In this document: piece by piece, positions 1 through 38,413 of the stretch
How the letters are laid out: every line of letters starts with the position of its first letter
How positions within the stretch are numbered: the first letter of the stretch is position 1
UHGV virus genome: UHGV-0319989
Length of the DNA stretch: 38,413 bases
Source of the DNA: a virus
Reading direction: 5' to 3' (one strand)
Notes under the pieces: generated by a model
Databases searched by the model: none
The model's input: the letters and a program-made list of their open reading frames with translations, nothing else
What the model was told of the DNA's origin: nothing
Translations under genes and position numbers: made by a program

Positions 1-126
1 ATGTCTGCACCTGCACTGCCTGATGTCAGAACAGTATTTTGATGAATTGCCAAGGTTACAATGGCACAAATACGGCACAGGAGGAAACGTGGTGTATTTA
101 AATATGGGGTAACTCTTTGATTTTAA

Positions 127-172
127 TGGTGCCGATAATAGGAGTCGAACCTACGACCTTCGCATTACGAAT
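127..172 (-). tRNA. Partial tRNA-Thr (3' portion only, anticodon loop to CCA); thrW-like prophage attachment-site core
   Basis: Reverse complement reads ATTCGTAATGCGAAGGTCGTAGGTTCGACTCCTATTATCGGCACCA: anticodon loop with CGT, T-arm GGTTCGACTCC, CCA end. No acceptor or D arm follows, so this is a truncated copy, as left at the distal end of a tRNA-integrated prophage. Confidence 0.6.
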
Positions 173-612
173 TATAAGAATCTGCTTCTAATTCAAAGTA
201 TTATCCCATCAACACTGCGCTCACACGTCCCACCACATCAAAACATGTAAAGCCTTGCAAGCCATTGCGAGGCCTTATGTGTCTCAGTTTTGTCCCACCT
301 TGTATTACGACTTGCATAGCCAATGAAGATAAACGTGACGACAAACGGCGCAGCAGTCTTCTTTTCCTTCATACTTTCCCCACCCAGCATGCATACCTTT
401 ATGCCATAACTGAAGTTTATGTCTGTTATGAGCGAGGAACGGACATTACTAACAGCATTCTGTGTGAATCACCAGGGAGCAGGTCAGCGCCACTACTCTA
501 TATAATCGCTAACGATGACAAGTATAATTATATAAGTCTTTGCCCTTAGCTTTTGGATAAAATTGTTGAAGTTTCACGAAAATAATGATAAACAAAAAAA
601 GTAGCAATAATA

Positions 613-1557
613 ATGGATTTAATTATGGAATGGAGATTTTTAGGTTCTCTATCAGAGGCCAGGAAATCTGGCTGTAGCGGAGTTTATCTTATTGTCCATA
701 AAGGACTTTTCAGTCGTGTGGTTTACGTTGGGGTAAGTTGTAATGTAGGTAGAAGGATAACCGAACATTACGACGGTTATCTTAGAGGAAATCGAACAAT
801 TTACGACGCTGGTCACGACGAAGACGTTTATCGCTTCATGTCAGCTTATAAAATTCATAACCACACAAAATACTATCAAGCCTTGGCGAATGATTATAAG
901 ATATGGGCATCTACCACAATGTATTCTGATTTGCCGAAAAACATGCTAGCAAAAAGCCAAACCTTTGATACTGATTGGCAGAGCATTGCATTAGAAAAAT
1001 ATATTCCTCAACTGGTAGTATGGGCCCTTCCAATGGCAAAATACTGTTATTCAAATGCAAGCAGGATTGAAAGTGTAATCCAATCAAAGCTCATTAAATC
1101 TTTTGATTTGAGAGGTTTTTTTAATATAAAGCAATTAAGCATATTGGGTAAAATTGAATATCCCTATATGGAAAAGGTCAAAGTTTTCATTATTAACACA
1201 CCTGATTTAGACCCGGCATCCCAGCTTATTTTTAGCAATCTATATAACAAAAAAACTGATAACAACTTCTGTAAAGAGTTCCGTTCACAATTTAAAAGCG
1301 AGATTTTTCAGAGGGAAAGTGAAACTCAGAGAAAGCGAACTATTAGGGAGCATAAGGTATCTCTTTATGAAAATTATGGCAAGCCTTGGACTTTAAAGGA
1401 AATGGAAAAACTTAGAGTCATGCTTGTCGATTTTGATTTGTCCCCGACAGAAATATCTGAGTATCTAGGAAGAGAGCCGCGCTCTATATCTAAAAAAATA
1501 AGCGAAAATGATAAAGTTACTAATTATAAATGGCGAGAGAGCGTCGGCTGGTTGTGA
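613..1557 (+). CDS. Hypothetical protein with GIY-YIG-like N-terminal motif and C-terminal HTH-like motif (homing-endonuclease-like architecture)
   Basis: 314-aa ORF in strongly AT-rich DNA. N-terminus GVYLIVHKG...RVVYVGVSCNVGRRITEH resembles the GIY-(x10)-YIG...R...E/H nuclease motif; C-terminus KPWTLKEMEKLRVML...SPTEISEYLGREPRSISKKI resembles a WTxEE-type HTH. Start codon uncertain (613 or 625). Confidence 0.55.
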   Translation: MDLIMEWRFLGSLSEARKSGCSGVYLIVHKGLFSRVVYVGVSCNVGRRITEHYDGYLRGNRTIYDAGHDEDVYRFMSAYKIHNHTKYYQALANDYKIWASTTMYSDLPKNMLAKSQTFDTDWQSIALEKYIPQLVVWALPMAKYCYSNASRIESVIQSKLIKSFDLRGFFNIKQLSILGKIEYPYMEKVKVFIINTPDLDPASQLIFSNLYNKKTDNNFCKEFRSQFKSEIFQRESETQRKRTIREHKVSLYENYGKPWTLKEMEKLRVMLVDFDLSPTEISEYLGREPRSISKKISENDKVTNYKWRESVGWL

Positions 1558-1705
1558 CGTTACGTTTTGATTGAAATAACCCCCATTTTGCAAAGTCCGC
1601 TCTTGGCACATAGCAGACCAGAGACACTGGCGTAAAGCCATGGAGGATCGGTGGGAGGAGGTAAAAATCCTCTCATGCAAAAAATACGCAAAATCGATAA
1701 CAGTT

Positions 1706-1786
1706 GGAAATCATTCAATACTCGCACTATCGGAAGTTCACCATCCAGCCGCAGCAAGTTCTTGCATACGACGTGTCAGCGGGTTC
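1706..1786. repeat. Copy A of an ~80-bp hairpin-containing repeat family at cargo-module boundaries
   Basis: About 87% identical by hand alignment to 4376-4458 (core CATCATTCAATAYTCGCACTATYGGAAGTTCACC...GTTCTTGCATAC(R)ACGTG); shorter related copy at 5438-5478. Confidence 0.6.
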
Positions 1787-1931
1787 AACTCCCGCCAGCT
1801 CCACCAATCATGATTGGACGGTGTAAGGACAACACCAACAAAAACAGGATGTTAGCAGTCTCAGCAGGACACCGACCAGACGGTGAGGAGACAAAAAAGG
1901 ATACGCAAAGGAGCCGCAGCTCCCGAGTGAT

Positions 1932-1961
1932 AAAAAAGCCCGCTTATGCGGGCTTTTTTTT
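1932..1961. terminator. Bidirectional rho-independent terminator
   Basis: AAAAAA-GCCCGC-TTAT-GCGGGC-TTTTTTTT: perfect 6-bp GC stem, 4-nt loop, A-run on one side and T-run on the other. Lies 10 bp beyond the stop of the minus-strand BRO-N gene. Confidence 0.8.
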
Positions 1962-1970
1962 CCCTCAAGC

Positions 1971-2732
1971 TCACTGACGTGTTCTTGCCTCAACTACTTT
2001 CTGGTATATAGCGATAGCTTCATCAACCAAAGCTAATGGATAGCAAGAATTTATATTCAATCCGGAGGGGCACTTAATTCTTTCTGCTCCACGTTCACTA
2101 CGCAATTTTTCACACCATTGCCAAAGCTCCTCAACCGAATAGGTATCCAAACCTAACTCCATCAATCGTTGAGGAACACTTCTGAACTGAGACAAATCTC
2201 TTAAACTTTCTAACGAGTTAACTTTTAGTTCAACTTGGTTTACTCTACTTTCTAACTCTTCACGTTTTTCTATTTCCATTACCAATGCTTGAACCGTCTG
2301 CTGCAGACTGTTAGCAAAAGCACTCAGTTCTGAACGTTCTTGCTTAGGTGGCGGAGGATATACACCAAATTCACGAATAGACGGAAGGACCTGATGAAAA
2401 AGCCAGCGTTGGAATTTTTTCCCCGCAGCAGTAGTATCCTGAGCAAGTACTCTATATAGACCTGGTTCAGTAAGAAATACCTCAGAGATAGTTTCACCAT
2501 CCACGACAAGAGAAACATTCCTAAACTCATCTGGATCTAAAGTTTTTATTACCGCTCTTATTACAGTGAGCAAGCTTTGAGAAGTCTTTCCATCCAGTTT
2601 TCTGTTCTCAGCAGAAAGCGTTCTTAGCACATCTGAAAGTGAAACAAAAATCTGCCCTTTTTCATTCATGCTACGGATATAATTTTCTCCACACTCTCCT
2701 TCGTAGCATAATTGTAACAAATTCTTTTGCAC
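1971..2732 (-). CDS. BRO-N domain protein (antirepressor-like)
   Basis: N-terminal region IFVSLSDVLRTLS...VVDGETISEVFLTEPGLYRVLAQD...KFQRWLFHQVLPSIREFGVY matches the BRO-N pattern (E.GLYRL..., VLP.IR..G.Y); C-terminal half is predicted coiled-coil. Confidence 0.55.
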   Translation of the reverse strand: MQKNLLQLCYEGECGENYIRSMNEKGQIFVSLSDVLRTLSAENRKLDGKTSQSLLTVIRAVIKTLDPDEFRNVSLVVDGETISEVFLTEPGLYRVLAQDTTAAGKKFQRWLFHQVLPSIREFGVYPPPPKQERSELSAFANSLQQTVQALVMEIEKREELESRVNQVELKVNSLESLRDLSQFRSVPQRLMELGLDTYSVEELWQWCEKLRSERGAERIKCPSGLNINSCYPLALVDEAIAIYQKVVEARTRQ

Positions 2733-3065
2733 GCCATCCCCTCCTTTTTTTATGGATTATACATCCTATAAACATGTTGTCACCGAAAGGGAAAAGCATA
2801 AACCCAATTTATGTTCCACAAGATGTTCAAAAATCAAACAACCATATAGCTGAGGAGCACAAAAGAGCAAAAGTTTACCAACCCCATATATCCATACAGC
2901 ACATACAATTGACACTACATATGGTATTTTTTAAGTTACGCCTTGCACCATTTCATGATTTTATGTAGATTGTCATCACACGCTGAGATTAAAAAATTCT
3001 ACAATTTTTGTTGATCTTGAGTTTGGTTTTTAGTATAAGTGAGCATGGATTGTAGGAGGCGCAAC

Positions 3066-3416
3066 ATGGTAACTAGCTTTGGTAAGACTCTCAGAAAAAT
3101 GAGAATAGACCGGGGTATGGTGCTCAAAAATATGGCTGATCTGTTAGGCGTTAGTTCGGCTTACTTATCCGCCATTGAATTAGGCAAAAGAGCTATACCG
3201 GACTCATTAGTAAATACGATTGCAACAACTTTTGAGCTTAGCGGACAAGACATCATCAATCTCAAGAAACAGGCAGAGATTTCTCAACCGTCCATTAAGG
3301 TTGATATGTCGGATGCAAATGAGCAGAACAAAGAACTAATGCTTGTTTTTGCTCGTAAATTTAAGGACCTGAGTCCAGAGCAACTCGATAAGCTTAATAA
3401 AATGTTAAAGGACTGA
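3066..3416 (+). CDS. XRE-family helix-turn-helix transcriptional regulator
   Basis: HTH MVLKNMADLLGVSSAYLSAIELGKRAIP. AGGAGG Shine-Dalgarno 6 nt upstream of the ATG at 3066 (the ORF-track start at 3039 lacks an RBS). Confidence 0.8.
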   Translation: MVTSFGKTLRKMRIDRGMVLKNMADLLGVSSAYLSAIELGKRAIPDSLVNTIATTFELSGQDIINLKKQAEISQPSIKVDMSDANEQNKELMLVFARKFKDLSPEQLDKLNKMLKD

Positions 3417-3419
3417 ATA

Positions 3420-3953
3420 ATGATTGCGAAACGAGAACTTGGCCATCGCGTTTCACCTCTCAGCACCAGCATGATTAAATCATACGCTCATCGTCTGAGA
3501 GACGTTCTTCAGATATCAAATCACACATATCTGAGACTGGATGTATTACTAGAAGGTCTTATGGCCTCAGAAAGCATTGAGCTAGAAATTGTTGAAGATC
3601 ATGAACTGCCCAAACGCTATGCAGTGACTTATCCAGATAAGAACAAAATTGTTTTACAGCGATCTGTTTACGATGCAGTGTGCAATGGTGAGAACCATGC
3701 GAGATTCACTGTTGCGCATGAACTTGGTCATTTAGTCATGCATCGCAATCAAAGTATCTATGCACGTAATAAGACTAGTGGAGGGCATAAAATCTATGAA
3801 GACAGCGAATGGCAAGCAGATGTTTTTGCAAGCCACTTCTTAATTGACTCAAGACTAGTTTTGCCCACAATGACTGTTGAAGATATAAGCAAAACATTTG
3901 GTGTCAGTCAACAAGCGGCTGAAACTTGGATGAGAAAAAATGCAAAAAGATAA
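3420..3953 (+). CDS. ImmA/IrrE-family (COG2856-like) zinc metallopeptidase
   Basis: HEXXH motif in FTVAHELGHLVMH with downstream E...SEWQADVFASHFL. ATG 3 nt after the XRE stop, so a coupled XRE-peptidase pair. Confidence 0.75.
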   Translation: MIAKRELGHRVSPLSTSMIKSYAHRLRDVLQISNHTYLRLDVLLEGLMASESIELEIVEDHELPKRYAVTYPDKNKIVLQRSVYDAVCNGENHARFTVAHELGHLVMHRNQSIYARNKTSGGHKIYEDSEWQADVFASHFLIDSRLVLPTMTVEDISKTFGVSQQAAETWMRKNAKR

Positions 3954-4078
3954 CGAAAAAGCCAGCGAACCGCTGTCGCTGGCTTCTCCTATCGTAAGCA
4001 AATACGAAAAACTTGGCGGTTGTGAGTATACGCTTACCTTAGGTTTTGTCAACAGCGAAACTTTACAGGTAACACGAT

Positions 4079-4222
4079 ATGACCATTGAAAAAGCTGTAT
4101 CTGAGGAATACATCACAATTTACCGTCCTTTTATTACGGTCAAAGGTAAACGGATCTTTGCTCGTCAAAAAGGCTTGGCAGCCTTTCCTATCAAAATTCC
4201 TGCCTCTAAGTATCGAGGATAA
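4079..4222 (+). CDS. Small ORF (47 aa), hypothetical, possibly a gene remnant
   Basis: ATG preceded by AGGTAA at good spacing; product MTIEKAVSEEYITIYRPFITVKGKRIFARQKGLAAFPIKIPASKYRG. Below the ORF-track length threshold; no family recognised. Confidence 0.25.
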   Translation: MTIEKAVSEEYITIYRPFITVKGKRIFARQKGLAAFPIKIPASKYRG

Positions 4223-4375
4223 TCTTTGCTAATCTTAGGCCCTTTTCTAGGGCCTTTTATTACACTTCTGTTACGCGCACCACAGATAGAGTTTCAGCTA
4301 AAACTTTTGTTCATACCTAGGAGTCTGCTGACGAGTGGTTTGTTCACTAATAAACACGTAAAAACGGTAACGGCT

Positions 4376-4458
4376 GGACATCATTCAATATTCGCACTAT
4401 TGGAAGTTCACCAGCCAGCCACAGCACGTTCTTGCATACAACGTGCCTGCGGTTTTTG
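4376..4458. repeat. Copy B of the ~80-bp hairpin-containing repeat (terminator-like 3' end)
   Basis: About 87% identical to 1706-1786; ends with imperfect stem GCACGTT...AACGTGC followed by TTTTT. Lies about 135 bp upstream of the GIY-YIG gene. Confidence 0.6.
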
Positions 4459-4547
4459 AGACCGGTCCGATCATCAAACGAAACATAAAATTAGCTCACA
4501 CTATGAGGAAAAGTATCTTTTTTTACTATGTAAATTCAAAGGATTAG

Positions 4548-5417
<870 letters not shown>

Positions 5418-5437
5418 GTCTTTAAGTGATAAGCATA

Positions 5438-5478
5438 AACCGCAGCACGATCTTCTTGCATACGACGTGCTACGGTTT
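5438..5478. repeat. Copy C (short) of the hairpin repeat; likely bidirectional terminator between convergent genes
   Basis: AAA-CCGCAGCACG-(16-nt loop containing TTCTTGCATACGA)-CGTGCTACGG-TTT, a 9/10-bp stem between the GIY-YIG stop (5417) and the invertase stop (5478); shares the core with copies A and B. Confidence 0.55.
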
Positions 5479-6032
5479 CATTTATCTCCGACCGGAAACT
5501 TCTTATACAGTGTCGATATACCAACATCATAGATGATCGCCACCTTCTGGCGAGGAACGCCTGATGCAATTAATCGCCCGGCCTGCGCCCATTGTTCTGG
5601 TGTAAGTTTGGGACGACGTCCACCAATTCGTCCCTGTGCGCGAGCAGCTTCCAGTCCAGCTTTTGTTCGTTCAACAATCAGTTCTCGTTCCATTTCAGCC
5701 AGGGCACCCATCACATGAAAGAAAAAGCGCCCCATTGGGGTACTGGTATCAATTGAATCCGTCAGACTACGAAAGTTGATGCCTCGTTCGTGCAACTCCT
5801 CCACCAGCACGACAAGATGCCGCATACTGCGCCCCAGTCGGTCCAGTTTCCAGACCACCAGCGTGTCACCTGCCGATAATGTCCTGAGCAGCTTTTTCAG
5901 TCCTGGTCTGTCGGACTTTGTACCGCTTATCTTGTCTTCAAAAATCAGCTCACATCCTGCACAGTTCAGCGCATTACGTTGTAGATCTGTGTTCTGGTCA
6001 TTTGTTGACACACGTACATAGCCAATAAGCAT
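5478..6032 (-). CDS. Serine DNA invertase, Hin/Gin/Pin/Cin family (tail-fibre inversion recombinase)
   Basis: N-terminus MLIGYVRVSTNDQ (catalytic Ser motif), resolvase core, C-terminal HTH GVPRQKVAIIYDVGISTLYKKF. GGGAGA SD upstream of the ATG at 6030-6032. Adjacent to the invertible segment. Confidence 0.9.
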   Translation of the reverse strand: MLIGYVRVSTNDQNTDLQRNALNCAGCELIFEDKISGTKSDRPGLKKLLRTLSAGDTLVVWKLDRLGRSMRHLVVLVEELHERGINFRSLTDSIDTSTPMGRFFFHVMGALAEMERELIVERTKAGLEAARAQGRIGGRRPKLTPEQWAQAGRLIASGVPRQKVAIIYDVGISTLYKKFPVGDK

Positions 6033-6086
6033 GGTAGATCTCCCTGACAAAAGCAGGAATGGTGCCATTTGCTCGTTATTTCTGCA

Positions 6087-6112
6087 TTTTCATAAACGTT
6101 GGTTTGGGAGAA
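6087..6112. other. gix/hix-like 26-bp inversion crossover site (invertase-proximal)
   Basis: TTTTCATAAACGTTGGTTTGGGAGAA: two half-sites around an AAAC..GTTT core; its reverse complement matches 7707-7732 at 21/26 positions. Confidence 0.7.
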
Positions 6113-6442
6113 GCCAGATATGTCATTCAGCGAGGAGCTAATGCCAATGGTGCGTGGATACGCTGGTCAGATGGTGCAATAGAAGTCTTTGGAACGGGGG
6201 GTTCTAATGATAATGGACTGGCTAAAGTCGTTTATCCAATTGCGCTACCTAAGCTTTCACGTTTTATCAGCATAGCGGAAAGAATAGGAACGGATTATGG
6301 GGGCACATCTAATAACGTTCACGTTTCAATGATCGTGGATGACCAGGTCACTAATACCGGTTTTTATGTCCGCTGCCAGATGTACGACGGAACACCATCA
6401 ACAAGTGCTTTTTCCTGGAGGGTTTATTGTGCGCCTGTTTAA
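6113..6442 (+). other. Alternative tail-fibre C-terminal variable segment (S'v-like), promoterless in this orientation
   Basis: Open frame continuing from the crossover site (...INVGLGEARY...), matching the ...ENLGLGEG... junction in the expressed tail-fibre gene. Inversion would fuse it to the constant part at 7733-8009. Confidence 0.6.
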
Positions 6443-6626
6443 TCCTGTTACTTTGACTGAAGTAATCCCCGGTCTTCATGACGTGACCGGGGCTGTTGAA
6501 TTACCAGAAGATAACTGGTTTTTTACTGCATCTGAAATCCCTGAAGGAATGGAAATATCTGTTAACGAGAAGGGAGAACCCATTCTGATTGAGATTAAAC
6601 CGTCTCAGGAGGAACTGGCCAGATGA
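6429..6626 (+). CDS. Alternative tail-fibre assembly ORF (tfa'), short, possibly truncated
   Basis: GTG start preceded by GGAGGG. Product VRLFNPVTLTEVIPGLHDVTGAVELPEDNWFFTASEIPEG... reads like a Tfa N-terminus but is only 65 aa and converges into the 3' end of the minus-strand tfa. Confidence 0.4.
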   Translation: MRLFNPVTLTEVIPGLHDVTGAVELPEDNWFFTASEIPEGMEISVNEKGEPILIEIKPSQEELAR

Positions 6627-7215
6627 CATCTGGCGCGGTGCTGGTATCTGTTGCCATCACCGCGTCAGTGTAATCCAGCACGGCGTTAAGTCGGGTGTTT
6701 TCTGCCTGCGTCAGCTTCCGTCCGGCCTGTAATTTCAGTTGAATCAGACTGATGGAAGCCATTGCTGCATCAATCAGTGACTGGCGCTGTGCTTCTGCCG
6801 CTTCTACTGCGGCGCTATGCTGTGCCTCAGTATTCGTCACCCATTTCTCACCATCCCATTTATCATATGGCGTTAACGGGGCGATAGTGGTTGTATTTTC
6901 AGGGTAATCACCCAGAGCTGTGATTTCTTTCGATTCTCCTGTTTCAGTGCTATAGATGATTTCACCGCGATGGTCTGGCACATATTCCCATGAGTTAAAA
7001 TCTGCAGAACGGCAGATTGCATAACCAGCTTTATGTGTAACTGGTGCATCTAAACAAGAACATGCCGGGATGCCGACGCCAACCGCAAGATATTCAGTTG
7101 ATGTGGAAAGATATTCCCGCGTCTTGCTGTCGTAGTTGTATATGACGACTTCACCCGCGACAGTCGCCAGTAGGGCCTCATTCAGTGTGACTGTATTCAT
7201 GGTATCCTCGCGCAT
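6595..7215 (-). CDS. Tail-fibre assembly protein (Tfa/U-like)
   Basis: Typical Tfa C-terminus ...DTSTAPDVIWPVPPETV; TAATG overlap with the tail-fibre stop. Start may instead be the internal ATG at 7200 (MNTVTL...). Confidence 0.8.
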   Translation of the reverse strand: MREDTMNTVTLNEALLATVAGEVVIYNYDSKTREYLSTSTEYLAVGVGIPACSCLDAPVTHKAGYAICRSADFNSWEYVPDHRGEIIYSTETGESKEITALGDYPENTTTIAPLTPYDKWDGEKWVTNTEAQHSAAVEAAEAQRQSLIDAAMASISLIQLKLQAGRKLTQAENTRLNAVLDYTDAVMATDTSTAPDVIWPVPPETV

Positions 7216-8009
7216 TATGCCGCCCTCACGATGTAGTTGAATGCAATATTACGAGGTCTGTTTTCTGTCGCTGTAGGAACAACTCTTGAGACATCCAAAT
7301 TAGCGTAAATATGACGATCTGTCATAGAAACTGATGACTTACCTGTAGATTCAGCTTTTATCACAACGGAATCATACATTCCCTCATCATTCCCAAAAAA
7401 TGCACCAGAGCCATTGCCAAAAAAATACAGTGCTGATATTTCATGCCTTGCACCAATTGTCCCCGTGATATTTCTGATTGCATCTCCCTGAGAGTTCAAT
7501 ATAGTTCGGCCCGAATCAACCCCACGCCCGTCATCCCAGCCGCGAATAAATTCACCGCGTAAATCAGGCAATTTATTTGTCGGGTAAGCCTTTGCCAGTT
7601 CCGGGTATTCTTCAGCAGAAAAAGCCGCACCATTGCATTTCAGCCAGCCTGTTGGCGGAGTGGCTGAAGGCCACGGAACAGGCACCCCAACAGGTAATGC
7701 TGAGCCTTCTCCCAAACCAAGGTTTTCGAGAGCCGTTTTCACCGTGCCATCCGATTTGATATCGCCAAACGGATTCTTGCGGCTTAACAGCAGCGCACGA
7801 AGCGCGGTAAGCAGCTGGTCGTGCCGCGCCTTCTCCAGACTGGCACCGGATGCCTCCACCACGCTACAAAGTTCTTCCTGCAACATGTCAAAGTAGTCAT
7901 CATCCAGATCGGTGGCAGGCGTGCCAGTCTGGGGGTTACCACGGGTAAAACCGTTCTTACCCGCGCCGAACTTATCCTTCTGCGCGGTTTTCGTGTCTAT
8001 ACGATGCAT
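7215..8009 (-). CDS. Tail-fibre protein (constant N-terminus plus currently expressed variable C-terminus)
   Basis: 264 aa, Gly-rich fibre-like sequence; contains the second crossover site at 7707-7732; followed by tfa. Confidence 0.75.
7707..7732. other. gix/hix-like 26-bp inversion crossover site inside the tail-fibre gene
   Basis: TTCTCCCAAACCAAGGTTTTCGAGAG, inverted relative to 6087-6112; together they delimit a ~1.6 kb invertible segment. Confidence 0.7.
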
Positions 8010-8012
8010 GGA

Positions 8013-8597
8013 TTACTCCGGATATTTAAAAATTACGTAGGTATGCGACGGGCAGAGTTTGTTAAGCACGCACTCGACAACGGTGTCGCCCCAGATACGC
8101 AGTGCGGAATCACAGGGATCGCCACATGTCATCCAGGTGGTGTTGGTGGCGGCTGGCATGTTGACCTGCCAGTAATACCGCCATTCCGGCGCATTCACCG
8201 CGTCAGTACAGGCCGATGAGCAGGTGAACGTGCTTTTGTCGTATCGCGTGATGGTAGCGTCTGGTCTGCCCAGGGCAGCAAGCTGTGCAAGGTAAAAATC
8301 CTCGTTGATGCCGCCCGCCAGGTTAACCTTCGCATCCAGTCGTTGCTGACGCTGGCGAAGGGTCTGTGTCCCTGCGGGAATACATTCATCCGGCAGACCG
8401 CACAGACGCTCCCAGCGGTTTATCAGTTCAGTGGTGGTGCGCGGATCCAGCTCCCGCATCAGGGCATCCGCACGCTGATGAACGCGGGTTAATGAAGGTG
8501 CCGCACCGGCAATCGCCGGATCGCTGGCTGACCATGCAGGACCGGGCGGCAACAGTGCCGATAACAGGCGGATGTAATCATCGTTTGTCACGTCCAT
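8013..8597 (-). CDS. Tail/baseplate protein, Mu gp48 / P2 gpI-like (DUF2313-type)
   Basis: 194 aa; position between the baseplate J-like gene and the tail fibre. Confidence 0.6.
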
Positions 8598-9646
8598 GAA
8601 ATCGTCCCCAGAACCGCCAGTTCATTTTTTGCAATGGAGATATTGTCCGCCGGGGCAAGCAACTGATGGCTGTATTCCCCGTTCGCACCGGAAATCGCCT
8701 CACTGATACGCGATACCTTCAGTTCTCCCTGCGGATAACCATCACGCAGCAGGAACGAACGCAACTCGGCGGTGATGGCAGCCCGTATTTCCGGTGTGTC
8801 CGGCGTCACGCGGATATGAAAATCCACTTTATGCGCCACCGGCCTGAATACATACAAATCAGAGCCTGCCACCGGGGCCAGTGGCTCAATGTGTTGTCTT
8901 GCCGCCGTTTCCGTTGATTCTTCCGGAATGGGATTAATCAGGTCACTGCTGGCAATCATCACACCGACAGTTCCCGTTCCCATCCAGTGACGGTATGTCC
9001 ATGCGCGGGTAATGCCGGGCACTTCTTTAGCCCAGACGACATAGTCCCCGTCAGCCCCGCCCTGAGGCGTCCAGTAATACCGCTCAATGACGCGGGCGCG
9101 CCACGTTTCCAGCTCTTCAGTATCGAATCCGCCAGTCAGGGTATCTGCAACACCGGAAGACGGCAGACCATTCACCGGCGTGACCAGGATTAATGACGTA
9201 CCGTCGTCAGCGTTACCGACCGCGCCTGAACTTGAGCAGGCGATCGGCACGCGCAGGACACCACCGGAGCTGGTTGCATCGGCAGTTGCCGTGTACTGAA
9301 CCAGGTCATCGCGCTGAATAACACTCCCGGCGGTCACCTTCAGGCCATCGCTGACACCTTCCCAGCGCATATACCCGCTGGCAGCCGTGGCCCCCTTGCG
9401 CGGACACCGTTTCATCGCAGCATGTCGCGCCAGCCAGGACTCATCGCACAGGTCAGGCAGCATGTTCATTGCCAGATAATCGATGTACCCGTAAACCGTA
9501 TGCAGCGCCGCCGCATACACCTTTGCCCGCACGTCTTCATCCATGCGCCGGAGCGTGTCGCTGACGTCCAGCCTGGCGAATAAATCGTTACGGAGCATAC
9601 TGATATTTTCTGCCAGCGTCGGGCGCTGAAATTCACTGTCCGCCAT
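8588..9646 (-). CDS. Baseplate J-like protein (Mu gp47-like)
   Basis: 352 aa; size and position in a Mu-type baseplate operon. Confidence 0.65.
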
Positions 9647-10061
9647 GCGTTATCGCACTCCACAGATCATCAAAAGAAATCATTACCGGTCCGTCACGAC
9701 GCCAGAGAGTGATACTGTTACCCAGTTCATTAATCCCGGTGCGGCGGATATCCAGATCAATACGGGACACCACGCCGTCATCAATCATCCATTGCAGGCA
9801 TTCGCGGATATACCCCCTTACCGTCTGCACCAGCTGATTGGTCAGTTTGCTGCGCTGAAGCAGCCACAGTCGGGAGCCGTAACGGTCATTCTGTACCGCA
9901 GGCCAGGTATCCCCCCACCATCCCATCGGGACGTCGGCGTTGTCATCAGGCTCCGCCCGCCGCCAGGTAAACAGGGAAATCACCACGGCGCGGGTCAGCG
10001 GATCCAGTTGTGCGCTGGCGCAGGTGCGTTTACCGTTCACCGTCAGCCACAGTTCCATCAT
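9633..10061 (-). CDS. Phage GP46-family baseplate protein (Mu gp46-like)
   Basis: 142 aa with ...SLFTWRRAEPDD...MGWWGD...GSRLWLL motif typical of the GP46 family. Confidence 0.65.
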   Translation of the reverse strand: MMELWLTVNGKRTCASAQLDPLTRAVVISLFTWRRAEPDDNADVPMGWWGDTWPAVQNDRYGSRLWLLQRSKLTNQLVQTVRGYIRECLQWMIDDGVVSRIDLDIRRTGINELGNSITLWRRDGPVMISFDDLWSAITHGGQ

Positions 10062-10606
10062 GCCTCCATCGCTTTATCAGGTTTGTCGGTGTTACTGCCC
10101 TGACCGTTCTCTCTGTGACGATGCCCGTTATAGGCAAGCCGCATCGCTGACATGGTGGTGCCGGTGGAGTCGCACAGGTCTTTCACCTGTCCGGTCACTT
10201 CCAGGTCCATTTCAAAACGTGCCTTAGGCGCATTGCGAAACGTGATCGTTTTACCTGCACCGTCCACCACGATCCCCTCCCGGGCCAGCGTCACGGACTG
10301 CCCCTGATCGTCATAGACAGCCACCTCACCCGTCTGCAGCCCTTTCAGGCGGTAGCGCCGGTCCGACACCGTAACAACCACCGCATGAGAACGGTCGCCA
10401 TCCGGAAACAACACCACCGCTTCCGCACCGCTGTTTGCCCTTGCGGTAAAACCGTAGGGTTCAAGATGTTCAACCCCGGCTTTGGGTTCACCGGCAATCA
10501 GGGACACATCCACGGTCTGACATTTCGTGGCGGCACTGATGCTTTTCACCACTGCCCGCCCAATCAGGCCGAGGAGTTGTCGCTGCATGGCTTCAATCGC
10601 CCTCAT
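10058..10606 (-). CDS. Baseplate assembly protein V-like (Mu gp45-like spike)
   Basis: 182 aa; position and size; ATGA start/stop overlap with neighbours. Confidence 0.6.
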   Translation of the reverse strand: MRAIEAMQRQLLGLIGRAVVKSISAATKCQTVDVSLIAGEPKAGVEHLEPYGFTARANSGAEAVVLFPDGDRSHAVVVTVSDRRYRLKGLQTGEVAVYDDQGQSVTLAREGIVVDGAGKTITFRNAPKARFEMDLEVTGQVKDLCDSTGTTMSAMRLAYNGHRHRENGQGSNTDKPDKAMEA

Positions 10607-11685
10607 CAGAACGGGTCCTCCTGTACTCTGGCTTTTTTCTTTTTCCGCACGCCGGGATCTTCGGGTTCAGGCAGATAAGCATCAGGCGGGCCGACACGGA
10701 TTTCCGTCAGGGTGCCGTTCTGGTCCTGAGTAAACGTGACTTCCGAAACAAGCAGTTCGGTATTGTCGAAACCACAGACCGGATCGAAGACAATCACCCG
10801 CTGGTTGGGCTGCCACAGCGTACCGTTACCCTGTCGCCAGCCCTGCACCACATAAGTGGTTTCATCCGTCCGCGCCGCCCGTTGTCGGGCTTCAAAGTCA
10901 GCACGCGCAATACAGCCTGCCCCCGTGGCCTGCCCTGTCTGCCTGATATACATCGGACGGTAACGGGCAATAAATGCGTCCTCTGTGCGGGCCCGCAGCG
11001 CGGTGGTGGTGGCCTCACCGAAATCATCGTCGTTTCCGGCACGCTGCCCCGCCACCTGGTAAACAGAAAACCGCTCCCGGATACTCTTCTCCGTATCGCA
11101 GGAAAGGATGTTTTCCCCAAGTACCAGCGCGGTATGTGCCCGCGTTGAGCCAATACCGCCAATCACCAGCCTGCCGTGCGGGTCGTCGTAAGCCAGTGCC
11201 TGCTGCTGACCGAGTATTTTGTTGATTACCTCAATCACCGTTTCACCGTGATCAGGCTGAACATCAGGAATAACACCCGACGGCGCACCGCTGTTCACCA
11301 CCTCAATGCCGAAAGGCGCAGCAAGCGCCTGCGCAATCTGCACCAGCGAGCGTCCGTTAAACTGTGTCGGTTCGGCTGCACAGTCAATCAGGTCAGCCGT
11401 CAGACTACGTCCGGCAATACCGGTGCTGACCGAACGGGCATCGTAACGAACGGGAGTCGCCTCCACCCAGCCGGTAATCACCAGCTCATCACCAATCAGC
11501 ACTTCCACTTTTGAACCGTTTCTAATGCGCGGCTGAAGCGTGGTGATACCCTCATCTCCCGGCCACTGGCGGGTGATCTCCACACTGAAATCCCGCGCCA
11601 GCCGTTCAATACCGGCACCGATGCGCACCGATGTCCAGCCATTCCACTCCCGGCCATTTACCCGTAGCGTGACATTGTCGTTCAT
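10606..11685 (-). CDS. Mu gp44 (P)-like baseplate hub / tail protein
   Basis: 359 aa; synteny in a Mu-type tail module. Confidence 0.55.
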   Translation of the reverse strand: MNDNVTLRVNGREWNGWTSVRIGAGIERLARDFSVEITRQWPGDEGITTLQPRIRNGSKVEVLIGDELVITGWVEATPVRYDARSVSTGIAGRSLTADLIDCAAEPTQFNGRSLVQIAQALAAPFGIEVVNSGAPSGVIPDVQPDHGETVIEVINKILGQQQALAYDDPHGRLVIGGIGSTRAHTALVLGENILSCDTEKSIRERFSVYQVAGQRAGNDDDFGEATTTALRARTEDAFIARYRPMYIRQTGQATGAGCIARADFEARQRAARTDETTYVVQGWRQGNGTLWQPNQRVIVFDPVCGFDNTELLVSEVTFTQDQNGTLTEIRVGPPDAYLPEPEDPGVRKKKKARVQEDPF

Positions 11686-13058
11686 TGCACTGGCACCTTC
11701 AGAGGGATCACCGGCACAAAGCCGGGATGCGTAATGGCATTACGCCGGATAATGTCCGCGTCACGCGCCGCGTTATCAAACCAGGTCGCCGCCAGCACCA
11801 GCGCGGGTAAAACCTCATCCGGTGTGCGCTGAATGATCCGTGCAGACTGTTCAAGGCGCGTGTTGATATCCGCATTCAGATCTGCTTTCACCCGGCGCAG
11901 CGCCAGAAACAGCGCATCACTGGTTGTACGGGACAACTCCTTATCAATTGCCGTATTCAGTGTGTCGCGAATGTCAGTCAGTTCTTCCCACGTCGGCAGG
12001 TCAACCGTGTTTTTCACCGCCGGTGCATTGTTCAGTGCCGGATGCGTGACGGAAGGCCAGCCAGTGCTCTGCGCAGGTGTTGTTGCCTGCCCCACTGCGG
12101 AATTCTGCATCACCGCGGAAGTTGTTGGCGCAGGCAATCGGGTGACGGCATACGCCGCTTCACTGATTGCGGTCGTACGAAGGGTGCTGGCAACCACATT
12201 ACGCTGCTGCGTAGCCGTGGCGGTGGTTTTACTGTCCGTTTTCCAGACGCCGCGCGGTTGCAGATCGCTGCCGAGGCTGACACCGGAAAGCGTTTTGATC
12301 ATGGTGACCAGGTCGCTGGCGTTACCATAAAGGCGTTTCCCGGTACGCCACATTTTCTGCACCTGCTCAACGAGATTTTTGCCTGACGATGGTGGCGGCA
12401 GAAGTACCGAGATATCCCCCTGCAACAGCCTGGCAGCATCCGATACGGCAGAATCCACCACTTTCATCGCATCAGAAACATACCCAAGCATTGTGCTGAC
12501 ATTACCAACGACGTCGTTCTGCACGAAATCCGCCACGCCATCGATACTGAAACCTCTGAAGCTGTCACTGATGCAGTCATCCAGTGCAGAACAGGATGAC
12601 ATCAGCGTCTGCGCCGTCGCCGCACCTGAAGTGGGGTAAGAGAGTTCTCCCGCTTCGACAAACTTCAGGTCAAAGCGGACAATACGCCCTTCACTCTTCG
12701 ATGTGCTGACCCGAACTTCTCCGTCAACACAGACTTTCAGCTCACCGTATGTCGGATGGACAAGCGTGCCGGGACCGGGTTTATTCAGCGCGTCAATCAG
12801 GCGATCGCGCTGGTCAAAGCAGTCATCTCCCACCACATAAGCCGTGATGGACGAGCGAAAAGTGATTTTCCCCAGGTCTTCGGTATAGGGTTTGTCGCGG
12901 TTCGGGTATTCATGTGTTTCCACACGGCGACCGGTTCCCGCACTTTCTTCTTCAACCTTAAACGGCACGCCGCGAAATGACGCGTCCTGAAGTCTGTCAC
13001 GCCAGCCTGAAGACGACGAAAGTAATGAAGGTCGGGTGGGAAATGAGGATAAATCCAT
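11682..13058 (-). CDS. Mu gp43 (N)-like DNA circularisation / tail protein
   Basis: 458 aa; synteny immediately distal to the tape measure gene. Confidence 0.55.
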   Translation of the reverse strand: MDLSSFPTRPSLLSSSSGWRDRLQDASFRGVPFKVEEESAGTGRRVETHEYPNRDKPYTEDLGKITFRSSITAYVVGDDCFDQRDRLIDALNKPGPGTLVHPTYGELKVCVDGEVRVSTSKSEGRIVRFDLKFVEAGELSYPTSGAATAQTLMSSCSALDDCISDSFRGFSIDGVADFVQNDVVGNVSTMLGYVSDAMKVVDSAVSDAARLLQGDISVLLPPPSSGKNLVEQVQKMWRTGKRLYGNASDLVTMIKTLSGVSLGSDLQPRGVWKTDSKTTATATQQRNVVASTLRTTAISEAAYAVTRLPAPTTSAVMQNSAVGQATTPAQSTGWPSVTHPALNNAPAVKNTVDLPTWEELTDIRDTLNTAIDKELSRTTSDALFLALRRVKADLNADINTRLEQSARIIQRTPDEVLPALVLAATWFDNAARDADIIRRNAITHPGFVPVIPLKVPVQ

Positions 13059-13082
13059 AGACTGACCTCAAAAAGGACTGCG

Positions 13083-14990
13083 TTATCGTGGAAAACGAAA
13101 AGGGGAATACCCCACATCGTGCGTGATTTTCATCAGGGGATCGGCTTTGCCCGGTACATCAATTATCTTCATACCTGGCGGAGCATTCTCGAACGTGACT
13201 TTCAGCTCGCTGTGCTGTGTCATGGAAGAAGATGGATTCAACAGCGGAACATTGGGTTTGTACTGACTCAGGCTGGCCTGATACTGCTCGTACTCTTTAC
13301 GATCAAAAAAAGGCGTCCAGTCTGAAGCCAGAAACAGCCCTTTATTATCCAGCCAGTTAACCGTATCTTCAGGAACAACACTTTCCAGAGTATCTTTAAC
13401 CGGCTCATACATCAGGGTTCCCAGAAAACCATATACCCCGGCCTTCCCGATAAAGCCGCGGCCTTTCCCCATCAATCCCGTTTCTGCCGATACCTTCCCC
13501 AGCGTACGCATCTCTCTGGTCACTGCGGTAATGGATTTGGTAACGTCAGCAACCCATTTGGTTGCCATAAACAGGGCAATCGCTTTCAGAACAGTTTCCC
13601 ATCCCCCCATCGCCTGCGCCGTTTCATCCACCACGTGCCAGACTTTTTTTATGACAGGACCTACGGTTTCCCAGTTATCAATAATGAGGTAAGCGCCACC
13701 AACCAGAAGAGCAATCAGCCCCTTAGCAGGCGTCATATTCATCACACCGCCGAGAACTTTCATAATTCTGGACAAAGAGCCTGCAGCGGCTCCCACCGTC
13801 AGTAAGGCCAGACCGATTTTAGCAATGGTCTTAACGAGCTCCGGGTTTTCACGGACAAACGTTCTCACTTCCTCAAGGAGCGGTTTTACCTCTTCAAGAC
13901 CATCATTAACCTCAGGAAGAAACGTTTCCCCCAGCGTGGAAGAAATGGCATCAAGTTGATTTTGCAGAAGTAAAAGCTGGTTTTCCGTCGTCGCTGCCCT
14001 CGAAGCATATTCCTTCTGCATCGAACTGCCATACTGCTGGGAATCCGCAACCCGCCTGAAGTTGGTACGCAACAAATCAAGGTTAGTCAGCAGAGGTGCT
14101 ATCGCGCCCAGAGACTCTTTCCCGAACAGGGCATTCAGCACAGCTGCCTGTTTTTCTTTGGGCACTTTAGCCATCGCATCCAGTACAGACAGCATGGTTC
14201 CCCGGGCATCTTTCTGCATATCAGCAGCTAATTTCTTCGGATTGATCCGCAGAAAACGTAATGCCTGTTTCTGCGATTTTGTCGCGGAATTTCCCGCGGT
14301 CAGGGAAAGCATGAAGTTCTTGATCCCTGTGGCGGCAATTTCTGACTCCACGCCCATCCCGGCAATGGTTGCCCCCATTGCCGCGATTTCGCCGGAAGCC
14401 ACACCTGCAACACCACCTAAAGGACCAATACGCGTAACAATATCGGAGATTTTCTTCGCATTCGCCGGGCCGGTATTACCAAGGTAGTTGATTTTGTCAG
14501 CCAGCCCGGCCACTTCATCCTGCGTCATATTAAACGCAGTACGCCACTGGGCCATCATCTGCCCGGACTCTTCAGCCGTGGTATCAAAGGCCACGCCCAT
14601 CTTCACCGCATCAGTGGCAAACTGCATCAGTTCATCACGTGCAATCCCGGCCTGACCGCCAGCCGCCACAATTTCCGCGATCCCGTCTGCAGACATGGGA
14701 AGCTCAGTAGACAAAGCGCGTACCTGCTCCGTCATGGCCTTAAACGCATCCGGCGTATCCAGACCGTCTACCACTTTGCGGACATCAGCCATCTTCGATT
14801 CAAGGGTGATGGCTGATTTTACAGGGAGTGCCAGTGCCCCCATTATTGCAGTACCCGCCCCGGCAGCGCCCAGAGCAAGGCTGGAGACTTCTTTCTGAAA
14901 CCCCTTAAGCTGACGCTGCATACCTTTAAGCGGGCCGGACAGCCTGTCAACGGCGGTGATGATGGCTTTCAGCTGAAAATTATCAGCCAT
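13083..14990 (-). CDS. Tail tape measure protein
   Basis: 635 aa, Ala/Gly-rich helical sequence with the typical TMP core (...AAGGQAGIARDELMQFATDAVKMGVAFDTT...); follows the chaperone gene. Confidence 0.85.
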   Translation of the reverse strand: MADNFQLKAIITAVDRLSGPLKGMQRQLKGFQKEVSSLALGAAGAGTAIMGALALPVKSAITLESKMADVRKVVDGLDTPDAFKAMTEQVRALSTELPMSADGIAEIVAAGGQAGIARDELMQFATDAVKMGVAFDTTAEESGQMMAQWRTAFNMTQDEVAGLADKINYLGNTGPANAKKISDIVTRIGPLGGVAGVASGEIAAMGATIAGMGVESEIAATGIKNFMLSLTAGNSATKSQKQALRFLRINPKKLAADMQKDARGTMLSVLDAMAKVPKEKQAAVLNALFGKESLGAIAPLLTNLDLLRTNFRRVADSQQYGSSMQKEYASRAATTENQLLLLQNQLDAISSTLGETFLPEVNDGLEEVKPLLEEVRTFVRENPELVKTIAKIGLALLTVGAAAGSLSRIMKVLGGVMNMTPAKGLIALLVGGAYLIIDNWETVGPVIKKVWHVVDETAQAMGGWETVLKAIALFMATKWVADVTKSITAVTREMRTLGKVSAETGLMGKGRGFIGKAGVYGFLGTLMYEPVKDTLESVVPEDTVNWLDNKGLFLASDWTPFFDRKEYEQYQASLSQYKPNVPLLNPSSSMTQHSELKVTFENAPPGMKIIDVPGKADPLMKITHDVGYSPFRFPR

Positions 14991-15074
14991 GCTTCATCTC
15001 CTCATTTATACGGACGGCCTCTGCCTCCAGATCAGCAAAGTGGGAAATAGCCGTCCGGCGAAGTTCAAGGGGGT

Positions 15075-15398
15075 TTAATTTCCAGAACCACGCGACATTG
15101 TAGAATCGCTTCCGGAGGTCTCTTCCGTCTCCAAGCCGGTAAAAAAACGCATTACAATCATGCCTGCCTTGAAAATATCCAGCTTCGTCATCTGCGCTGC
15201 AGACGAGCGCGGGATCCCGGCCAGAAGCGGGATATATTTCAGCGCTACCTGACTGTCCATTTTCATACCACCATCAGGTGAAACAGAGAAAGGGAACCCC
15301 AGCGCCTCAATCTCGTCATACGTAGGCTCACGTATTTCCAGCACATGCAGTGTTTCTTTGTGGGCGATGATCGGTTTTTTAAGTACAAGCTCAATCAC
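15075..15398 (-). CDS. Tail assembly chaperone (Mu gp41-like), 0-frame product
   Basis: 107 aa between tube and tape-measure genes; contains the slippery heptamer. Confidence 0.55.
   Translation of the reverse strand: MIELVLKKPIIAHKETLHVLEIREPTYDEIEALGFPFSVSPDGGMKMDSQVALKYIPLLAGIPRSSAAQMTKLDIFKAGMIVMRFFTGLETEETSGSDSTMSRGSGN
15141..15147 (-). other. Putative -1 programmed ribosomal frameshift heptamer (T_TTT_TTT) in the tail assembly chaperone gene
   Basis: On the coding strand CGT-TTT-TTT-ACC. The -1 frame is open from here for 54 codons across the otherwise empty gap to a TGA overlapping the tape-measure ATG. Confidence 0.5.
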
Positions 15399-15751
15399 TG
15401 GTAATCCCCTTCTTCACCGTGGAACTCAAGATCAACCGTGCCTTCTTCGGCATTATGGTTCGCTTCGCCGTGCAGCCAGGCAGACGACAGTACATAGACC
15501 TGACCGTTCGCCAGCTCGGCAGTGATGGTCATCTCATCAGACGAGGTGATTTTGTTCACCGGAAAATTCTTCGGCACCTTGAAGGTCCCTTTGACATAGG
15601 GCGCACGGTGAGTTTCCTTGCGGTCCACTGAACCGTCCAGGCCGATGATGTCATCATTGACCGTCCTGTTCATGGGCACCTCAATGCCGCCGGTCAGCGA
15701 TAGCTGCTGACCGTCAATTTTGAAATAACAGGTTCCCCCGATACGGGCCAT
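15395..15751 (-). CDS. Tail tube protein (Mu gp40-like)
   Basis: 118 aa immediately downstream of the sheath gene; ATGA overlap. Confidence 0.6.
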   Translation of the reverse strand: MARIGGTCYFKIDGQQLSLTGGIEVPMNRTVNDDIIGLDGSVDRKETHRAPYVKGTFKVPKNFPVNKITSSDEMTITAELANGQVYVLSSAWLHGEANHNAEEGTVDLEFHGEEGDYQ

Positions 15752-17244
15752 TATGCAGACTCCTCTGAATACTGAAGACGGAACTGGTTAACCACGGCAA
15801 AGACACGCAACTGGTTAACATAGTCAGGCGGGAACAGCGTGTTCAGGCGGTTCGGATCGCTGGCATCACGCTCCACAACCAGGTACTGCTTAAACAGTTC
15901 GTAGTTTTCCACGATCCCCGCACGCTCAAGCTGACGGTAGGTTGCCAGCAGTTCCCCTTTGATCACCGCCGGGGTGACAATCGCCTGACCGGAACCAAAG
16001 CGGGTACCGTCGCTGGCAAGCTTGTGACGCCCGTACTTACTGGTAATGACGGATTTCAGTTTGCGCAGCACATACGCGCTGGTATGCAGCGTCTCGCTGT
16101 CGAGGTAGCTGTTATCCGCAACACCGTAAGCGTTTTTCCTGTACGTGGTGACATCACGCTGAATGCGCAGCACCCCGCTTTCGACACACGCCGTTGCCAC
16201 GCCATGAGACAGCAGGGTCTGTTGTTCGGTCATCGTGAACCGTTTCCCCTTCGGCGCAGGCAGCATACCCACCAGCTCACCGGTCTGCGTGGGACGTGCC
16301 GGATCGTTGCGGATAAACACCGCTGCGCGGGCGGTACGGCTTGCCGCCAGCTCGTCGGCAGGCGTCTGGGTCTCTTTTTCGTATCCCGCCAGGGTAATGT
16401 GCTGCTGGTTAAACTGGTCACCTGCGGTCACCAGTTCTGACAGCGTGCCGATCTTTGCCGTATACACATGACCATACAGCTGACGCGCATAGCTCCAGCG
16501 ACCGCTGGTATCGTTCATCTCGGTCACCAGCGTGTTAACGGAGGCTGTGTCGTTGAACGGCAGGCCGATATAATCAAACGGCTCATCCGCCATTGCAGCC
16601 ACCGCGCCGGTGAGAACCGGAGCGCCCGTTCCGGCGGTACCCGTCGCCACGGCAATCTGTACGCCCGCTGGCAGCACTTCGCCCCCACCAAAGCCGTAGT
16701 AATTGAGGCTGACAGGAATTTCATTCCCGCAAAGCCCCTTATGACGCGCGGTCAGTGTGACCACGCCTGCCGAAGATGAGGCAGTAAACGGCAGGGTCGG
16801 AACGGCATTGATGGCATCCTGGATACTGCTGGCAATCGTCGCAACGTTATCGCCGTTGGTCACCGGTGCCTGCACGCGGGTACGTCCCACATAAACATTC
16901 ACCGTGCCGGTTTCGGTTGCCGCGCCGGTCACCGTCAGCGTAACCGTTGCCGCCGCGCCCGTGGATTCAGGAACGGCAATCACATATAGCTCGCCAAACG
17001 GGTCGGTCTGGCGATAAGCCTCAACCATACGCGCCAGCTGACTTCCCGCACCACAAATCTGGCGTGCATAGTCTGCCGACGGCATCAGTACCAGACTGTT
17101 GGCAACAATCTCTGCACCGTTATTGGCATGACCAATCAGCAGCGATGCTCCGCTGTCCTGTGCAGTATTCGCCGCCTGATTATCCATTTCCGCATAAAAC
17201 AGCGGAACCAGCGTATTCGACGGAATGGTGTTAAAGCTCGTCAT
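15751..17244 (-). CDS. Contractile tail sheath protein (Mu gp39-like)
   Basis: 497 aa; size and position ahead of the tube gene in a contractile-tail operon. Confidence 0.8.
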   Translation of the reverse strand: MTSFNTIPSNTLVPLFYAEMDNQAANTAQDSGASLLIGHANNGAEIVANSLVLMPSADYARQICGAGSQLARMVEAYRQTDPFGELYVIAVPESTGAAATVTLTVTGAATETGTVNVYVGRTRVQAPVTNGDNVATIASSIQDAINAVPTLPFTASSSAGVVTLTARHKGLCGNEIPVSLNYYGFGGGEVLPAGVQIAVATGTAGTGAPVLTGAVAAMADEPFDYIGLPFNDTASVNTLVTEMNDTSGRWSYARQLYGHVYTAKIGTLSELVTAGDQFNQQHITLAGYEKETQTPADELAASRTARAAVFIRNDPARPTQTGELVGMLPAPKGKRFTMTEQQTLLSHGVATACVESGVLRIQRDVTTYRKNAYGVADNSYLDSETLHTSAYVLRKLKSVITSKYGRHKLASDGTRFGSGQAIVTPAVIKGELLATYRQLERAGIVENYELFKQYLVVERDASDPNRLNTLFPPDYVNQLRVFAVVNQFRLQYSEESA

Positions 17245-17398
17245 CGGTATTCACCTTTTTATTCACGCGCCGGATATCACCCGCTACTTCACGGCGCAGC
17301 CAGTAGTTGTTCTCGTCAACATTTCGCCCTTCGGCGGGCAAAAGGTCGCCGCGGGCAGGGTCAGGAACTGACCGCCCTTTAACAGGTTTGACAAACAT
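17231..17398 (-). CDS. Small conserved phage protein (55 aa; Mu gp38 / DUF2635-like)
   Basis: MFVKPVKGRSVPDPARGDLLPAEGRNVDENNYWLRREVAGDIRRVNKKVNTDDEL; fills the gap before the sheath gene and overlaps its start. Below the ORF-track threshold. Confidence 0.5.
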   Translation of the reverse strand: MFVKPVKGRSVPDPARGDLLPAEGRNVDENNYWLRREVAGDIRRVNKKVNTDDEL

Positions 17399-17406
17399 GA
17401 GGATCC

Positions 17407-17967
17407 TCAGGAAGGAAGGGTTATTTCGGTGTGATGTTCGATATCGCCGTCAGGCCCGTTACCGGGCTCGAGATAATCAACATCAATCGCCAGCGTTTGC
17501 AGTTCATCCAGACTGTTCAGATCATCCTGCTGGCGGGTATCGTCTTCAGTCAGCTCGCTGATGACCGAAAAATCGAACTGATAAATCAGCTCATGACGAT
17601 TCAGATCCAGCAGCGTGCCGCCGTCATAGGTAATCGGGTTACCGCACGCTTCCGGGTTCCAGCCCAGCAGGGCCTTAAAGAGCATCTGCCGGACATCGTC
17701 CACCACATCATACGAGGCAAACTGACCGCGCTCATCACGCCCGTTACTCAGTATGACAACCACGGAGAAGCCCTCTTTCAGCTCCTGCCAGTAGTCGGTC
17801 TGGCTTTTGTTTTCTCCCGGAGAGTCATCACCCGGTACCACATACGCCGCCGGGAGTCTCAGCTTTCCGACCTCCGGCAGATTTTTGAACTGTGCCGCGC
17901 CTGCCACCCGGTTTTCAAAATACGGGCAGCGGGCACGCAGCGCAGCAATAACAGGCGTCAGTTTCAT
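17407..17967 (-). CDS. Tail completion / virion protein (Mu gp37-like, DUF1834-type)
   Basis: 186 aa; synteny. Confidence 0.55.
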   Translation of the reverse strand: MKLTPVIAALRARCPYFENRVAGAAQFKNLPEVGKLRLPAAYVVPGDDSPGENKSQTDYWQELKEGFSVVVILSNGRDERGQFASYDVVDDVRQMLFKALLGWNPEACGNPITYDGGTLLDLNRHELIYQFDFSVISELTEDDTRQQDDLNSLDELQTLAIDVDYLEPGNGPDGDIEHHTEITLPS

Positions 17968-18470
17968 CTGTGTCGTCGCTCCGGCTTCAGTGATTTACGC
18001 AATTCCCGCGCCAGAAAATAGCGTGTCCAGCTGCGGTTCTTTTCAAGAGTTTCCACCATGAAGTTATTACGTGGAGCCAGTCGCCAGCCGCTGCCACCGG
18101 ATGCACCACGATGATGACTACGACGACGTTTTGCTCCTCCCCGGACACCAAAAAACAGAAACGCCGGATAGAAGTCACCAGAGATCATCCGGTTCCCCTT
18201 CCCGTTGCGCTGGTTAGGGGCAATGCGTGTCATAAAACCGGCTCGCTTTTTACTGGCTCTCGGCACCATATAACCAATCGAACGAGCCAGGCGTCCGGTC
18301 TGATAACCGGGGTTTTCACCCGGTGCCGACCGCGCACGGCGCATCACCAGCCGACGGGCATCACGCATATGACGCTGCCCAATCGTGACAAACGCCCGCC
18401 GGACACGGGCGCGGTTAAAGCGCATCTCGGCGGGCTGCTGAACATCAACGTGAAAAAAGGGAGTCGCCAT
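17964..18470 (-). CDS. Virion morphogenesis protein (HK97 gp10 / Mu gp36-like)
   Basis: 168 aa basic protein; synteny between the head-tail joining genes and the tail module. Confidence 0.55.
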   Translation of the reverse strand: MATPFFHVDVQQPAEMRFNRARVRRAFVTIGQRHMRDARRLVMRRARSAPGENPGYQTGRLARSIGYMVPRASKKRAGFMTRIAPNQRNGKGNRMISGDFYPAFLFFGVRGGAKRRRSHHRGASGGSGWRLAPRNNFMVETLEKNRSWTRYFLARELRKSLKPERRHR

Positions 18471-18855
18471 TGCTGCCTCCGTGACTCTGCCTACATTCGC
18501 CCAGCTCCGTACACTCCAGCAGCAGAAAGCGCCGCGCCCCGTTCAGATCACGCTGACGTTTCACCCGGTACACACTGTCACCGCAGACCACCTCATAATC
18601 AGCGGTGATCCCCCGGCGGTAACGAATGGTGATGTAATGGGTGATGGCGTCCCCGGTCTGCGCGGTTTCCTGCCAGGTGGTGGCACTGGTCTGGATAACC
18701 TTCGCCCATGTCCGGAACGTAACCGGGTATTGAGGCTCCACGCCAAAGTTATCCGCGGGCATATCCACCCGCAGGCGGATCAGGACGTGTTTATTCAGTT
18801 CACCGGGGTCCGGCAGAATGTAGGTTGCGCTGGTCTGCGCCTGACGAATTTTCAT
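18445..18855 (-). CDS. Head-tail adaptor / head closure protein
   Basis: 136 aa; position after the connector. Confidence 0.55.
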   Translation of the reverse strand: MKIRQAQTSATYILPDPGELNKHVLIRLRVDMPADNFGVEPQYPVTFRTWAKVIQTSATTWQETAQTGDAITHYITIRYRRGITADYEVVCGDSVYRVKRQRDLNGARRFLLLECTELGECRQSHGGSNGDSLFSR

Positions 18856-19175
18856 TGCGGAAAGTACCTGTACGGGCCGACAAGCCAGCCAAAACTCTGC
18901 GGCATGTCGAGTTTCTCCACTTCCGTAACCGACGAGCGGTTTTCGTAAAAATGGCTGATAAGCATCAGCATCCCCAGACGAATATCATCCGGCAGGTGCA
19001 GCCCGTCCGGATCGCTCTCCGGAATGGTTTCATCCGGTGCATAGAGCTTCCGGTTCAGATACGTTTCCGTCCGCTTTTGCGCCGCACAGGCCAGCAGTTG
19101 CAGATGGCGGTCATCAGCATCGAAATCCTCATCCAGCCGGAGTTGGGCTTTAATCTCTTCCATTGTCAGAAGCAT
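18852..19175 (-). CDS. Head-tail connector protein (gp6-like)
   Basis: 107 aa acidic protein; position after the capsid gene. Confidence 0.6.
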   Translation of the reverse strand: MLLTMEEIKAQLRLDEDFDADDRHLQLLACAAQKRTETYLNRKLYAPDETIPESDPDGLHLPDDIRLGMLMLISHFYENRSSVTEVEKLDMPQSFGWLVGPYRYFPQ

Positions 19176-19177
19176 AC

Positions 19178-19378
19178 TCAGCCCTCTTTACTGGTCGTGG
19201 CTTTTTTCTCTTTTGCCGCTTTACTGCTTTTTGCACTGGTTCCGCGCTCTGCTAACCCGGCCTGAAGTGCAATCTCCTGCACCCGGGCAGGAAGCGCCCC
19301 GTCGTCATACTCACCGGCCCGAATGACCTCAACACGCATACCGTCCGGTGACCATTTCAGATCTTGTTTCAGGATCAT
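19178..19378 (-). CDS. Small hypothetical head-module protein
   Basis: 66 aa with Lys/Ala-rich tail; between capsid and connector. Confidence 0.4.
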   Translation of the reverse strand: MILKQDLKWSPDGMRVEVIRAGEYDDGALPARVQEIALQAGLAERGTSAKSSKAAKEKKATTSKEG

Positions 19379-19427
19379 GATTCTTCACCCGTCAGAACAG
19401 GGGGCGCGGTTCCGCCCCCCTGAGTGA

Positions 19428-20633
19428 TTACGCCGCTGCAATCTTCAGCAGTTTGATGGCCTGCGAATCGACCAGCATCCCGCCGGTGCGCTTGGTGGTA
19501 TAAAAACCGACAAACGGTTTATTGGTGTACGGGTCACGCAGAATGCGGGTGCCGATACGGTCAACGATGGTGTAACCCCGTTTGAAGTTACCAAATGCAA
19601 TGGCTTTCGCATCAGCGGCGATATCCGGCATCTGTTCGTTTTCAGCGATACCGTAACCCGCCAGAGAGGACGGCTGCCCCAGTTCCAGCCCCGGACGCCA
19701 CAGATAGTTACCCTCGGTGTCTTTCAGCAGACGGATGGCAAACAGGCTGTTGTTGTTCATCATGAACTTCGCGCCAGTGCGGTGTGCCTTACGCAGCGTG
19801 TAAATCAGTTTGATAATGGCGTCTGCGGTCACCGCGGTCGCTTCGCCGGATACAATATGCTGAAGTTTGCCGAACGCCCGGACCTTGTCGGTTTCATCAG
19901 TGGATTCATACGCCAGGAACCCTTTCGGCTTCTTGGTGCCATCGCCTGAGGTAAAGGCAATTTCTTCCTGTTCGGCAAATTCGGTTGCCAGCTCGCTGTT
20001 AATCCAGGCCTCCACGTTGAAGAAGGCATCGTCCAGCATTTTCTGGGTAGCCTGCGGGTTGCCGTAGATTTCCCCCATGAGAGGTTCAATCAGCTCCAGT
20101 CTGGAGGTGGCAGTCTGGGATCGCGTATCCGTTTCCCCCACCCATCCGGAAGCCGTACCGCCCAGATTCACCAGTTTTTTGTAGTCGGAACCGCCAACGG
20201 TGATCACCGTGGCTTCCTGACGCATCACCACTTCATCTTTCAGCAGGTTAAGAATGTTGCGATCCAGTTCTTCCGGCACGGCGTAGCCACCGTCTTCATC
20301 GGTACCCACCTGCAATGCCTTACGCTCCAGATCGCGCAGACCGTCTTCACGGCCTTTACGTAGAAAGCCCACAAACGCCTCTTTATGCTCGGTGGCCAGT
20401 TTATTTTGCGCTCCACCTGCCGGACGTTTCAGCTCAAGCAGCTCTTTTTCAAGGTCGCTTTTGAGATTTTCCAGCTCGCTGAGTTTCCCGTTCAGGGTTT
20501 CCACCTGCCCGGCAAGCTTGCCTTTTTCCTGCTCAATCGCATCCACGCGCTTGTCGTTCTTTGCTTTGAAGTCGTCAAACTTCTGCTGCAGCTCCTGCGC
20601 GACCTGTTCGACATCTTTAATATCAACCGCCAT
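19428..20633 (-). CDS. Major capsid protein, HK97 fold
   Basis: 401 aa; long N-terminal coiled-coil delta-domain-like region followed by capsid core; downstream of the protease. Confidence 0.85.
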   Translation of the reverse strand: MAVDIKDVEQVAQELQQKFDDFKAKNDKRVDAIEQEKGKLAGQVETLNGKLSELENLKSDLEKELLELKRPAGGAQNKLATEHKEAFVGFLRKGREDGLRDLERKALQVGTDEDGGYAVPEELDRNILNLLKDEVVMRQEATVITVGGSDYKKLVNLGGTASGWVGETDTRSQTATSRLELIEPLMGEIYGNPQATQKMLDDAFFNVEAWINSELATEFAEQEEIAFTSGDGTKKPKGFLAYESTDETDKVRAFGKLQHIVSGEATAVTADAIIKLIYTLRKAHRTGAKFMMNNNSLFAIRLLKDTEGNYLWRPGLELGQPSSLAGYGIAENEQMPDIAADAKAIAFGNFKRGYTIVDRIGTRILRDPYTNKPFVGFYTTKRTGGMLVDSQAIKLLKIAAA

Positions 20634-20647
20634 CGTATTTCTCCTGA

Positions 20648-21334
20648 TTAGAAGTTCAGATTTTTCAGTGCATTCAGTGCAGAGCCCACATCCTCAGCGT
20701 CGCGCAGGGACAGTGCGCCATAGCCCCCGGCCATGAATGCTTTGGCCTGGGTACGGGAGAGTCCGACATCACGCAGGACTCTTTCGATTTTTTTCTGTTC
20801 GGGGATTTCCCCGCGGGCCAGCGCGTTCTTGACGTCGCTGATCCGCGCCTCGTCGTTAGACGGAAACGTCACCAGACTGACTTCCCAGAGGTCGATTTCT
20901 TTCAACAGAAAGGCTTCTTTGCTCCGGTCGTATTCCCAGTCTTTCAGGACGTACCCAATAGAAAGGCCGGTTAACGAACCGGCCTTCATGTGTGCATGTG
21001 CGCGTTTTGCGAGGGGATCATCATCAATGAGCAACCGCCCCCTGACGTAAAGCCCGACATCGTCTTCCTTCATTTCGGTGTAAACACCGATGGGTTCATC
21101 CATGCGGTGCTGCCAGAGCAGCGCAGGTAACGCTTTTCTGTCACTCCACGCCCGCAGGGAAGCAGCAAATGCCCCGGACATCACCACATCATCGTGGCTG
21201 TCCTTTACACCAAAGACGGAGCCATACCCTTCAAACTCACCGGAGTCACTGACAGATTTCAGACTCAGCGGTACATCAAGACGTTGTTTCGTCTGCATTG
21301 GCGTTATCCTTCTGCTTACCGGCTTTACTGCCAT
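20648..21334 (-). CDS. Prohead serine protease (HK97 family)
   Basis: Between portal and capsid. The internal ATG at 21298 (MQTKQR...) may be the true start. Confidence 0.75.
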   Translation of the reverse strand: MAVKPVSRRITPMQTKQRLDVPLSLKSVSDSGEFEGYGSVFGVKDSHDDVVMSGAFAASLRAWSDRKALPALLWQHRMDEPIGVYTEMKEDDVGLYVRGRLLIDDDPLAKRAHAHMKAGSLTGLSIGYVLKDWEYDRSKEAFLLKEIDLWEVSLVTFPSNDEARISDVKNALARGEIPEQKKIERVLRDVGLSRTQAKAFMAGGYGALSLRDAEDVGSALNALKNLNF

Positions 21335-22517
21335 CGGAGGGTTTCGTGGTCATGTTCATCGGTGTGAGATAGACATCCCCACCGGGACGCGGATTCATAT
21401 CTTCCAGGTCGCGGCAGTCATTGGGAGAGTAAATTCCCCAGTTAATCCCGGTGGCGTAGGCTTCAAAACGGGACTTCATATCCCCGCGCAGTAACGCCCC
21501 GGCGTTAAATTTGGCGTAATAAACGCCCTGCTTACTTTTTCGTACCAGTCCGGTGTTGATCCGCTGCTCAATGCGGGTCAGATACGGCACCAGTGAATAG
21601 TTGATAAATCCCAGCCCCAGTTCTTCGATATTGTTGAAGGTGGCGCGATCGGTGTTCTGCACCATGTGCAATGGCACACGGAACAGACGACAGATTTCTT
21701 CAAGCTGAAACTTGCGGGTTTCCAGGAACTGGCTGTCCTCGGCGTTCAGCGCCATCGACTTCCAGTCCAGCCCCATCTCAAGGATCATCGGGCGGTGAGC
21801 ATTACCAAGCCCGGTGTGACGCTCCTCAAAATCTTTCTTCAGACGCTCATAAGCCTGATCCGACAGCGTCTGCTCTGTACGCAACACACCGGACGTCACC
21901 GCACCATTGCTGAACAGTCTGGCCCCGTGCTCTTCGGTCGCAGCTGCCAGCGATATTGCCTCGCGGGCATAGGCGATGGGATTCAGTCCCACCAGACCGT
22001 CCAGCGTCAGCGTGCGCACATGCCAGATATCTTCCTGGCTCAGTACATCCGTGGAGCCGTCCGGGAATGTGACCTGGTAAACCGGTTCCCAGCTACTGTT
22101 AAGCTTCGGTACCACACAACCTGGGTCGACGGGCAGCAGTTCAGCCACTTCGCCAAATGCTTTCACTTTGTAGGCGTAAAAGTTTCCCCGCAGGCACAGA
22201 CAGGTGACCACCAGCTCCCAGAACTCCTGCGGCGTCATATAGCCATTGGGATGCGTGGAGATCAGCTTATGCAGACGTTCGCCGGTGGCTCTCTGTTTCA
22301 GGCTGCCGTTCAGGTGATACAGGTTGCAGGGCAACATCCCGACCGACTCCGCCAGCACCCTGACGCAGGAAAAAACCGCCGTCAGTCGCATGGCCCGCTG
22401 GCTGCTGATCTGCTTTCCGGTATAGGTGTCATATGACAGCCCGATAGCATCCGCCAGCTCTGCTGGCGTGGTCACCGGTGCGTCACTTTTTCGTTGAAAT
22501 AATCCCGAAAAGAACAC
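21276..22517 (-). CDS. Portal protein (HK97 family)
   Basis: 413 aa; follows the large terminase. Confidence 0.85.
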   Translation of the reverse strand: MFFSGLFQRKSDAPVTTPAELADAIGLSYDTYTGKQISSQRAMRLTAVFSCVRVLAESVGMLPCNLYHLNGSLKQRATGERLHKLISTHPNGYMTPQEFWELVVTCLCLRGNFYAYKVKAFGEVAELLPVDPGCVVPKLNSSWEPVYQVTFPDGSTDVLSQEDIWHVRTLTLDGLVGLNPIAYAREAISLAAATEEHGARLFSNGAVTSGVLRTEQTLSDQAYERLKKDFEERHTGLGNAHRPMILEMGLDWKSMALNAEDSQFLETRKFQLEEICRLFRVPLHMVQNTDRATFNNIEELGLGFINYSLVPYLTRIEQRINTGLVRKSKQGVYYAKFNAGALLRGDMKSRFEAYATGINWGIYSPNDCRDLEDMNPRPGGDVYLTPMNMTTKPSDGSKAGKQKDNANADETTS

Positions 22518-22699
22518 TATTTACCTCCGCCGACAGACGGCTGTGTACGGTCGAGATATCGCGCCACCAGCCACGACCAGAACAGGCACAGCGCCCCGGC
22601 AACAACAAACCCCGCCGGGGGATAAATCAGCCAGGCACCATACGCCAGCAAAAGCGCACCCAGCACGCCCACCAGAGGCGCGAGAATCAGCATGATCAT
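22517..22699 (-). CDS. Small membrane protein, two predicted TM helices
   Basis: 60 aa, hydrophobic ([26 protein letters not shown]...); inserted between large terminase and portal. Confidence 0.45.
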
Positions 22700-22710
22700 A
22701 ATTACCTCAG

Positions 22711-24444
22711 TTAAAGCGAGCGGATCCCGTAGGACTCAATGTGATCAGACAGCGTGTCTTCTTTCTCGTACAGCATGGCTCTGCCAACCGCCATAATCAG
22801 CGCAACTGCACCATCAATTTTGTTTTCCGCCTGCTCCTTGACGGGCTTCACCACATCATCGTTACCCGGAATGGTTTTGCCGACCACGTTGCCGATACAC
22901 CAGGTCATGATGGGATTGCCGTCATGATGAAAACGCCCCGATTCAATTGCCGCTTCCAGCTCTTTCATCGGGTCGGACATGTTGGTGTAGTTCTGAATGA
23001 TGGTGATGGGGTTCAGGTCTTCATCCGCAAGGTCATGCGACAGCCCGGTCGCCCCGAAGGGGTCGATGGGTGACTCACTGACCGGGCTGATTTTGTTCGC
23101 CGCTTTGGCCTCCTCGAGGATGTAGCGATAATCCACCTCCGCACCATCGGTAACGGTCAGAACGCCCATTTCCACCCATTTCTGAAAGCGCTCGGCTGTC
23201 CGGCGATCTTCATTTTTCTCGACGCTGTACACCGTGTCATACGGTACCCAGAAGCGCGGAGCCACACTGTAGTAATGCGTTTTACCGTCAATCTCGCGGG
23301 TATAAAGTCGCGCCATACTGTTCATATCCAGCTTACGCGCCAAGTCAAAGGCCAGAATGCACGGCTGCCCCTCAAACTGCTCAAGGGTCAGTGATTTATC
23401 CTCGCAGCTCTGCCAGCTCACCAGGTTGAAATACGCCGAACGCGCCGACACCCAGATATTGAGGTGTTTTGTTTTAAAGACGTTTGCCAGACGGGCGTTA
23501 TTTTTCGCACGCTGCTGCTGACTTAACAAAAATTCGCGATAAACCGACACGCCAATATTTGGATTGGCTTTTTCCAGCACCTGCGGGTCGGTCCAGTCGT
23601 CACCTTCATCAACGGTATAGATGATCCCGAACAGTTCATCGTTGGGCACCGAGCCGTTGAGCATCTCGATGACTTCCCGCCGCTTGTCGTAGCACGGCCC
23701 CTCAATGTTGTACCCGGCAGTAGTAATGGCCCACATCAGTGGCTGACGTCGCGCCCCCATCCCGGTAAGCATCGTGGTGTAAAGCGCATCGGTGGCGTGC
23801 TCGTGATATTCATCCACCACCGCACAGTGGGGTGATGAACCATCACCGGGGTTGCCGATCAGCGGTTCAAACCGCGCGCCATCCTCCGGACGGTTCATGT
23901 TTGAGGCGTTAACCTCAATCCCGAACGCTTCCGTCAGCATGGGTGTGCGTTTACACATCAGTCGCGCCGGGCGAAAGACTTCCCACGCCTGTTTCTCTGT
24001 CGTGGCACCGGAATACACTTCCGCGCCAAACTCGTTATCACAGGCAAAACAATACAGGGCGACACCGGCAGAGATTGCCGATTTGCCGTTCTTACGGGGG
24101 ATTTCGGTATACACCTCACGGAAGCGGCGCAGCCGGGAGCCTTTATTGACCCAGCCAAACGCGCAGCAGATCACAAAGAGCTGCCACGGCTCCAGCGTGA
24201 TGGGCATCCTCTTGAATGCCCACTCACCCTTGGTGTGCGGCAACAGCTGAATAAATTTGGCGGCCCGTTCAGCCAGGTCCTTGTCGAAGCGGTAACGAAA
24301 CGACTTACTTTTTTCCGCCATCAGGTCATCAAGATGGCGCTGGCAGGCCTGAATCACAAACTGGCAGGCCACAATCTTTCCGCGAACGACATCCCGGGCA
24401 TACTGATTGGCAGCATTTACGTTGGGGTAAGATTTCCGGCTCAT
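22711..24444 (-). CDS. Terminase large subunit
   Basis: 577 aa; Walker A-like [10 protein letters not shown]-terminal nuclease region. Confidence 0.9.
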
Positions 24445-24944
24445 GATTCGATGATTTTCAGAAACGGGTTAGTGGCTTTCTTCTGCCCCGCCAGGCCAAT
24501 CAGACGCTGGCGGCTGCTGGGGTCGAGTCCGAGCATTGCCCCCGTGCTGCTCATCTCGGACTCCTGTTCTTTTTTGGCGGTCAGCTCCGGGTTTTTGACC
24601 ATACCGCCCATTGCACCGGTGATGGTGTTGCCCTGGCTGGCAATATTTTTCACGGCACGTCGCCAGAACTCATAGGCCACGCACCACCGCTCAAGTACCG
24701 CCAGGTCAGTCACGCACAACAGGCCCTGACCGCAGAGTTCTTTGGTTGTCAGTTGCCACATGATCGTGGCGAGAGGGAGATCTTCTTCAGCGAACCACTC
24801 CGGTGGCTCAACACCTTTGATGGGCGTAAAAACAGGTTCATCTTTGTTCAGGGCTCGCTTGCCGGGGTTTCCGGCCAGCGCCTTGCGCGCCGTTGGCTTG
24901 GGGCGACGCCCGGAACGCCCCGCCGTTCCAGCCATATGCGGCAC
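24441..24944 (-). CDS. Terminase small subunit (P27-like)
   Basis: 167 aa basic N-terminus; ATGA overlap with the large subunit. Confidence 0.75.
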
Positions 24945-25060
24945 TCCTGGTTAAATTTCATTTTTCGCGGGTATAAAAAAACGATGGGGCGGGCAGTCCG
25001 GAAGACGTCAGGTCACAGGGATTTGACCCGCCCCTCCCCTCTGGCTGTGGGAACTGGTTC

Positions 25061-25411
25061 TTACTTCAACCGTTCACGGGCCGTCTTCGCCTTATGACAT
25101 GGCCAGCACAGGCTCTGCAGATTACTGTCAGCGTCAGTGCCGCCATGCGCCTTAGGGATAATGTGGTCAACGGTTTTCGCCTCACGCACCACACCGGCAC
25201 GCAGACATAACTGACACAGGCCTTTGTCACGCTTCAGCACACGTTCACGGATGGTATCCCACTTCGAACCGTAACCGCGCTGATGACGTGACAGGCCTGG
25301 TTTGTATTGCTTCCAGCCTTCGCTTTTGTGGCTTTCGCAATAGCCTGACGGGTCAGTAGTGGTATTGCGGCAACCGCGAACGCGGCAGGCTTTTGGTGTA
25401 CGTGGTGGCAT
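25061..25411 (-). CDS. HNH endonuclease (terminase-associated)
   Basis: CxxC...H-N-H...CxxCH: CRVRGC...DHIIPKAHGGTD...NLQSLCWPCH. The ORF-track start at 25498 is probably too far upstream; MPPRTPK at 25411 preferred. Confidence 0.75.
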   Translation of the reverse strand: MPPRTPKACRVRGCRNTTTDPSGYCESHKSEGWKQYKPGLSRHQRGYGSKWDTIRERVLKRDKGLCQLCLRAGVVREAKTVDHIIPKAHGGTDADSNLQSLCWPCHKAKTARERLK

Positions 25412-25484
25412 TAATTGTTTCCTTAAGCCATTACGATGCGTCTGAAAATGAGTTAATCTGAAAATTCCTTCACTATGCGAGAGC

Positions 25485-25790
25485 ATGACAATGGTCATAG
25501 GACAAGAAGATCAGAAATGCTGCCCGGCTTGCAATTCAGATGCGACCTGGCAGAACCGTGATACCGCTTGGTTAATTAGATGCCCGATGTGTGAAACATT
25601 TCTCATCAGGAATTCCACCATTGAAATTTTGCGAAGTGACGTTGTGTATCGGACATTAGCTGGTGACCTTCTCAAACAAGAAGGTGGGTGTGACTACATG
25701 CTTACAAGAGGAAGGCTTGCGAACTTCGCGAAAACCCAGCTCCCAAAATCAAAGTTTCAGGAATACTTCCCTGGTGACAACTACGAATAA
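25485..25790 (+). CDS. Hypothetical Cys-rich protein on the opposite strand (moron at the bor-like position)
   Basis: 101 aa with CPACN...CPMCE zinc-ribbon-like pairs; plus strand between the lysis cassette and the packaging genes. Confidence 0.45.
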   Translation: MTMVIGQEDQKCCPACNSDATWQNRDTAWLIRCPMCETFLIRNSTIEILRSDVVYRTLAGDLLKQEGGCDYMLTRGRLANFAKTQLPKSKFQEYFPGDNYE

Positions 25791-25829
25791 GCCATTACAA
25801 AGCCCACCCGCAGATGAGCTTTGTAATGG

Positions 25830-26087
25830 CTACTGTGAGTTGCGTGACGTTTCTATCTTCCTGATACTGGCCTTGTCGATGTTGCACTGGCCCAGCGCCG
25901 AAAGCAGGCTCACATTCAGATCCAGACTGGCCCCATAGGTCAGCGGGTCGGGAATGACTGGCTGGGGCGTTTCAGTGGTCAGGCTTGTTGGCAGCGGTAC
26001 CGCCGGAACCGGCACGTAAACTGTTCGCGTACTTCCGCAACCGGTCAGCAGCGGCAGCAGGCACATGACGTGAAGCACAATCATCAT
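25830..26087 (-). CDS. Rz1-like o-spanin (outer-membrane lipoprotein)
   Basis: Lipobox LLPLLTGCGS followed by a Pro-rich segment; overlaps the 3' end of Rz in another frame. Start approximate. Confidence 0.6.
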   Translation of the reverse strand: MMIVLHVMCLLPLLTGCGSTRTVYVPVPAVPLPTSLTTETPQPVIPDPLTYGASLDLNVSLLSALGQCNIDKASIRKIETSRNSQ

Positions 26088-26364
26088 CCGCAACAGCCAC
26101 TTTGATATCTTCCTGGGTTCTCTGTGACTCCAGTGCGATCTGCTGTTTTGCATGCTGGTTAGCCTCTATAACTGTATTGATGATTTGCAGTGATTGCAGA
26201 ACGTTACGGGTAATGGCAGTTGCTGATTCAGCATTTCGTACAGCCTCATCAGCACGCTCCTTTTCGTGCTGATATTTGCTGTAGTAATGTCCAGCAGACC
26301 AGATGAAGGAACCAATGACGCTAACAACGAAGGCAACAATAACCAGCTTATATCTCAGCTTCAT
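25972..26364 (-). CDS. Rz-like i-spanin
   Basis: N-terminal TM helix (LVIVAFVVSVIGSFIW) plus coiled-coil periplasmic domain; follows the endolysin. Confidence 0.7.
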   Translation of the reverse strand: MKLRYKLVIVAFVVSVIGSFIWSAGHYYSKYQHEKERADEAVRNAESATAITRNVLQSLQIINTVIEANQHAKQQIALESQRTQEDIKVAVADDDCASRHVPAAAADRLRKYANSLRAGSGGTAANKPDH

Positions 26365-26824
26365 TTACTACCCCACCAGCTTTTTTAAATCGGGCAATCA
26401 GGTCACCGATTTTATGTTCATACTGACCGTAACCTGCACCAGGTAACGACGCCCAGATATTGCTGCAACGGTCGATTGCCTGACGAATACTGCCGCGGTC
26501 AATCATCGGTAAAGCACCACGCTCTTTAATCTGCTGCAGAGCTACAGCGTCCTGGCTTTCTGAAGAAAAATCTTTCAGGCCAAGCTGTTTACGGTAAGCA
26601 TCCCACCAGCGTGAAAGAAGCTGGTAACGTCCGGCAGCTGTTGATTTGAGTTTGGGGTTTAGCGTGACAAGTTTGCGAGGGTGATCGGAGTAATCAGTGA
26701 ACAGTTCGCCACCAACAATAACATCATAACCGTGGTTACGTGTCGGTTGTCGCCCGTTATCCGTTCCTTCTGACCATGCCACCATATCCAGGAAAGCTTT
26801 ACGCTGGGAATTTAGTGCCTGCAT
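26348..26824 (-). CDS. Endolysin, lambda R-like lytic transglycosylase
   Basis: 158 aa, near-identical by recollection to lambda R (QRKAFLDMVAWSEGTDNGRQ...HGYDVIVGGELFTDYSDHPRKLVTLNPKLKST...). Confidence 0.9.
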   Translation of the reverse strand: MQALNSQRKAFLDMVAWSEGTDNGRQPTRNHGYDVIVGGELFTDYSDHPRKLVTLNPKLKSTAAGRYQLLSRWWDAYRKQLGLKDFSSESQDAVALQQIKERGALPMIDRGSIRQAIDRCSNIWASLPGAGYGQYEHKIGDLIARFKKAGGVVNEAEI

Positions 26825-26827
26825 AAA

Positions 26828-27163
26828 TTACTCCTTCGAGCTACCAAATTTGTTACCGATTACTCGCATTGCAGCCCCACGAATAGCATCGACACCGATC
26901 AGCCCCACGCCACCACCAATGGCAACAGAAAGCGATTTAGGCCATCCGACATATTCAAGAGCGGATGCAAAGGTCAGCGTCAGAGCGCCACATAGCAAAA
27001 TCTCGAGCGTTTTTCGCTTCCAGCCACCACCACCGCCAAAATAGGCGATGCGCAAACCAGCCATAACGATCGACATAATCACTGCACCCAGCGGTGTGTC
27101 TCCACGCCACCAGCTCTGAAACAACTCCAGCCAGTCCGGCCAGGTATTTGGGTTATGAGGCAT
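26828..27163 (-). CDS. Putative holin
   Basis: Hydrophobic helices, Gly-rich segment, charged C-terminus; immediately upstream of the endolysin. Start chosen at MPHNPN with GAGGTGAGAG upstream (ORF-track start 27259 overlaps the methyltransferase). Confidence 0.55.
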   Translation of the reverse strand: MPHNPNTWPDWLELFQSWWRGDTPLGAVIMSIVMAGLRIAYFGGGGGWKRKTLEILLCGALTLTFASALEYVGWPKSLSVAIGGGVGLIGVDAIRGAAMRVIGNKFGSSKE

Positions 27164-27239
27164 TTCGTCATCTCTCACCTCGCGATATTTGCGGGTGCTG
27201 TGTTGGAAATAAAAAGGCCACGCAACGTGGCCACCAGAA

Positions 27240-28292
27240 TTATTTCCCCACCAGTTCACTTACCTCTTTCACCGTCTGATTAAACCGCTCTGACTCAAGT
27301 TCAACACCTAACGCCCGACGCCCCAGCGCCATTGCTGCTTTTATTGTGGAACCGGATCCCATAAAGAAATCAGCAACCAGATCACCAGGTCGACTACTGG
27401 CATTGATTATTTGCCGGAGCATATCCGCCGGTTTCTCGCACGGATGTTTACCCGGGTAGAACTGAACGGGCTTATGCGTCCAGACATCGGTATAAGGCAC
27501 GGAGACTGATACGGAGAAATAGCGCCGGAGAGATTTAAACTCATCCAGCAATTCAGAATATTTGCGATTCAGTGAATCATAAGATGCCACCAGCTGGTGG
27601 TGTGGTTGTTCCAGTTGTTGTTCCTGAAACTTCTCTGCCGCTATACGGGAAAACAGTGCCTGTAACTTCCGATAGTCAGCCTCATTCGGCAACTGCCACT
27701 GACTGGCACCAAACCAGTGGGAAACCATATTTTTCTTACCTGTGGCTTCGGCAATTTGTTTTGCCGTTATACCCAGTTCGGCACGAGCATCCCTGAAATA
27801 CGATATCAGCGGTGCCATTATGTGCTGTTTGAGTTCCCTTTCTTTTGCCGCATAGCCGTCACTTTTGCCGCGATATGGCCCCTGGTAATGTTCAGCAAAC
27901 AGAACGCGCTCTGTGGCAGGAAAATATGCGCGCAGACTTTCTTTATTACACCCATTCCAACGTCCGGACGGCTTCGCCCAGATGATATGGTTAAGCACGT
28001 TGAAACGTTCACGCATCATGATCTCAATATCAGATGCCAGGCGATGCCCACAGAACAGGTAAAGGCTTCCGGCAGGTTTCAACACCCGCCAGAACTGGGC
28101 CAGACAGTGGTCCAGCCACTTAAGGTAATCTTCGTCCCCTTTCCACTGATTGTCCCAACCGTTGGGTTTCACCTTGAAGTAAGGCGGATCGGTAACAATC
28201 AGGTCAATGGAATCATCAGGCAGGGACTGAATAAAATGCAGGCAATCAGCGTTGATTAAATCAACACTGTTTATTTTTACAGTATTTTTCAT
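27240..28292 (-). CDS. Orphan DNA methyltransferase (N6-adenine / N4-cytosine class, DPPY motif)
   Basis: LIVTDPPY near the N-terminus, C-terminal AdoMet-binding FxGSGS; no adjacent restriction endonuclease gene seen. Confidence 0.8.
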   Translation of the reverse strand: MKNTVKINSVDLINADCLHFIQSLPDDSIDLIVTDPPYFKVKPNGWDNQWKGDEDYLKWLDHCLAQFWRVLKPAGSLYLFCGHRLASDIEIMMRERFNVLNHIIWAKPSGRWNGCNKESLRAYFPATERVLFAEHYQGPYRGKSDGYAAKERELKQHIMAPLISYFRDARAELGITAKQIAEATGKKNMVSHWFGASQWQLPNEADYRKLQALFSRIAAEKFQEQQLEQPHHQLVASYDSLNRKYSELLDEFKSLRRYFSVSVSVPYTDVWTHKPVQFYPGKHPCEKPADMLRQIINASSRPGDLVADFFMGSGSTIKAAMALGRRALGVELESERFNQTVKEVSELVGK

Positions 28293-28441
28293 GGATCAGT
28301 AAGCGTAACTCTGGTAGGCTCACTCTGCTTTTGCGCTAAAGCAGTGGGCCGTGGTTCGCTTGTGACCAGTAGGCATGAGCGAATGGCTGGCAGGTGCTAC
28401 CAACACCCACCAGCCGCCCATTTTCACAAATTAAAAGCCCT

Positions 28442-28660
28442 TCATTGCTGAAGGCGTCTGTAACAGCCGAACTGGTAATCTACCAGCCCCGCCATAACCA
28501 GCTGGGTCAGTATTAACTGACAGCGTTCGCGTGAAAGGTATGTGTTTTGTGCAATCTCCCCGACTGTTGCCGGTTCGATGCTTAATTCATTAAAAACAAC
28601 TTTCGCCGTTTCTGTCATATCTTGCTGTTTTAGCATGTCTTTTTCCCTTCTGGTTAACAT
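28442..28660 (-). CDS. Small hypothetical protein, winged-helix-like
   Basis: 72 aa (...PATVGEIAQNTYLSRERCQLILTQLVMAGLV...); first gene after the putative late terminator. Confidence 0.4.
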   Translation of the reverse strand: MLTRREKDMLKQQDMTETAKVVFNELSIEPATVGEIAQNTYLSRERCQLILTQLVMAGLVDYQFGCYRRLQQ

Positions 28661-28758
28661 GACATACCAATAACTCTTGTCTAAAAAGCCAGCAAGATAA
28701 AAAGTCAGTATTCACGACCACCAGCGTGTTTACCGTACTGCTCTTGGTTTACAGGTAC

Positions 28759-28783
28759 AAAAAAACCGCTCGACGGCGGGTTT
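28759..28783 (-). terminator. Candidate tR'-like terminator for minus-strand late transcription
   Basis: On the minus strand AAACCCGCCGTCGAGCGGTTTTTTT: short GC stem plus 7-T run, between the opposite-strand insertion and the late genes. Confidence 0.35.
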
Positions 28784-28899
28784 AAGCTGTGTGGCGAAGT
28801 AACCACTCTTAACAGATTATGATAGTTTTTGCGTACGCGTTAGTAATTTATTATGCTCTTTACAATTGTTAGCTTAACCGCATGGAATTGACCAAAAAA

Positions 28900-30048
28900 A
28901 TGAGCAAAGCAAGCATACGCCACGTAATCGTTCATGAGCTCTTAAAAGAATCTAATAAAGACTTCGATCACTCCAAACCATACAATCTTCGTGATACAGA
29001 ACTAGATAAAACAAATGATATAGTAAAAAAATTAGTAGACGGTGTTATTGATTTGTATGGTTCAAAAGGGAACTCAGCGCATTATGGTGTTTTTATTAAA
29101 AATAAAACAAAGCAAGGCCCTATACCAGAACTATTTTATAAATACTCTTTAGTTCAACAATCTGTTTCAAGTGATTTCATTGAATTATCGAAGGAAGTTA
29201 TGAAACAAATGTATAAATCTGCTCAAGAGCAGATTTGGGCTTCTGGAGGATATGTTGTTTTTACTGATTATATTTTATCTGGTTTCCGTTATCTATTGGT
29301 TACAATGATCAAAAAAACTAATGGCGTAACTATTAGTGAAAATTTAGAGCCAGAGGAAATGATTCACTTAGAACTTGGTAATATTAACCAAGCAGCAAAA
29401 ATAAATTTCAGATATTATGAAGAATACCAAAAAGCAGATGACTTAAAAAAAACAGACTTAAGTTATCTAAGCTTTATAAGCAAAACTACGGGACAGTCAG
29501 CGGCAGCATATTTTATAGCAGCATTAGGATGTGACAAGGGGATTGCTTCAGCAGGTGCAACCCGTAAGTTACCAGATGAAATAAGGCGTTTCTTTAAGAA
29601 AGAACCTCTTTTAAAAAATCAAGCAGAGTCATTTAGAAATGATGTTATCAAATACTTAGAAAAGCAATTTGACAACGAGCACTCTGCAAGGCTTTCTGAT
29701 ATCGAATCGCTTGCTTCAGGCCATATGTCCGATTTAAAAGAGGAAGAAAAAACAGAACTTGTTGATAAATTAATGAAACACCTCAATAGTGAGGAAGTCA
29801 GAATCCCATCAGAGTTCGTAATCAATAAAAACTCCTTAGATAAAATCCGCAATGTGATATATAAAACCCCATCATTGAGCTTTCACTTCGACAAGGATTT
29901 ACTCGGTGTCACAACTGATGCTAAAATATATTATGATGACGAAAACCAAAGCCTAACATTTAATAATTTGCCTGTTGAAGCATTAACTAAGATAAGAAGA
30001 GCGTTGAAAGAAACTGATAACCCGAGTAATGAAGAAGATAAAGAATGA
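28900..30048 (+). CDS. NdpA/YejK-like nucleoid-associated-protein-family homologue (candidate sensor of a cargo two-gene module)
   Basis: Collinear similarity by eye to E. coli YejK: N-terminus IRHVIVHELLKE versus YejK INQIALHQLIKR, and core GGYVVFTDYILSGFRYLLVTMIKKTNGVTISENLE. AT-rich, plus strand inside a minus-strand operon. An in-frame ATG at 28882 is an alternative start. Confidence 0.6.
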   Translation: MSKASIRHVIVHELLKESNKDFDHSKPYNLRDTELDKTNDIVKKLVDGVIDLYGSKGNSAHYGVFIKNKTKQGPIPELFYKYSLVQQSVSSDFIELSKEVMKQMYKSAQEQIWASGGYVVFTDYILSGFRYLLVTMIKKTNGVTISENLEPEEMIHLELGNINQAAKINFRYYEEYQKADDLKKTDLSYLSFISKTTGQSAAAYFIAALGCDKGIASAGATRKLPDEIRRFFKKEPLLKNQAESFRNDVIKYLEKQFDNEHSARLSDIESLASGHMSDLKEEEKTELVDKLMKHLNSEEVRIPSEFVINKNSLDKIRNVIYKTPSLSFHFDKDLLGVTTDAKIYYDDENQSLTFNNLPVEALTKIRRALKETDNPSNEEDKE

Positions 30049-31271
30049 ATGATTTTAGTATAATAGTTAATCTGTATAGATTATCAAGCTATCCTCATTT
30101 TGACGGGGCTAAGTTTTCTGCGCGTATAGCTTATAAGGCAGACGTAAAATCATTGTTCAAAAGAATTTTGAACCCTACTTTTCAAGCTGGTACAGCTGAC
30201 GAAATAGAGGTGGATGGTCATTTAATTTATGATTATGAAGACTTTCCTGAAAAGGGAAATTTTCTTACATACTCGTTTAAAATTTCACAAGGAAGTGCGA
30301 ATCGTTTTTATAAAAATAAAAACGAGTTTGTAAAAATAAACACGCTCAAGAAAGGCATAATGCCAGAGTATTTCTATATTATAGAGGATGATTTCTATTC
30401 ATTAGAAACACCAAAACCTTCTTATATCCAAAAAATTGAGGACATTTGTGAGCTAATCAATGCTCTTTCCATGCTTGCTCATTTCCATGATATAAAAAAA
30501 GATAGCAAAGGTACATTTTATCGTTTAGTCTTTATTTTAAACTCAGAGTCTAAATCTTCTTCTGCTGTAATTGAAACAAATATTACAGAAGAAATTTTTA
30601 ATGATAAAACAGTAAATACTCAGTTAGTTAAAACATTAGTAAGTAGTGAAGCTACTACTGATGCCCATCACATTGAAAAGATTAACACTTTCAGAAACAC
30701 AGTTATTGAGTATGTTAATAAAAATGGAAATTCCTTTGTCGAGTTAATTAACAAGTGGGATTTCATATGCGAACTTTATACGAACAACTTAGCTGCTTAT
30801 ATGTCGGCATTTTCTTTTCATAAAGCAAGGAAAGAAGTTGTTGATGCTGAACTCGATTACTCAGAAAAACTGTCAAAAATAATTTCAGAAATTTCTAACA
30901 AAGCTCTTGCAATACCTATTTCACTAGCTGGTTCAATTGCTATTTTCAAATTAACAACAAAAACTGATTGGATTATTGCTTTAATTGGATTGATTATCAC
31001 AGCAATAATAACATCTGCAATGATTGTGTCACAAAAAAAACAACTCGCTCGTATTTCACACTCTAAAGAAATACTTTTTGGACAATTAAGATATAGAATA
31101 AAGGATGACACCAGCGATCTTAAAGAGAGCTTAGAAGAGGCTATTAAAAAATTAAATGACAATGAGGATTTTTGTCATAAGGTGCTTGACAGTTTATTAT
31201 CACTAGCATGGATGCCTACATTCATAGGCATCATCGGTATTTTATTTAAATTAATGCCAAATATTACTTGA
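30045..31271 (+). CDS. Hypothetical protein with three C-terminal transmembrane helices (candidate membrane effector)
   Basis: 408 aa; ATGA start/stop overlap with the upstream gene; predicted TM segments ALAIPISLAGSIAIFKL, WIIALIGLIITAIITSAMIV, TFIGIIGILFKLM; no recognisable catalytic motif. AT-rich. Confidence 0.6.
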   Translation: MNDFSIIVNLYRLSSYPHFDGAKFSARIAYKADVKSLFKRILNPTFQAGTADEIEVDGHLIYDYEDFPEKGNFLTYSFKISQGSANRFYKNKNEFVKINTLKKGIMPEYFYIIEDDFYSLETPKPSYIQKIEDICELINALSMLAHFHDIKKDSKGTFYRLVFILNSESKSSSAVIETNITEEIFNDKTVNTQLVKTLVSSEATTDAHHIEKINTFRNTVIEYVNKNGNSFVELINKWDFICELYTNNLAAYMSAFSFHKARKEVVDAELDYSEKLSKIISEISNKALAIPISLAGSIAIFKLTTKTDWIIALIGLIITAIITSAMIVSQKKQLARISHSKEILFGQLRYRIKDDTSDLKESLEEAIKKLNDNEDFCHKVLDSLLSLAWMPTFIGIIGILFKLMPNIT

Positions 31272-31623
31272 GCATGTACATAACCCCATTAATGAAACCT
31301 AACGCAGTCTGCAATTGCTTCCGGATTGTTCCATCTGAGCATCTGCGTCTCTTCGCAATAGAACGCAGTGAAATACCTATAACGAAGTGAGCAATGATCA
31401 GCTCATATTCGTCTGGTTTATACTTACACAGGCGGGCAACACAGCCGTCTATCATGATGCCTTCATCATCATCACACTGAAGGCGTATTTTTTTACCATG
31501 AGGTAAAAGCCCCTTAAAGCCTGCTGCTATCGGCTGCCAGTCCACACCACTGTTATCTGCTGCAGCCCACGCTCCCCAGCGGTCTAAAACTTCATACATA
31601 TCACGCATCAACTTTCTCCACAA
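31264..31623 (-). CDS. Late-gene antiterminator Q (QuuD / phage 82-type)
   Basis: MRDMYEVLDRWGAWAA...WQPIAAGFKGLLP...CDDDEGIMIDGCVARL resembles the E. coli QuuD family. Start may be the internal ATG at 31608. Confidence 0.75.
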   Translation of the reverse strand: MWRKLMRDMYEVLDRWGAWAAADNSGVDWQPIAAGFKGLLPHGKKIRLQCDDDEGIMIDGCVARLCKYKPDEYELIIAHFVIGISLRSIAKRRRCSDGTIRKQLQTALGFINGVMYMLK

Positions 31624-31625
31624 AA

Positions 31626-32621
31626 TCAGGCCAGCACGCCAATTGCCAGCGCACGATCGATAAAACGAAATATCAGCTCCAGCTGGGAGCCATACTTCTC
31701 TTCAAATGCCACGGTATCCGCATGCAGCTCGTCGTGATGCTTTCTGCACAAAGGCAACACAAAGAGGTCATGCGCTTTTGTACCCATCCCGCCCTGACCG
31801 TGGCCTATCAGGTGGTGGGGATCATCAGCAGGCTTTCCACAACATGCACACGGCTGCGTCTTAACCCAGCGCGTGTACTTTTCGTTAACCCAGCGGCGAC
31901 GTTTTGGGCGTAACATAAAAGACTCCGGCGACTCCGGATCCACTTTCAGCGCCAGCACCTTTTTCGCTTTATCCTGGATGATGCTGGTGGCAGGAACCGA
32001 AGGCACAAGGTCACTTTCCCGGGTGACAGACGGCACAACAGGCTTCGGTAATCTCAGTGCCTTAAGGGCTGCACTTTCCGGTAAGGCATCCGCCAGGTCA
32101 TTACGAACCAGCCACCAGCACAGTTCCGGCATTGTCACAACGTGACTATCATCAAAACCGAGATCCCGACGCACGACAGACAACACCCAGCGGGCACAGT
32201 TATCCGTTGCCATTGATTCCAGCCGTTCCGTGAATTGATCGCGCAGCTGGTTATCGCAGTGCCAGCACAGACGGATTGCGCCCGGCGCGTGTCGCATTGT
32301 GGTCATGTTCTCGCTGTGCCAGTCGGAATGAGGCCATTGGCAGCCTTTTTCACGAAGTAACCAGCTTTCAAGACATTCCACCCCACCAGCACGACGGATC
32401 ACTGCCTCATTGCGGAACACGGCCCGAACGGCAGGATCATCCGCCAGCGGTTGTGATGCCGCCGGAACGGCACCACTGGCGAAAGATGAATAACGTTCCG
32501 GCTCAGGCTCCAGCAGGACACGCCCCTGCATAAACAGGGGCATCAGCTCTGAACCTGGCCTGAACAATACGATCCCCATACGCGGGGCAATTTCAGGGGT
32601 CAGTAGTGCTCTCACGGTCAC
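31626..32621 (-). CDS. nin-region protein with C-terminal Cys/His cluster (possibly DUF968-like)
   Basis: 331 aa; C-terminus ...QPCACCGKPADDPHHLIGHG...HDLFVLPLCRKHHDELH; located just upstream of Q. Confidence 0.5.
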   Translation of the reverse strand: MTVRALLTPEIAPRMGIVLFRPGSELMPLFMQGRVLLEPEPERYSSFASGAVPAASQPLADDPAVRAVFRNEAVIRRAGGVECLESWLLREKGCQWPHSDWHSENMTTMRHAPGAIRLCWHCDNQLRDQFTERLESMATDNCARWVLSVVRRDLGFDDSHVVTMPELCWWLVRNDLADALPESAALKALRLPKPVVPSVTRESDLVPSVPATSIIQDKAKKVLALKVDPESPESFMLRPKRRRWVNEKYTRWVKTQPCACCGKPADDPHHLIGHGQGGMGTKAHDLFVLPLCRKHHDELHADTVAFEEKYGSQLELIFRFIDRALAIGVLA

Positions 32622-32622
32622 C

Positions 32623-33465
32623 TCAATGAACGGTATCGAGCAGCTTTAACAGCTCAGGGAATCGGGATTCGAAGAAATGCGGCTGCGTCTCGCGCGGATT
32701 TGCGGGACTGGTGATGTTCTTGCCGAACATGCAGCCTTTCGCTGTCAGCGACCAGAATTTTTTGATGTTGTTAATCGCGGTACGGCTGTATCGTTCGCGC
32801 TGCTCGACGATCCCCAGCTTCACCATCTGGTGATATGCCTGATTAGCCGTCAGGCAGATACCATACTGTTTCAGCAGTGCACTCAGTGACAGTGTCGGGC
32901 GACTTGAGCCATCGTGTGCATCAGCAGGAGCATCAATGGCATAGCGCGGTGCCAGATTCGGTAAGCCAACAGCCTCCTGGAGTTTCTGACAGGCACCAAG
33001 CACAGATGAGTTAGACAGGTTTAACTCCCGACGCATAAAGTCCAGCAGAATCACACCAGCCTGCATCTTGTCAGCAGCCTGTCCGGATAATTTTTCCGGT
33101 GCGCTGGTTACCATGTCGAAAGTACGGATCACCTTCAGATGGAATGACGGGCTGATCCACATTGCATAGGCATACACCAGTTCCTTGCAGACATAAGTTC
33201 CCCGTTCATTTCCCCCATGAATCACACTCACCGGGTCAACACCCAAATTCTGGGTGTTGGTCAATTCATGAACAAGTTCAACAGTTTGTTGGCTGGAAAG
33301 AAACTTTCCTGGCTCCTTGGTTCTGGCATTTGCACCAGATGCTACTGCTGCGCGATGCAGATCGTTCAGGCTGTAACGCCCATAAGCATCACGACGAACT
33401 TCAATACCATCAATGACCATCAGATTATTCATACTTCGTTTCTCCTCTTGCTCAGGCGGCTGCAC
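32623..33465 (-). CDS. KilA-N domain protein
   Basis: N-terminus MVIDGIEVRRDAYGRYSLNDLHRA...VCKELVYAYAMWISPSFHLKVIRTFD fits the KilA-N pattern; C-terminal domain unassigned. Confidence 0.55.
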   Translation of the reverse strand: MQPPEQEEKRSMNNLMVIDGIEVRRDAYGRYSLNDLHRAAVASGANARTKEPGKFLSSQQTVELVHELTNTQNLGVDPVSVIHGGNERGTYVCKELVYAYAMWISPSFHLKVIRTFDMVTSAPEKLSGQAADKMQAGVILLDFMRRELNLSNSSVLGACQKLQEAVGLPNLAPRYAIDAPADAHDGSSRPTLSLSALLKQYGICLTANQAYHQMVKLGIVEQRERYSRTAINNIKKFWSLTAKGCMFGKNITSPANPRETQPHFFESRFPELLKLLDTVH

Positions 33466-33841
33466 CCGCCGTTTTCTCGTACTTACTGATAGTGATCTCG
33501 ACCTTCCCTTCCGGGATAACCGGTCCCCACTCCACCAGCATTCTTTTCACCTGGCTGTCGTCTTCCCACACACCCACGTGGGTCAGAACGTCAAACAGCG
33601 CCTTGTTATAGTTGTCCAGATCGCGGATCCGGTTATCCGGAGGAAACAACACGATCTCCACTGAAGCAGGTGCCGACGTTGGTTTTGGCAGACGACGTAA
33701 CTGCTCAACTATTGCTGCACACGCCGCGCTCTGGAATTTTCGCCCCGCCGCGCTTATCAGGCTCTTACCTGCAAGCGCCCCTTTATTGGGGTGTCGCCAG
33801 TACGTGTTCACGCTGGGCGGAAAAGGCAGAATCAGCTTCAT
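33452..33841 (-). CDS. rusA: Holliday-junction resolvase RusA
   Basis: 129 aa; ...LPFPPSVNTYWRH...DLDNYNKALFDVLTHVGVWEDDSQV... matches the RusA signature. Confidence 0.85.
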   Translation of the reverse strand: MKLILPFPPSVNTYWRHPNKGALAGKSLISAAGRKFQSAACAAIVEQLRRLPKPTSAPASVEIVLFPPDNRIRDLDNYNKALFDVLTHVGVWEDDSQVKRMLVEWGPVIPEGKVEITISKYEKTAGAAA

Positions 33842-34164
33842 ACTTTCAGGCCCCTCTCATGTAACCAGTGGGCTGCACGCAGCCTGGCGTTTTCCTCACC
33901 GGCAAGCAGTGAGCGGATAATCCCGACCGCCTCGCTGTCGTCGTCCTTCACCGCGGTATGAAGCGTTATCCCCCGGGCCACGCCACGCTTTATCGTGATG
34001 ACGCCTTTTTTCTCCAGCGCACGAAGATGCTCCACCGCTGCATTCACCGAACGGTATCCCAGCATGGTTGCCACCTCCTGATTGGTTGGCGGGAAACCAC
34101 GTTCTTTCTGATAAGAAATCAGCATATCCAGCACCTGCTGCTGGCATTGAGTTAACGTCGTCAT
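33838..34164 (-). CDS. LexA N-terminal-type winged-helix DNA-binding protein (no peptidase domain)
   Basis: LTQCQQQVLDMLISYQKERGFPPTNQEVATMLGYRSVNAAVEHLRALEKKGVITI aligns closely with the LexA DNA-binding domain; ORF ends after ~108 aa. Confidence 0.7.
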   Translation of the reverse strand: MTTLTQCQQQVLDMLISYQKERGFPPTNQEVATMLGYRSVNAAVEHLRALEKKGVITIKRGVARGITLHTAVKDDDSEAVGIIRSLLAGEENARLRAAHWLHERGLKV

Positions 34165-34814
34165 GCCGCCATCTCCCTGACCAGTTTTTCCGCCTGCTGA
34201 CGAACCTGCTCCAGAAACGCCTCACCACATGCCTCAAGTTCATCGCGCCCGATGTAGCTGATTGCCGCTCCCTTCCAGGTCTTATCGAAAACAGCAATAG
34301 CACCAGCGAAGAACGCTCCTGTCGGCACCTGCTTCTCGTCCTTCGGGATAAACCAGGCAGGCAGTTCAAAACCAATACGCCCGCGAATAAAAGCAATATG
34401 ATCTGCATCTTCCGGCCACCACACTTCGCTGGTGGCAGCTTTGATCAGGAAAACATAGCGCCCGCCCTTATCACGCATGGCACTGGCATGCTTCATGATG
34501 TAACGCATGCCGGTGATGTATTGCCCCTCATGCTGACTGGCGCGGCTGTATGGGGGATTACCAAAGGCAGCACCTTTTAGCTCCGCAAGACGTTCTGACC
34601 AGTCATGCGCCAGCGCGTTGTCTTCCGCCGTGTAATACGCAGCACATTTGGCGTTATCACCGTCAGTGAACAGATCCAGAACAAACGGGCCAAACAGGGT
34701 GTTAATTCCCCAGAAAATGTTATCCGGCGTGCGCCACTGATCGCCCACTTCCTTCAGTTCATGGGCTGGTTTGTTCCGCAGTTCGACCAGCGCCTGGCAA
34801 TATTTATTACTCAT
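34161..34814 (-). CDS. Phage Dam-type N6-adenine DNA methyltransferase
   Basis: GNPPY motif (AAFGNPPYSRA); TAATG overlap with the upstream gene supports the start at 34814. Confidence 0.8.
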   Translation of the reverse strand: MSNKYCQALVELRNKPAHELKEVGDQWRTPDNIFWGINTLFGPFVLDLFTDGDNAKCAAYYTAEDNALAHDWSERLAELKGAAFGNPPYSRASQHEGQYITGMRYIMKHASAMRDKGGRYVFLIKAATSEVWWPEDADHIAFIRGRIGFELPAWFIPKDEKQVPTGAFFAGAIAVFDKTWKGAAISYIGRDELEACGEAFLEQVRQQAEKLVREMAA

Positions 34815-35308
34815 TAAGCCCCCACGTAATTCCCTGACAGATACCACTCATCACCAGGTACAGCGCGCTTGCTGCTTTTCCGTAAACACCGCTCACGACG
34901 CGCAAGAAAATTGTTTCGCTCTGGCTGGGAGTGGCTTTCACGGAATGCCGCCATCCACACCGTTGCAGCACGACGGTATAAGCCCCTGGACTCCAGTTCT
35001 TCCGCCTGGCGGGTCAGGCACAAAATCACCCGGGGATCGTTAGTGCCGACATAGAAATTGCGCACAGGTCTGGTTTCACGAACTGGTTGTGGTTCCGGCT
35101 CCTGCGCTCTCTCAGTCAGGCGTGGGAAATGTCTGCGTGTATCTCCTTCACAACGGTGAGCCACACGCCCACTCTGACGTAACTTGCTTGCTGACTGCAG
35201 AACGCGCTGCCGTGAGTAACCTGCAAAAGCATCCGCAATGTCTCCGGAAGTACACCCCGGATGGGCTTCAATGAATTTCTGAACTTCATTCAAAAGACTC
35301 ATGATCAC
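34814..35308 (-). CDS. Hypothetical regulatory protein, possible PerC-like C-terminal motif
   Basis: 164 aa; ...LESRGLYRRAATVWMAAF... resembles the PerC/Pch motif (recalled, not searched); ATGA overlap with the replication gene. Confidence 0.4.
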   Translation of the reverse strand: MIMSLLNEVQKFIEAHPGCTSGDIADAFAGYSRQRVLQSASKLRQSGRVAHRCEGDTRRHFPRLTERAQEPEPQPVRETRPVRNFYVGTNDPRVILCLTRQAEELESRGLYRRAATVWMAAFRESHSQPERNNFLARRERCLRKSSKRAVPGDEWYLSGNYVGA

Positions 35309-36246
35309 CCCCTGAATCCTGCCGGGATCTGGCTGTAGTCCACGTTGTCGTAACTGGCTTTGAAGTACGGGTCTTCGCGTTTTTCTGTGTACGTGCTGAC
35401 GGACGGCGATAAGCGCAGGGAAAGCTCATCCCATTTTTCCCGCAGCTTCGACGGGCTGAGCACGTTACGGCACCAGAACGGATCGCGGCTGACGCGGCTG
35501 TACATCTCGCAGATTTGTTTGTGAGTACGACCATCCTGCACACACATCAGGCGAATTTCGTTTGCCCAGGCTGTCCAGTTCGGTTCTTTGGGACGAACCA
35601 CCTCGCCGTCACATTCGGCAGCCTGCTCGTACAGGGCGATGATTTTTTTCCAGAGCCACTGTGCGCAGGTCAAATCATCCTGCGTCCCCCACTGGCGCTT
35701 TTTAGGGCTGAATACAACCGCATCAGGATGGCGAGTTAAAAAATCCTGTTCAGCCGTCTGCGTGTCCGGTTGCGAAGCGTCCGGACGAGAAGGTTTTTTA
35801 TCTGACGGATCATGTTTTGATTTTACTGACGGATCCCCGCCAGATTCTGACGGGTGAAAACCCGCTTTTTTGCCAGATTTCGACGCATCAAATTTTGACG
35901 GGTCAGATTTTGATGCGTCAGATTTTGACGGGTCAGAATCTGACAGTTGAGAAAATGCCGCTGCCTGAAGCTTCGCAACGTTAAGCTGATAAACATTCGA
36001 CGCATTGCGGTTACCCTGGCGACGCGCCTTACGCGTTAACCAGCCTTCTGCTTCCAGCCGTGCGATAGCCGTTCTGACGGTACTCATCCCCGCGCCAATC
36101 TGACGGGCAATGGTTTCAATTGATGGCCAGCACACACCTTCGTCATTACTGAAATCAGCCAGGCGGGCCATAATTGCCACGCTGGATAATTTCATGCCTG
36201 ATGCAGCGCAACCATCCCATACATAGCCGGTTAATTTAGTGCTCAT
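35305..36246 (-). CDS. Replication initiator (lambda O-like), origin iterons inside the gene
   Basis: N-terminal HTH-like region, internal repeated peptide DPSKSDASKSDPSKFDASKSG encoded by the iteron array, distinct C-terminal domain; position after the cro/cII-like genes. Confidence 0.65.
   Translation of the reverse strand: MSTKLTGYVWDGCAASGMKLSSVAIMARLADFSNDEGVCWPSIETIARQIGAGMSTVRTAIARLEAEGWLTRKARRQGNRNASNVYQLNVAKLQAAAFSQLSDSDPSKSDASKSDPSKFDASKSGKKAGFHPSESGGDPSVKSKHDPSDKKPSRPDASQPDTQTAEQDFLTRHPDAVVFSPKKRQWGTQDDLTCAQWLWKKIIALYEQAAECDGEVVRPKEPNWTAWANEIRLMCVQDGRTHKQICEMYSRVSRDPFWCRNVLSPSKLREKWDELSLRLSPSVSTYTEKREDPYFKASYDNVDYSQIPAGFRG
35808..35946. repeat. Putative replication-origin iteron array
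   Basis: Roughly eight tandem 15-16-bp direct repeats with core GATTTTGACGGGTC (variants GATTCTGACGG, GATTTTGATGCGTC) inside the O-like gene, as in lambda ori. Confidence 0.6.
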
Positions 36247-36255
36247 GACCGACCT

Positions 36256-36594
36256 CTATTTCCCTGAATTTACAACGAAACTGTTCGAGCGGGCTGAAGC
36301 ACTCATGCTCATAGCCTTCACGGAGGTAGATAACCCGTTGTGTTTCCGGCTCCCAACGAATGACTCTGACGGGCACTCCGTAGTGATCTTTGAACCAGCG
36401 GTTAACTTGTCGCAAAGGACTGTCTCCTTCTGCCGGTTGAAATCACCCACAGCCCACTCTGCAAAGCTGTGGGTTACAATTTCCCTGTCACCTGGTACAT
36501 TTACTGCATAGCAATACTCCACCTTCGCTTTTCCACCCGGTACAGGAAGCGCAATCAGTTGCGAGCGACGGTAGTGTGTTGTTAAACTGTTCAT
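36256..36594 (-). CDS. Hypothetical ORF, coding frame uncertain
   Basis: 112-aa ORF whose 3' half is Ser-rich and low-complexity; an alternative TTG-initiated 59-aa ORF (36236-36415, AAGGAG SD) in another frame reads more protein-like. Confidence 0.3.
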
Positions 36595-37154
36595 GCGTTA
36601 GTTTCTCCACAGTCACGACACGCCACGGCGCCCGGAGCTGCACACTCGCGGGCGTCACTACTTTCTGAAACGCAAAAGATTTTGTAGACCAGTGCTGCAT
36701 GCTCCTGCAGCTTCGAAATTGAGAGGTACAGCTCATCGTTAATTGCTGTCTTCTCATGCGGTTCCACTACACCGTCTTCAATTGCTGAACGAATCTGTTT
36801 TGAATAACTGCCGATCTGTTCAATGACTTCCAGCAGGCGTTGGTTGATATCGGCGTTGTCCACATCCTCCACGTCAGGAAGAGACACAAAGACGCCATTT
36901 GCAGACTGCGCCACAGCATCAGCAATGAAGTGAGTGCCACCAGCACGCTGTAAAACCATTGCCCATCCCAGCGGGAAAATCTGATCGCCATCTGCACGAA
37001 GGCGGTTGAATAAAGCGTTTTCTGTTACATCGAGCCAGTCAGCCGCTTCAGCGTAACCACCCGGCAACGCCGCGATAGTTTTTCTGACAGCTTTCACGTA
37101 CCACTCAGGCTGTTTTTCTATTTTCCAGTGATGCTTACCCACGGTTAGCCTCAT
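36591..37154 (-). CDS. CII-like regulatory protein (YdaT-type)
   Basis: 187 aa directly downstream of the cro-like gene; N-terminal region ...[34 protein letters not shown]... is HTH-like. Confidence 0.45.
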
Positions 37155-37185
37155 CGTTCTGTGGTTAAAAATTGAAAGTGTTCTG

Positions 37186-37386
37186 CTAATCTTTCGGATA
37201 GATATCCGGTCTTAAGTCAGATTTCGTAATTGCACCTGACGTGCATTGCTCAAGTTTTTTAGCCAGTACAAAACTGGCTTTTTTATAGCCATTGAAAACC
37301 AGCCGTAAGTAGCCAGGTGTTGAGCCAACTTTTCCGGCCAACTCGCCCTGCTGTTCTTTGGTTAAAGAGTCCCAATACGCTTTCAT
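37186..37386 (-). CDS. cro: Cro-like repressor (YdaS/Cro-type HTH)
   Basis: 66 aa MKAYWDSLTKEQQGELAGKVGSTPGYLRLVFNGYKK...ITKSDLRPDIYPKD; divergent from the cI-like gene across an operator region. The ORF-track start at 37689 would cross the operator and the cI start. Confidence 0.6.
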   Translation of the reverse strand: MKAYWDSLTKEQQGELAGKVGSTPGYLRLVFNGYKKASFVLAKKLEQCTSGAITKSDLRPDIYPKD

Positions 37387-37391
37387 ACAAT

Positions 37392-37461
37392 ATGTACCTC
37401 CGGTGTACATATTACATGATTGAAATGAACCTTCAAGATACTTGTACCTTAACGGTACAAG
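37392..37461. promoter_or_regulatory. Immunity operator region: two 19-bp operator-like palindromes between cro and cI
   Basis: ATGTACCTCCGGTGTACAT (37392-37410) and TTGTACCTTAACGGTACAA (37443-37461, perfect 8-bp arms CTTGTACC/GGTACAAG). A third related site lies at 38197-38215. Confidence 0.6.
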
Positions 37462-37476
37462 GGTTTTAATTTCGTT

Positions 37477-38151
37477 ATGAAAACAATCCATGACATCCGG
37501 CGGTCTAACGCCAGAAAACTGAGAGATGGTGTTGGCGGGAATTCTTCCTTTGCCACTATGATTGATCGCGAGCCAACCCAGACCAGCAGGTTTATGGGAG
37601 ATGGTGCTACTAAAAATATCGGTGACAGCATGGCACGACACATCGAAAAATGTTTCGACCTGCCTGTCGGATGGCTCGATCAAGAACACCAGACAACGAA
37701 CATCACAAAAAAACCTGATGTTTCAATCACTAATAAACAAATCACATTAGTCCCTGTCATATCATGGGTACAGGCCGGAGCATGGAAAGAAGTTGGATAT
37801 TCTGAGGTTGATTTGAGCACAGCAGAAACGTATCCCTGCCCTGTACCCTGTGGGGAAATGACTTATATCTTGCGGGTGATAGGTGATTCAATGATTGATG
37901 AGTACCGCCCGGGAGACATGATTTTTGTCGATCCTGAAGTACCTGCCTGCCACGGTGACGACGTTATTGCATTGATGCACGATACAGGCGAAACCACCTT
38001 CAAAAGGTTGATAGAAGATGGGACACAGCGTTATCTCAAAGCGTTAAACCCAAACTGGCCTGAGCCTTACATTAAGATCAACGGTAATTGCTCTATAATT
38101 GGTACAGTGATTTTCTCAGGAAAACCAAGAAGATACAAAATCAAAGCCTAA
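37477..38151 (+). CDS. cI: CI-like prophage repressor with LexA/S24 autopeptidase domain
   Basis: N-terminal HTH-like region; C-terminal S24 domain with VIGDSM (catalytic Ser) and downstream Lys; weak SD, consistent with a leaderless PRM-type transcript. Confidence 0.75.
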   Translation: MKTIHDIRRSNARKLRDGVGGNSSFATMIDREPTQTSRFMGDGATKNIGDSMARHIEKCFDLPVGWLDQEHQTTNITKKPDVSITNKQITLVPVISWVQAGAWKEVGYSEVDLSTAETYPCPVPCGEMTYILRVIGDSMIDEYRPGDMIFVDPEVPACHGDDVIALMHDTGETTFKRLIEDGTQRYLKALNPNWPEPYIKINGNCSIIGTVIFSGKPRRYKIKA

Positions 38152-38163
38152 TCAATGTTTATG

Positions 38164-38187
38164 AACCTGCTTCGGCAGGTTTTTTTA
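38164..38187 (+). terminator. Rho-independent terminator after cI
   Basis: AACCTGC-TTCG-GCAGGTT followed by TTTTTTT, 13 bp after the cI stop. Confidence 0.75.
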
Positions 38188-38190
38188 TAC

Positions 38191-38218
38191 TTGACAATGT
38201 ACCTTTGAGATACATAAT
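38191..38218 (+). promoter_or_regulatory. PL-like early promoter with overlapping operator
   Basis: TTGACA (38191-38196), 16-bp spacer, CATAAT (38213-38218); the spacer is the operator-like 19-mer ATGTACCTTTGAGATACAT. Confidence 0.55.
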
Positions 38219-38273
38219 GTACCCAAGCGAAACAACGAACAGGCAGGACGCCCACGAAGTAGCCGCCTGGGGC

Positions 38274-38413: not shown

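Follow-up and report, generated by a model that had tools for sequence, protein, structure and literature searches.

PD-T4-3, PD-Lambda-1 and Uzume are single-gene defence systems built on a GIY-YIG nuclease (10.1101/2024.10.26.620412). In homing endonucleases of the I-TevI, I-BmoI and Seg type, an N-terminal GIY-YIG domain (Y..Y-x-G..R..H..E..N) is joined by a linker to a C-terminal domain that contains a helix-turn-helix (HTH). Phage ICP1 encodes Odn, a chimeric origin-directed nuclease that targets the origin of a satellite (PMC8263062), and type II GIY-YIG restriction enzymes of the Eco29kI type have an adjacent cognate methyltransferase. The Ssn single-stranded DNA nucleases (cd10448) are small, single-domain members of the superfamily, with hairpin-forming repeats on either side of their genes (PMC11893778). 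Here, we describe a gene at 613..1557 (+) in a 38,413-nucleotide stretch of the virus genome UHGV-0319989, which was analysed over its whole length and is referred to below as the window. The ORF, with an ATG start and 314 codons, is present as claimed in an earlier account made without database searches (the sequence-only reading), and its annotation as a GIY-YIG nuclease with a Myb/GcrA-type HTH draws on homologs, dN/dS and an AF2 model. It belongs to the GIY-YIG superfamily, in which it forms a new, uncharacterised branch whose DNA-binding domain is of the Myb/GcrA type.

The 314-aa protein resembles each of these systems in part. Like PD-T4-3, PD-Lambda-1 and Uzume, it is encoded by a solitary nuclease gene on prophages and islands, and PD-T4-3 itself is found 3 kb away in the window. 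However, PD-T4-3 is a LEM-3-like GIY-YIG protein with a different architecture, and no defence model among the 5027 in PADLOC-DB v2.0.0 (2023) matched the 314-aa protein, including the models for PD-T4-3, PD-Lambda-1 and Uzume; its only PADLOC match was a weak, motif-level one to the candidate PDC-S14 (E 0.0075, residues 12-53). It shares the order of domains with I-TevI-type enzymes, but these lack the insertion of about 90 residues in its catalytic domain and carry a zinc finger, a NUMOD and an HTH where it has an HTH of the Myb/SANT/GcrA type. The likeness to Odn is one of concept only, namely the fusion of a GIY-YIG/T5orf172-kind nuclease with a domain that binds specific DNA sequences, employed by one mobile element against another; Odn is phage-encoded and has no sequence relationship to the 314-aa protein. 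Unlike Eco29kI-type enzymes, the gene had no adjacent methyltransferase in any context examined. We found no paper that mentions the protein accessions.

The ORF is a real coding gene on which purifying selection acts strongly. Among 5.8 billion proteins searched, 72 homologs of about 310 aa are 40-100% identical over their full length; they come from Enterobacterales, Aeromonas, Vibrio, Photobacterium, Pseudoalteromonas, Thalassotalea and Undibacterium, and the pairwise dN/dS of the gene against homologs with unsaturated synonymous sites is 0.07-0.17. A non-coding ORF, an outcome for which the sequence-only reading had allowed, is ruled out by this conservation. A second in-frame ATG at 625 (M5) encodes a nearly invariant residue that is the first residue of many 310-aa homologs, so the real translation start may be 625 instead of 613. 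The GC content of the ORF is 36.3% (GC3 34%) compared to 52-58% (GC3 54-67%) in the structural genes of the phage, and its composition is thus foreign. Two other ORFs in the window, 28882..30048 (33.4% GC) and 30045..31271 (30.7%), are richer in AT, contrary to the sequence-only reading, which had ranked the gene first. Upstream, the 5' region of the module (445..612, +) probably contains the promoter, as suggested by an alignment of the upstream regions of homologs in which a -10 hexamer, TATAAT at 501-506, is kept as TAnAAT in Serratia, Salmonella and Brenneria. Because a consensus promoter scan gave nothing convincing, we infer the promoter from this conserved hexamer.

The sequence-only reading had proposed a GIY-YIG-like N-terminus, and family alignment, profile and structure comparison bear this out for an extended domain at residues ~6-185 (628..1167, +). 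Residues Y25, Y38, G40, R48 and H52 correspond to I-TevI Y6, Y17, G19, R27 and H31; in the hhalign alignment, which spans I-TevI residues 3-41 in the motif region, GVY, YVG, R48 and H52 fall on GIY, YVG, R27 and H31 of an I-TevI reference sequence that was verified against PDB 1MK0 and 1LN0. These five residues, together with E153 and N171, are invariant in an alignment of 41 homologs, where V39 is also listed as invariant. E153 and N171 follow the conserved insertion, which lies between helix 1 and the Glu helix, and are likely the equivalents of I-TevI E75 and N90, judging from spacing and structural superposition rather than from sequence alignment. The insertion splits the domain, which explains the weak GIY-YIG HMM scores. 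For example, Pfam PF01541 reached 15.8 bits with the query alone, against a gathering cutoff of 22.6, and covered only the first half of the model. All 41 aligned family members matched PF01541 at E<=0.1 (best 7e-6), and the distant relatives P0074, P0089 and P0076 exceeded its gathering score with 32.1, 26.9 and 23.0 bits. The AF2 model (pLDDT 92.9) has the alpha/beta fold of GIY-YIG domains, and this fold and the conserved catalytic residues together predict that the protein is a nuclease.

Of 1.84 billion cluster representatives searched exhaustively with HMMER, only 135 passed E<=0.001. Many of these are about 210-230 aa long and consist of the first ~205 residues alone; the enlarged nuclease domain is therefore an autonomous module to which the HTH has been added. 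A profile search for such short relatives in a word-indexed database found four proteins only. The PDB gave no match in a sequence search with the single query and nothing at E<=0.001 with Foldseek; the PDB matches of the family profile, at E>0.1, were to antibody VH-framework sequences and were discarded as spurious.

The nuclease domain is followed by a linker (residues ~186-255; 1168..1377, +), in which the AF2 secondary structure shows a long helix at 228-251, and by a three-helix domain (residues ~256-303) with a conserved tail, NDKxSNxKWRESxxWL, that together occupy 1378..1554 (+). The HTH-like C-terminus of the sequence-only reading proved to be of the Myb/SANT/GcrA type. Seven family members match Myb_DNA-bind_6, and proteins that match the C-terminal part of the profile only have repeated GcrA/Myb-type HTH domains; the Pfam GcrA model did not match the query. 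The proposed comparison with GIY-YIG and NUMOD/HTH profiles therefore came out in favour for the hhalign match to I-TevI and for Myb_DNA-bind_6, and against for the query's own PF01541 score and for NUMOD, which was absent from the Pfam results. From the modelled fold, the C-terminal HTH would be expected to bind DNA. GcrA is reported to bind DNA in a methylation-dependent manner, and extending this property to the HTH described here would be speculation. The resemblance is to the DNA-binding domain of GcrA (PDB 5yiu); the sigma-70 interacting domain of GcrA is missing from the 314-aa protein. We propose that the protein would act as a stand-alone DNA endonuclease, its insertion-bearing GIY-YIG domain joined via the helical linker to an HTH that presumably anchors the enzyme on double-stranded DNA and lets the nuclease cut close to that point, in the manner of I-TevI-type enzymes.

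The window corresponds to the end of a temperate phage whose integration site is tRNA-Thr, and includes a Mu-like baseplate and tail module, a Pin invertase and a CI-like repressor. Positions 120..172 (-) are the 3' part of a tRNA-Thr gene, an att remnant at the prophage end that BLAST matches with 100% identity to a portion of the tRNA-Thr genes annotated in E. coli genomes. The remnant lies about 440 nt upstream of the ORF, in agreement with the sequence-only reading, which had placed the gene beside an att site. ARAGORN detected no complete tRNA, and Rfam detected no RNA family in the window at the gathering score, missing the tRNA fragment as well. In one genome, E. coli 50EVAW, a P4-like satellite (positions 128-7563 of the locus examined) with an integrase, a TOPRIM/DUF927 primase and an Icd-like protein is integrated at a partial tRNA-Thr copy directly upstream of the gene, which shows that the att remnant is still in use. 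Downstream of the gene, 1679-1805 (+) resembles the 3' end of ssrA (tmRNA), with positions 347-363 of the Rfam tmRNA model at 1779-1795 (E 7e-4). The end or att regions of lambdoid and Stx phages match this stretch with 86-91% identity, and it was probably left behind by an older ssrA-type att site.

Comparison with sister prophages of E. coli defines a variable slot at this end of the phage. The backbone is common on both sides (window ~5/125-440 and 1595 onward) and the cargo between differs: one sister prophage carries the reverse transcriptase and effector of retron Ec48, another an S1 peptidase, and related prophages an AAA ATPase or a type II restriction-modification system with or without an AbiTii protein. 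The presence of unrelated cargo in the same slot between the same flanks indicates that exchange at the slot is independent of the GIY-YIG nuclease. The gene thus sits in a recognised type of prophage defence hotspot, and it is no surprise in kind; the slot illustrates how defence cargo is exchanged at prophage ends between the same short palindromic flanks.

Other genes in this part of the window have counterparts among known defence genes. A second GIY-YIG gene at 4593..5417 (+), for which the annotated start in relatives is 4644, matches the PADLOC profile of PD-T4-3 end to end (E 2.7e-140) and Pfam LEM-3_GIY-YIG (2.4e-14). PD-T4-3 reportedly came out of the E. coli functional selection of Vassallo et al. 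in 2022. An HTH protein at 3039..3416 (+) matches PADLOC capH (6e-11) and an ImmA/IrrE metalloprotease at 3420..3953 (+) matches capP (5e-15); this CapH/CapP-like pair immediately precedes PD-T4-3, whose expression it may regulate. PD-T4-3 and the pair are located 1.5-3 kb from the ORF at 613..1557, and with these neighbours the first 5.5 kb of the window is a defence and accessory island.

The gene is also found far from this phage. An unrelated E. coli island contains a 1198-bp module (window 421-1618) with 99.2% identity, adjoining a type I restriction-modification system with an embedded DarTG; this identity supports the recent acquisition that the sequence-only reading had suggested. The module also occurs on IncF-type and other plasmids, and 279 of 5426 complete E. 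coli genomes (~5%) contain most of the queried region 400-1800, in which the gene lies. Proteins more than 90% identical are present in Salmonella and Erwinia amylovora. In 13 contexts the gene is solitary, with no conserved partner. For example, the Aeromonas homolog is located beside AbiH, downstream of guaA; the Thalassotalea homolog directly follows BrxR and an MksE-containing operon (BrxR/Wadjet-like); and the Undibacterium homolog is found among RES, HEPN and HNH genes. The Brenneria homolog resides in an integrative conjugative element with ArdC and TerB/BrxC-D-like genes, and the Salmonella homolog lies two genes from the integrase of an integrative island that also encodes Thoeris and a TIR protein. 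The Vibrio parahaemolyticus homolog is a bona fide integron cassette with attC-like flanks, and the homologs in Kosakonia and Serratia have inserted alone between housekeeping genes, with neither integrase nor IS. A short relative consisting of the nuclease alone lies between hsdR and a SIR2-HerA pair. By a qualitative count, known defence genes occur within 10 kb in about 7 of the 13 independent contexts; this count, combined with a slot that alternates with retron Ec48 and restriction-modification, places the family in defence islands.

From the variability of the slot, the mobility of the module and the defence neighbours, all of which are observed, we infer a role in defence. By guilt by association, we give about even chances to the interpretation that the gene is an uncharacterised single-gene nuclease directed against phages or mobile elements. 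As accessory cargo of a temperate phage, placed in a variable defence slot at the end distal to tRNA-Thr, it would most likely act against superinfecting phages or other invading mobile DNA. The precedent of PD-T4-3, PD-Lambda-1 and Uzume, the solitary state of the gene, its purifying selection and its low GC content also speak for this interpretation. A constitutive nuclease without a partner immunity gene needs a rule to tell self from non-self, which weighs against this interpretation; such a rule could be provided by sequence specificity or by a DNA modification recognised through the HTH. Three further points argue against a defence nuclease: the sole PADLOC match is the weak one to PDC-S14, the Kosakonia, Serratia and Vibrio contexts are plain housekeeping or integron settings, and a homing endonuclease would have the same architecture. 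Should the gene prove to act in defence, it would represent a single-gene system that is missed by current defence-annotation models although it is already common: about 5% of complete E. coli genomes have it, as do Salmonella, Erwinia amylovora, Vibrio integrons and plasmids. In that case, a nuclease tethered to a Myb/GcrA-type reader would offer a compact model for how a solitary enzyme discriminates self from foreign DNA, and the 314-aa protein could be a source of a new site- or modification-directed endonuclease. We regard as very doubtful the far-reaching version of this proposal, in which the gene founds a new family of immune nucleases whose GcrA/Myb-type HTH reads sequence or base modification of foreign DNA and directs the cut of the insertion-bearing GIY-YIG domain, and in which the L- and R-type palindromes around it (see below) are portable handles that swap defence cargo between prophages, islands and plasmids.

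Alternatively, the gene could be a free-standing selfish homing endonuclease, as the sequence-only reading held. Such an enzyme would cut cognate sites in genomes or elements that do not have the gene and would spread by recombinational repair, with exclusion of related phages, if any, as a by-product. As phage homing endonucleases keep out competitors too, homing and defence are compatible. Most of what the sequence-only reading observed holds, and its interpretation holds in part. The part of this proposal that stands is the architecture, with GIY-YIG, linker and C-terminal HTH as in I-TevI and Seg enzymes, and the nature of the gene as mobile foreign cargo. Consistent with homing, the module is 99% identical in unrelated contexts, the copies in Kosakonia and Serratia are solo insertions, TIGR01453 gives a weak match, and a relative of the HTH domain, P0148, is fused to a LAGLIDADG domain. 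Other features expected of such an enzyme were looked for and not found. The search for relatives at variable positions in other phages, which had been proposed as a check, was carried out by tblastn and found none in 50,697 phage genomes, and Foldseek against the viral structures of BFVD found none at E<=0.001. The match to TIGR01453 (group I intron endonuclease) reaches 17.3, far short of the 56.05 cutoff, and is confined to the motif region, and neither a NUMOD nor a zinc-finger module was found by Pfam search. In contrast to I-TevI-type genes, this gene is found in chromosomal defence-type slots, an integrative conjugative element, plasmids and an integron. Unrelated cargos share the slot and the flanking palindromes, so mobility does not require the enzyme, and the Vibrio copy moves as an ordinary integron cassette. 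We consider homing, the main rival, unlikely though credible; the defence-type neighbourhoods favour a defence nuclease over a homing endonuclease.

It is decidedly unlikely, in our estimation, that the gene is an accessory gene with no part in defence, such as a DNA repair or recombination nuclease or a DNA-binding regulator with a secondary nuclease domain. The GcrA-type HTH is a transcription-factor domain, and some contexts are housekeeping ones (Kosakonia, Serratia), both of which would fit such a role. However, the catalytic residues are all invariant across the family, which argues against a purely regulatory function, and the patchy, horizontally transferred distribution, the low GC content and the accessory slots also weigh against it. 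No context links the gene to a repair operon.

In the window, the cargo occupies the centre of an imperfect inverted repeat of about 77 nt, with a left arm at ~371-447 and a right arm at ~1592-1664. Its local score is 22, compared to 8.1+-1.5 in shuffled sequences, none of which reached 22 in 1000 shuffles. The left arm (371..447, unstranded) holds an L-type palindrome, GTCTGTTATGAGCGAGGAACGGAC, at 421-444, and the right arm (1592..1664, unstranded) an R-type palindrome, GTCCGCTCTTGGCACATAGCAGAC, at 1595-1618. Each is 24 nt long, with shared arms and different centres (L-type pattern GTCYGYTWT-GAGCGA-RRARCGRAC; R-type pattern GTCCGCTYT-TGGCAC-AKAGCRGAC). The two palindromes are the exact ends of homology with the copy in the E. 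coli island, and the same palindromes bracket that copy and the S1-peptidase and retron Ec48 cargos. They also accompany the homologous genes in Serratia, Salmonella and Brenneria, and the R-type follows the gene in Serratia and Brenneria.

Scanning one genome per species for the L-type pattern yielded at least 120 sites (loci L028-L147) in many genera of Enterobacterales and in Idiomarina and Alteromonas. Among the matches listed, the centres are almost exclusively GAGCGA or TGGCAC, and R- and L-type palindromes are often adjacent, in the order R, a spacer of ~15 nt, L; several 8-kb loci contain arrays of sites 0.5-4 kb apart. We read the palindromes as a REP-like family of intergenic repeats. 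Genes seem to move together with them as L-gene-R units, the palindromes probably acting as short handles for recombination when cargo is swapped. Several other identities were considered and rejected. The flanks are not cassette sites specific to defence, as in two Erwinia-like loci they bracket ordinary AraC, LysE, LysR, phytase-like and colicin genes, and they are not ERIC-like high-copy repeats of E. coli, where the median is one place per genome. The right palindrome is not a terminator or stable hairpin: it has no T-run after it, and its version in the window folds no better than shuffled sequences (z 0.75). Rfam has no family for these palindromes, and we found no paper that reports their sequences.

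We judge it most unlikely that the protein is a nuclease acting on the palindromes around its own gene, as Ssn does with NTS/SRM hairpins or RAYTs with REPs, in which case the flanks would be substrates instead of passive recombination sites: the Ssn precedent of a GIY-YIG gene flanked by cognate hairpins (PMC11893778), the bracketing of the gene by L- and R-type palindromes in E. coli, Serratia, Salmonella and Brenneria, the conserved arms with only two centre types among the matches listed, and the abundance of palindromes, among the matches listed, in Erwinia and Pantoea, two genera that also contain close homologs of the gene, all speak for it, but no homolog of the gene was found in the 120 palindrome loci (129 L-type copies) among the matches listed, the same palindromes surround the S1 peptidase, retron Ec48 and ordinary metabolic or regulatory genes, the homologs in Aeromonas, Thalassotalea, Vibrio and Undibacterium have no such flanks, the Ssn proteins are small and single-domain whereas this protein has two domains in 314 aa, and the SRM motif was absent from every locus checked. 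The identification of the flanks as SRM motifs was rejected on that last result, the SRM regular expression being empty in the window and in 10 homolog loci.

An additional arrangement surrounds the homologous gene in an island of Salmonella enterica (L015), where terminal inverted repeats of 34 nt, 91% complementary, lie at 9690-9723 and 11010-11043. The unit they enclose is 1354 bp long, contains no transposase and resembles a mobile insertion cassette, with no target-site duplication evident. Elsewhere in the window, the lowest-GC island (28882..31271, +; 33% and 31%) is on the strand opposite to the flanking phage genes and contains two ORFs, one for an NA37 nucleoid-associated-like protein (PF04245, 4.4e-50) and one of 408 aa that matches nothing in Pfam or PADLOC; it could be another accessory or defence pair. 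At 27240..28292 (-), the phage encodes an N6/N4 DNA methyltransferase (PF01555, 1.3e-42).

Follow-up and report, generated by a model that had tools for sequence, protein, structure and literature searches.

A putative self-contained XRE/M78-peptidase cassette with a microprotein gene and a predicted antisense RNA at a prophage end

The XRE repressor and ImmA-type peptidase genes of the viral genome UHGV-0319989 belong, with a probability that we put at roughly 0.55, to a mobile cassette that is complete in itself and spans some 1.25 kb (positions 2997-4255 of the 38,413-nt stretch analysed here, the window). The same estimate applies to its composition, which would be an XRE protein that represses its own promoter, a short M78 peptidase, a small RNA in cis-antisense orientation and a basic 47-aa microprotein with a beta fold, and to the output of the switch, which would be the microprotein, expressed from a protease-released repressor and held behind an extra gate by the antisense RNA. 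The cassette may function as a toxin or in defence.

Organisation of the locus

A sequence-only reading had described positions 1971-3953 as a BRO-N gene divergent from an XRE/peptidase pair, and its three open reading frames are borne out (BRO-N at 1971-2732, minus strand; XRE at 3066-3416 and ImmA at 3420-3953, plus strand). The plus-strand genes lie where that reading put them, but its interval ends too soon, as the unit runs on to a terminator at 4237-4255. The features of the locus are these:

613-1557: variable slot gene
1925-1966, minus strand: hairpin flanked by A and T runs, directly 3' of the BRO-N stop, the likely BRO-N terminator, bidirectional in form
1971-2732, minus strand: BRO-N domain gene, 253 aa (Pfam Bro-N, PHROG 'Ant' families)
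2756-2783, minus strand: sigma-70-like promoter-like site for BRO-N (GTGACA, 16 nt, TATAAT; 11/12 matches)
2997-3015, plus strand: operator-like dyad (TTCTACA-N5-TGTTGAT) that overlaps the XRE -35, from sequence comparison
3011-3039, plus strand: probable XRE promoter, read from the sequence (-35 TTGATC, 17 nt, -10 TATAAG)
3066-3416, plus strand: XRE-family HTH repressor, 116 aa (HTH_19, HTH_31, HTH_3; PADLOC capH)
3420-3953, plus strand: short M78 (ImmA/IrrE/CapP-type) zinc peptidase, 177 aa (Pfam Peptidase_M78, E=2.8e-11)
3940-4089, plus strand: 'o49', a RefSeq hypothetical protein, open reading frame overlapping the antisense RNA region
3945-4018, minus strand: predicted antisense small RNA of ~75 nt with a U tail (terminator-like site, fold, conservation)
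4025-4052, minus strand: promoter-like site of the antisense RNA, from a promoter scan (TTGACA, 16 nt, TATACT; 11/12 matches)
4079-4222, plus strand: 47-aa basic microprotein, net charge +7, third conserved cassette protein
4237-4255, plus strand: terminator-like hairpin and T run, closing the plus-strand unit ahead of PD-T4-3
4641-5417: PD-T4-3

The intergenic distance between BRO-N and XRE is 333 bp, and 3 nt separate the XRE stop from the ImmA start. The cassette lies between PD-T4-3 and the variable slot, which is occupied in other strains by retron Ec48, an S1 peptidase or an AAA ATPase. Inside the cassette unit there are no excisionase, integrase or lytic genes and no LexA box, the single CTGT-N8-ACAG match of the window being at 28267. 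Neither Rfam at gathering thresholds nor ARAGORN finds RNA genes in the window. A mini-island bounded by tmRNA fragments was considered and rejected: on alignment, only 1779-1806 of the 107-nt direct repeats corresponds to the ssrA 3' end, and the remainder is a different repeated element.

In the earlier reading the pair is distinct from the main cI/cro switch, which lies near 37.2-38.2 kb. This stands, and the latter switch is real. Its cI-like protein (37477-38151) carries a Peptidase_S24 domain; because cI has this self-cleavage domain, an antirepressor is not needed for the main prophage repressor, and a second prophage-induction circuit, though possible, becomes unnecessary. Such a circuit also fits poorly with the cassette copies found outside prophages.

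The XRE repressor and its promoter

RefSeq relatives annotate XRE as 3066-3416, with GGAGG 6 nt 5' of the ATG; a GTG start at 3039 was discarded as an over-extended reading frame. The PADLOC capH model matches at 1.2e-10 and covers residues 3-115. The C-terminal extension is CapH-like, with a conserved FAR motif (F95-A96-R97) in a family alignment of 72 sequences. The TTGA and TATAA portions of the promoter are kept among relatives, and a strict promoter scan misses the site, the final base of its -10 being G. The half-sites of the dyad co-vary while its position is kept (TTCAACA..TGTTGAA in loci L018 and L033, TTCTACA..TGTAGA in L036), and a scan allowing up to 2 mismatches finds the dyad only once in the 38-kb window. 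For an XRE operator shared with the DNA before the microprotein gene, shared k-mers (7.9 vs 7.7 in the cross-locus control) show no excess.

A short M78 peptidase without a GAF domain

ImmA consists of the peptidase domain and a small helical domain. The HEXXH zinc site is intact and the third ligand present, and H100, E101, H104 and E130 are invariant across 28 homologues, down to 33% identity. PADLOC capP matches at 5e-15, CapP (7T5T, E=2.8e-13) comes first among solved relatives, and an AF2 model (pLDDT 92) has IrrE/PprI as its best fold matches. The earlier assignment of the pair to the ImmR/ImmA kind, an XRE protein with a COG2856/M78 HEXXH peptidase, a kind that also takes in CapH/CapP and DdrO/IrrE, agrees with PADLOC, with 7T5T and with the IrrE fold match. 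The GAF domain is absent from the 177-aa protein, which aligns to residues 81-181 alone of the 291 of CapP.

A third conserved protein

The 47-aa protein is predicted to form a four-strand beta fold and has no hydrophobic stretch. Its family comprises 780 clusters at 50% identity, with no annotation. Codon changes in the gene (13-22 synonymous vs 3-9 non-synonymous) indicate strong purifying selection on the sequence. In a sample of one locus per species (80 loci), a profile search places a same-strand microprotein gene 3' of ImmA in 46; a variant motif occurs in about 20 further loci and a zinc-ribbon variant in 2, which brings the gene, in all variants, to about 68 of the 80 species, the kinship of the main and RFRFGRWE variants being judged by eye only. 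Searches that start from the microprotein lead back to XRE and M78 genes in Acinetobacter, Phenylobacterium and two metagenomic contigs. Comparison with known toxins and folds gave no resemblance and no fold match, and among the best 150 of 780 family representatives there is no informative domain fusion, to the peptidase or otherwise. The microprotein appears to be a previously overlooked third protein of the cassette, passed over by gene callers and domain databases. Most likely, on this analysis, it would be a nucleic-acid-binding effector that arrests growth or interferes with phage.

An antisense RNA candidate

Between ImmA and the microprotein gene, the minus strand would encode a small RNA complementary to the mRNA stretch that links the two. 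Its 3' end is a 14-bp terminator hairpin (3955-3989), and its predicted fold has an energy of -26.8 kcal/mol (z=-3.5). Both promoter hexamers are invariant in 8 enterobacterial relatives, and the region is 85-99% identical where the flanking genes are 68-80% identical; in two unrelated lineages, enterobacterial and Acinetobacter, no other DNA in the module is as well conserved. Complete promoter-terminator units are found in the ImmA-microprotein gap on the minus strand of 20 of 76 species loci (26%) and on the plus strand of none, against 0.35 of 76 expected from dinucleotide shuffles. The gap also holds 27 terminator-like and 29 promoter-like sites on the minus strand, vs 4 and 6 on the plus strand. 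[quoted passage not shown] Rfam returned chance-level hits alone for the RNA, and a leader element on the plus strand is another possible reason why the gap is so well conserved. In Serratia the hairpin has a plus-strand T run as well, so the microprotein gene may be poorly co-transcribed with ImmA there.

The annotated o49 overlaps this region. Its frame is shifted in LLS, L015 and L016 and missing in L017, and in Serratia its relation to the frame of the 47-aa gene differs; judged by its sequence it is probably no real gene, since the antisense RNA would be encoded there. A role for o49 as a mok-like leader peptide was set aside because the reading frame is not conserved. Likewise, the sole plus-strand promoter-like site ahead of the microprotein gene, within the 3' end of ImmA (3844-3871), is not conserved among relatives and was rejected as an internal promoter.

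Distribution of the cassette

XRE immediately precedes ImmA in 71 of 76 species loci, an adjacency that spans Proteobacteria, Clostridia, Bacteroidota, Synergistota and Victivallales. Among the 74 upstream and 68 downstream neighbouring genes of the 80 species (142 in all), no neighbour family recurs beyond pairs. The position of the cassette differs among prophages (at the tail-fibre end, in the nin region, beside Q), and it is also found at a non-prophage chromosomal site. Of 5426 E. coli genomes, 36 carry it, and no match was found on plasmids.

BRO-N and other possible partners of the switch

What, then, does the switch control? The sequence-only reading paired it with BRO-N: XRE would repress the divergent BRO-N gene, ImmA would cut XRE on a signal, and BRO-N would inactivate a phage repressor, giving a second circuit for induction or anti-repression. 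The two genes are indeed divergent, the protein matches PHROG 'Ant' families besides Pfam Bro-N (PF02498, E=2.4e-7, 31.7 bits vs a curated cut-off of 25.6), and recurrent Xre-Bro pairs have been described (PMC2701414). Both BRO-N and the cassette are found in the E. coli, Salmonella-type and LLS elements; in enterobacteria they move jointly from one phage type to another, with the spacer conserved in part, and a second cassette lineage adjoins BRO-N at locus L141. Against this, BRO-N has its own promoter, about 230 bp from that of XRE, whose two hexamers are kept in alignment with the Salmonella-type and LLS relatives where the intergenic DNA around them is not; near it there is neither a LexA box nor a copy of the dyad, which lies on the XRE promoter alone. 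At L141 the different XRE/ImmA triad is co-directional, in tandem with BRO-N rather than divergent from it. Of 28 viral loci with BRO-N homologues (66-81% identity), 17 have unrelated cargo in place of the cassette, the majority of cassette copies lie away from any BRO-N gene, and in strain ET670 an IS interrupts BRO-N and leaves the cassette intact. The BRO-N protein also lacks a C-terminal ANT/KilAC domain or any second Pfam domain, a PDB search gave no informative relative, and the S24 domain of cI weighs in the same direction. The pairing is thus improbable as a functional unit. BRO-N is a separate gene outside the XRE/ImmA cassette, a conserved border gene of such prophage ends, followed by the likely terminator hairpin (inverted repeat I3: 19-nt arms, 4-nt loop, 89% complementary), and the cassette is one among many interchangeable cargoes next to it, in a hotspot that also takes PD-T4-3, retron Ec48, UmuDC-like genes, HicAB and others. 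Given the joint travel in enterobacteria and the L141 lineage, a looser functional link may exist.

Control of neighbouring defence cargo had also been suggested, and in a CapH/CapP-type regulator XRE would repress PD-T4-3 or the slot gene, with ImmA relieving repression after DNA damage. The top HMM and solved-structure matches are CapH and CapP, and the cassette is flanked by PD-T4-3 and the variable slot. Yet a terminator after the 47-aa gene precedes PD-T4-3, the window holds no second operator, PD-T4-3 is not beside the relatives outside E. coli (Salmonella-type, Serratia, Providencia and Acinetobacter loci, phage LLS), and the 80 species share no conserved neighbour; the peptidase has no GAF domain, and no operon of several genes lies divergent from the cassette (bioRxiv 10.64898/2026.05.16.725639), so that this control is very improbable. 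A two-protein TA system, with the M78 peptidase as toxin, XRE as antitoxin and the microprotein and RNA as accessory or irrelevant, would suit the antitoxin-first order with its 3-nt spacing and the mobile, patchy occurrence in E. coli. Xre-COG2856 was predicted as a TA pair (PMC2701414), and a Brucella ZnMP/Xre pair has been described as a TA system (PMC10538038). However, the characterised relatives ImmA, IrrE, CapP and RmrA are proteases that cleave repressors, or antitoxins, and do not serve as toxins (PMC10440598), and a near-universal selected microprotein gene and a conserved antisense unit are left unexplained, which makes this reading improbable too. Somewhat less remote, and still unlikely, is a microprotein that serves as cofactor of the switch, either a nucleic-acid sensor that replaces the GAF domain and activates ImmA or an ImmA inhibitor, with XRE acting on targets elsewhere in the genome. 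The peptidase does lack the ssDNA-sensing GAF domain of CapP and IrrE, a basic, beta-rich protein is compatible with nucleic-acid binding, and the microprotein is always found with the peptidase clade of ImmA. A cofactor would not obviously need antisense-RNA gating, though, the window holds no other operator, and the best 150 of the 780 family representatives include no microprotein-peptidase fusion. The reading retained here is that the microprotein is the output of the switch.

Proposed mechanism

In the reading with the microprotein as output, XRE dimers would hold the plus-strand transcript low by binding the dyad that is observed over the -35 of their own promoter. A trigger, which could be DNA damage or infection, would lead the peptidase to cut XRE, probably in its C-terminal part near the FAR motif, as modelled on CapP/CapH, IrrE/DdrO and ImmA/ImmR. 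The derepressed transcript would then pass the hairpin after ImmA and read through into the microprotein gene. The antisense RNA, strongly promoted, would pair with the leader about 60-135 nt 5' of the microprotein start, and antisense transcription might also run convergently into the operon. Basal transcripts would be silenced in this way, and protein would be made only from a burst of transcription.

A broader claim may be put forward tentatively, as one that we consider possible but doubtful: that the cassette represents a previously undescribed and widespread four-part system, in which a private SOS-like XRE/M78 switch is joined to a type I TA pair with a new family of ~45-aa soluble basic beta-fold microproteins, carried by prophages and islands as a module that arrests growth or acts against phage when infection or damage triggers it. 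A literature search on ImmA/XRE systems with type I TA or antisense RNA found nothing describing such an arrangement.

Comparison with known systems

ImmR/ImmA of the Bacillus subtilis element ICEBs1 and, in temperate phages of Gram-positive bacteria, the cI-like repressor/metalloprotease pairs resemble the cassette in placing an XRE repressor next to a COG2856/M78 HEXXH peptidase that is short (~170 aa) and has no GAF domain. Further common points are an autoregulated promoter, in the cassette a predicted one, and carriage by mobile elements. However, ImmR drives excision and transfer genes from a divergent promoter, by an integrase, whereas the dyad of the cassette is on its own promoter only. 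Cassette sites are also varied and some are non-prophage, and ICEBs1 has neither the microprotein gene nor the antisense RNA.

CapH/CapP, which regulate CBASS and other defence operons, and DdrO/IrrE of Deinococcus are the closest relatives in sequence and structure (PADLOC; PDB 7T5T; IrrE 3DTI), with the same HTH and C-terminal dimerisation-type extension and the same catalytic His-Glu-His-Glu set. In the published domain map of CapP, the C-terminal GAF domain forms the ssDNA-sensing groove (bioRxiv 10.64898/2026.05.16.725639). CapP and IrrE, at about 290 aa, have this GAF domain forming an ssDNA-binding groove, whereas the window peptidase stops where CapP reaches residue ~181-186. A switch loop with a cysteine is present in many CapP proteins, and the corresponding loop here is without cysteine. 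CapH/CapP lie divergently upstream of multi-gene defence operons, unlike the cassette pair, which has no conserved neighbour.

RosmerTA likewise combines an HTH, an M78 peptidase and a small unrelated partner in a mobile prophage-borne module, with phage-borne examples; RosmerTA and the idea of a three-component XRE/COG2856/toxin system have both been set out (PMC10440598; PMC2701414). Both cassette proteins match models of its antitoxin RmrA, XRE on the N-terminus and ImmA on the peptidase part, and on this analysis the cassette can be seen as a split RosmerTA. RmrA, however, is a single fusion of 360-400 aa that extends into a further C-terminal region, where the cassette has two genes. The cassette partner (41-60 aa, soluble, basic) is unlike the described RmrT toxins, and an antisense RNA is not known for Rosmer.

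With tisB/istR-1, symE/symR and dinQ/agrB the cassette would share a small protein gene under a repressor-controlled, damage-type promoter, and an opposite-strand, strongly promoted RNA complementary to the 5' leader well before the start codon. The SOS-controlled pairs use LexA/RecA and a stand-alone small-gene transcript, whereas the cassette would use a private XRE with its own protease and has its small gene third in an operon, of a family unrelated to any known type I toxin. Most type I toxins are small hydrophobic membrane peptides, unlike the soluble, basic microprotein. SymE and RalR are soluble exceptions among them, and SymE in particular is similar in being a soluble protein and not a membrane peptide.

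The immI region of P22 (mnt, arc, ant), Tum of phage 186 and GfoA of Gifsy recall the layout of the window, with a BRO-N/Ant-like gene at a prophage end and a small repressor alongside, outside the main immunity region. Such LexA-controlled or immI-type antirepressors differ in that the window has no shared operator, ANT/KilAC domain or LexA box and a cI that is self-cleaving. In the window, moreover, BRO-N stays put and the adjoining cargo swaps.

Significance

Pairs of XRE and M78-peptidase genes are among the commonest unexplained gene pairs of phages and islands. A prediction of 2009 placed them in three-component systems, with the third member then missing for most of them. For one large clade this third member appears to be an unannotated 780-cluster microprotein family (clusters at 50% identity) together with a conserved antisense RNA, both of them missed by gene callers and domain databases. 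If the proposed reading is true, it would correct the annotation of the 'o49' hypothetical protein and of BRO-N as an antirepressor partner. The cassette would then also be a compact case of protein control by a protease and repressor layered over antisense-RNA control of a single tiny effector, and the repertoire of toxins and defence would gain a soluble microprotein effector of a new kind.

Gene content of the block

The three genes named by the sequence-only reading, a BRO-N gene divergent from an XRE repressor and an ImmA-type peptidase, all exist. The main cI/cro switch that it placed at 37.2-38.2 kb is also real, with a cI-like protein (37477-38151) that carries a Peptidase_S24 domain. 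The block contains the following features:

1971-2732, minus strand: BRO-N gene, 253 aa; passes the Pfam Bro-N threshold (E=2.4e-7) and matches PHROG "anti-repressor" families
2783-2756, minus strand: BRO-N promoter-like site, GTGACA-16 nt-TATAAT; hexamers kept in relatives
2997-3015: operator-like dyad over the XRE -35, TTCWACA-N5-TGTWGAA; common to relatives
3066-3416, plus strand: XRE gene, 116 aa; matches HTH_19, HTH_31 and HTH_3
3420-3953, plus strand: ImmA gene, 177 aa; matches Peptidase_M78 (E=2.8e-11)

The XRE start is the RefSeq start of identical copies, with GGAGG 6 nt 5' of it. In ImmA, residues H100, E101, H104 and E130 show no variation among 28 homologues, at identities down to 33%. 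Its AlphaFold model (pLDDT 92) has IrrE/PprI as the best fold match, and the nearest solved structure by sequence is CapP (7T5T, E=2.8e-13). At the domain level the two form an ordinary XRE/M78 protease-repressor pair. No second recognisable domain was found in BRO-N. The prophage encodes a second BRO/KilA-type protein in its early region, a KilA-N domain protein of 280 aa (32623-33465, minus strand).

BRO-N as a border gene

Is BRO-N the partner of XRE and ImmA, as their divergent arrangement had suggested? The evidence speaks against such a partnership. BRO-N has a promoter-like site of its own, ~230 bp from the XRE promoter, and outside the hexamers its side of the spacer is not conserved in relatives. 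When searched for across the window, the dyad is a single site (2997-3015), with none at the BRO-N promoter, PD-T4-3 or elsewhere. Its half-sites co-vary, with a perfect TTCAACA..TGTTGAA in Serratia and in the related locus L018, and TTCTACA..TGTAGA in Providencia. The module contains no LexA box; the sole perfect LexA-box-like CTGT-N8-ACAG of the window (28267-28282) lies at the 5' end of a DNA methylase gene (27240-28292, minus strand).

BRO-N and XRE/ImmA are also found apart. XRE/ImmA genes are absent from 17 of the 28 viral contigs with BRO-N homologues (66-81% identity), and close to BRO-N in loci of this kind are UmuDC-like, UmuD-like, DinI-like, HicAB, VapBC-like or SRAP-like genes, labels given by eye on the basis of translations. 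On one of the contigs (L141), BRO-N is co-directional with another XRE/ImmA lineage (40% and 33% identity). BRO-N in turn is absent beside the XRE/ImmA relatives of Serratia (nin region), Providencia (beside Q) and many other genomes, and in E. coli ET670 it is split by an insertion sequence (IS), with the rest of the block intact. Given its own promoter, the sole dyad at XRE, the loci without the cassette and the ET670 insertion, BRO-N is therefore a conserved border gene of such prophage ends, and the adjoining position is a cargo hotspot.

A microprotein and a predicted antisense RNA accompany XRE and ImmA

Scanning one genome per species with the invariant motif EDSEWQA[DN] yielded 80 loci from Gamma-, Beta- and Alphaproteobacteria, Clostridia, Bacteroidota, Synergistota and Victivallales, with XRE directly 5' of ImmA in 71 of the 76 callable loci. 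In the 142 flanking genes (74 upstream, 68 downstream), recurrence of a neighbour family is limited to pairs from near-duplicate genomes. The suggestion that XRE/ImmA regulates neighbouring defence cargo is thus not supported, with neither a recurrent flanking family nor a dyad at PD-T4-3. The 3' part of the cassette contains:

3989-3955, minus strand: 14-bp hairpin, ~30 nt past the predicted antisense start, with a U-rich tail behind
4052-4025, minus strand: antisense promoter-like site, TTGACA (4052-4047), 16 nt, TATACT (4030-4025); matches 11 of 12 positions
4079-4222, plus strand: microprotein gene, 47 aa, basic
4237-4255, plus strand: terminator 3' of the microprotein gene

An iterative profile search for the microprotein returned 84 matches among 26,091 open segments of the loci, all on the ImmA strand just 3' of ImmA, covering 46 of the 80 species loci. 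A small ORF with the motif V.V..Y.RFRFGRWE.V..H.RS.P occupies the same place in ~20 further loci and looks like a variant of the pattern, the homology of variants being judged by eye; two loci have a zinc-ribbon version. Reverse look-ups from the microprotein led to Acinetobacter, Phenylobacterium and two metagenomic contigs, every copy 3' of an XRE protein (116-122 aa) and an M78 peptidase (166-179 aa); the one in Phenylobacterium is flanked by carD and ccdAB, outside any prophage. The family numbers 432 proteins at E<1e-3 in a 90%-clustered database and 780 clusters in a 50%-clustered library. Among the matches listed, members are stand-alone proteins of 41-128 aa, except one repeat-rich match of 945 aa, and those that are named are all called hypothetical. 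No Pfam or NCBIfam model was found for the family; some variants match two PHROGs of unknown function.

Five Acinetobacter loci (L119, L121, L125-L127) have a conserved run of small genes 3' of the cassette (169, 76, 85, 83, 90 and 103 aa, the last being DUF1889). The slot 5' of it varies (P22_AR_N antirepressor, SDH protease/NfeD, AAA_16, DUF6714), and Arc/Arc/BRO-N sets lie ~3 kb from the cassette in Acinetobacter prophages.

Between ImmA and the microprotein gene, an antisense RNA of ~75 nt is predicted (fold z=-3.5), with no Rfam family match. Eight enterobacterial relatives show no change in either hexamer, in the start region or in the terminator stem, and their antisense stretch is 85-99% identical, whereas identity is 68-80% for XRE, ImmA and the microprotein gene. 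In Acinetobacter the gap, unrelated in sequence to that of the window, is 95-97% identical, against 70-71% for ImmA and 78% for the microprotein gene. Across loci, terminator-like sites in the gap favour the minus strand over the plus strand (27 loci versus 4), as do promoter-like sites (29 versus 6). Of 76 species loci, 20 have a complete minus-strand unit, defined as a promoter followed 30-170 nt on by a terminator inside the 240 nt after ImmA, and none has one on the plus strand (0.35 expected from dinucleotide shuffles). The units have a median predicted length of 97 nt, with the terminator adjoining the ImmA stop codon.

The 49-aa "hypothetical protein" annotated here by RefSeq (o49, 3940-4089, plus strand) overlaps the predicted antisense RNA, is frameshifted in phage LLS and two related loci (L015, L016), is absent from a third (L017) and has another frame relation in Serratia; judged from sequence, it is probably a mis-annotation and not a gene. 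The sole plus-strand promoter candidate before the microprotein gene (3844-3871) is not kept in relatives, so transcription of the microprotein mRNA most likely begins at the XRE promoter and runs across the antisense gene. There is a strong case that the cassette consists of four conserved parts and is independent of BRO-N.

Setting of the prophage end

The prophage that makes up the window combines a Mu-like baseplate with lambda-like regulation. Behind its tail-fibre/invertase end (pinE, 5478-6068) comes low-GC cargo (35-44% GC), which includes:

613-1557, plus strand: 314-aa protein; no significant family match, weak N-terminal GIY-YIG-like matches
4641-5417, plus strand: PD-T4-3, a LEM-3-like GIY-YIG protein and known anti-phage system (PADLOC 2e-140, PHROG 5356)

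The block is present in just 36 of 5426 complete E. coli genomes. In E. coli FDAARGOS_1373 it immediately adjoins the tmRNA gene ssrA; in LZSFT34 it occupies another chromosomal site, beside a LysR pseudogene near paoD, and retron Ec48 fills the slot of gene 613-1557. Since the isolated phage LLS carries it between attP and its invertase (76% DNA identity), the block is packaged phage DNA. In prophage ends that are otherwise identical, the slot of gene 613-1557 varies and can contain retron Ec48, an S1 peptidase or an AAA ATPase, which makes the gene a candidate for defence.

PD-T4-3 forms its own cassette 3' of the block, between the XRE/ImmA module and the invertase. Three direct repeats (1679-1785 and 4349-4455, 107 nt at 84% identity, and a 28-nt partial copy at 5442-5469) each end one cargo cassette, namely gene 613-1557, the BRO/XRE/ImmA block and PD-T4-3. 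The element is normally found right after the stop codon of the pin invertase, and the copies resemble scars left by recombination, or sites where cassettes dock for exchange. At 1779-1806, 28 nt reproduce the ssrA 3' end and are followed by the DNA found downstream of the real ssrA in FDAARGOS_1373; this is a relic attachment site now inside the element.

Elsewhere, two plus-strand genes amid minus-strand phage genes (28882-31271), encoding a 388-aa homologue of the NA37 nucleoid-associated protein and a 408-aa protein without family, may be a further moron or defence pair. An ORF starting MTKNTRFSPEVRQRAIRMV (38329-38413, plus strand) continues past the window end and, read by eye, resembles the beginning of orfA of an IS3-family transposase.

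Proposed mechanism and known systems

We propose the following mechanism with moderate confidence. XRE would bind the dyad and shut down its own operon until the M78 peptidase, once triggered, cuts it, by analogy with ImmA/ImmR, IrrE/DdrO and CapP/CapH. Within the C-terminal part of XRE, the strongly conserved FAR motif (F95-A96-R97) marks a candidate cleavage region, because CapH is cut at F82/R83 (bioRxiv 10.64898/2026.05.16.725639). Upon derepression, transcription would pass the hairpin and enter the microprotein gene. About 60-135 nt 5' of the microprotein start codon, the leader could base-pair with the antisense RNA, which is predicted to be transcribed convergently into the operon and would keep basal transcripts silent. 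The microprotein would then be the output of the switch. It may be toxic, phage-blocking or regulatory, and the case for any one biological role is weak. Independent IS insertions among only 36 E. coli carriers (IS1203 in XRE of EC02, L129; ISEc52 in BRO-N of ET670, L130; an IS3-family element at the ImmA/47-aa gene junction of LZSFT34, L003) may hint, anecdotally, at a cost.

In CapP and IrrE a GAF domain helps to form the groove that senses ssDNA, whereas the ImmA of the window lacks this domain and ends at the equivalent of CapP residue ~181-186. The cassette is not a CapH/CapP system, with the GAF domain absent and no neighbouring operon under control, nor an ICEBs1-type element switch, as no excision or lytic genes are controlled by XRE/ImmA. 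It looks like a split RosmerTA (PMC10440598), but differs from RosmerTA as defined in that the antitoxin is split into two genes and the partner protein is different. Makarova et al. (PMC2701414) put forward a three-component XRE/COG2856/toxin idea, and the cassette is in keeping with it. In the literature searched, no description was found of an XRE/ImmA pair that comes with both an antisense RNA and a conserved microprotein. The tisB/istR-1 and symE/symR loci are SOS-controlled type I pairs. The proposed geometry and logic of the cassette match theirs, with the difference that a private repressor and protease replace LexA/RecA.

Follow-up and report, generated by a model that had tools for sequence, protein, structure and literature searches.

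Does a pair of inverted repeats in the tail-fibre region of an Escherichia coli prophage still work as a fibre switch, and what would each of its two states give the phage? The window analysed here, the whole 38,413-nucleotide stretch of UHGV virus genome UHGV-0319989, holds an E. coli prophage, an e14-like myovirus, that is apparently complete, with early and lysis genes (a CI-like repressor, a replication O-like protein, and lysis genes) and virion genes (terminase, portal, capsid, sheath, tape measure, and a Mu-type baseplate). The inversion locus is placed at the end of the tail operon, and its invertase gene, pin, is flanked by defence genes (PD-T4-3, 4644-5417, and a CapH/CapP-like pair). 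Here, we report that this region is very probably a functional allele of the e14-family PinE/P-segment DNA inversion switch. The switch itself is already known, being an allele of the textbook e14 Pin system, comparable to Gin of Mu and Cin of P1.

Results

Two 26-bp crossover sites, inverted relative to each other and matching at 21 of 26 positions, bound the segment. The pin-proximal site lies on the minus strand at 6087-6112 (core dinucleotide, 6099-6100; minus strand, TTCTCCCAAACCAACGTTTATGAAAA), and the distal site lies within the fibre gene on the plus strand at 7707-7732 (core, 7719-7720; reading TTCTCCCAAACCAAGGTTTTCGAGAG); the coordinates and the match of the gix/hix-like pair in the original prediction were thus reproduced. 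The pair was the top inverted repeat in 5300-8300 (I1; 20-nt core, 95% complementary, arm spacing of 1,592 nt). The 14-nt half-site plus core, TTCTCCCAAACCAA, occurred exactly twice in the window, once per strand, and the full 26-mer had no match in 100 shuffles. Both sites are imperfect palindromes with a common AA/TT core, which reads AA at each when taken half-site first, in inverted orientation; the half-sites agree at 8/12 positions at 6087-6112 and at 9/12 at 7707-7732. A looser regular expression (AAACC-NN-SGTTT core) found no third crossover site in the window, and with exactly two sites a shufflon-like layout was ruled out. Compared with e14 of K-12 MG1655 (L005), the pin-proximal site is identical at 26 of 26 positions to the site adjoining pinE (13606), and the distal site is identical at 26 of 26 to the one in stfP/ycfK (11779). 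Experiments have measured inversion at these e14 sites (PMC4272514, PMC12529663).

The invertible segment spans 6099-7720 from core to core (1,622 bp; 1,620 bp when measured between site centres). From the centre of the pin-proximal site to the pin ATG there are 67.5 bp, a spacing equal in e14 and in Mu gixR-gin. On the fibre side, the core TT forms nucleotides 290-291 of the fibre gene, i.e., positions 2-3 of codon 97 (Leu, CTT), and the inner half-site consists of the GLGE codons (98-101), which move together with each cassette. The crossover had been placed within the GLGE codons; it actually falls one codon upstream of them.

Inverting 6099-7720 in silico kept the reading frame and converted the 264-aa fibre into a 210-aa fibre, and both isomers were found in nature. 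An E. coli contig (L014) was 100.000% identical over 8,523 bp to the window as it stands. A second E. coli assembly (L013) aligned to the inverted window as a single 8,523-bp HSP (99.894% identity, 0 gaps), whereas against the window as it stands it broke into three pieces, with 6094-7725 reversed and a left flank of 100% identity over 4,636 bp. More distant flipped isomers were present in L003, L010, and L011. Breakpoints of the flipped isomers fell in 6094-6113 on the left and in 7706-7725 on the right, both within or at the sites. The exact predicted 210-aa fibre was encoded in expressed position on 88 public contigs, and the exact 181-aa pin-proximal ORF of the flipped state was likewise present in public records. 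One prophage exists in both orientations at ~99.9% identity or above with breakpoints inside the sites, which supports the reversibility that had been predicted. Inversion occurs in nature for near-identical prophages, and, judged from its sequence, the copy of the switch in the window is almost certainly active.

Tip junctions were also counted in 5,426 complete E. coli genomes. The collar tip stood on the fibre side in 215 genomes and on the pin side in 737, and the gp53-like tip in 5 and 70 genomes, respectively; the pin-side counts are not orientation frequencies, because they include other prophages with related invertases, and such a use of them was ruled out. Assemblies can become tangled at this locus, as in L015.

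pin (5478-6032, minus strand) encodes a 184-aa serine DNA invertase, an orthologue of PinE by Pfam, PHROG, and identity. Its start is likely the ATG at 6032 (MLIGYVRVS...), the longer open reading frame to 6068 being an upstream extension. The protein has Resolvase (E, 1.3e-51) and HTH_7 (E, 4.1e-13) domains; matches PHROG 125 "DNA invertase" (E, 4.3e-97) and, over residues 1-181, the Gin structure 3uj3 (E, 3.5e-94); and is identical in amino acids to K-12 PinE at 95.7%, to P1 Cin at 81%, and to Mu Gin at 78%, in agreement with the predicted Pin/Gin type. PGAP annotates Pin orthologues as pinE. All catalytic residues are present (Ser9, in YVRVS, with Arg7, Asp64, Arg65, and Arg68). In Hin, residues K47, R/K48, R/K51, Q151, R154, and L155 touch Fis or the enhancer (PMC3798978), and with an offset of -1 Pin K46/K47/R50 and Q150/R153/L154 correspond to Hin K47/R48/K51 and Q151/R154/L155. 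Eight substitutions separate Pin from K-12 PinE, R81H among them, none at a known catalytic or Fis-contact residue; the L003 invertase likewise has His at position 81.

A Fis-binding enhancer had been suggested inside the 5' part of pin, and an enhancer-homologous region was found at nucleotides +19 to +90 of the gene (5943-6014, minus strand). The reference was the 72-bp region annotated as "enhancer of Cin-mediated C-segment inversion" in the P1 record AF234172; ungapped alignment gave 56/72 matches to cin, 55/72 to gin, and 69/72 to K-12 pinE, consistent with a recombinational enhancer (sis). Two candidate 15-bp Fis sites lie within it, at +22/23 to +36/37 (~5996-6011) and at +71 to +85 (5948-5962), both fitting G-N13-C / KNNYRNNWNNYRNNM and spaced 48-49 bp from centre to centre. 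Johnson et al. in 1987 reportedly placed the Fis sites of the enhancer ~48 bp apart. The proximal candidate is centred ~95 bp from the centre of the crossover site, and the corresponding distance in Hin is ~99-100 bp (PMC3798978). A simple consensus scan, uninformative as to promoters here, detected no sigma-70 promoter for pin in the 54-bp spacer; over 5300-8700, the consensus scan returned one site, inside pin, against 4.7 expected by chance, and none for pin or for the leader ORF described below.

The constant 5' part of the fibre gene (7721-8009, minus strand; codons 1-96 and one further base, the first of codon 97) was assigned by identity to StfP and is preceded by ymfQ (8013-8597; 98.5% identical to K-12 YmfQ) and baseplate J (8588-9646). 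Fibre residues ~1-101/105, which include this part, are 96% identical to K-12 StfP and 98% identical to the fibre of E. coli FDN-24. The expressed variable tip (7218-7720, minus strand; part of codon 97 to codon 264) has a Pfam Collar domain (E, 1.3e-15), shares 58% identity with the C-terminus of K-12 StfE and 99.4% with a silent copy in FDN-24, and resembles the short tail-fibre chains 9cuy_c (E, 1e-27) and T4 gp37 2xgf. The neighbouring tfa (6595-7215, minus strand) encodes a TfaE-like tail-fibre assembly protein for this tip (Pfam Caudo_TAP E, 9.6e-31; PHROG 105 E, 6.7e-94; 85% identity to K-12 TfaE). Its real start is probably the second ATG, at 7200, for a protein of 201 aa; GAGGA stands 5 nt upstream of that codon, and homologues are called at 200-201 aa. 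The 264-aa state thus combines the collar-type tip with the TfaE-like chaperone, and the 210-aa state combines a gp53-like tip with the 65-aa ORF described below (orf65).

The alternative, currently unexpressed tip and its leader occupy 6059-6442 on the plus strand. The tip itself, 113 aa from GLGE at 6101 to the stop, has a gp53-like C-terminal domain (Pfam Gp53-like_C E, 5e-4, under the gathering cut-off), matches PHROG 2557/2712 (virion or tail-fibre C-termini), and shares 95.7% identity with the C-terminus of the 210-aa fibre that FDN-24 has in expressed position; a search for a solved structure of the gp53-like tip found none. Ahead of it, a 13-aa leader ORF, MVPFARYFCIFIN, starts in the spacer between pin and the site and is homologous to the K-12 StfE N-terminus, MPFACYFFIFIN.

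The original prediction had the segment hold a fibre C-terminus and tfa, an alternative C-terminus, and a second assembly gene, tfa'. The first three were found, the tfa gene on the minus strand and the alternative C-terminus on the plus strand, but in the position of the second assembly gene there is a conserved 65-aa ORF (orf65; 6429-6626, plus strand) with no match to Caudo_TAP (PF02413) or to any other Pfam family; by its sequence, "tfa'" falls outside the canonical tail-fibre assembly proteins. orf65 matched positions 1-66 of the 145 in phrog_5400 (E, 2.6e-23) and, weakly, phrog_188 "tail fiber assembly" (E, 3.6e-4). A weak blastp match (35% identity over 43 aa) links it to the N-terminal domain of a 139-aa Tfa. 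It ends after this N-terminal-like part and lacks the conserved C-terminal helical Tfa domain, which may mean that assembly of the alternative fibre departs from the usual route. An AF2 model (pLDDT, 86.5) had no fold match in the PDB and one weak match in BFVD, to a 60-aa "tail fiber assembly protein" (probability, 0.90; E, 0.11). We found 141 homologues in Enterobacteriaceae, with 13 invariant positions; most are 57-65 aa long, some gene calls beginning further upstream and reaching 90 aa, and the family extends over at least eight genera of Enterobacterales. Chance truncation of a ~140-aa Tfa was ruled out, since most homologues in many genera are 57-65 aa long; conservation, the invariant residues, and the confident predicted fold argue instead for a selected function. 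The pairing of the gp53-like tip with orf65 recurs across many genomes. Annotation pipelines label the silent cassette and orf65 "hypothetical," though together they make up the other half of a fibre switch.

Discussion

The sequences show the anatomy of the locus, the preserved frame, the identity of its sites with those of e14, and the two orientations in near-identical prophages. A mechanism is proposed on the Hin/Gin paradigm. PinE dimers would bind both 26-bp sites, host Fis would bind the candidate enhancer within ~90 nt of the pin start, and an invertasome would assemble on supercoiled DNA. Ser9 would then cleave both sites at the 2-bp core, one pair of subunits would rotate by 180 degrees, and religation would leave 6099-7720 inverted; the reaction is presumed to depend on Fis. 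The constant 96 N-terminal residues would carry the baseplate attachment and be joined at codon 97 to either tip, in the present state to the collar-type tip with its co-expressed TfaE-like chaperone (264 aa) and in the other to the gp53-like tip with a co-expressed 65-aa accessory protein (210 aa). Both fibres are presumably functional and of different host range, in which case a lysogenic population would give virions of two receptor specificities. Host-range switching by this element is expected by analogy with Mu and P1, in which such a switch has been shown experimentally.

Two readings would deny that the locus inverts. It is scarcely conceivable that the inverted repeat is mere common coding sequence (the LGLGE motif) of diverged fibre fragments and no recombination site. 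Its best-kept 14 nt do encode GLGE in both cassettes, but the likeness to the site consensus extends into the noncoding outer half-site next to pin, where 8/12 positions are palindromic, both sites equal those of e14, and natural isomers have breakpoints exactly at the sites; the comparison of L013 with L014, with breakpoints inside the sites, refutes coding sequence alone as the origin of the repeat. A frozen relic, in which the architecture is kept but loss of pin activity or expression has ended inversion of this copy, is highly improbable. The lack of a predicted promoter for pin and the eight substitutions relative to K-12 PinE would fit such a relic, yet the ORF is intact with every catalytic and Fis-contact residue, the sites are the same as the active e14 sites, and the exact Pin protein is encoded on near-identical contigs of both orientations; in addition, other invertases can act in trans on e14 sites (PMC12529663).

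Other readings accept inversion and differ over what it serves. In an ON/OFF switch, only the collar/TfaE orientation would give a working fibre and the gp53-like state would be a dead end. PMC9608196 (citing North et al. 2019) reports that the conserved C-terminal domain of Tfa mediates trimerisation and assembly, and this trimerisation domain is missing from the 65-aa partner, which has no Caudo_TAP match and spans only positions 1-66 of 145 in phrog_5400. Such a dead end is nonetheless quite unlikely, given that the partner family is kept in at least eight genera, has 13 invariant residues, and has a fold predicted with confidence, that the exact 210-aa fibre stands in expressed position on 88 public contigs, and that tip and orf65 recur as a pair in many genomes. 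We also doubt, if less strongly, that the switch serves the host, inversion deciding which tip is fused to the pin-side leader ORF and this fusion acting as a free receptor-masking fragment that blocks other phages. K-12 provides the precedent, since flipping the P segment of e14 gives rise to StfE2 (pin-side leader plus the other tip), which blocks T2 adsorption (PMC12529663); a homologous leader and start are kept here (MVPFARYFCIFINVGLGE versus K-12 MPFACYFFIFINVGLGE, with AGGA just 5'), and pin is flanked by the PD-T4-3 and CapH/CapP-like defence genes. The leader ORF, however, had no promoter-like site in the scan, and its conservation is not independent evidence, because the entire spacer is ~90% identical to that of e14. 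In L003 and L004 (divergent invertase), moreover, the silent cassette is called from LGE, without a leader, and the prophage looks complete, with a virion function available. The masking and virion roles are compatible and not mutually exclusive. We offer only as a tentative possibility that the gp53-like tip is an uncharacterised type that folds with the N-domain-only orf65 and that the leader ORF expresses the silent tip as a receptor-masking protein; if so, a single inversion would change both the host range of the virions and the surface protection of the lysogen.

The preferred reading, a functional e14-family switch, fits the likeness of the window to e14 of K-12, which shares both 26-bp sites, Pin (95.7%), the spacing to pin, the spacer (~90% of nucleotides), ymfQ (98.5%), the constant fibre N-terminus (96%), and the TfaE-type chaperone (85%), all in the same gene order (baseplate J, ymfQ, fibre with its 96-aa constant part, segment, pin, and cargo). 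e14 is a 15-kb remnant, whereas the prophage in the window is complete, and the segment between site centres is 1,620 bp in the window and 1,827 bp in K-12 e14 (the K-12 P segment is given as 1,797 bp between repeats; PMC12529663). The K-12 StfP-tip/TfaP cassette is replaced in the window by the unrelated gp53-like tip and orf65, which makes it an allelic variant of the e14 locus and not the K-12 segment itself. Further differences are a collar tip with no more than 58% identity to that of K-12 StfE, a TfaE-type cassette in the expressed position, unlike K-12 e14, and downstream cargo of PD-T4-3 and others in place of mcrA.

Mu and P1 resemble the window in their invertases (78% and 81% identical, respectively), in 26-bp sites with an AAACC-NN-GGTTT centre, in an enhancer in the 5' coding region (a candidate one in the window), and in a constant fibre N-terminus with two convergent tip-plus-chaperone cassettes; Mu also has the 67.5-bp site-to-gene spacing and the divergent arrangement. 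Their segments measure 3-4.2 kb, their fibres (Mu S, 504 aa) are much longer than those here (264/210 aa), the outer site sequences differ, and P1 cin, unlike pin, reads towards its segment. Hin belongs to the same Fis/enhancer-dependent subclass by its basic helix-B residues and Q/R/L residues of the DNA-binding domain (PMC3798978) and has a site-to-enhancer distance (~100 bp) similar to that of the candidate enhancer in the window, but the hin gene is part of the segment that it inverts, and a promoter is what it turns round, whereas the window exchanges coding sequence with pin outside. In P2-like and other prophages (among them Escherichia phage 500465-1, Salmonella phage MET_P1_103_31, and Klebsiella Kp48xx prophages), about half of the region is matched by invertase and cassette DNA of 83-86% identity, with other constant fibre parts and other virion modules. 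p15B Min and the shufflons have more than two crossover sites and several permutations, in contrast to exactly two sites in the window.

For biology at large the finding carries little weight, as Pin of e14, Gin of Mu, and Cin of P1 are textbook switches. For the e14 family, the locus shows the complete form of what survives in K-12 as a remnant, and L013 and L014 provide a clean natural pair in which one prophage is seen in both states.

The locus is very probably a tail-fibre inversion switch, best explained by a Pin/Fis invertasome. Two inverted 26-bp sites (distal, 7707-7732, plus strand, TTCTCCCAAACCAAGGTTTTCGAGAG; pin-proximal, 6087-6112, reverse complement TTCTCCCAAACCAACGTTTATGAAAA) matched at 21/26 positions, as in the original prediction, and were the top-ranked inverted repeat in 5300-8300 by repeat finder (95% complementary over a 20-nt core, with 1,592 nt between the arms). 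Each strand of the 38-kb window holds a single copy of the 14-nt half-site plus core, two in all; the full 26-mer had zero matches in shuffled sequence, and the relaxed pattern AAACC-NN-SGTTT gave no third site in the window. Both sites are imperfect palindromes (9/12 and 8/12) around a common AA/TT core, as would be expected for hix/gix/cix/pix sites, and both are 26/26 identical to the two sites bounding the e14 P segment of MG1655. Measured from coordinates, the pin start codon lies 67.5 bp from the pin-proximal site centre, a spacing identical in e14 and in Mu gixR-gin.

The core dinucleotides lie at 6099-6100 and 7719-7720, and the invertible segment is thus 6099-7720 (1,622 bp). Within the minus-strand fibre gene (8009 to 7215), the core TT falls at nt 290-291, positions 2 to 3 of codon 97 (Leu, CTT), and GLGE is codons 98 to 101; the crossover had been placed in the GLGE codons and is therefore shifted by one codon. 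GLGE is the inner half-site, which travels with each cassette. In the present state, the fibre (264 aa) ends in a collar-domain tip (Pfam E 1.3e-15) that shares 58% identity with the tip of K-12 StfE and resembles short-tail-fibre chains, and its accessory gene encodes a Caudo_TAP protein 85% identical to TfaE. In silico inversion was in frame and gave a 210-aa fibre with a gp53-like tip (Pfam E 5e-4, below the cut-off; PHROG 2557, E 6e-16) accompanied by orf65 (6429-6626, plus strand), bearing out the expectation of an alternative C terminus and a second accessory gene in the other orientation. The convergent accessory genes overlap by 32 bp, much like tfaP/tfaE in e14 (29 bp). The tfa open reading frame was listed from the ATG at 7215 (minus strand, 206 aa); because homologues are 200 to 201 aa long and GAGGA precedes a second ATG at 7200, the true start is probably 7200. 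Several NCBI records of the 264-aa tail-fibre protein are named “integrase,” an annotation error spread among E. coli assemblies.

Contigs encoding exactly the Pin protein of the window, L013 and L014 among them, were fetched. L014 (ENA assembly) was 100.000% identical over 8,523 bp in the orientation of the window. L013 (E. coli GCA_035583635.1), whose left flank was 100% identical over 4,636 bp with the same cargo genes, aligned in three pieces with 6094-7725 reversed, and against the window inverted in silico it formed one 8,523-bp block (99.894% identity, zero gaps), which places the breakpoints inside the two 26-bp sites. Both orientations are thus on record in public assemblies, which supports the predicted reversible inversion; these alignments refute a coincidental coding repeat, and a frozen relic that no longer inverts is unlikely, since L013 and L014 have opposite orientations. 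More distant isomers were alike (FDN-24, here L003; L010/L011, collinear with the inverted window over 3,299 bp). The exact predicted 210-aa recombinant fibre was present in 88 public contigs, and the predicted 181-aa pin-side open reading frame also had an exact match. All four junction types were found among complete E. coli genomes (collar tip, 215 on the fibre side and 737 on the pin side; gp53-like tip, 5 and 70, respectively), but pin-side counts include other prophage types, so these counts are not orientation frequencies. With the identical e14 sites, clonal MG1655-derived cultures contain mixed orientations by sequencing and PCR (PMC4272514), and quantitative PCR found the e14 P segment ~30% inverted in the wild type and 49% inverted with PinE overproduction (PMC12529663). 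The last 7 kb of L015 (GCA_900478465.1, UCTY01000021.1) contains fragments of this region facing both ways, namely, a flipped copy (100% identical to inverted window 5999-7815) joined to a window-orientation copy (6658 down to 4450), with a third piece (7177-8375) past an AraC gene; it looks like an assembly tangle, due either to a culture of mixed orientation or to a fold-back artefact.

The pin gene (5478-6032, minus strand) encodes a serine recombinase of 184 aa that combines a Resolvase and an HTH_7 domain. Compared with loci taken from annotated records, Pin shared 95.7% amino acid identity with PinE of K-12 prophage e14, 81% with P1 Cin, and 78% with Mu Gin, and it matched the solved Gin structure 3uj3 (E 3.5e-94), in agreement with its designation as a Pin/Gin-type invertase. 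All equivalents of Hin K47/R48/K51 and Q151/R154/L155 (Hin numbering), which contact Fis and the enhancer (PMC3798978), are kept. The Fis enhancer sought in the 5′ part of the invertase gene has a putative counterpart at 5943-6014. This stretch corresponds to cin nt +19 to +90, where the P1 record places the enhancer of Cin-mediated inversion, and matches cin at 56/72, gin at 55/72, and K-12 pinE at 69/72 positions (ungapped). It holds two candidate 15-bp Fis cores 48 to 49 bp apart with TAATG in between, as in hin (PMC3798978), the proximal one ~95 bp from the site centre (native Hin, 99 to 100 bp [PMC3798978]). This homology supports a putative Fis/enhancer dependence of the Pin switch.

In L003 (2100-2663) and L009 (7974-8537), two comparison loci, both from E. 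coli, a much more divergent invertase (55% amino acid identity) serves the same two cassettes and distal site, and the outer half of its proximal site differs (TTCTCCCAAACCAACCTTTCAAATAT in L003; one base different in L009). Invertases and cassettes are exchanged independently.

The second accessory gene, orf65, was originally called tfa′, a name that its position justifies and weak similarity makes plausible, but its product has no Pfam family and is not a Caudo_TAP member. It covers positions 1 to 66 of the 145-position phrog_5400 and weakly matches a tail-fibre-assembly PHROG. In E. coli D1, the same position holds a Tfa of 139 aa, and the orf65 product resembles the fibre-binding domain at its N terminus (35% identity over 43 aa). 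The conserved C-terminal Tfa domain, thought to drive trimerisation (PMC9608196), is absent. The AF2 model was confident (pLDDT 86.5); structure search gave no PDB counterpart and, in BFVD, a weak match to a 60-aa “tail fiber assembly protein.” An accidental open reading frame is ruled out by 141 homologues, mostly 57 to 65 aa (some called from a longer upstream start), with 13 invariant residues, from Escherichia, Enterobacter, Salmonella, Cronobacter, Citrobacter, Kosakonia, Hafnia, and Yersinia. The family is strongly conserved across Enterobacteriaceae and unannotated, and the gp53-like fibre tip is always its companion.

The locus works like, and belongs to, the Hin/Gin/Cin/Pin family and represents one allele of the e14 PinE/P-segment locus, with a gp53-like tip and orf65 in place of the StfP-tip/TfaP cassette and a diverged tip in the other cassette. 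Such a system, including the sites and the inversion, has been described before, and the exact proteins are in public databases, some as “hypothetical” or mislabelled “integrase.” Upstream genes are those of e14 (YmfQ, 98.5% identical; first ~105 fibre residues, 96% identical to StfP), followed by homologues of baseplate J/gp47, gp46, gp45, and gp44. Because the remainder encodes tape measure, sheath, capsid, portal, terminase, lysis, replication O-like, and CI-like repressor genes, the window is apparently a complete relative of the phage that gave the 15-kb e14 remnant. The region has matches in over 3,600 of the 5,426 complete E. coli genomes, with orthologues named pinE, ymfQ, and tfaE by PGAP. 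Directly downstream of pin, where K-12 e14 instead has mcrA, a GIY-YIG protein (4644-5417, plus strand; Pfam LEM-3_GIY-YIG) matched the PADLOC model for PD-T4-3 (E 2.4e-140), a known anti-phage defence protein. The prophage end is a hotspot for variable cargo (613-1557, plus; 1971-2732, minus; 3039-3416, plus; 3420-3953, plus), with a CapH/CapP-like pair (HTH and ImmA/IrrE metallopeptidase), a gene for a BRO-N protein, and an open reading frame of 314 aa that has no Pfam or PADLOC family and one weak PHROG match of unknown function (E 5e-4). This context is occupied in other E. coli by retron Ec48, an S1 peptidase, or an AAA ATPase, so the 314-aa open reading frame is a candidate uncharacterised defence gene. 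A gene pair at 28882-31271 (plus strand), encoding a 388-aa NA37-family nucleoid-associated protein and a 408-aa protein of unknown function (phrog_5023), separates the late from the early region and looks like a moron or cargo island.

Two less likely readings concern the function of the switch. In one, the switch serves host defence: through a 13-aa leader open reading frame next to pin (from 6059), the “silent” tip would be made as a free protein that masks a receptor, which is what has been claimed for K-12 StfE2 (PMC12529663). The window keeps this leader with its start, but promoter prediction gave none for it. Such a role is compatible with virion function. In the other, assembly of the gp53-like fibre with orf65 would fail and the locus would be an ON/OFF switch. 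In the favoured reading, a two-fibre switch, the Pin/Fis invertasome very probably swaps two tip-plus-accessory cassettes, joining either behind the constant 96-residue fibre N terminus, so that a lysogenic population would release two kinds of virion whose fibres, by analogy with Mu and P1, may recognise different hosts.

Follow-up and report, generated by a model that had tools for sequence, protein, structure and literature searches.

Tail assembly chaperones of the G/GT class are made as two products in a fixed ratio; tail assembly requires both, and virions contain neither. In phage lambda, a short and a −1-extended chaperone (gpG and gpGT) are produced from one start just upstream of the tape-measure gene, and the slippery sequence is G_GGA_AAG. 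This conserved tail-chaperone frameshift of long-tailed dsDNA phages was reportedly described by Xu, Hendrix and Duda in 2004. G–T frameshifting is widely conserved in such phages (PMC5009743). Phage P2, whose tail is contractile, unlike that of lambda, encodes its chaperone pair E/E+E′ in the FETUD operon, with the tube gene on one side and the tape-measure gene on the other; the details of its frameshift used here come from the RefSeq annotation and from papers that cite it (PMC5009743, PMC3091744). For phage Mu, −2 frameshifting has been described (PMC5009743).

We analyzed a stretch of 38,413 nucleotides (UHGV virus genome UHGV-0319989; hereafter the window), an SfIV-like prophage with a Mu-type tail. 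Its sequence and that of its homologues make it very probable that the tail assembly chaperone gene contains a programmed −1 ribosomal frameshift. The gene belongs to a block that lies entirely on the minus strand, in the order sheath, tube, chaperone, tape measure and DNA_circ_N. The upstream member of the sheath–tube–chaperone–tape measure series is the sheath gene (15751..17244), which encodes 497 aa with the Pfam domains Phage_sheath_1, Phage_sheath_1C and Phage_sheath_domII. The tube gene (15395..15751; 118 aa; Pfam Tail_tube, E = 3.3e-33) ends with a TGA that overlaps the GTG start of the chaperone gene in the sequence GTGA. From this GTG, the zero-frame chaperone ORF (15075..15398) runs to a TAA stop and encodes 107 aa, the short 'G/E-like' product. 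Residues 5–86 match positions 3–78 of the 79 positions of PF10109 (Phage_TAC_7; 32.1 bits, above the cutoff of 25), which is the only Pfam match of this protein. The tape-measure gene follows (13083..14990; 635 aa; PhageMin_Tail, E = 2.2e-42). Scans of the window against Rfam and for tRNAs gave no matches.

The slippery heptamer T_TTT_TTT reported in the initial annotation is indeed present in the chaperone gene, in X_XXY_YYZ phase, at 15141..15147 on the minus strand (that is, read from 15147 to 15141). In the zero frame, the run of seven Ts is read as cgT TTT TTT (…M-R-F-F), with the two phenylalanines as residues 85–86, and the PF10109 domain ends exactly at this site. The zero-frame stop lies 21 sense codons further on, closer than the approximately 35 codons first estimated; these codons form the tail of the short product (15078..15140; TGLETEE…GSGN) and are overlapped by the −1 frame. 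A ribosome that had slipped would next read TAC (at 15141) and continue through a −1 extension (14983..15141, minus strand) of 52 codons (YRLGDGRDLRKRFYNVAWFWKLNPLELRRTAISHFADLEAEAVRINEEMKHG; YRLGDG…EEMKHG), which is closed by a TGA at 14985..14983. If the shifted A-site TTT is included in the count, there are 53 sense codons plus the stop, in line with the 54 codons of open frame originally noted. Residues 1–86 together with the extension give a predicted fusion of 138 aa, the long 'GT/E+E′-like' product, with the predicted junction peptide …GMIVMRFFYRLGDGRD….

The chaperone stop is separated from the tape-measure ATG (14990) by exactly 84 nt (14991..15074, minus strand). This apparent intergenic gap had been described as filled by the −1 ORF, which is correct, and the ratios of nonsynonymous to synonymous substitutions given below indicate that it codes in the −1 frame. 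The claim that the TGA overlaps the ATG needs correction: the TGA follows the ATG and shares no bases with it, so that the −1 ORF and the tape-measure ORF have 8 nt in common (ATGGCTGA). Two overlapping ORFs, the zero-frame chaperone ORF and the −1 ORF, lie between the tube and tape-measure genes, an arrangement by which the G/GT class is recognized. A putative Shine–Dalgarno sequence of the tape-measure gene, GAGGAG (14998..15003, minus strand), can be read directly 7 nt before the ATG, inside the end of the extension (…N-E-E-M-K-H-G).

The locus had been likened to the G/GT-type frameshift. Its assignment to the conserved chaperone frameshift class holds, but the closest known case is E/E+E′ of P2, whereas lambda G/GT, which shares the logic and the gene position, is a functional analogue and not a member of the same family. 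The P2 chaperone gene is flanked by the tube and tape-measure genes, as here, and gpE belongs to the same Pfam family, PF10109, with a score of 47.8 bits. In both phages, the domain ends right at the slippery T-run, which follows residue 85 in P2 and residue 86 in the window, the −1 extension measures 57 aa in P2 and 52 aa in the window, and the overlap with the tape-measure ORF (gene T in P2) is 8 nt. The heptamers differ, TTTTTTG in P2 versus TTTTTTT in the window. Pairwise BLAST between the two fusion proteins gave no significant similarity (E = 15), and P2 E′ is recognized by PF06528 (Phage_P2_GpE; 78.6 bits), a family that the window extension fails to match. Aligning the extension family of the window against P2 E′ with hhalign yielded P = 4.7e-4 at a probability of 33%, which is suggestive only.

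The remaining tail module is Mu-like (DNA_circ_N, Mu-type sheath) and not P2-like; the neighbors of the chaperone gene include an L-like sheath, an M-like tube, a gp42-like tape measure and an N-like DNA circulation protein. Mu gp41 occupies the same slot as the window chaperone, and its shifted-frame extension likewise reaches the start of the tape-measure gene. This 144-aa protein matches PF23746 (Gp41_Mu) best and scores 24.7 bits with PF10109, just below the cutoff of 25, whereas the window chaperone does not match PF23746. Moreover, an in-phase XXXYYYZ heptamer is absent from Mu gp41, whose extension occupies the +1/−2 frame as opposed to the −1 frame of the window.

Conservation of the heptamer and of the extension ORF, named in the initial annotation as a check of its proposal, is extensive. 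We collected 186 homologous loci, corresponding to 111 distinct sequences, from Escherichia, Shigella, Salmonella, Yersinia, Pantoea, Edwardsiella, Pseudomonas and Burkholderia phages. Of the 111 distinct sequences, 108 have an in-phase TTTTTT[T/C/G] where the chaperone domain ends, followed by a −1 ORF of at least 45 codons; these ORFs end at or near the start of the next gene, with an overlap of 4–8 nt in most. When the predicted fusion was used as a tblastn query, both pieces were recovered in 28 of 30 phage records, the extension as a second, frame-shifted piece. Conservation of the peptide across genera extends to about 28% identity, and the alignment of the extension reaches down to 13–33% identity, so that site and shifted ORF are kept despite low similarity, as in the G/GT class. 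In Paraburkholderia phage IPK, the −1 extension is kept and the T-run is absent, which means that the slippery site is not universal.

Codon choice at the site is also constrained. The codon preceding the two phenylalanines always ends in T and the first phenylalanine codon is always TTT, even in Pseudomonas and Burkholderia phages of 62% GC, where TTT makes up 14–39% of the phenylalanine codons. Multiplying background codon frequencies over 10 lineages gives approximately 6e-10, a naive product, as the lineages are not fully independent. Both U_UU.U_UU.U and U_UU.U_UU.C belong to the H_HH.U_UU.Y class, among the most efficient −1 motifs of E. coli, and both shift at more than 0.1% in the absence of a stimulator (PMC4066793).

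The substitution pattern of the 84-nt gap is that of a coding sequence. Its dN/dS is 0.05–0.17 in the −1 frame versus about 0.7–18 in the two control frames, and its variable sites are distributed as 8/3/25 over the three codon positions of the −1 frame. As dN/dS of the N-terminal chaperone domain is 0.03–0.15, these values point to purifying selection on the −1 extension equal in strength to that on the chaperone domain. In the region where the two frames overlap, the same nucleotides give pairwise dN/dS of 0.44–1.6 in the zero frame and 0.04–0.64 in the −1 frame, indicating that the zero-frame tail is weakly constrained or unconstrained. The extension had no Pfam match even at E ≤ 10, NCBIfam has no model for the fusion or the extension, and a PDB sequence search with the fusion gave no meaningful match. 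An AlphaFold2 model of one natural in-frame fusion (P0001), based on a 27-sequence alignment, reached a mean pLDDT of 44.8 and a pTM of 0.28, too poor for a fold search.

Taken by itself, the window leaves some room for coincidence, that is, for a non-coding spacer in which the −1 frame is open by chance and the T-run has no role in recoding. Counting both strands, it contains 26 A7/T7 runs, and its minus-strand ORFs of at least 100 aa contain 33 in-phase XXXYYYZ heptamers; at 6.7% of in-phase positions, the −1 frame is open for at least 52 codons, making the single-sequence pattern only mildly improbable. When the 25 in-phase heptamers with the longest −1 ORFs are compared, that of the chaperone gene has the −1 ORF that passes the zero-frame stop furthest (by 92 nt), and no other of the 25 has a −1 ORF ending at the next gene start. 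The decisive support is comparative and does not come from single-sequence statistics: the coding pattern of substitutions in the gap, the conservation of the extension peptide across genera and the −1 ORFs ending at or near the next gene start refute a chance ORF, to which we assign practically no probability. Very improbable, too, is a separate small gene with its own start, in which the heptamer would merely encode a conserved Phe-Phe. PHROG 32181 (unknown function, 63 positions) does match the extension alone (E = 4.8e-6), and some relatives have a separate 'hypothetical protein' annotated where it matches. Yet in the window, neither the 52 codons nor the open part of the −1 frame before them contains an ATG, GTG or TTG, and a conserved Phe-Phe explains neither the T-ending preceding codon nor the use of TTT in high-GC phages; we therefore rejected a separate gene. 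A scan for promoter- or terminator-like sites found none on the minus strand of the region.

The extension could also be reached without a shift of the ribosome, if RNA polymerase stuttered on the T7/A7 tract and thereby produced transcripts lacking one U, or carrying two extra, that encode the fusion in one frame. The site is a homopolymer of 7 nt, although efficient slippage of the E. coli polymerase usually needs longer runs. Indel variants of the T7 tract, including a T5 variant, are present in public assemblies. In E. coli genes, UUUUUUU is under-represented in all three frames, which may reflect slippage during transcription or frequent indels (PMC4066793). Most homologous clades, however, have six Ts (TTTTTTC, as in SfV, or TTTTTTG) and still keep the exact X_XXY_YYZ phase, for which transcriptional slippage has no need. 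In addition, TTTTTTG of P2 is annotated, and cited in the literature, as a −1 translational frameshift (PMC3091744). We consider transcriptional slippage improbable as the source of the fusion, with a minor contribution being possible.

Natural variants of the site also support the predicted fusion. Where the T-run carries a 2-nt deletion, or where 1 nt is inserted downstream of it, gene finders call exactly the predicted fusion. In a Shigella flexneri variant found on hundreds of contigs, the insertion of one G lets the zero frame run straight into the extension. It is conceivable, though we think it unlikely, that the T7 tract may have two jobs, as a ribosomal slip site and as a hot spot for indels or transcriptional slippage, such that lysogen populations would include variants making only the short or only the fused form. 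If so, the S. flexneri variant might indicate that Mu-type tails tolerate a chaperone made in the fused form alone, or that such a chaperone even works in them; this would be in conflict with the strict ratio shown to be required in lambda. A simpler reading of this variant is a decayed prophage combined with homopolymer sequencing or mutation noise.

For the ribosomal frameshift, we infer the following course. The majority of ribosomes would stay in the zero frame and produce the 107-aa chaperone. A minority would slip back by one base on U_UUU_UUU, where the tRNA-Phe in the P and A sites would pair anew with UUU UUU, and would then continue in the −1 frame to yield 138 aa, comprising the 86-residue chaperone domain and a 52-residue C-terminal domain, before terminating 8 nt into the tape-measure ORF. 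If the two proteins act as in lambda G/GT and P2 E/E+E′, their common N-terminal domain would cover the tape-measure protein, tube subunits would be recruited by the extension, and the frequency of the slip would set a fixed ratio of the two products. When the 48–101 nt following the heptamer were folded, neither the window nor any close relative gave a better energy than shuffled sequences (z −0.3 to +0.8), and no stable helix was seen in this close clade; the 24 nt upstream of the site contain no conserved Shine–Dalgarno-like element. Notable hairpins were predicted in two distant homologues only, BgVeeders33 (−26.8 kcal/mol, z −3.3) and PG1 (z −2.0). Given that no stimulator was found in the clade, the slip efficiency may be low; a low-level slip has likewise been reported for lambda G/GT (PMC5009743).

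The chaperone frameshift is an ordinary case of a known type of recoding and lacks annotation; it leaves the understanding of phage tail assembly unchanged and matters mainly for annotation. Records nearly identical to the locus label the zero-frame ORF as 'phage tail assembly protein' or 'small tail protein E', and none of the GenBank, RefSeq and PGAP records that we examined annotates the fusion. The records of phages SfIV, phiP27, ST64B, SfV, SfII and SfI and one E. coli RefSeq entry (PGAP) contain the short ORF only, followed by an apparent intergenic gap of 84–141 nt before the tape-measure gene, and the long form of the chaperone is consequently missing from their protein sets. Our literature search on SfIV, SfV, ST64B and phiP27 returned no report of a chaperone frameshift, and Xu et al. 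2004 may already list some of them. The comparative set also constitutes a natural series for the effects of slip-site sequence and stimulator on the product ratio, as it includes T6T, T6C and T6G sites, some followed by a hairpin and others not, as well as a lineage that has no T-run. Among 5,426 complete E. coli genomes, 1,077 have a partial match to the locus, and in 211 the match covers at least 80% of it.

The tail genes of the window run along the minus strand in the 5′→3′ order tail sheath (17244..15751), tail tube (15751..15395), a 107-aa ORF (15398..15075), an apparent gap of 84 nt, tape measure (14990..13083) and a Mu N-like DNA-circulation gene (13058..11682); Pfam confirmed the gene assignments around the chaperone. 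The 107-aa ORF, whose GTG start overlaps the tail tube stop as GTGA, belongs to Phage_TAC_7 (PF10109; 32.1 bits, cutoff 25), described in Pfam as "tail assembly chaperone proteins E, or 41 or 14", and the match spans residues 5-86, or profile positions 3-78 of 79. The end of this domain coincides exactly with a T7 run at 15147..15141, which is a correctly phased X_XXY_YYZ heptamer, since the zero frame reads it as cgT TTT TTT (…M-R-F-F, residues 83-86). A ribosome slipping back by one base would next read TAC at 15141, and the −1 frame continues for 52 residues, YRLGDGRDLRKRFYNVAWFWKLNPLELRRTAISHFADLEAEAVRINEEMKHG, to a TGA stop at 14985..14983, giving a predicted fusion of 138 aa. The initial annotation had proposed a −1 frameshift here, mirroring the conserved G/GT-type frameshift of long-tailed phages; site, −1 coding ORF and conservation bear out both observation and interpretation in essence, and the locus is strongly supported as an ordinary case of the conserved tail-chaperone −1 frameshift. 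The 84-nt gap is as described, the zero-frame stop follows the heptamer by 21 rather than "~35 codons", and the −1 ORF does end at the tape-measure start, with its TGA just after the ATG instead of sharing its bases (8 nt overlap between the two ORFs, ATGGCTGA).

As a single-sequence pattern, this arrangement is only mildly unlikely. A7/T7 runs occur 26 times in the window, whose long minus-strand ORFs contain 33 in-phase heptamers; at 6.7% of in-phase positions, the −1 frame stays open for at least 52 codons. Of the 25 in-phase heptamers whose −1 ORFs are longest, only this one has a −1 ORF that ends at the start of the next gene. Of the 30 phage genome records matched by tblastn with the predicted fusion, 28 contain both halves as separate segments in different frames, among them phiP27, ST64B, SfI, SfII, SfV, Yersinia YeP1-3, Pantoea AH07, Edwardsiella EPP-1, Paraburkholderia IPK, and Pseudomonas DVM-2008. 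Of the 11 phage homologues inspected, 10 have TTTTTTT, TTTTTTC, or TTTTTTG in phase after residue 85-90, and their −1 ORFs of 52-64 codons end −2 to +11 nt from the tape-measure start. A wider survey took in 186 loci, with 111 distinct sequences, from IMG/VR, species-representative genomes, and phage records, and in 108 of the 111 found an in-phase T-run together with a −1 ORF of at least 45 codons. The exceptions are the phage 118970_sal3 record, which has a downstream indel, a locus cut by a contig end, and Paraburkholderia phage IPK, which encodes Gly-Phe-Phe as GGC TTC TTC. Elsewhere, Phe-Phe is always preceded by a codon with a final T (CGT, GGT, AAT, AGT, or CCT) and always begins with TTT, even in Pseudomonas and Burkholderia phages of 62% GC, whose Phe codons are TTT in only 14-39% of cases. 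The aligned extension peptides share the core [YF]xxAx[FY]W[RK]xNP…IS…A.RI.

Substitution patterns among relatives with chaperones 74-79% identical to that of the window (phiP27, ST64B, and three IMG/VR contigs) indicate that the extension is protein-coding. Within the 84-nt gap, pairwise dN/dS is 0.05-0.17 in the −1 frame and about 0.7-18 in the other two, with 8/3/25 variable sites at −1-frame codon positions 1/2/3; for the chaperone N-domain in the zero frame it is 0.03-0.15. In the 21-codon overlap (15078-15140, minus strand), the constrained frame is also the −1 frame (0.04-0.64, zero frame 0.44-1.6), and the C-terminal tail of the short product is therefore weakly constrained or unconstrained. 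Since this tail also varies in length, from 3 to 21 codons among homologues (21 residues in the window), the short product is effectively the 86-residue domain alone. The −1 frame contains no ATG, GTG, or TTG codon and thus cannot be translated independently, and a scan of the region on the minus strand found no promoter- or terminator-like sites.

The H_HH.U_UU.Y heptamers, which include U_UU.U_UU.U and U_UU.U_UU.C, are listed as some of the most efficient −1 motifs in Escherichia coli; these two were measured to shift at >0.1% without any stimulator, and IS elements use U_UU.U_UU.C (PMC4066793). Neither the window nor its close relatives have significant downstream RNA structure (z −0.3 to +0.8), and no upstream Shine-Dalgarno-like element is conserved. 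Two distant homologues carry a stable hairpin that starts ~7 nt after the heptamer, Burkholderia phage BgVeeders33 (−26.8 kcal/mol, z −3.3; locus L095, 1059-1119) and Pseudomonas phage PG1 (−16.8 kcal/mol, z −2.0; locus L094, 1056-1116), and stimulator use seems variable within the family. A low-level, stimulator-free slip would fit lambda G/GT, where frameshifting is likewise low (product ratio 30:1); efficiency is reported to be 2- to 3-fold higher in P2-type phages (PMC5009743). The main rival mechanism is transcriptional slippage on the homopolymer; however, the phase of the heptamer is strictly conserved and six-T sites with a final C or G are prevalent, both of which point to the ribosome. 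A minor polymerase contribution may accompany ribosomal slippage.

Across 5.8 billion proteins, every full-length match to the fusion comes from DNA with an indel, the remaining matches being the short form, named "phage tail assembly protein". In P0001 (locus L192, GCA_045584985.1 JBIHAX010000001.1, gene 701-1114; 5-6 contigs), a 2-nt deletion shortens T7 to T5 and yields an in-frame 137-aa fusion (…MRFYRLG…), a homopolymer indel at the slip site that reflects a genuine mutation or else an error in sequencing. For the Shigella flexneri proteins P0003, P0004, and P0007, the indel is one G inserted (+1) 11 codons past the heptamer. In P0007, checked in DNA (locus L190, Logan SRR25763549 contig, gene 701-1129), T7 is kept and CCTCCGG becomes CCTCCGGG, so that the zero frame enters the extension to give a permanently fused 142-aa chaperone. 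This exact protein occurs on 661 contigs (754 index blocks), and the variant represents a prophage that has decayed or else a fused-only form that is tolerated. Several single-contig full-length proteins traverse the third frame over part of the overlap and are probably assembly errors. The 132-aa 'tail protein' annotated in Salmonella phage 118970_sal3 (NC_031940.1 7280-8885) results from a 1-nt indel following …KRVY that, compared with ST64B, disrupts both frames; the record probably reflects faulty sequencing or a defective copy. Phage IPK (PV588664.1 8893-10583, a record marked UNVERIFIED) keeps the conserved −1 extension ending GATGGCTGA at the tape-measure start, without a slippery run; its −1 frame opens only four codons ahead of the zero-frame TAA, confining any shift to about 12 nt (GAG GGC GCG TAA).

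The closest system is P2 E/E+E′, annotated in RefSeq as E (91 aa) and a −1 frameshift product (142 aa). It has the same geometry, in that TTTTTTG follows residue 85 and the 57-aa extension stops 8 nt into gene T, and gpE is also a PF10109 protein. Whereas E′ is PF06528, the window extension has no Pfam match and forms its own family of unknown function, PHROG 32181; its profile comparison with E′ is only suggestive (P = 4.7e-4, probability 33%), and pairwise BLAST between the two fusions was not significant. The sheath, tube, tape-measure, and N genes of Mu resemble those of the window, but Mu gp41 is a different chaperone (PF23746, just below the PF10109 cutoff) that lacks an in-phase heptamer and has its extension in the +1/−2 frame; −2 frameshifting is described for Mu (PMC5009743). 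The window locus thus appears to operate in the manner of P2 E/E+E′ and has an N-domain of the same family, but it lies in a Mu-type tail module and carries an extension of its own.

As a general phenomenon, tail-chaperone frameshifting has reportedly been known since Levin et al. (1993) and Xu et al. (2004). The value of this instance lies in annotation, not new biology: the slippage product is unannotated in the records checked for SfIV, vB_EcoM-720R4, SfV, SfII, phiP27, ST64B, YeP2, AH07, EPP-1, DVM-2008, PG1, BgVeeders33, and one E. coli RefSeq chromosome. The SfIV genome paper lists ORF-12 as a hypothetical protein (PMC3851460).

The chaperone region is 99-100% identical to E. coli prophages, Shigella phage SfIV, and Escherichia phage vB_EcoM-720R4. 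A mosaic junction separates 15364-15800 from 14700-15363 (minus strand): SfV, SfI, SfII, and SKA5 are 96-97% identical to the window over the sheath end, the tube, and the first ~35 nt of the chaperone gene, past which similarity falls below megablast detection and the fusion proteins are ~42-44% identical. From this drop, chaperone and tape measure appear to have been exchanged together as a single module, which agrees with the published statement that SfIV ORF-12 and ORF-13 are <50% identical to SfI, SfII, and SfV (PMC3851460). Separately, the tape-measure gene has an in-phase C_CCT_TTT heptamer 5 codons short of its stop (13098-13104, minus strand), with a 33-codon open −1 frame reaching 86 nt beyond that stop into the start of the DNA-circulation gene; this site is probably due to chance.

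Follow-up and report, generated by a model that had tools for sequence, protein, structure and literature searches.

The AT-rich, plus-strand gene pair that occupies positions 28882-31271 of the lambdoid prophage sequence analysed here (UHGV-0319989; "the window" denotes this whole stretch of 38,413 nucleotides) is best read as anti-phage cargo of the prophage, a system of the DS-1 / type II PANGU kind that is predicted to act by abortive infection, and we put the probability of this reading at roughly 0.7. The pair encodes a YejK/NdpA-like nucleoid-associated protein (NAP) followed by a membrane protein, and homology to tested systems (DS-1 and type II PANGU) supports the defence or abortive-infection role guessed in the initial annotation, so that the cassette is probably a real defence module. 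It is nevertheless not the undescribed system that the annotation had proposed, as both proteins match the models DS1_1_antiphage and DS1_2_antiphage; it is a diverged relative of DS-1 and type II PANGU (2025-2026). Systems based on an NdpA-like protein have, moreover, already been described, given the DefensePredictor preprint of January 2025, its publication in Science in April 2026 and the PANGU preprint of April 2026. What is new here is a fixed slot filled by diverged alleles, a co-divergence of the two genes that is independent of the neighbouring Q gene, and the presence of PD-T4-3 in the same prophage.

The two plus-strand open reading frames are joined by an ATGA overlap at 30045-30048 and are flanked by the minus-strand Q antiterminator and lysis genes, an arrangement that agrees with the initial annotation. 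The features of the locus are as follows.

28442-28660, minus strand: winged-helix-like ORF of 72 aa, in the flank
28765-28841, minus strand: conserved block travelling with the Q family, flank rather than cargo
28840-28867, plus strand: candidate module promoter (TTAGTA, 16 nt, TACAAT), weak, found by eye in cargo-specific AT-rich DNA
28882-30048, plus strand: gene 1, YejK/NdpA-like nucleoid-associated protein, 388 aa
30045-31271, plus strand: gene 2, membrane protein, 408 aa, its start overlapping the gene 1 stop
30045-30899, plus strand: soluble part of gene 2, residues 1-285 (alpha/beta domain 1-180, then helices)
30903-31034, plus strand: transmembrane (TM) hairpin of gene 2, two helices, residues 287-330, hydropathy peak 2.76
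31209-31256, plus strand: third, C-terminal TM helix of gene 2, residues 389-404, from hydropathy and AlphaFold2
31264-31623, minus strand: Q antiterminator (PF06530, Pfam E 5e-44), abutting gene 2
Flanking genes, all minus strand: Q antiterminator, DUF968/HNH, KilA-N, N6/N4 methyltransferase, lambda-type holin, lysin

The GC content of the module is about 0.32 (0.29-0.35 over 28800-31200 versus 0.47-0.58 on either side), in line with the compositional contrast noted at the outset. Low GC cannot be read as a mark of recent horizontal acquisition, as GC is stable at 0.32-0.36 in every allele and every host. Neither Rfam nor tRNA searches gave a match in the window. A scan for consensus promoters found no more sites than in shuffled sequences and none in the upstream region of the module; the candidate promoter at 28840-28867, if used, would favour the internal ATG at 28900, which is the gene 1 start given by PGAP in identical E. 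coli copies and yields a protein of 382 aa.

Profile searches place gene 1 firmly in the YejK/NdpA fold family, as had been supposed: the Pfam domain NA37 is matched over residues 16-364 (E 4.4e-50), a PDB search yields an alignment to the experimental structure of YejK over the entire protein (9be2_A, E 5.7e-15), and phrog_3767 is matched with E 1e-97. This homology to the chromosomal E. coli YejK/NdpA extends over the full length but does not amount to orthology, as gene 1 reaches 133 bits against the NCBIfam YejK equivalog NF001557, for which the cut-off is 341. Unlike chromosomal YejK/NdpA, gene 1 is prophage-borne, AT-rich and always coupled with a membrane partner, and it corresponds to DS-1A and Pag2A, just as gene 2 corresponds to DS-1B and Pag2B.

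Gene 2 is identical to WP_016159279.1, which is listed in Table S10 of the DefensePredictor report as a predicted defence gene with a log-odds of 13.05 at a cut-off of 4 (PMC13092281), and it matches phrog_5023 (E 2e-138). The view that it holds no recognisable domain besides three TM helices was upheld for Pfam: searches of gene 2 and 33 of its homologues, with E values of up to 1 allowed, gave scattered noise with no consistent family, no SLATT and no toxSAS similarity. The AlphaFold2 model (pLDDT 85.9) places helices at the hydrophobic segments, namely at 289-302 and from 306 onward in the hairpin, which is kept in all alleles including DS-1B, and at the C-terminal segment, which spans about 381-405 by hydropathy. 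Foldseek against PDB and viral structures gave zero matches at E <=0.001, and the gene-2 profile found no meaningful match in a PDB sequence search; CorA and ClyA appeared as weak leads in the fold searches, with zero significant pore or channel matches. In PADLOC-DB v2.0.0 (2023), which is older than the descriptions of DS-1 and PANGU, gene 2 had zero matches and gene 1 a chance-level match to DrmC (E 0.07).

The closest validated relative is DS-1, a pair of a YejK-like protein and a TM protein (DS-1A, WP_000355468.1, and DS-1B, WP_000150292.1; NCBIfam models NF053868 and NF053869), for which the tabulated -log EOP values are 7.6 for Bas1, 2.7 for Bas26, 1.7 for Bas3 and T3, and 1.0 for T5 (Table S7, PMC13092281). 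Gene 1 matches DS1_1_antiphage (NF053868) with E 5.2e-28 and 98.1 bits, against an equivalog cut-off of 330, and gene 2 matches DS1_2_antiphage (NF053869) with E 1.5e-28 and 100 bits over model positions 31-336 of 337, against a cut-off of 315; DS-1 itself, run as a control, scores 451 and 375 bits and passes both. By BLASTP, gene 1 is 24% identical to DS-1A (E 1e-10) and gene 2 matches DS-1B with E about 1e-10, and hhalign of the gene-2 homologue profile against DS-1B gives a probability of 96.4%. Furthermore, the two systems agree in gene order and size (391 and 404 aa in DS-1, 388 and 408 aa in the window), in a partner that combines a TM hairpin with a third C-terminal hydrophobic helix, in low GC content, and in genomic slot, DS-1 being convergent with a Q gene that is 85% identical. 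There are also differences: the identity between the two pairs is just 22-24%, and DS-1A carries an N-terminal CxxC...CxxC zinc ribbon (MDITCLECGNVLDDPTVACDKCG), whereas the corresponding terminus of the window NAP (MELTKKMSKASIRHVIVHELL) is without CxxC pairs. Because the scores of about 100 bits fall far below the equivalog cut-offs of 315-330, these sequence comparisons place the window pair in a sister clade and not in DS-1 proper.

Type II PANGU is likewise a two-gene operon, consisting of the YejK-like NAP Pag2A and the effector Pag2B, whose C-terminal part is transmembrane and whose N-terminal acidic DNA-mimic domain (DMK) binds the NAP (Li et al., bioRxiv 10.64898/2026.04.06.716658). 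The window pair matches the described arrangement of a NAP gene and a TM effector, with the NA37 gene first, the ATGA overlap and a partner bearing C-terminal TM helices. For PANGU-Ecu it is reported that Pag2A is bound to the nucleoid and relocalises upon infection (with T4), that both genes are required for protection and that the phenotype is abortive infection; Pag2A binds the DMK domain of Pag2B with a KD of 19 nM, neither gene nor the pair is toxic, cultures carrying the system stalled at high MOI, and one of the tested instances comes from uropathogenic E. coli (bioRxiv 10.64898/2026.04.06.716658). Type I PANGU differs from the window pair in that its effector Pag1B (a GRel toxSAS, paired with the NAP Pag1A) is a soluble alarmone synthetase and not a membrane protein, and the dependence on EndoII, a nuclease that degrades host DNA, is reported for type I only (bioRxiv 10.64898/2026.04.06.716658).

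Residues 1-285 of gene 2, which are presumably cytoplasmic, have a mildly acidic composition (pI 5.6-5.7, with a net charge of -6 to -7), and the matching region in other alleles has a pI of 4.7-6.0. By analogy with the DMK domain of Pag2B, we propose that this part is the docking domain for the NAP; since it is just mildly acidic, a DNA-mimic nature is not evident from the sequence. Transferring the type II PANGU scheme to the prophage, the two genes would be expressed together in the lysogen, translationally coupled and under a promoter of their own, an expectation that follows the observed architecture, and the YejK-like protein would reside on the host nucleoid as Pag2A does. An incoming lytic phage that degrades or remodels the host chromosome would then release it, in the manner suggested by the relocalisation of Pag2A on T4 infection; the freed NAP would bind the soluble N-terminal domain of its partner, as Pag2A binds the DMK domain; and in a last step, putative for all members, the three TM helices of the partner would damage the membrane, so that the infected cell is stopped before phage release. 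Lambdoid phages leave host DNA undestroyed. For this reason, induction of the prophage itself should not trigger the system.

The position of the pair can be defined precisely. Gene 2 and Q are convergent and their stops overlap by 8 bp, whereas on the other side lies the conserved block. In it are a GCGTACGC palindrome that does not vary, a -10-like element (TATCAT/CATAAT) and a leader, TGTTAAGAGTGGTTACTTCGCCACACAGCTT, that is likewise conserved; its intrinsic terminator has the stem at 28765-28777, followed by a T-run. The block is common to all eight NAP-pair loci and K-12 DLP12 and is also found in phages of the same Q family with different cargo (mEp460_4F5 and Stx2a_1447), and in SfV, which has another Q type, it is matched just from the terminator onward. 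The Q protein of the window is 78-88% identical to Q beside six of the seven other tabulated pair loci, 57% identical to that beside a second E. coli allele, and 87% identical to Q of strain 20A24. From this pattern we infer that the block is the late promoter/Q-utilisation site plus tR'. Since the gene pair is located between Q and this block, the late transcript that depends on Q probably starts only beyond the pair instead of running through it. The placement between Q and the lysis genes given initially is correct, but its equation with the slot of Stx is not, as Stx lies downstream of the inferred late promoter; in Stx2a_1447 the order is conserved block, methylase, tRNAs and then stx, and we rejected on this ground a location of the module in the slot of Stx, within the late transcript. 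A literature search on PF04245 and on the conserved DNA motif gave nothing relevant.

Other cargo in the same slot includes the porin gene nmpC in DLP12, a gene for a GIY-YIG protein in phiP27, and genes without known identity in the cdtI phage, mEp460_4F5 and Stx2a_1447. These proteins are unrelated to the gene pair and have position alone in common with it; the cargo is opposite in strand to Q in four of the five, the GIY-YIG gene of phiP27 sharing the Q strand. The PANGU preprint emphasises linkage to defence islands, and prophages are absent from its text (bioRxiv 10.64898/2026.04.06.716658), whereas the window clade keeps to one slot of lambdoid prophages.

Among 5426 complete E. coli genomes, 30 carry the window pair and about 12 more have other alleles; of 50,697 phage records, one contains the module. 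In every sampled lineage the NA37 gene lies directly 5' of its partner, and the divergences of NAP and partner correlate strongly (r=0.958, Mantel p=2e-4), whereas neither correlates with Q. On these comparisons the NAP and its partner behave as a single unit, the module is patchy in its occurrence, and one fixed slot holds the window pair and DS-1 as alleles that have diverged deeply.

Several other explanations have to be weighed against this. Superinfection exclusion at DNA entry, in which the membrane protein would block or sense injection and the NAP would bind the incoming DNA of a cell that survives, would suit a prophage-encoded system with an inner-membrane component, and the 7.6-log block of Bas1 listed for DS-1 exceeds that of many abortive-infection systems; we regard it as unlikely, as the stalling of type II PANGU cultures at high MOI and the relocalisation of Pag2A fit abortive infection triggered inside the cell. 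A little less likely again is a lysogenic-conversion or regulatory module that confers no immunity, in which the NAP would reshape, for instance through silencing, the transcription of host or prophage genes and the partner would tether or sequester the NAP. That gene 1 has a genuine YejK fold over its full length, and that the slot also houses non-defence cargo such as nmpC, would be in keeping with such a role, but the strong phage resistance conferred by homologous pairs is not, and the pattern seen here, in which the two genes are strictly linked, the alleles extremely diversified and the distribution patchy, is typical of defence genes.

The translational coupling of a gene pair that includes a membrane protein could also recall a toxin-antitoxin or addiction module stabilising the prophage, with the membrane protein as toxin and the NAP as antidote. 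We consider this very improbable, as the PANGU genes are non-toxic singly or paired and are both required to protect, and the upstream gene exceeds a typical antitoxin in both size and conservation. That the genes are decaying, non-functional cargo is scarcely credible: an IS1 insertion is present in a single copy among the 30 from E. coli, but the 30 genomes have the two ORFs intact and with an identity of 99% or more, protein lengths stay within 400-434 aa throughout the 22-100% identity range, and purifying selection acts on both genes, with pN (0.16-0.34) far below a saturated pS of about 0.75-0.8. An anti-phage system of the DS-1 / type II PANGU kind thus remains the preferred reading.

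A more tentative idea, which we think possible but rather doubtful as a whole, is that the fixed position of this anti-phage pair is itself functional, combining shielding, allele swapping, antisense control and possibly clade-specific triggers. Because Q and its target site must be co-inherited, cargo between them would be shielded from loss, and conserved flanks on both sides would allow old, diverged sensor-effector alleles to be exchanged as cassettes. The convergent overlap with Q leaves no room for a terminator, so that read-through from the early operon would yield antisense RNA over the module upon prophage induction. In addition, the phage ranges of DS-1 and the tested PANGU systems differ, which suggests that the trigger may vary between alleles, and the triggers of the window clade may differ from those of DS-1 or PANGU-Ecu.

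The window thus adds a deeply diverged allele to a family, first reported in 2025, that appears to reuse a nucleoid protein as a sensor of chromosome damage, and in Enterobacterales this family occupies one Q-adjacent prophage slot as old alleles co-diverging in pairs. These paired alleles form a natural panel for the evolution of sensor-effector specificity and phage range. The slot is also a place to seek further cargo, with four other unannotated cassettes found there. Finally, PD-T4-3 is also encoded in this prophage, together with a pair of regulators that resemble CapH/CapP.

Most of the lambdoid prophage that makes up the window is read from the minus strand, but two plus-strand ORFs interrupt it next to the Q antiterminator gene:

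28882-30048, plus strand: gene 1, 388-aa ORF, YejK/NdpA-like nucleoid-associated protein (NAP)
30045-31271, plus strand: gene 2, 408-aa ORF, membrane partner protein
31264-31623, right of the pair and convergent with gene 2: Q antiterminator gene (PF06530)
left of the pair: a 72-aa winged-helix-like ORF, an N6/N4 methyltransferase, a lambda-type holin and a lysin

Gene 1 ends and gene 2 begins within a shared ATGA at 30045-30048, and the 3' ends of gene 2 and Q overlap by 8 bp (31264-31271). PGAP places the gene 1 start at the internal ATG 28900 in identical E. coli copies. GC content is 0.29-0.35 across the pair versus 0.47-0.58 in both flanks; the ORFs, the ATGA, and this drop confirm the initial annotation's description of two overlapping AT-rich plus-strand genes amid minus-strand phage genes.

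Gene 1 encodes a full-length NA37/YejK protein (Pfam E 4.4e-50) that aligns end-to-end with the solved YejK structure 9be2_A (E 5.7e-15), so that its suspected NdpA/YejK likeness is borne out by profile search. Its score of 133 bits, where the equivalog cut-off is 341, shows that it is not the chromosomal YejK orthologue. Pfam offers no family for gene 2, either alone or across 33 homologues. In the hydropathy profile, residues 287-330 form a hairpin and a further hydrophobic helix, the third, lies near 389-404; an AlphaFold2 model built with the 33 homologues (pLDDT 85.9) predicts an alpha/beta domain (1-180), helices to 287, a TM hairpin, about 60 helical residues, and a final TM helix. These results agree with the earlier view of a protein lacking any recognisable domain except three C-terminal TM helices. 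In fold searches with gene 2 nothing reached significance, and the sole leads, CorA-type channels and the ClyA pore, were weak. Both families are already contained in PHROGs (phrog_3767 and phrog_5023), and PADLOC v2.0.0 (2023) holds no model matching the pair.

The initial annotation proposed an undescribed defence or abortive-infection system, knowing of none built on an NdpA-like protein. The functional part of this proposal is supported by homology, but its novelty fails, because DS-1 and type II PANGU have already been published; the window pair belongs to an already described kind of system. DS-1, reported with DefensePredictor (preprint January 2025, Science April 2026), was validated after cloning with its native promoter and consists of the YejK-domain protein WP_000355468.1 (DS-1A, 391 aa) and the hypothetical protein WP_000150292.1 (DS-1B, 404 aa), with -log EOP values of 7.6 for Bas1, 2.7 for Bas26, 1.7 for Bas3 and T3, and 1.0 for T5 (Table S7, PMC13092281). 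Among the uncharacterised proteins that the same study predicts to be defensive is WP_016159279.1 (log-odds 13.05 versus a stringent cut-off of 4; Table S10, PMC13092281), the accession that PGAP gives to gene 2 in a copy with 99.9% DNA identity. Type II PANGU is defined by a YejK-like NAP, Pag2A, and by Pag2B, in which an acidic 'DMK' domain at the N-terminus is joined by a TM domain at the C-terminus; the tested systems include one from a uropathogenic E. coli, both genes are required, neither is toxic, and cultures show abortive-infection behaviour (10.64898/2026.04.06.716658). Upon T4 infection Pag2A-GFP departs from the nucleoid, and Pag2A binds the DMK domain with a KD of 19 nM, while the authors declare the route of effector activation not known (10.64898/2026.04.06.716658).

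At the sequence level, homology of the window pair to DS-1 is distant yet clear. BLASTP gives 24% identity (E 1e-10) for gene 1 against DS-1A and 22% (E 8e-11) for gene 2 against DS-1B, and a gene 2 homologue profile matches DS-1B with 96.4% probability over 219 columns. Against the NCBIfam models for DS-1A and DS-1B, the window proteins score 98 bits (E 5.2e-28; equivalog cut-off 330) and 100 bits (E 1.5e-28; cut-off 315), whereas the DS-1 proteins themselves score 451 and 375 bits. Relatives from Pectobacterium, Salmonella, and metagenomes score like the window pair, not like DS-1, and the zinc ribbon at the DS-1A N-terminus is absent from the window NAP. Therefore, the window pair represents a sister clade of DS-1 rather than DS-1 proper, and judged from these comparisons it is a new member of the DS-1/type II PANGU family, its PANGU likeness being one of described architecture. 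With a pI of 5.6-5.7 and a net charge of -6 to -7, the N-terminal domain of gene 2 has no more than mild acidity, and the DNA-mimic feature is therefore a putative one here.

By homology, the most likely reading of the pair is an abortive-infection system. By analogy with the preprint data on Pag2A and Pag2B, the YejK-like protein would be held on the nucleoid, chromosome damage from an incoming lytic phage would free it, and it would then bind the soluble N-terminal part of gene 2. The membrane part of gene 2 would harm the cell envelope, a putative step for every member of the family. Lambdoid phages are not known to degrade host DNA, so that self-triggering upon induction would not be expected. 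Three rival readings are weaker: a module for regulation or lysogenic conversion, superinfection exclusion as DNA enters the cell, and an addiction module. Decay is likewise weaker: in both genes pN (0.16-0.34) lies far under a saturated pS of about 0.75-0.8, which indicates purifying selection and old alleles.

The pair also behaves as one heritable unit. A gene 2 profile search of 1.84 billion representatives yielded 1008 clusters at E <=0.001 and 197 at <=1e-30, mostly of 400-430 aa, and in every lineage opened the gene immediately upstream of the partner encodes an NA37 protein (Pectobacterium, Edwardsiella, Salmonella, two further E. coli alleles, Klebsiella phage P7641, two DS-1-type loci, and three distant members). 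Identity of the NAP tracks that of the partner over eight loci (r=0.958, Mantel p=2e-4), and neither is correlated with identity of the neighbouring Q gene (r=-0.16 and -0.09, respectively), which shows that the pair is inherited jointly; by itself, the correlation does not prove physical co-adaptation. The NAP is consistently better conserved than the partner (e.g., 76% vs 52%, 54% vs 39%). All alleles keep a GC content of 0.32-0.36 in hosts near 0.50. The AT-rich composition noted at the outset thus stands, but as a stable family trait, and its interpretation as recent horizontal arrival is rejected. The Salmonella allele has a DUF6037 gene (5321-5884 in L013/L014) immediately before the NAP gene and in the same orientation, perhaps a third component, perhaps separate cargo.

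The window allele occurs at >=99% identity in 30 of 5426 complete E. coli genomes, a number that is not a tally of independent events, since many of these genomes are similar in size and coordinates and may be clonally related. One of the 30 copies (strain 268.2) carries an IS1 insertion. Other alleles, at about 67% nucleotide identity, occur in about 12 further E. coli genomes, and a gene 2 relative was found in 1 of 50,697 phage records, in the same slot of Klebsiella phage P7641. The left flank is present in about 3000 genomes, compared with 30 for the allele. The pair is therefore gained and lost as a whole, which answers a check put forward in the initial annotation.

What deserves follow-up is the fixed prophage slot, together with the allele series. 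A PF06530 Q gene abuts the pair in convergent orientation at every Enterobacterales locus, DS-1 included, and over eight loci the spacing between the gene 2 and Q stops varies from a 30-bp overlap to a 9-bp gap. This leaves no space for an intergenic terminator, and transcription from each side must run antisense into the other. Q is 78-88% identical to the window Q at these loci, with cargo down to 22%, except for the second E. coli allele (57%). Each NAP gene has a conserved block upstream (window 28783-28841, minus-strand reading CTAACGCGTACGCAAAAACTATCATAATCTGTTAAGAGTGGTTACTTCGCCACACAGCTT), followed by an intrinsic terminator at 28765-28777. The whole block (28765-28841, minus strand), with an invariant palindrome GCGTACGC, a leader TGTTAAGAGTGGTTACTTCGCCACACA, and the terminator, recurs in comparison loci L002 (mEp460_4F5), L010 (Stx2a_1447), L017, and L020. 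It accompanies PF06530-type Q genes regardless of cargo: mEp460_4F5 and Stx2a_1447 have the same Q family, different cargo, and the block, and the K-12 DLP12 copy is flanked by the porin gene nmpC and by essD. SfV, with a different Q type, shares only the region from the terminator onward. We found no paper giving the sequence of this block, which is probably a Q-dependent late promoter plus a Q-utilisation leader with terminator; cargo would then sit between Q and the promoter.

Besides the window pair, the slot holds the following in other phages and prophages:

mEp460_4F5, L002 3855-4781: 308-aa protein
Stx2a_1447, L010 3401-4964: 343+179 aa pair
cdtI phage, L018 3308-4696: 313+147 aa pair, annotated as hypothetical
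phiP27, L019 3245-4474: 409-aa GIY-YIG protein
K-12 DLP12: nmpC

The first four are candidates for unknown cargo functions, and Pfam and PADLOC scans of the three mEp460_4F5 and Stx2a_1447 proteins gave no significant match. The Q-to-lysis location initially proposed is correct, but its equation with the Stx cargo slot is not, as stx in Stx2a_1447 lies further downstream, beyond the block, a methylase, and tRNAs. Not every member of the family occupies the Q-adjacent slot: in another prophage (L022 3866-6263), a distant pair of NA37 and a 420-aa partner lies elsewhere, immediately ahead of the tail-tip gene gpJ and in the same orientation as that gene.

A second defence locus is present in the same prophage. 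A GIY-YIG protein (4593-5417, plus strand) matches PADLOC PD-T4-3 over its full length (E 2.7e-140), and upstream of it lies an HTH and M78-peptidase pair (3039-3416 and 3420-3953, plus strand) resembling CapH (E 6e-11) and CapP (E 5e-15); this arrangement fits a defence-carrying phage. A 314-aa ORF at 613-1557 (plus strand) has no Pfam match, and a Bro-N protein is encoded at 1971-2732 (minus strand). A serine invertase (Resolvase + HTH_7) adjoins a tail-fibre assembly gene (5478-6068 and 6595-7215, both minus strand), which suggests an invertible tail-fibre segment.
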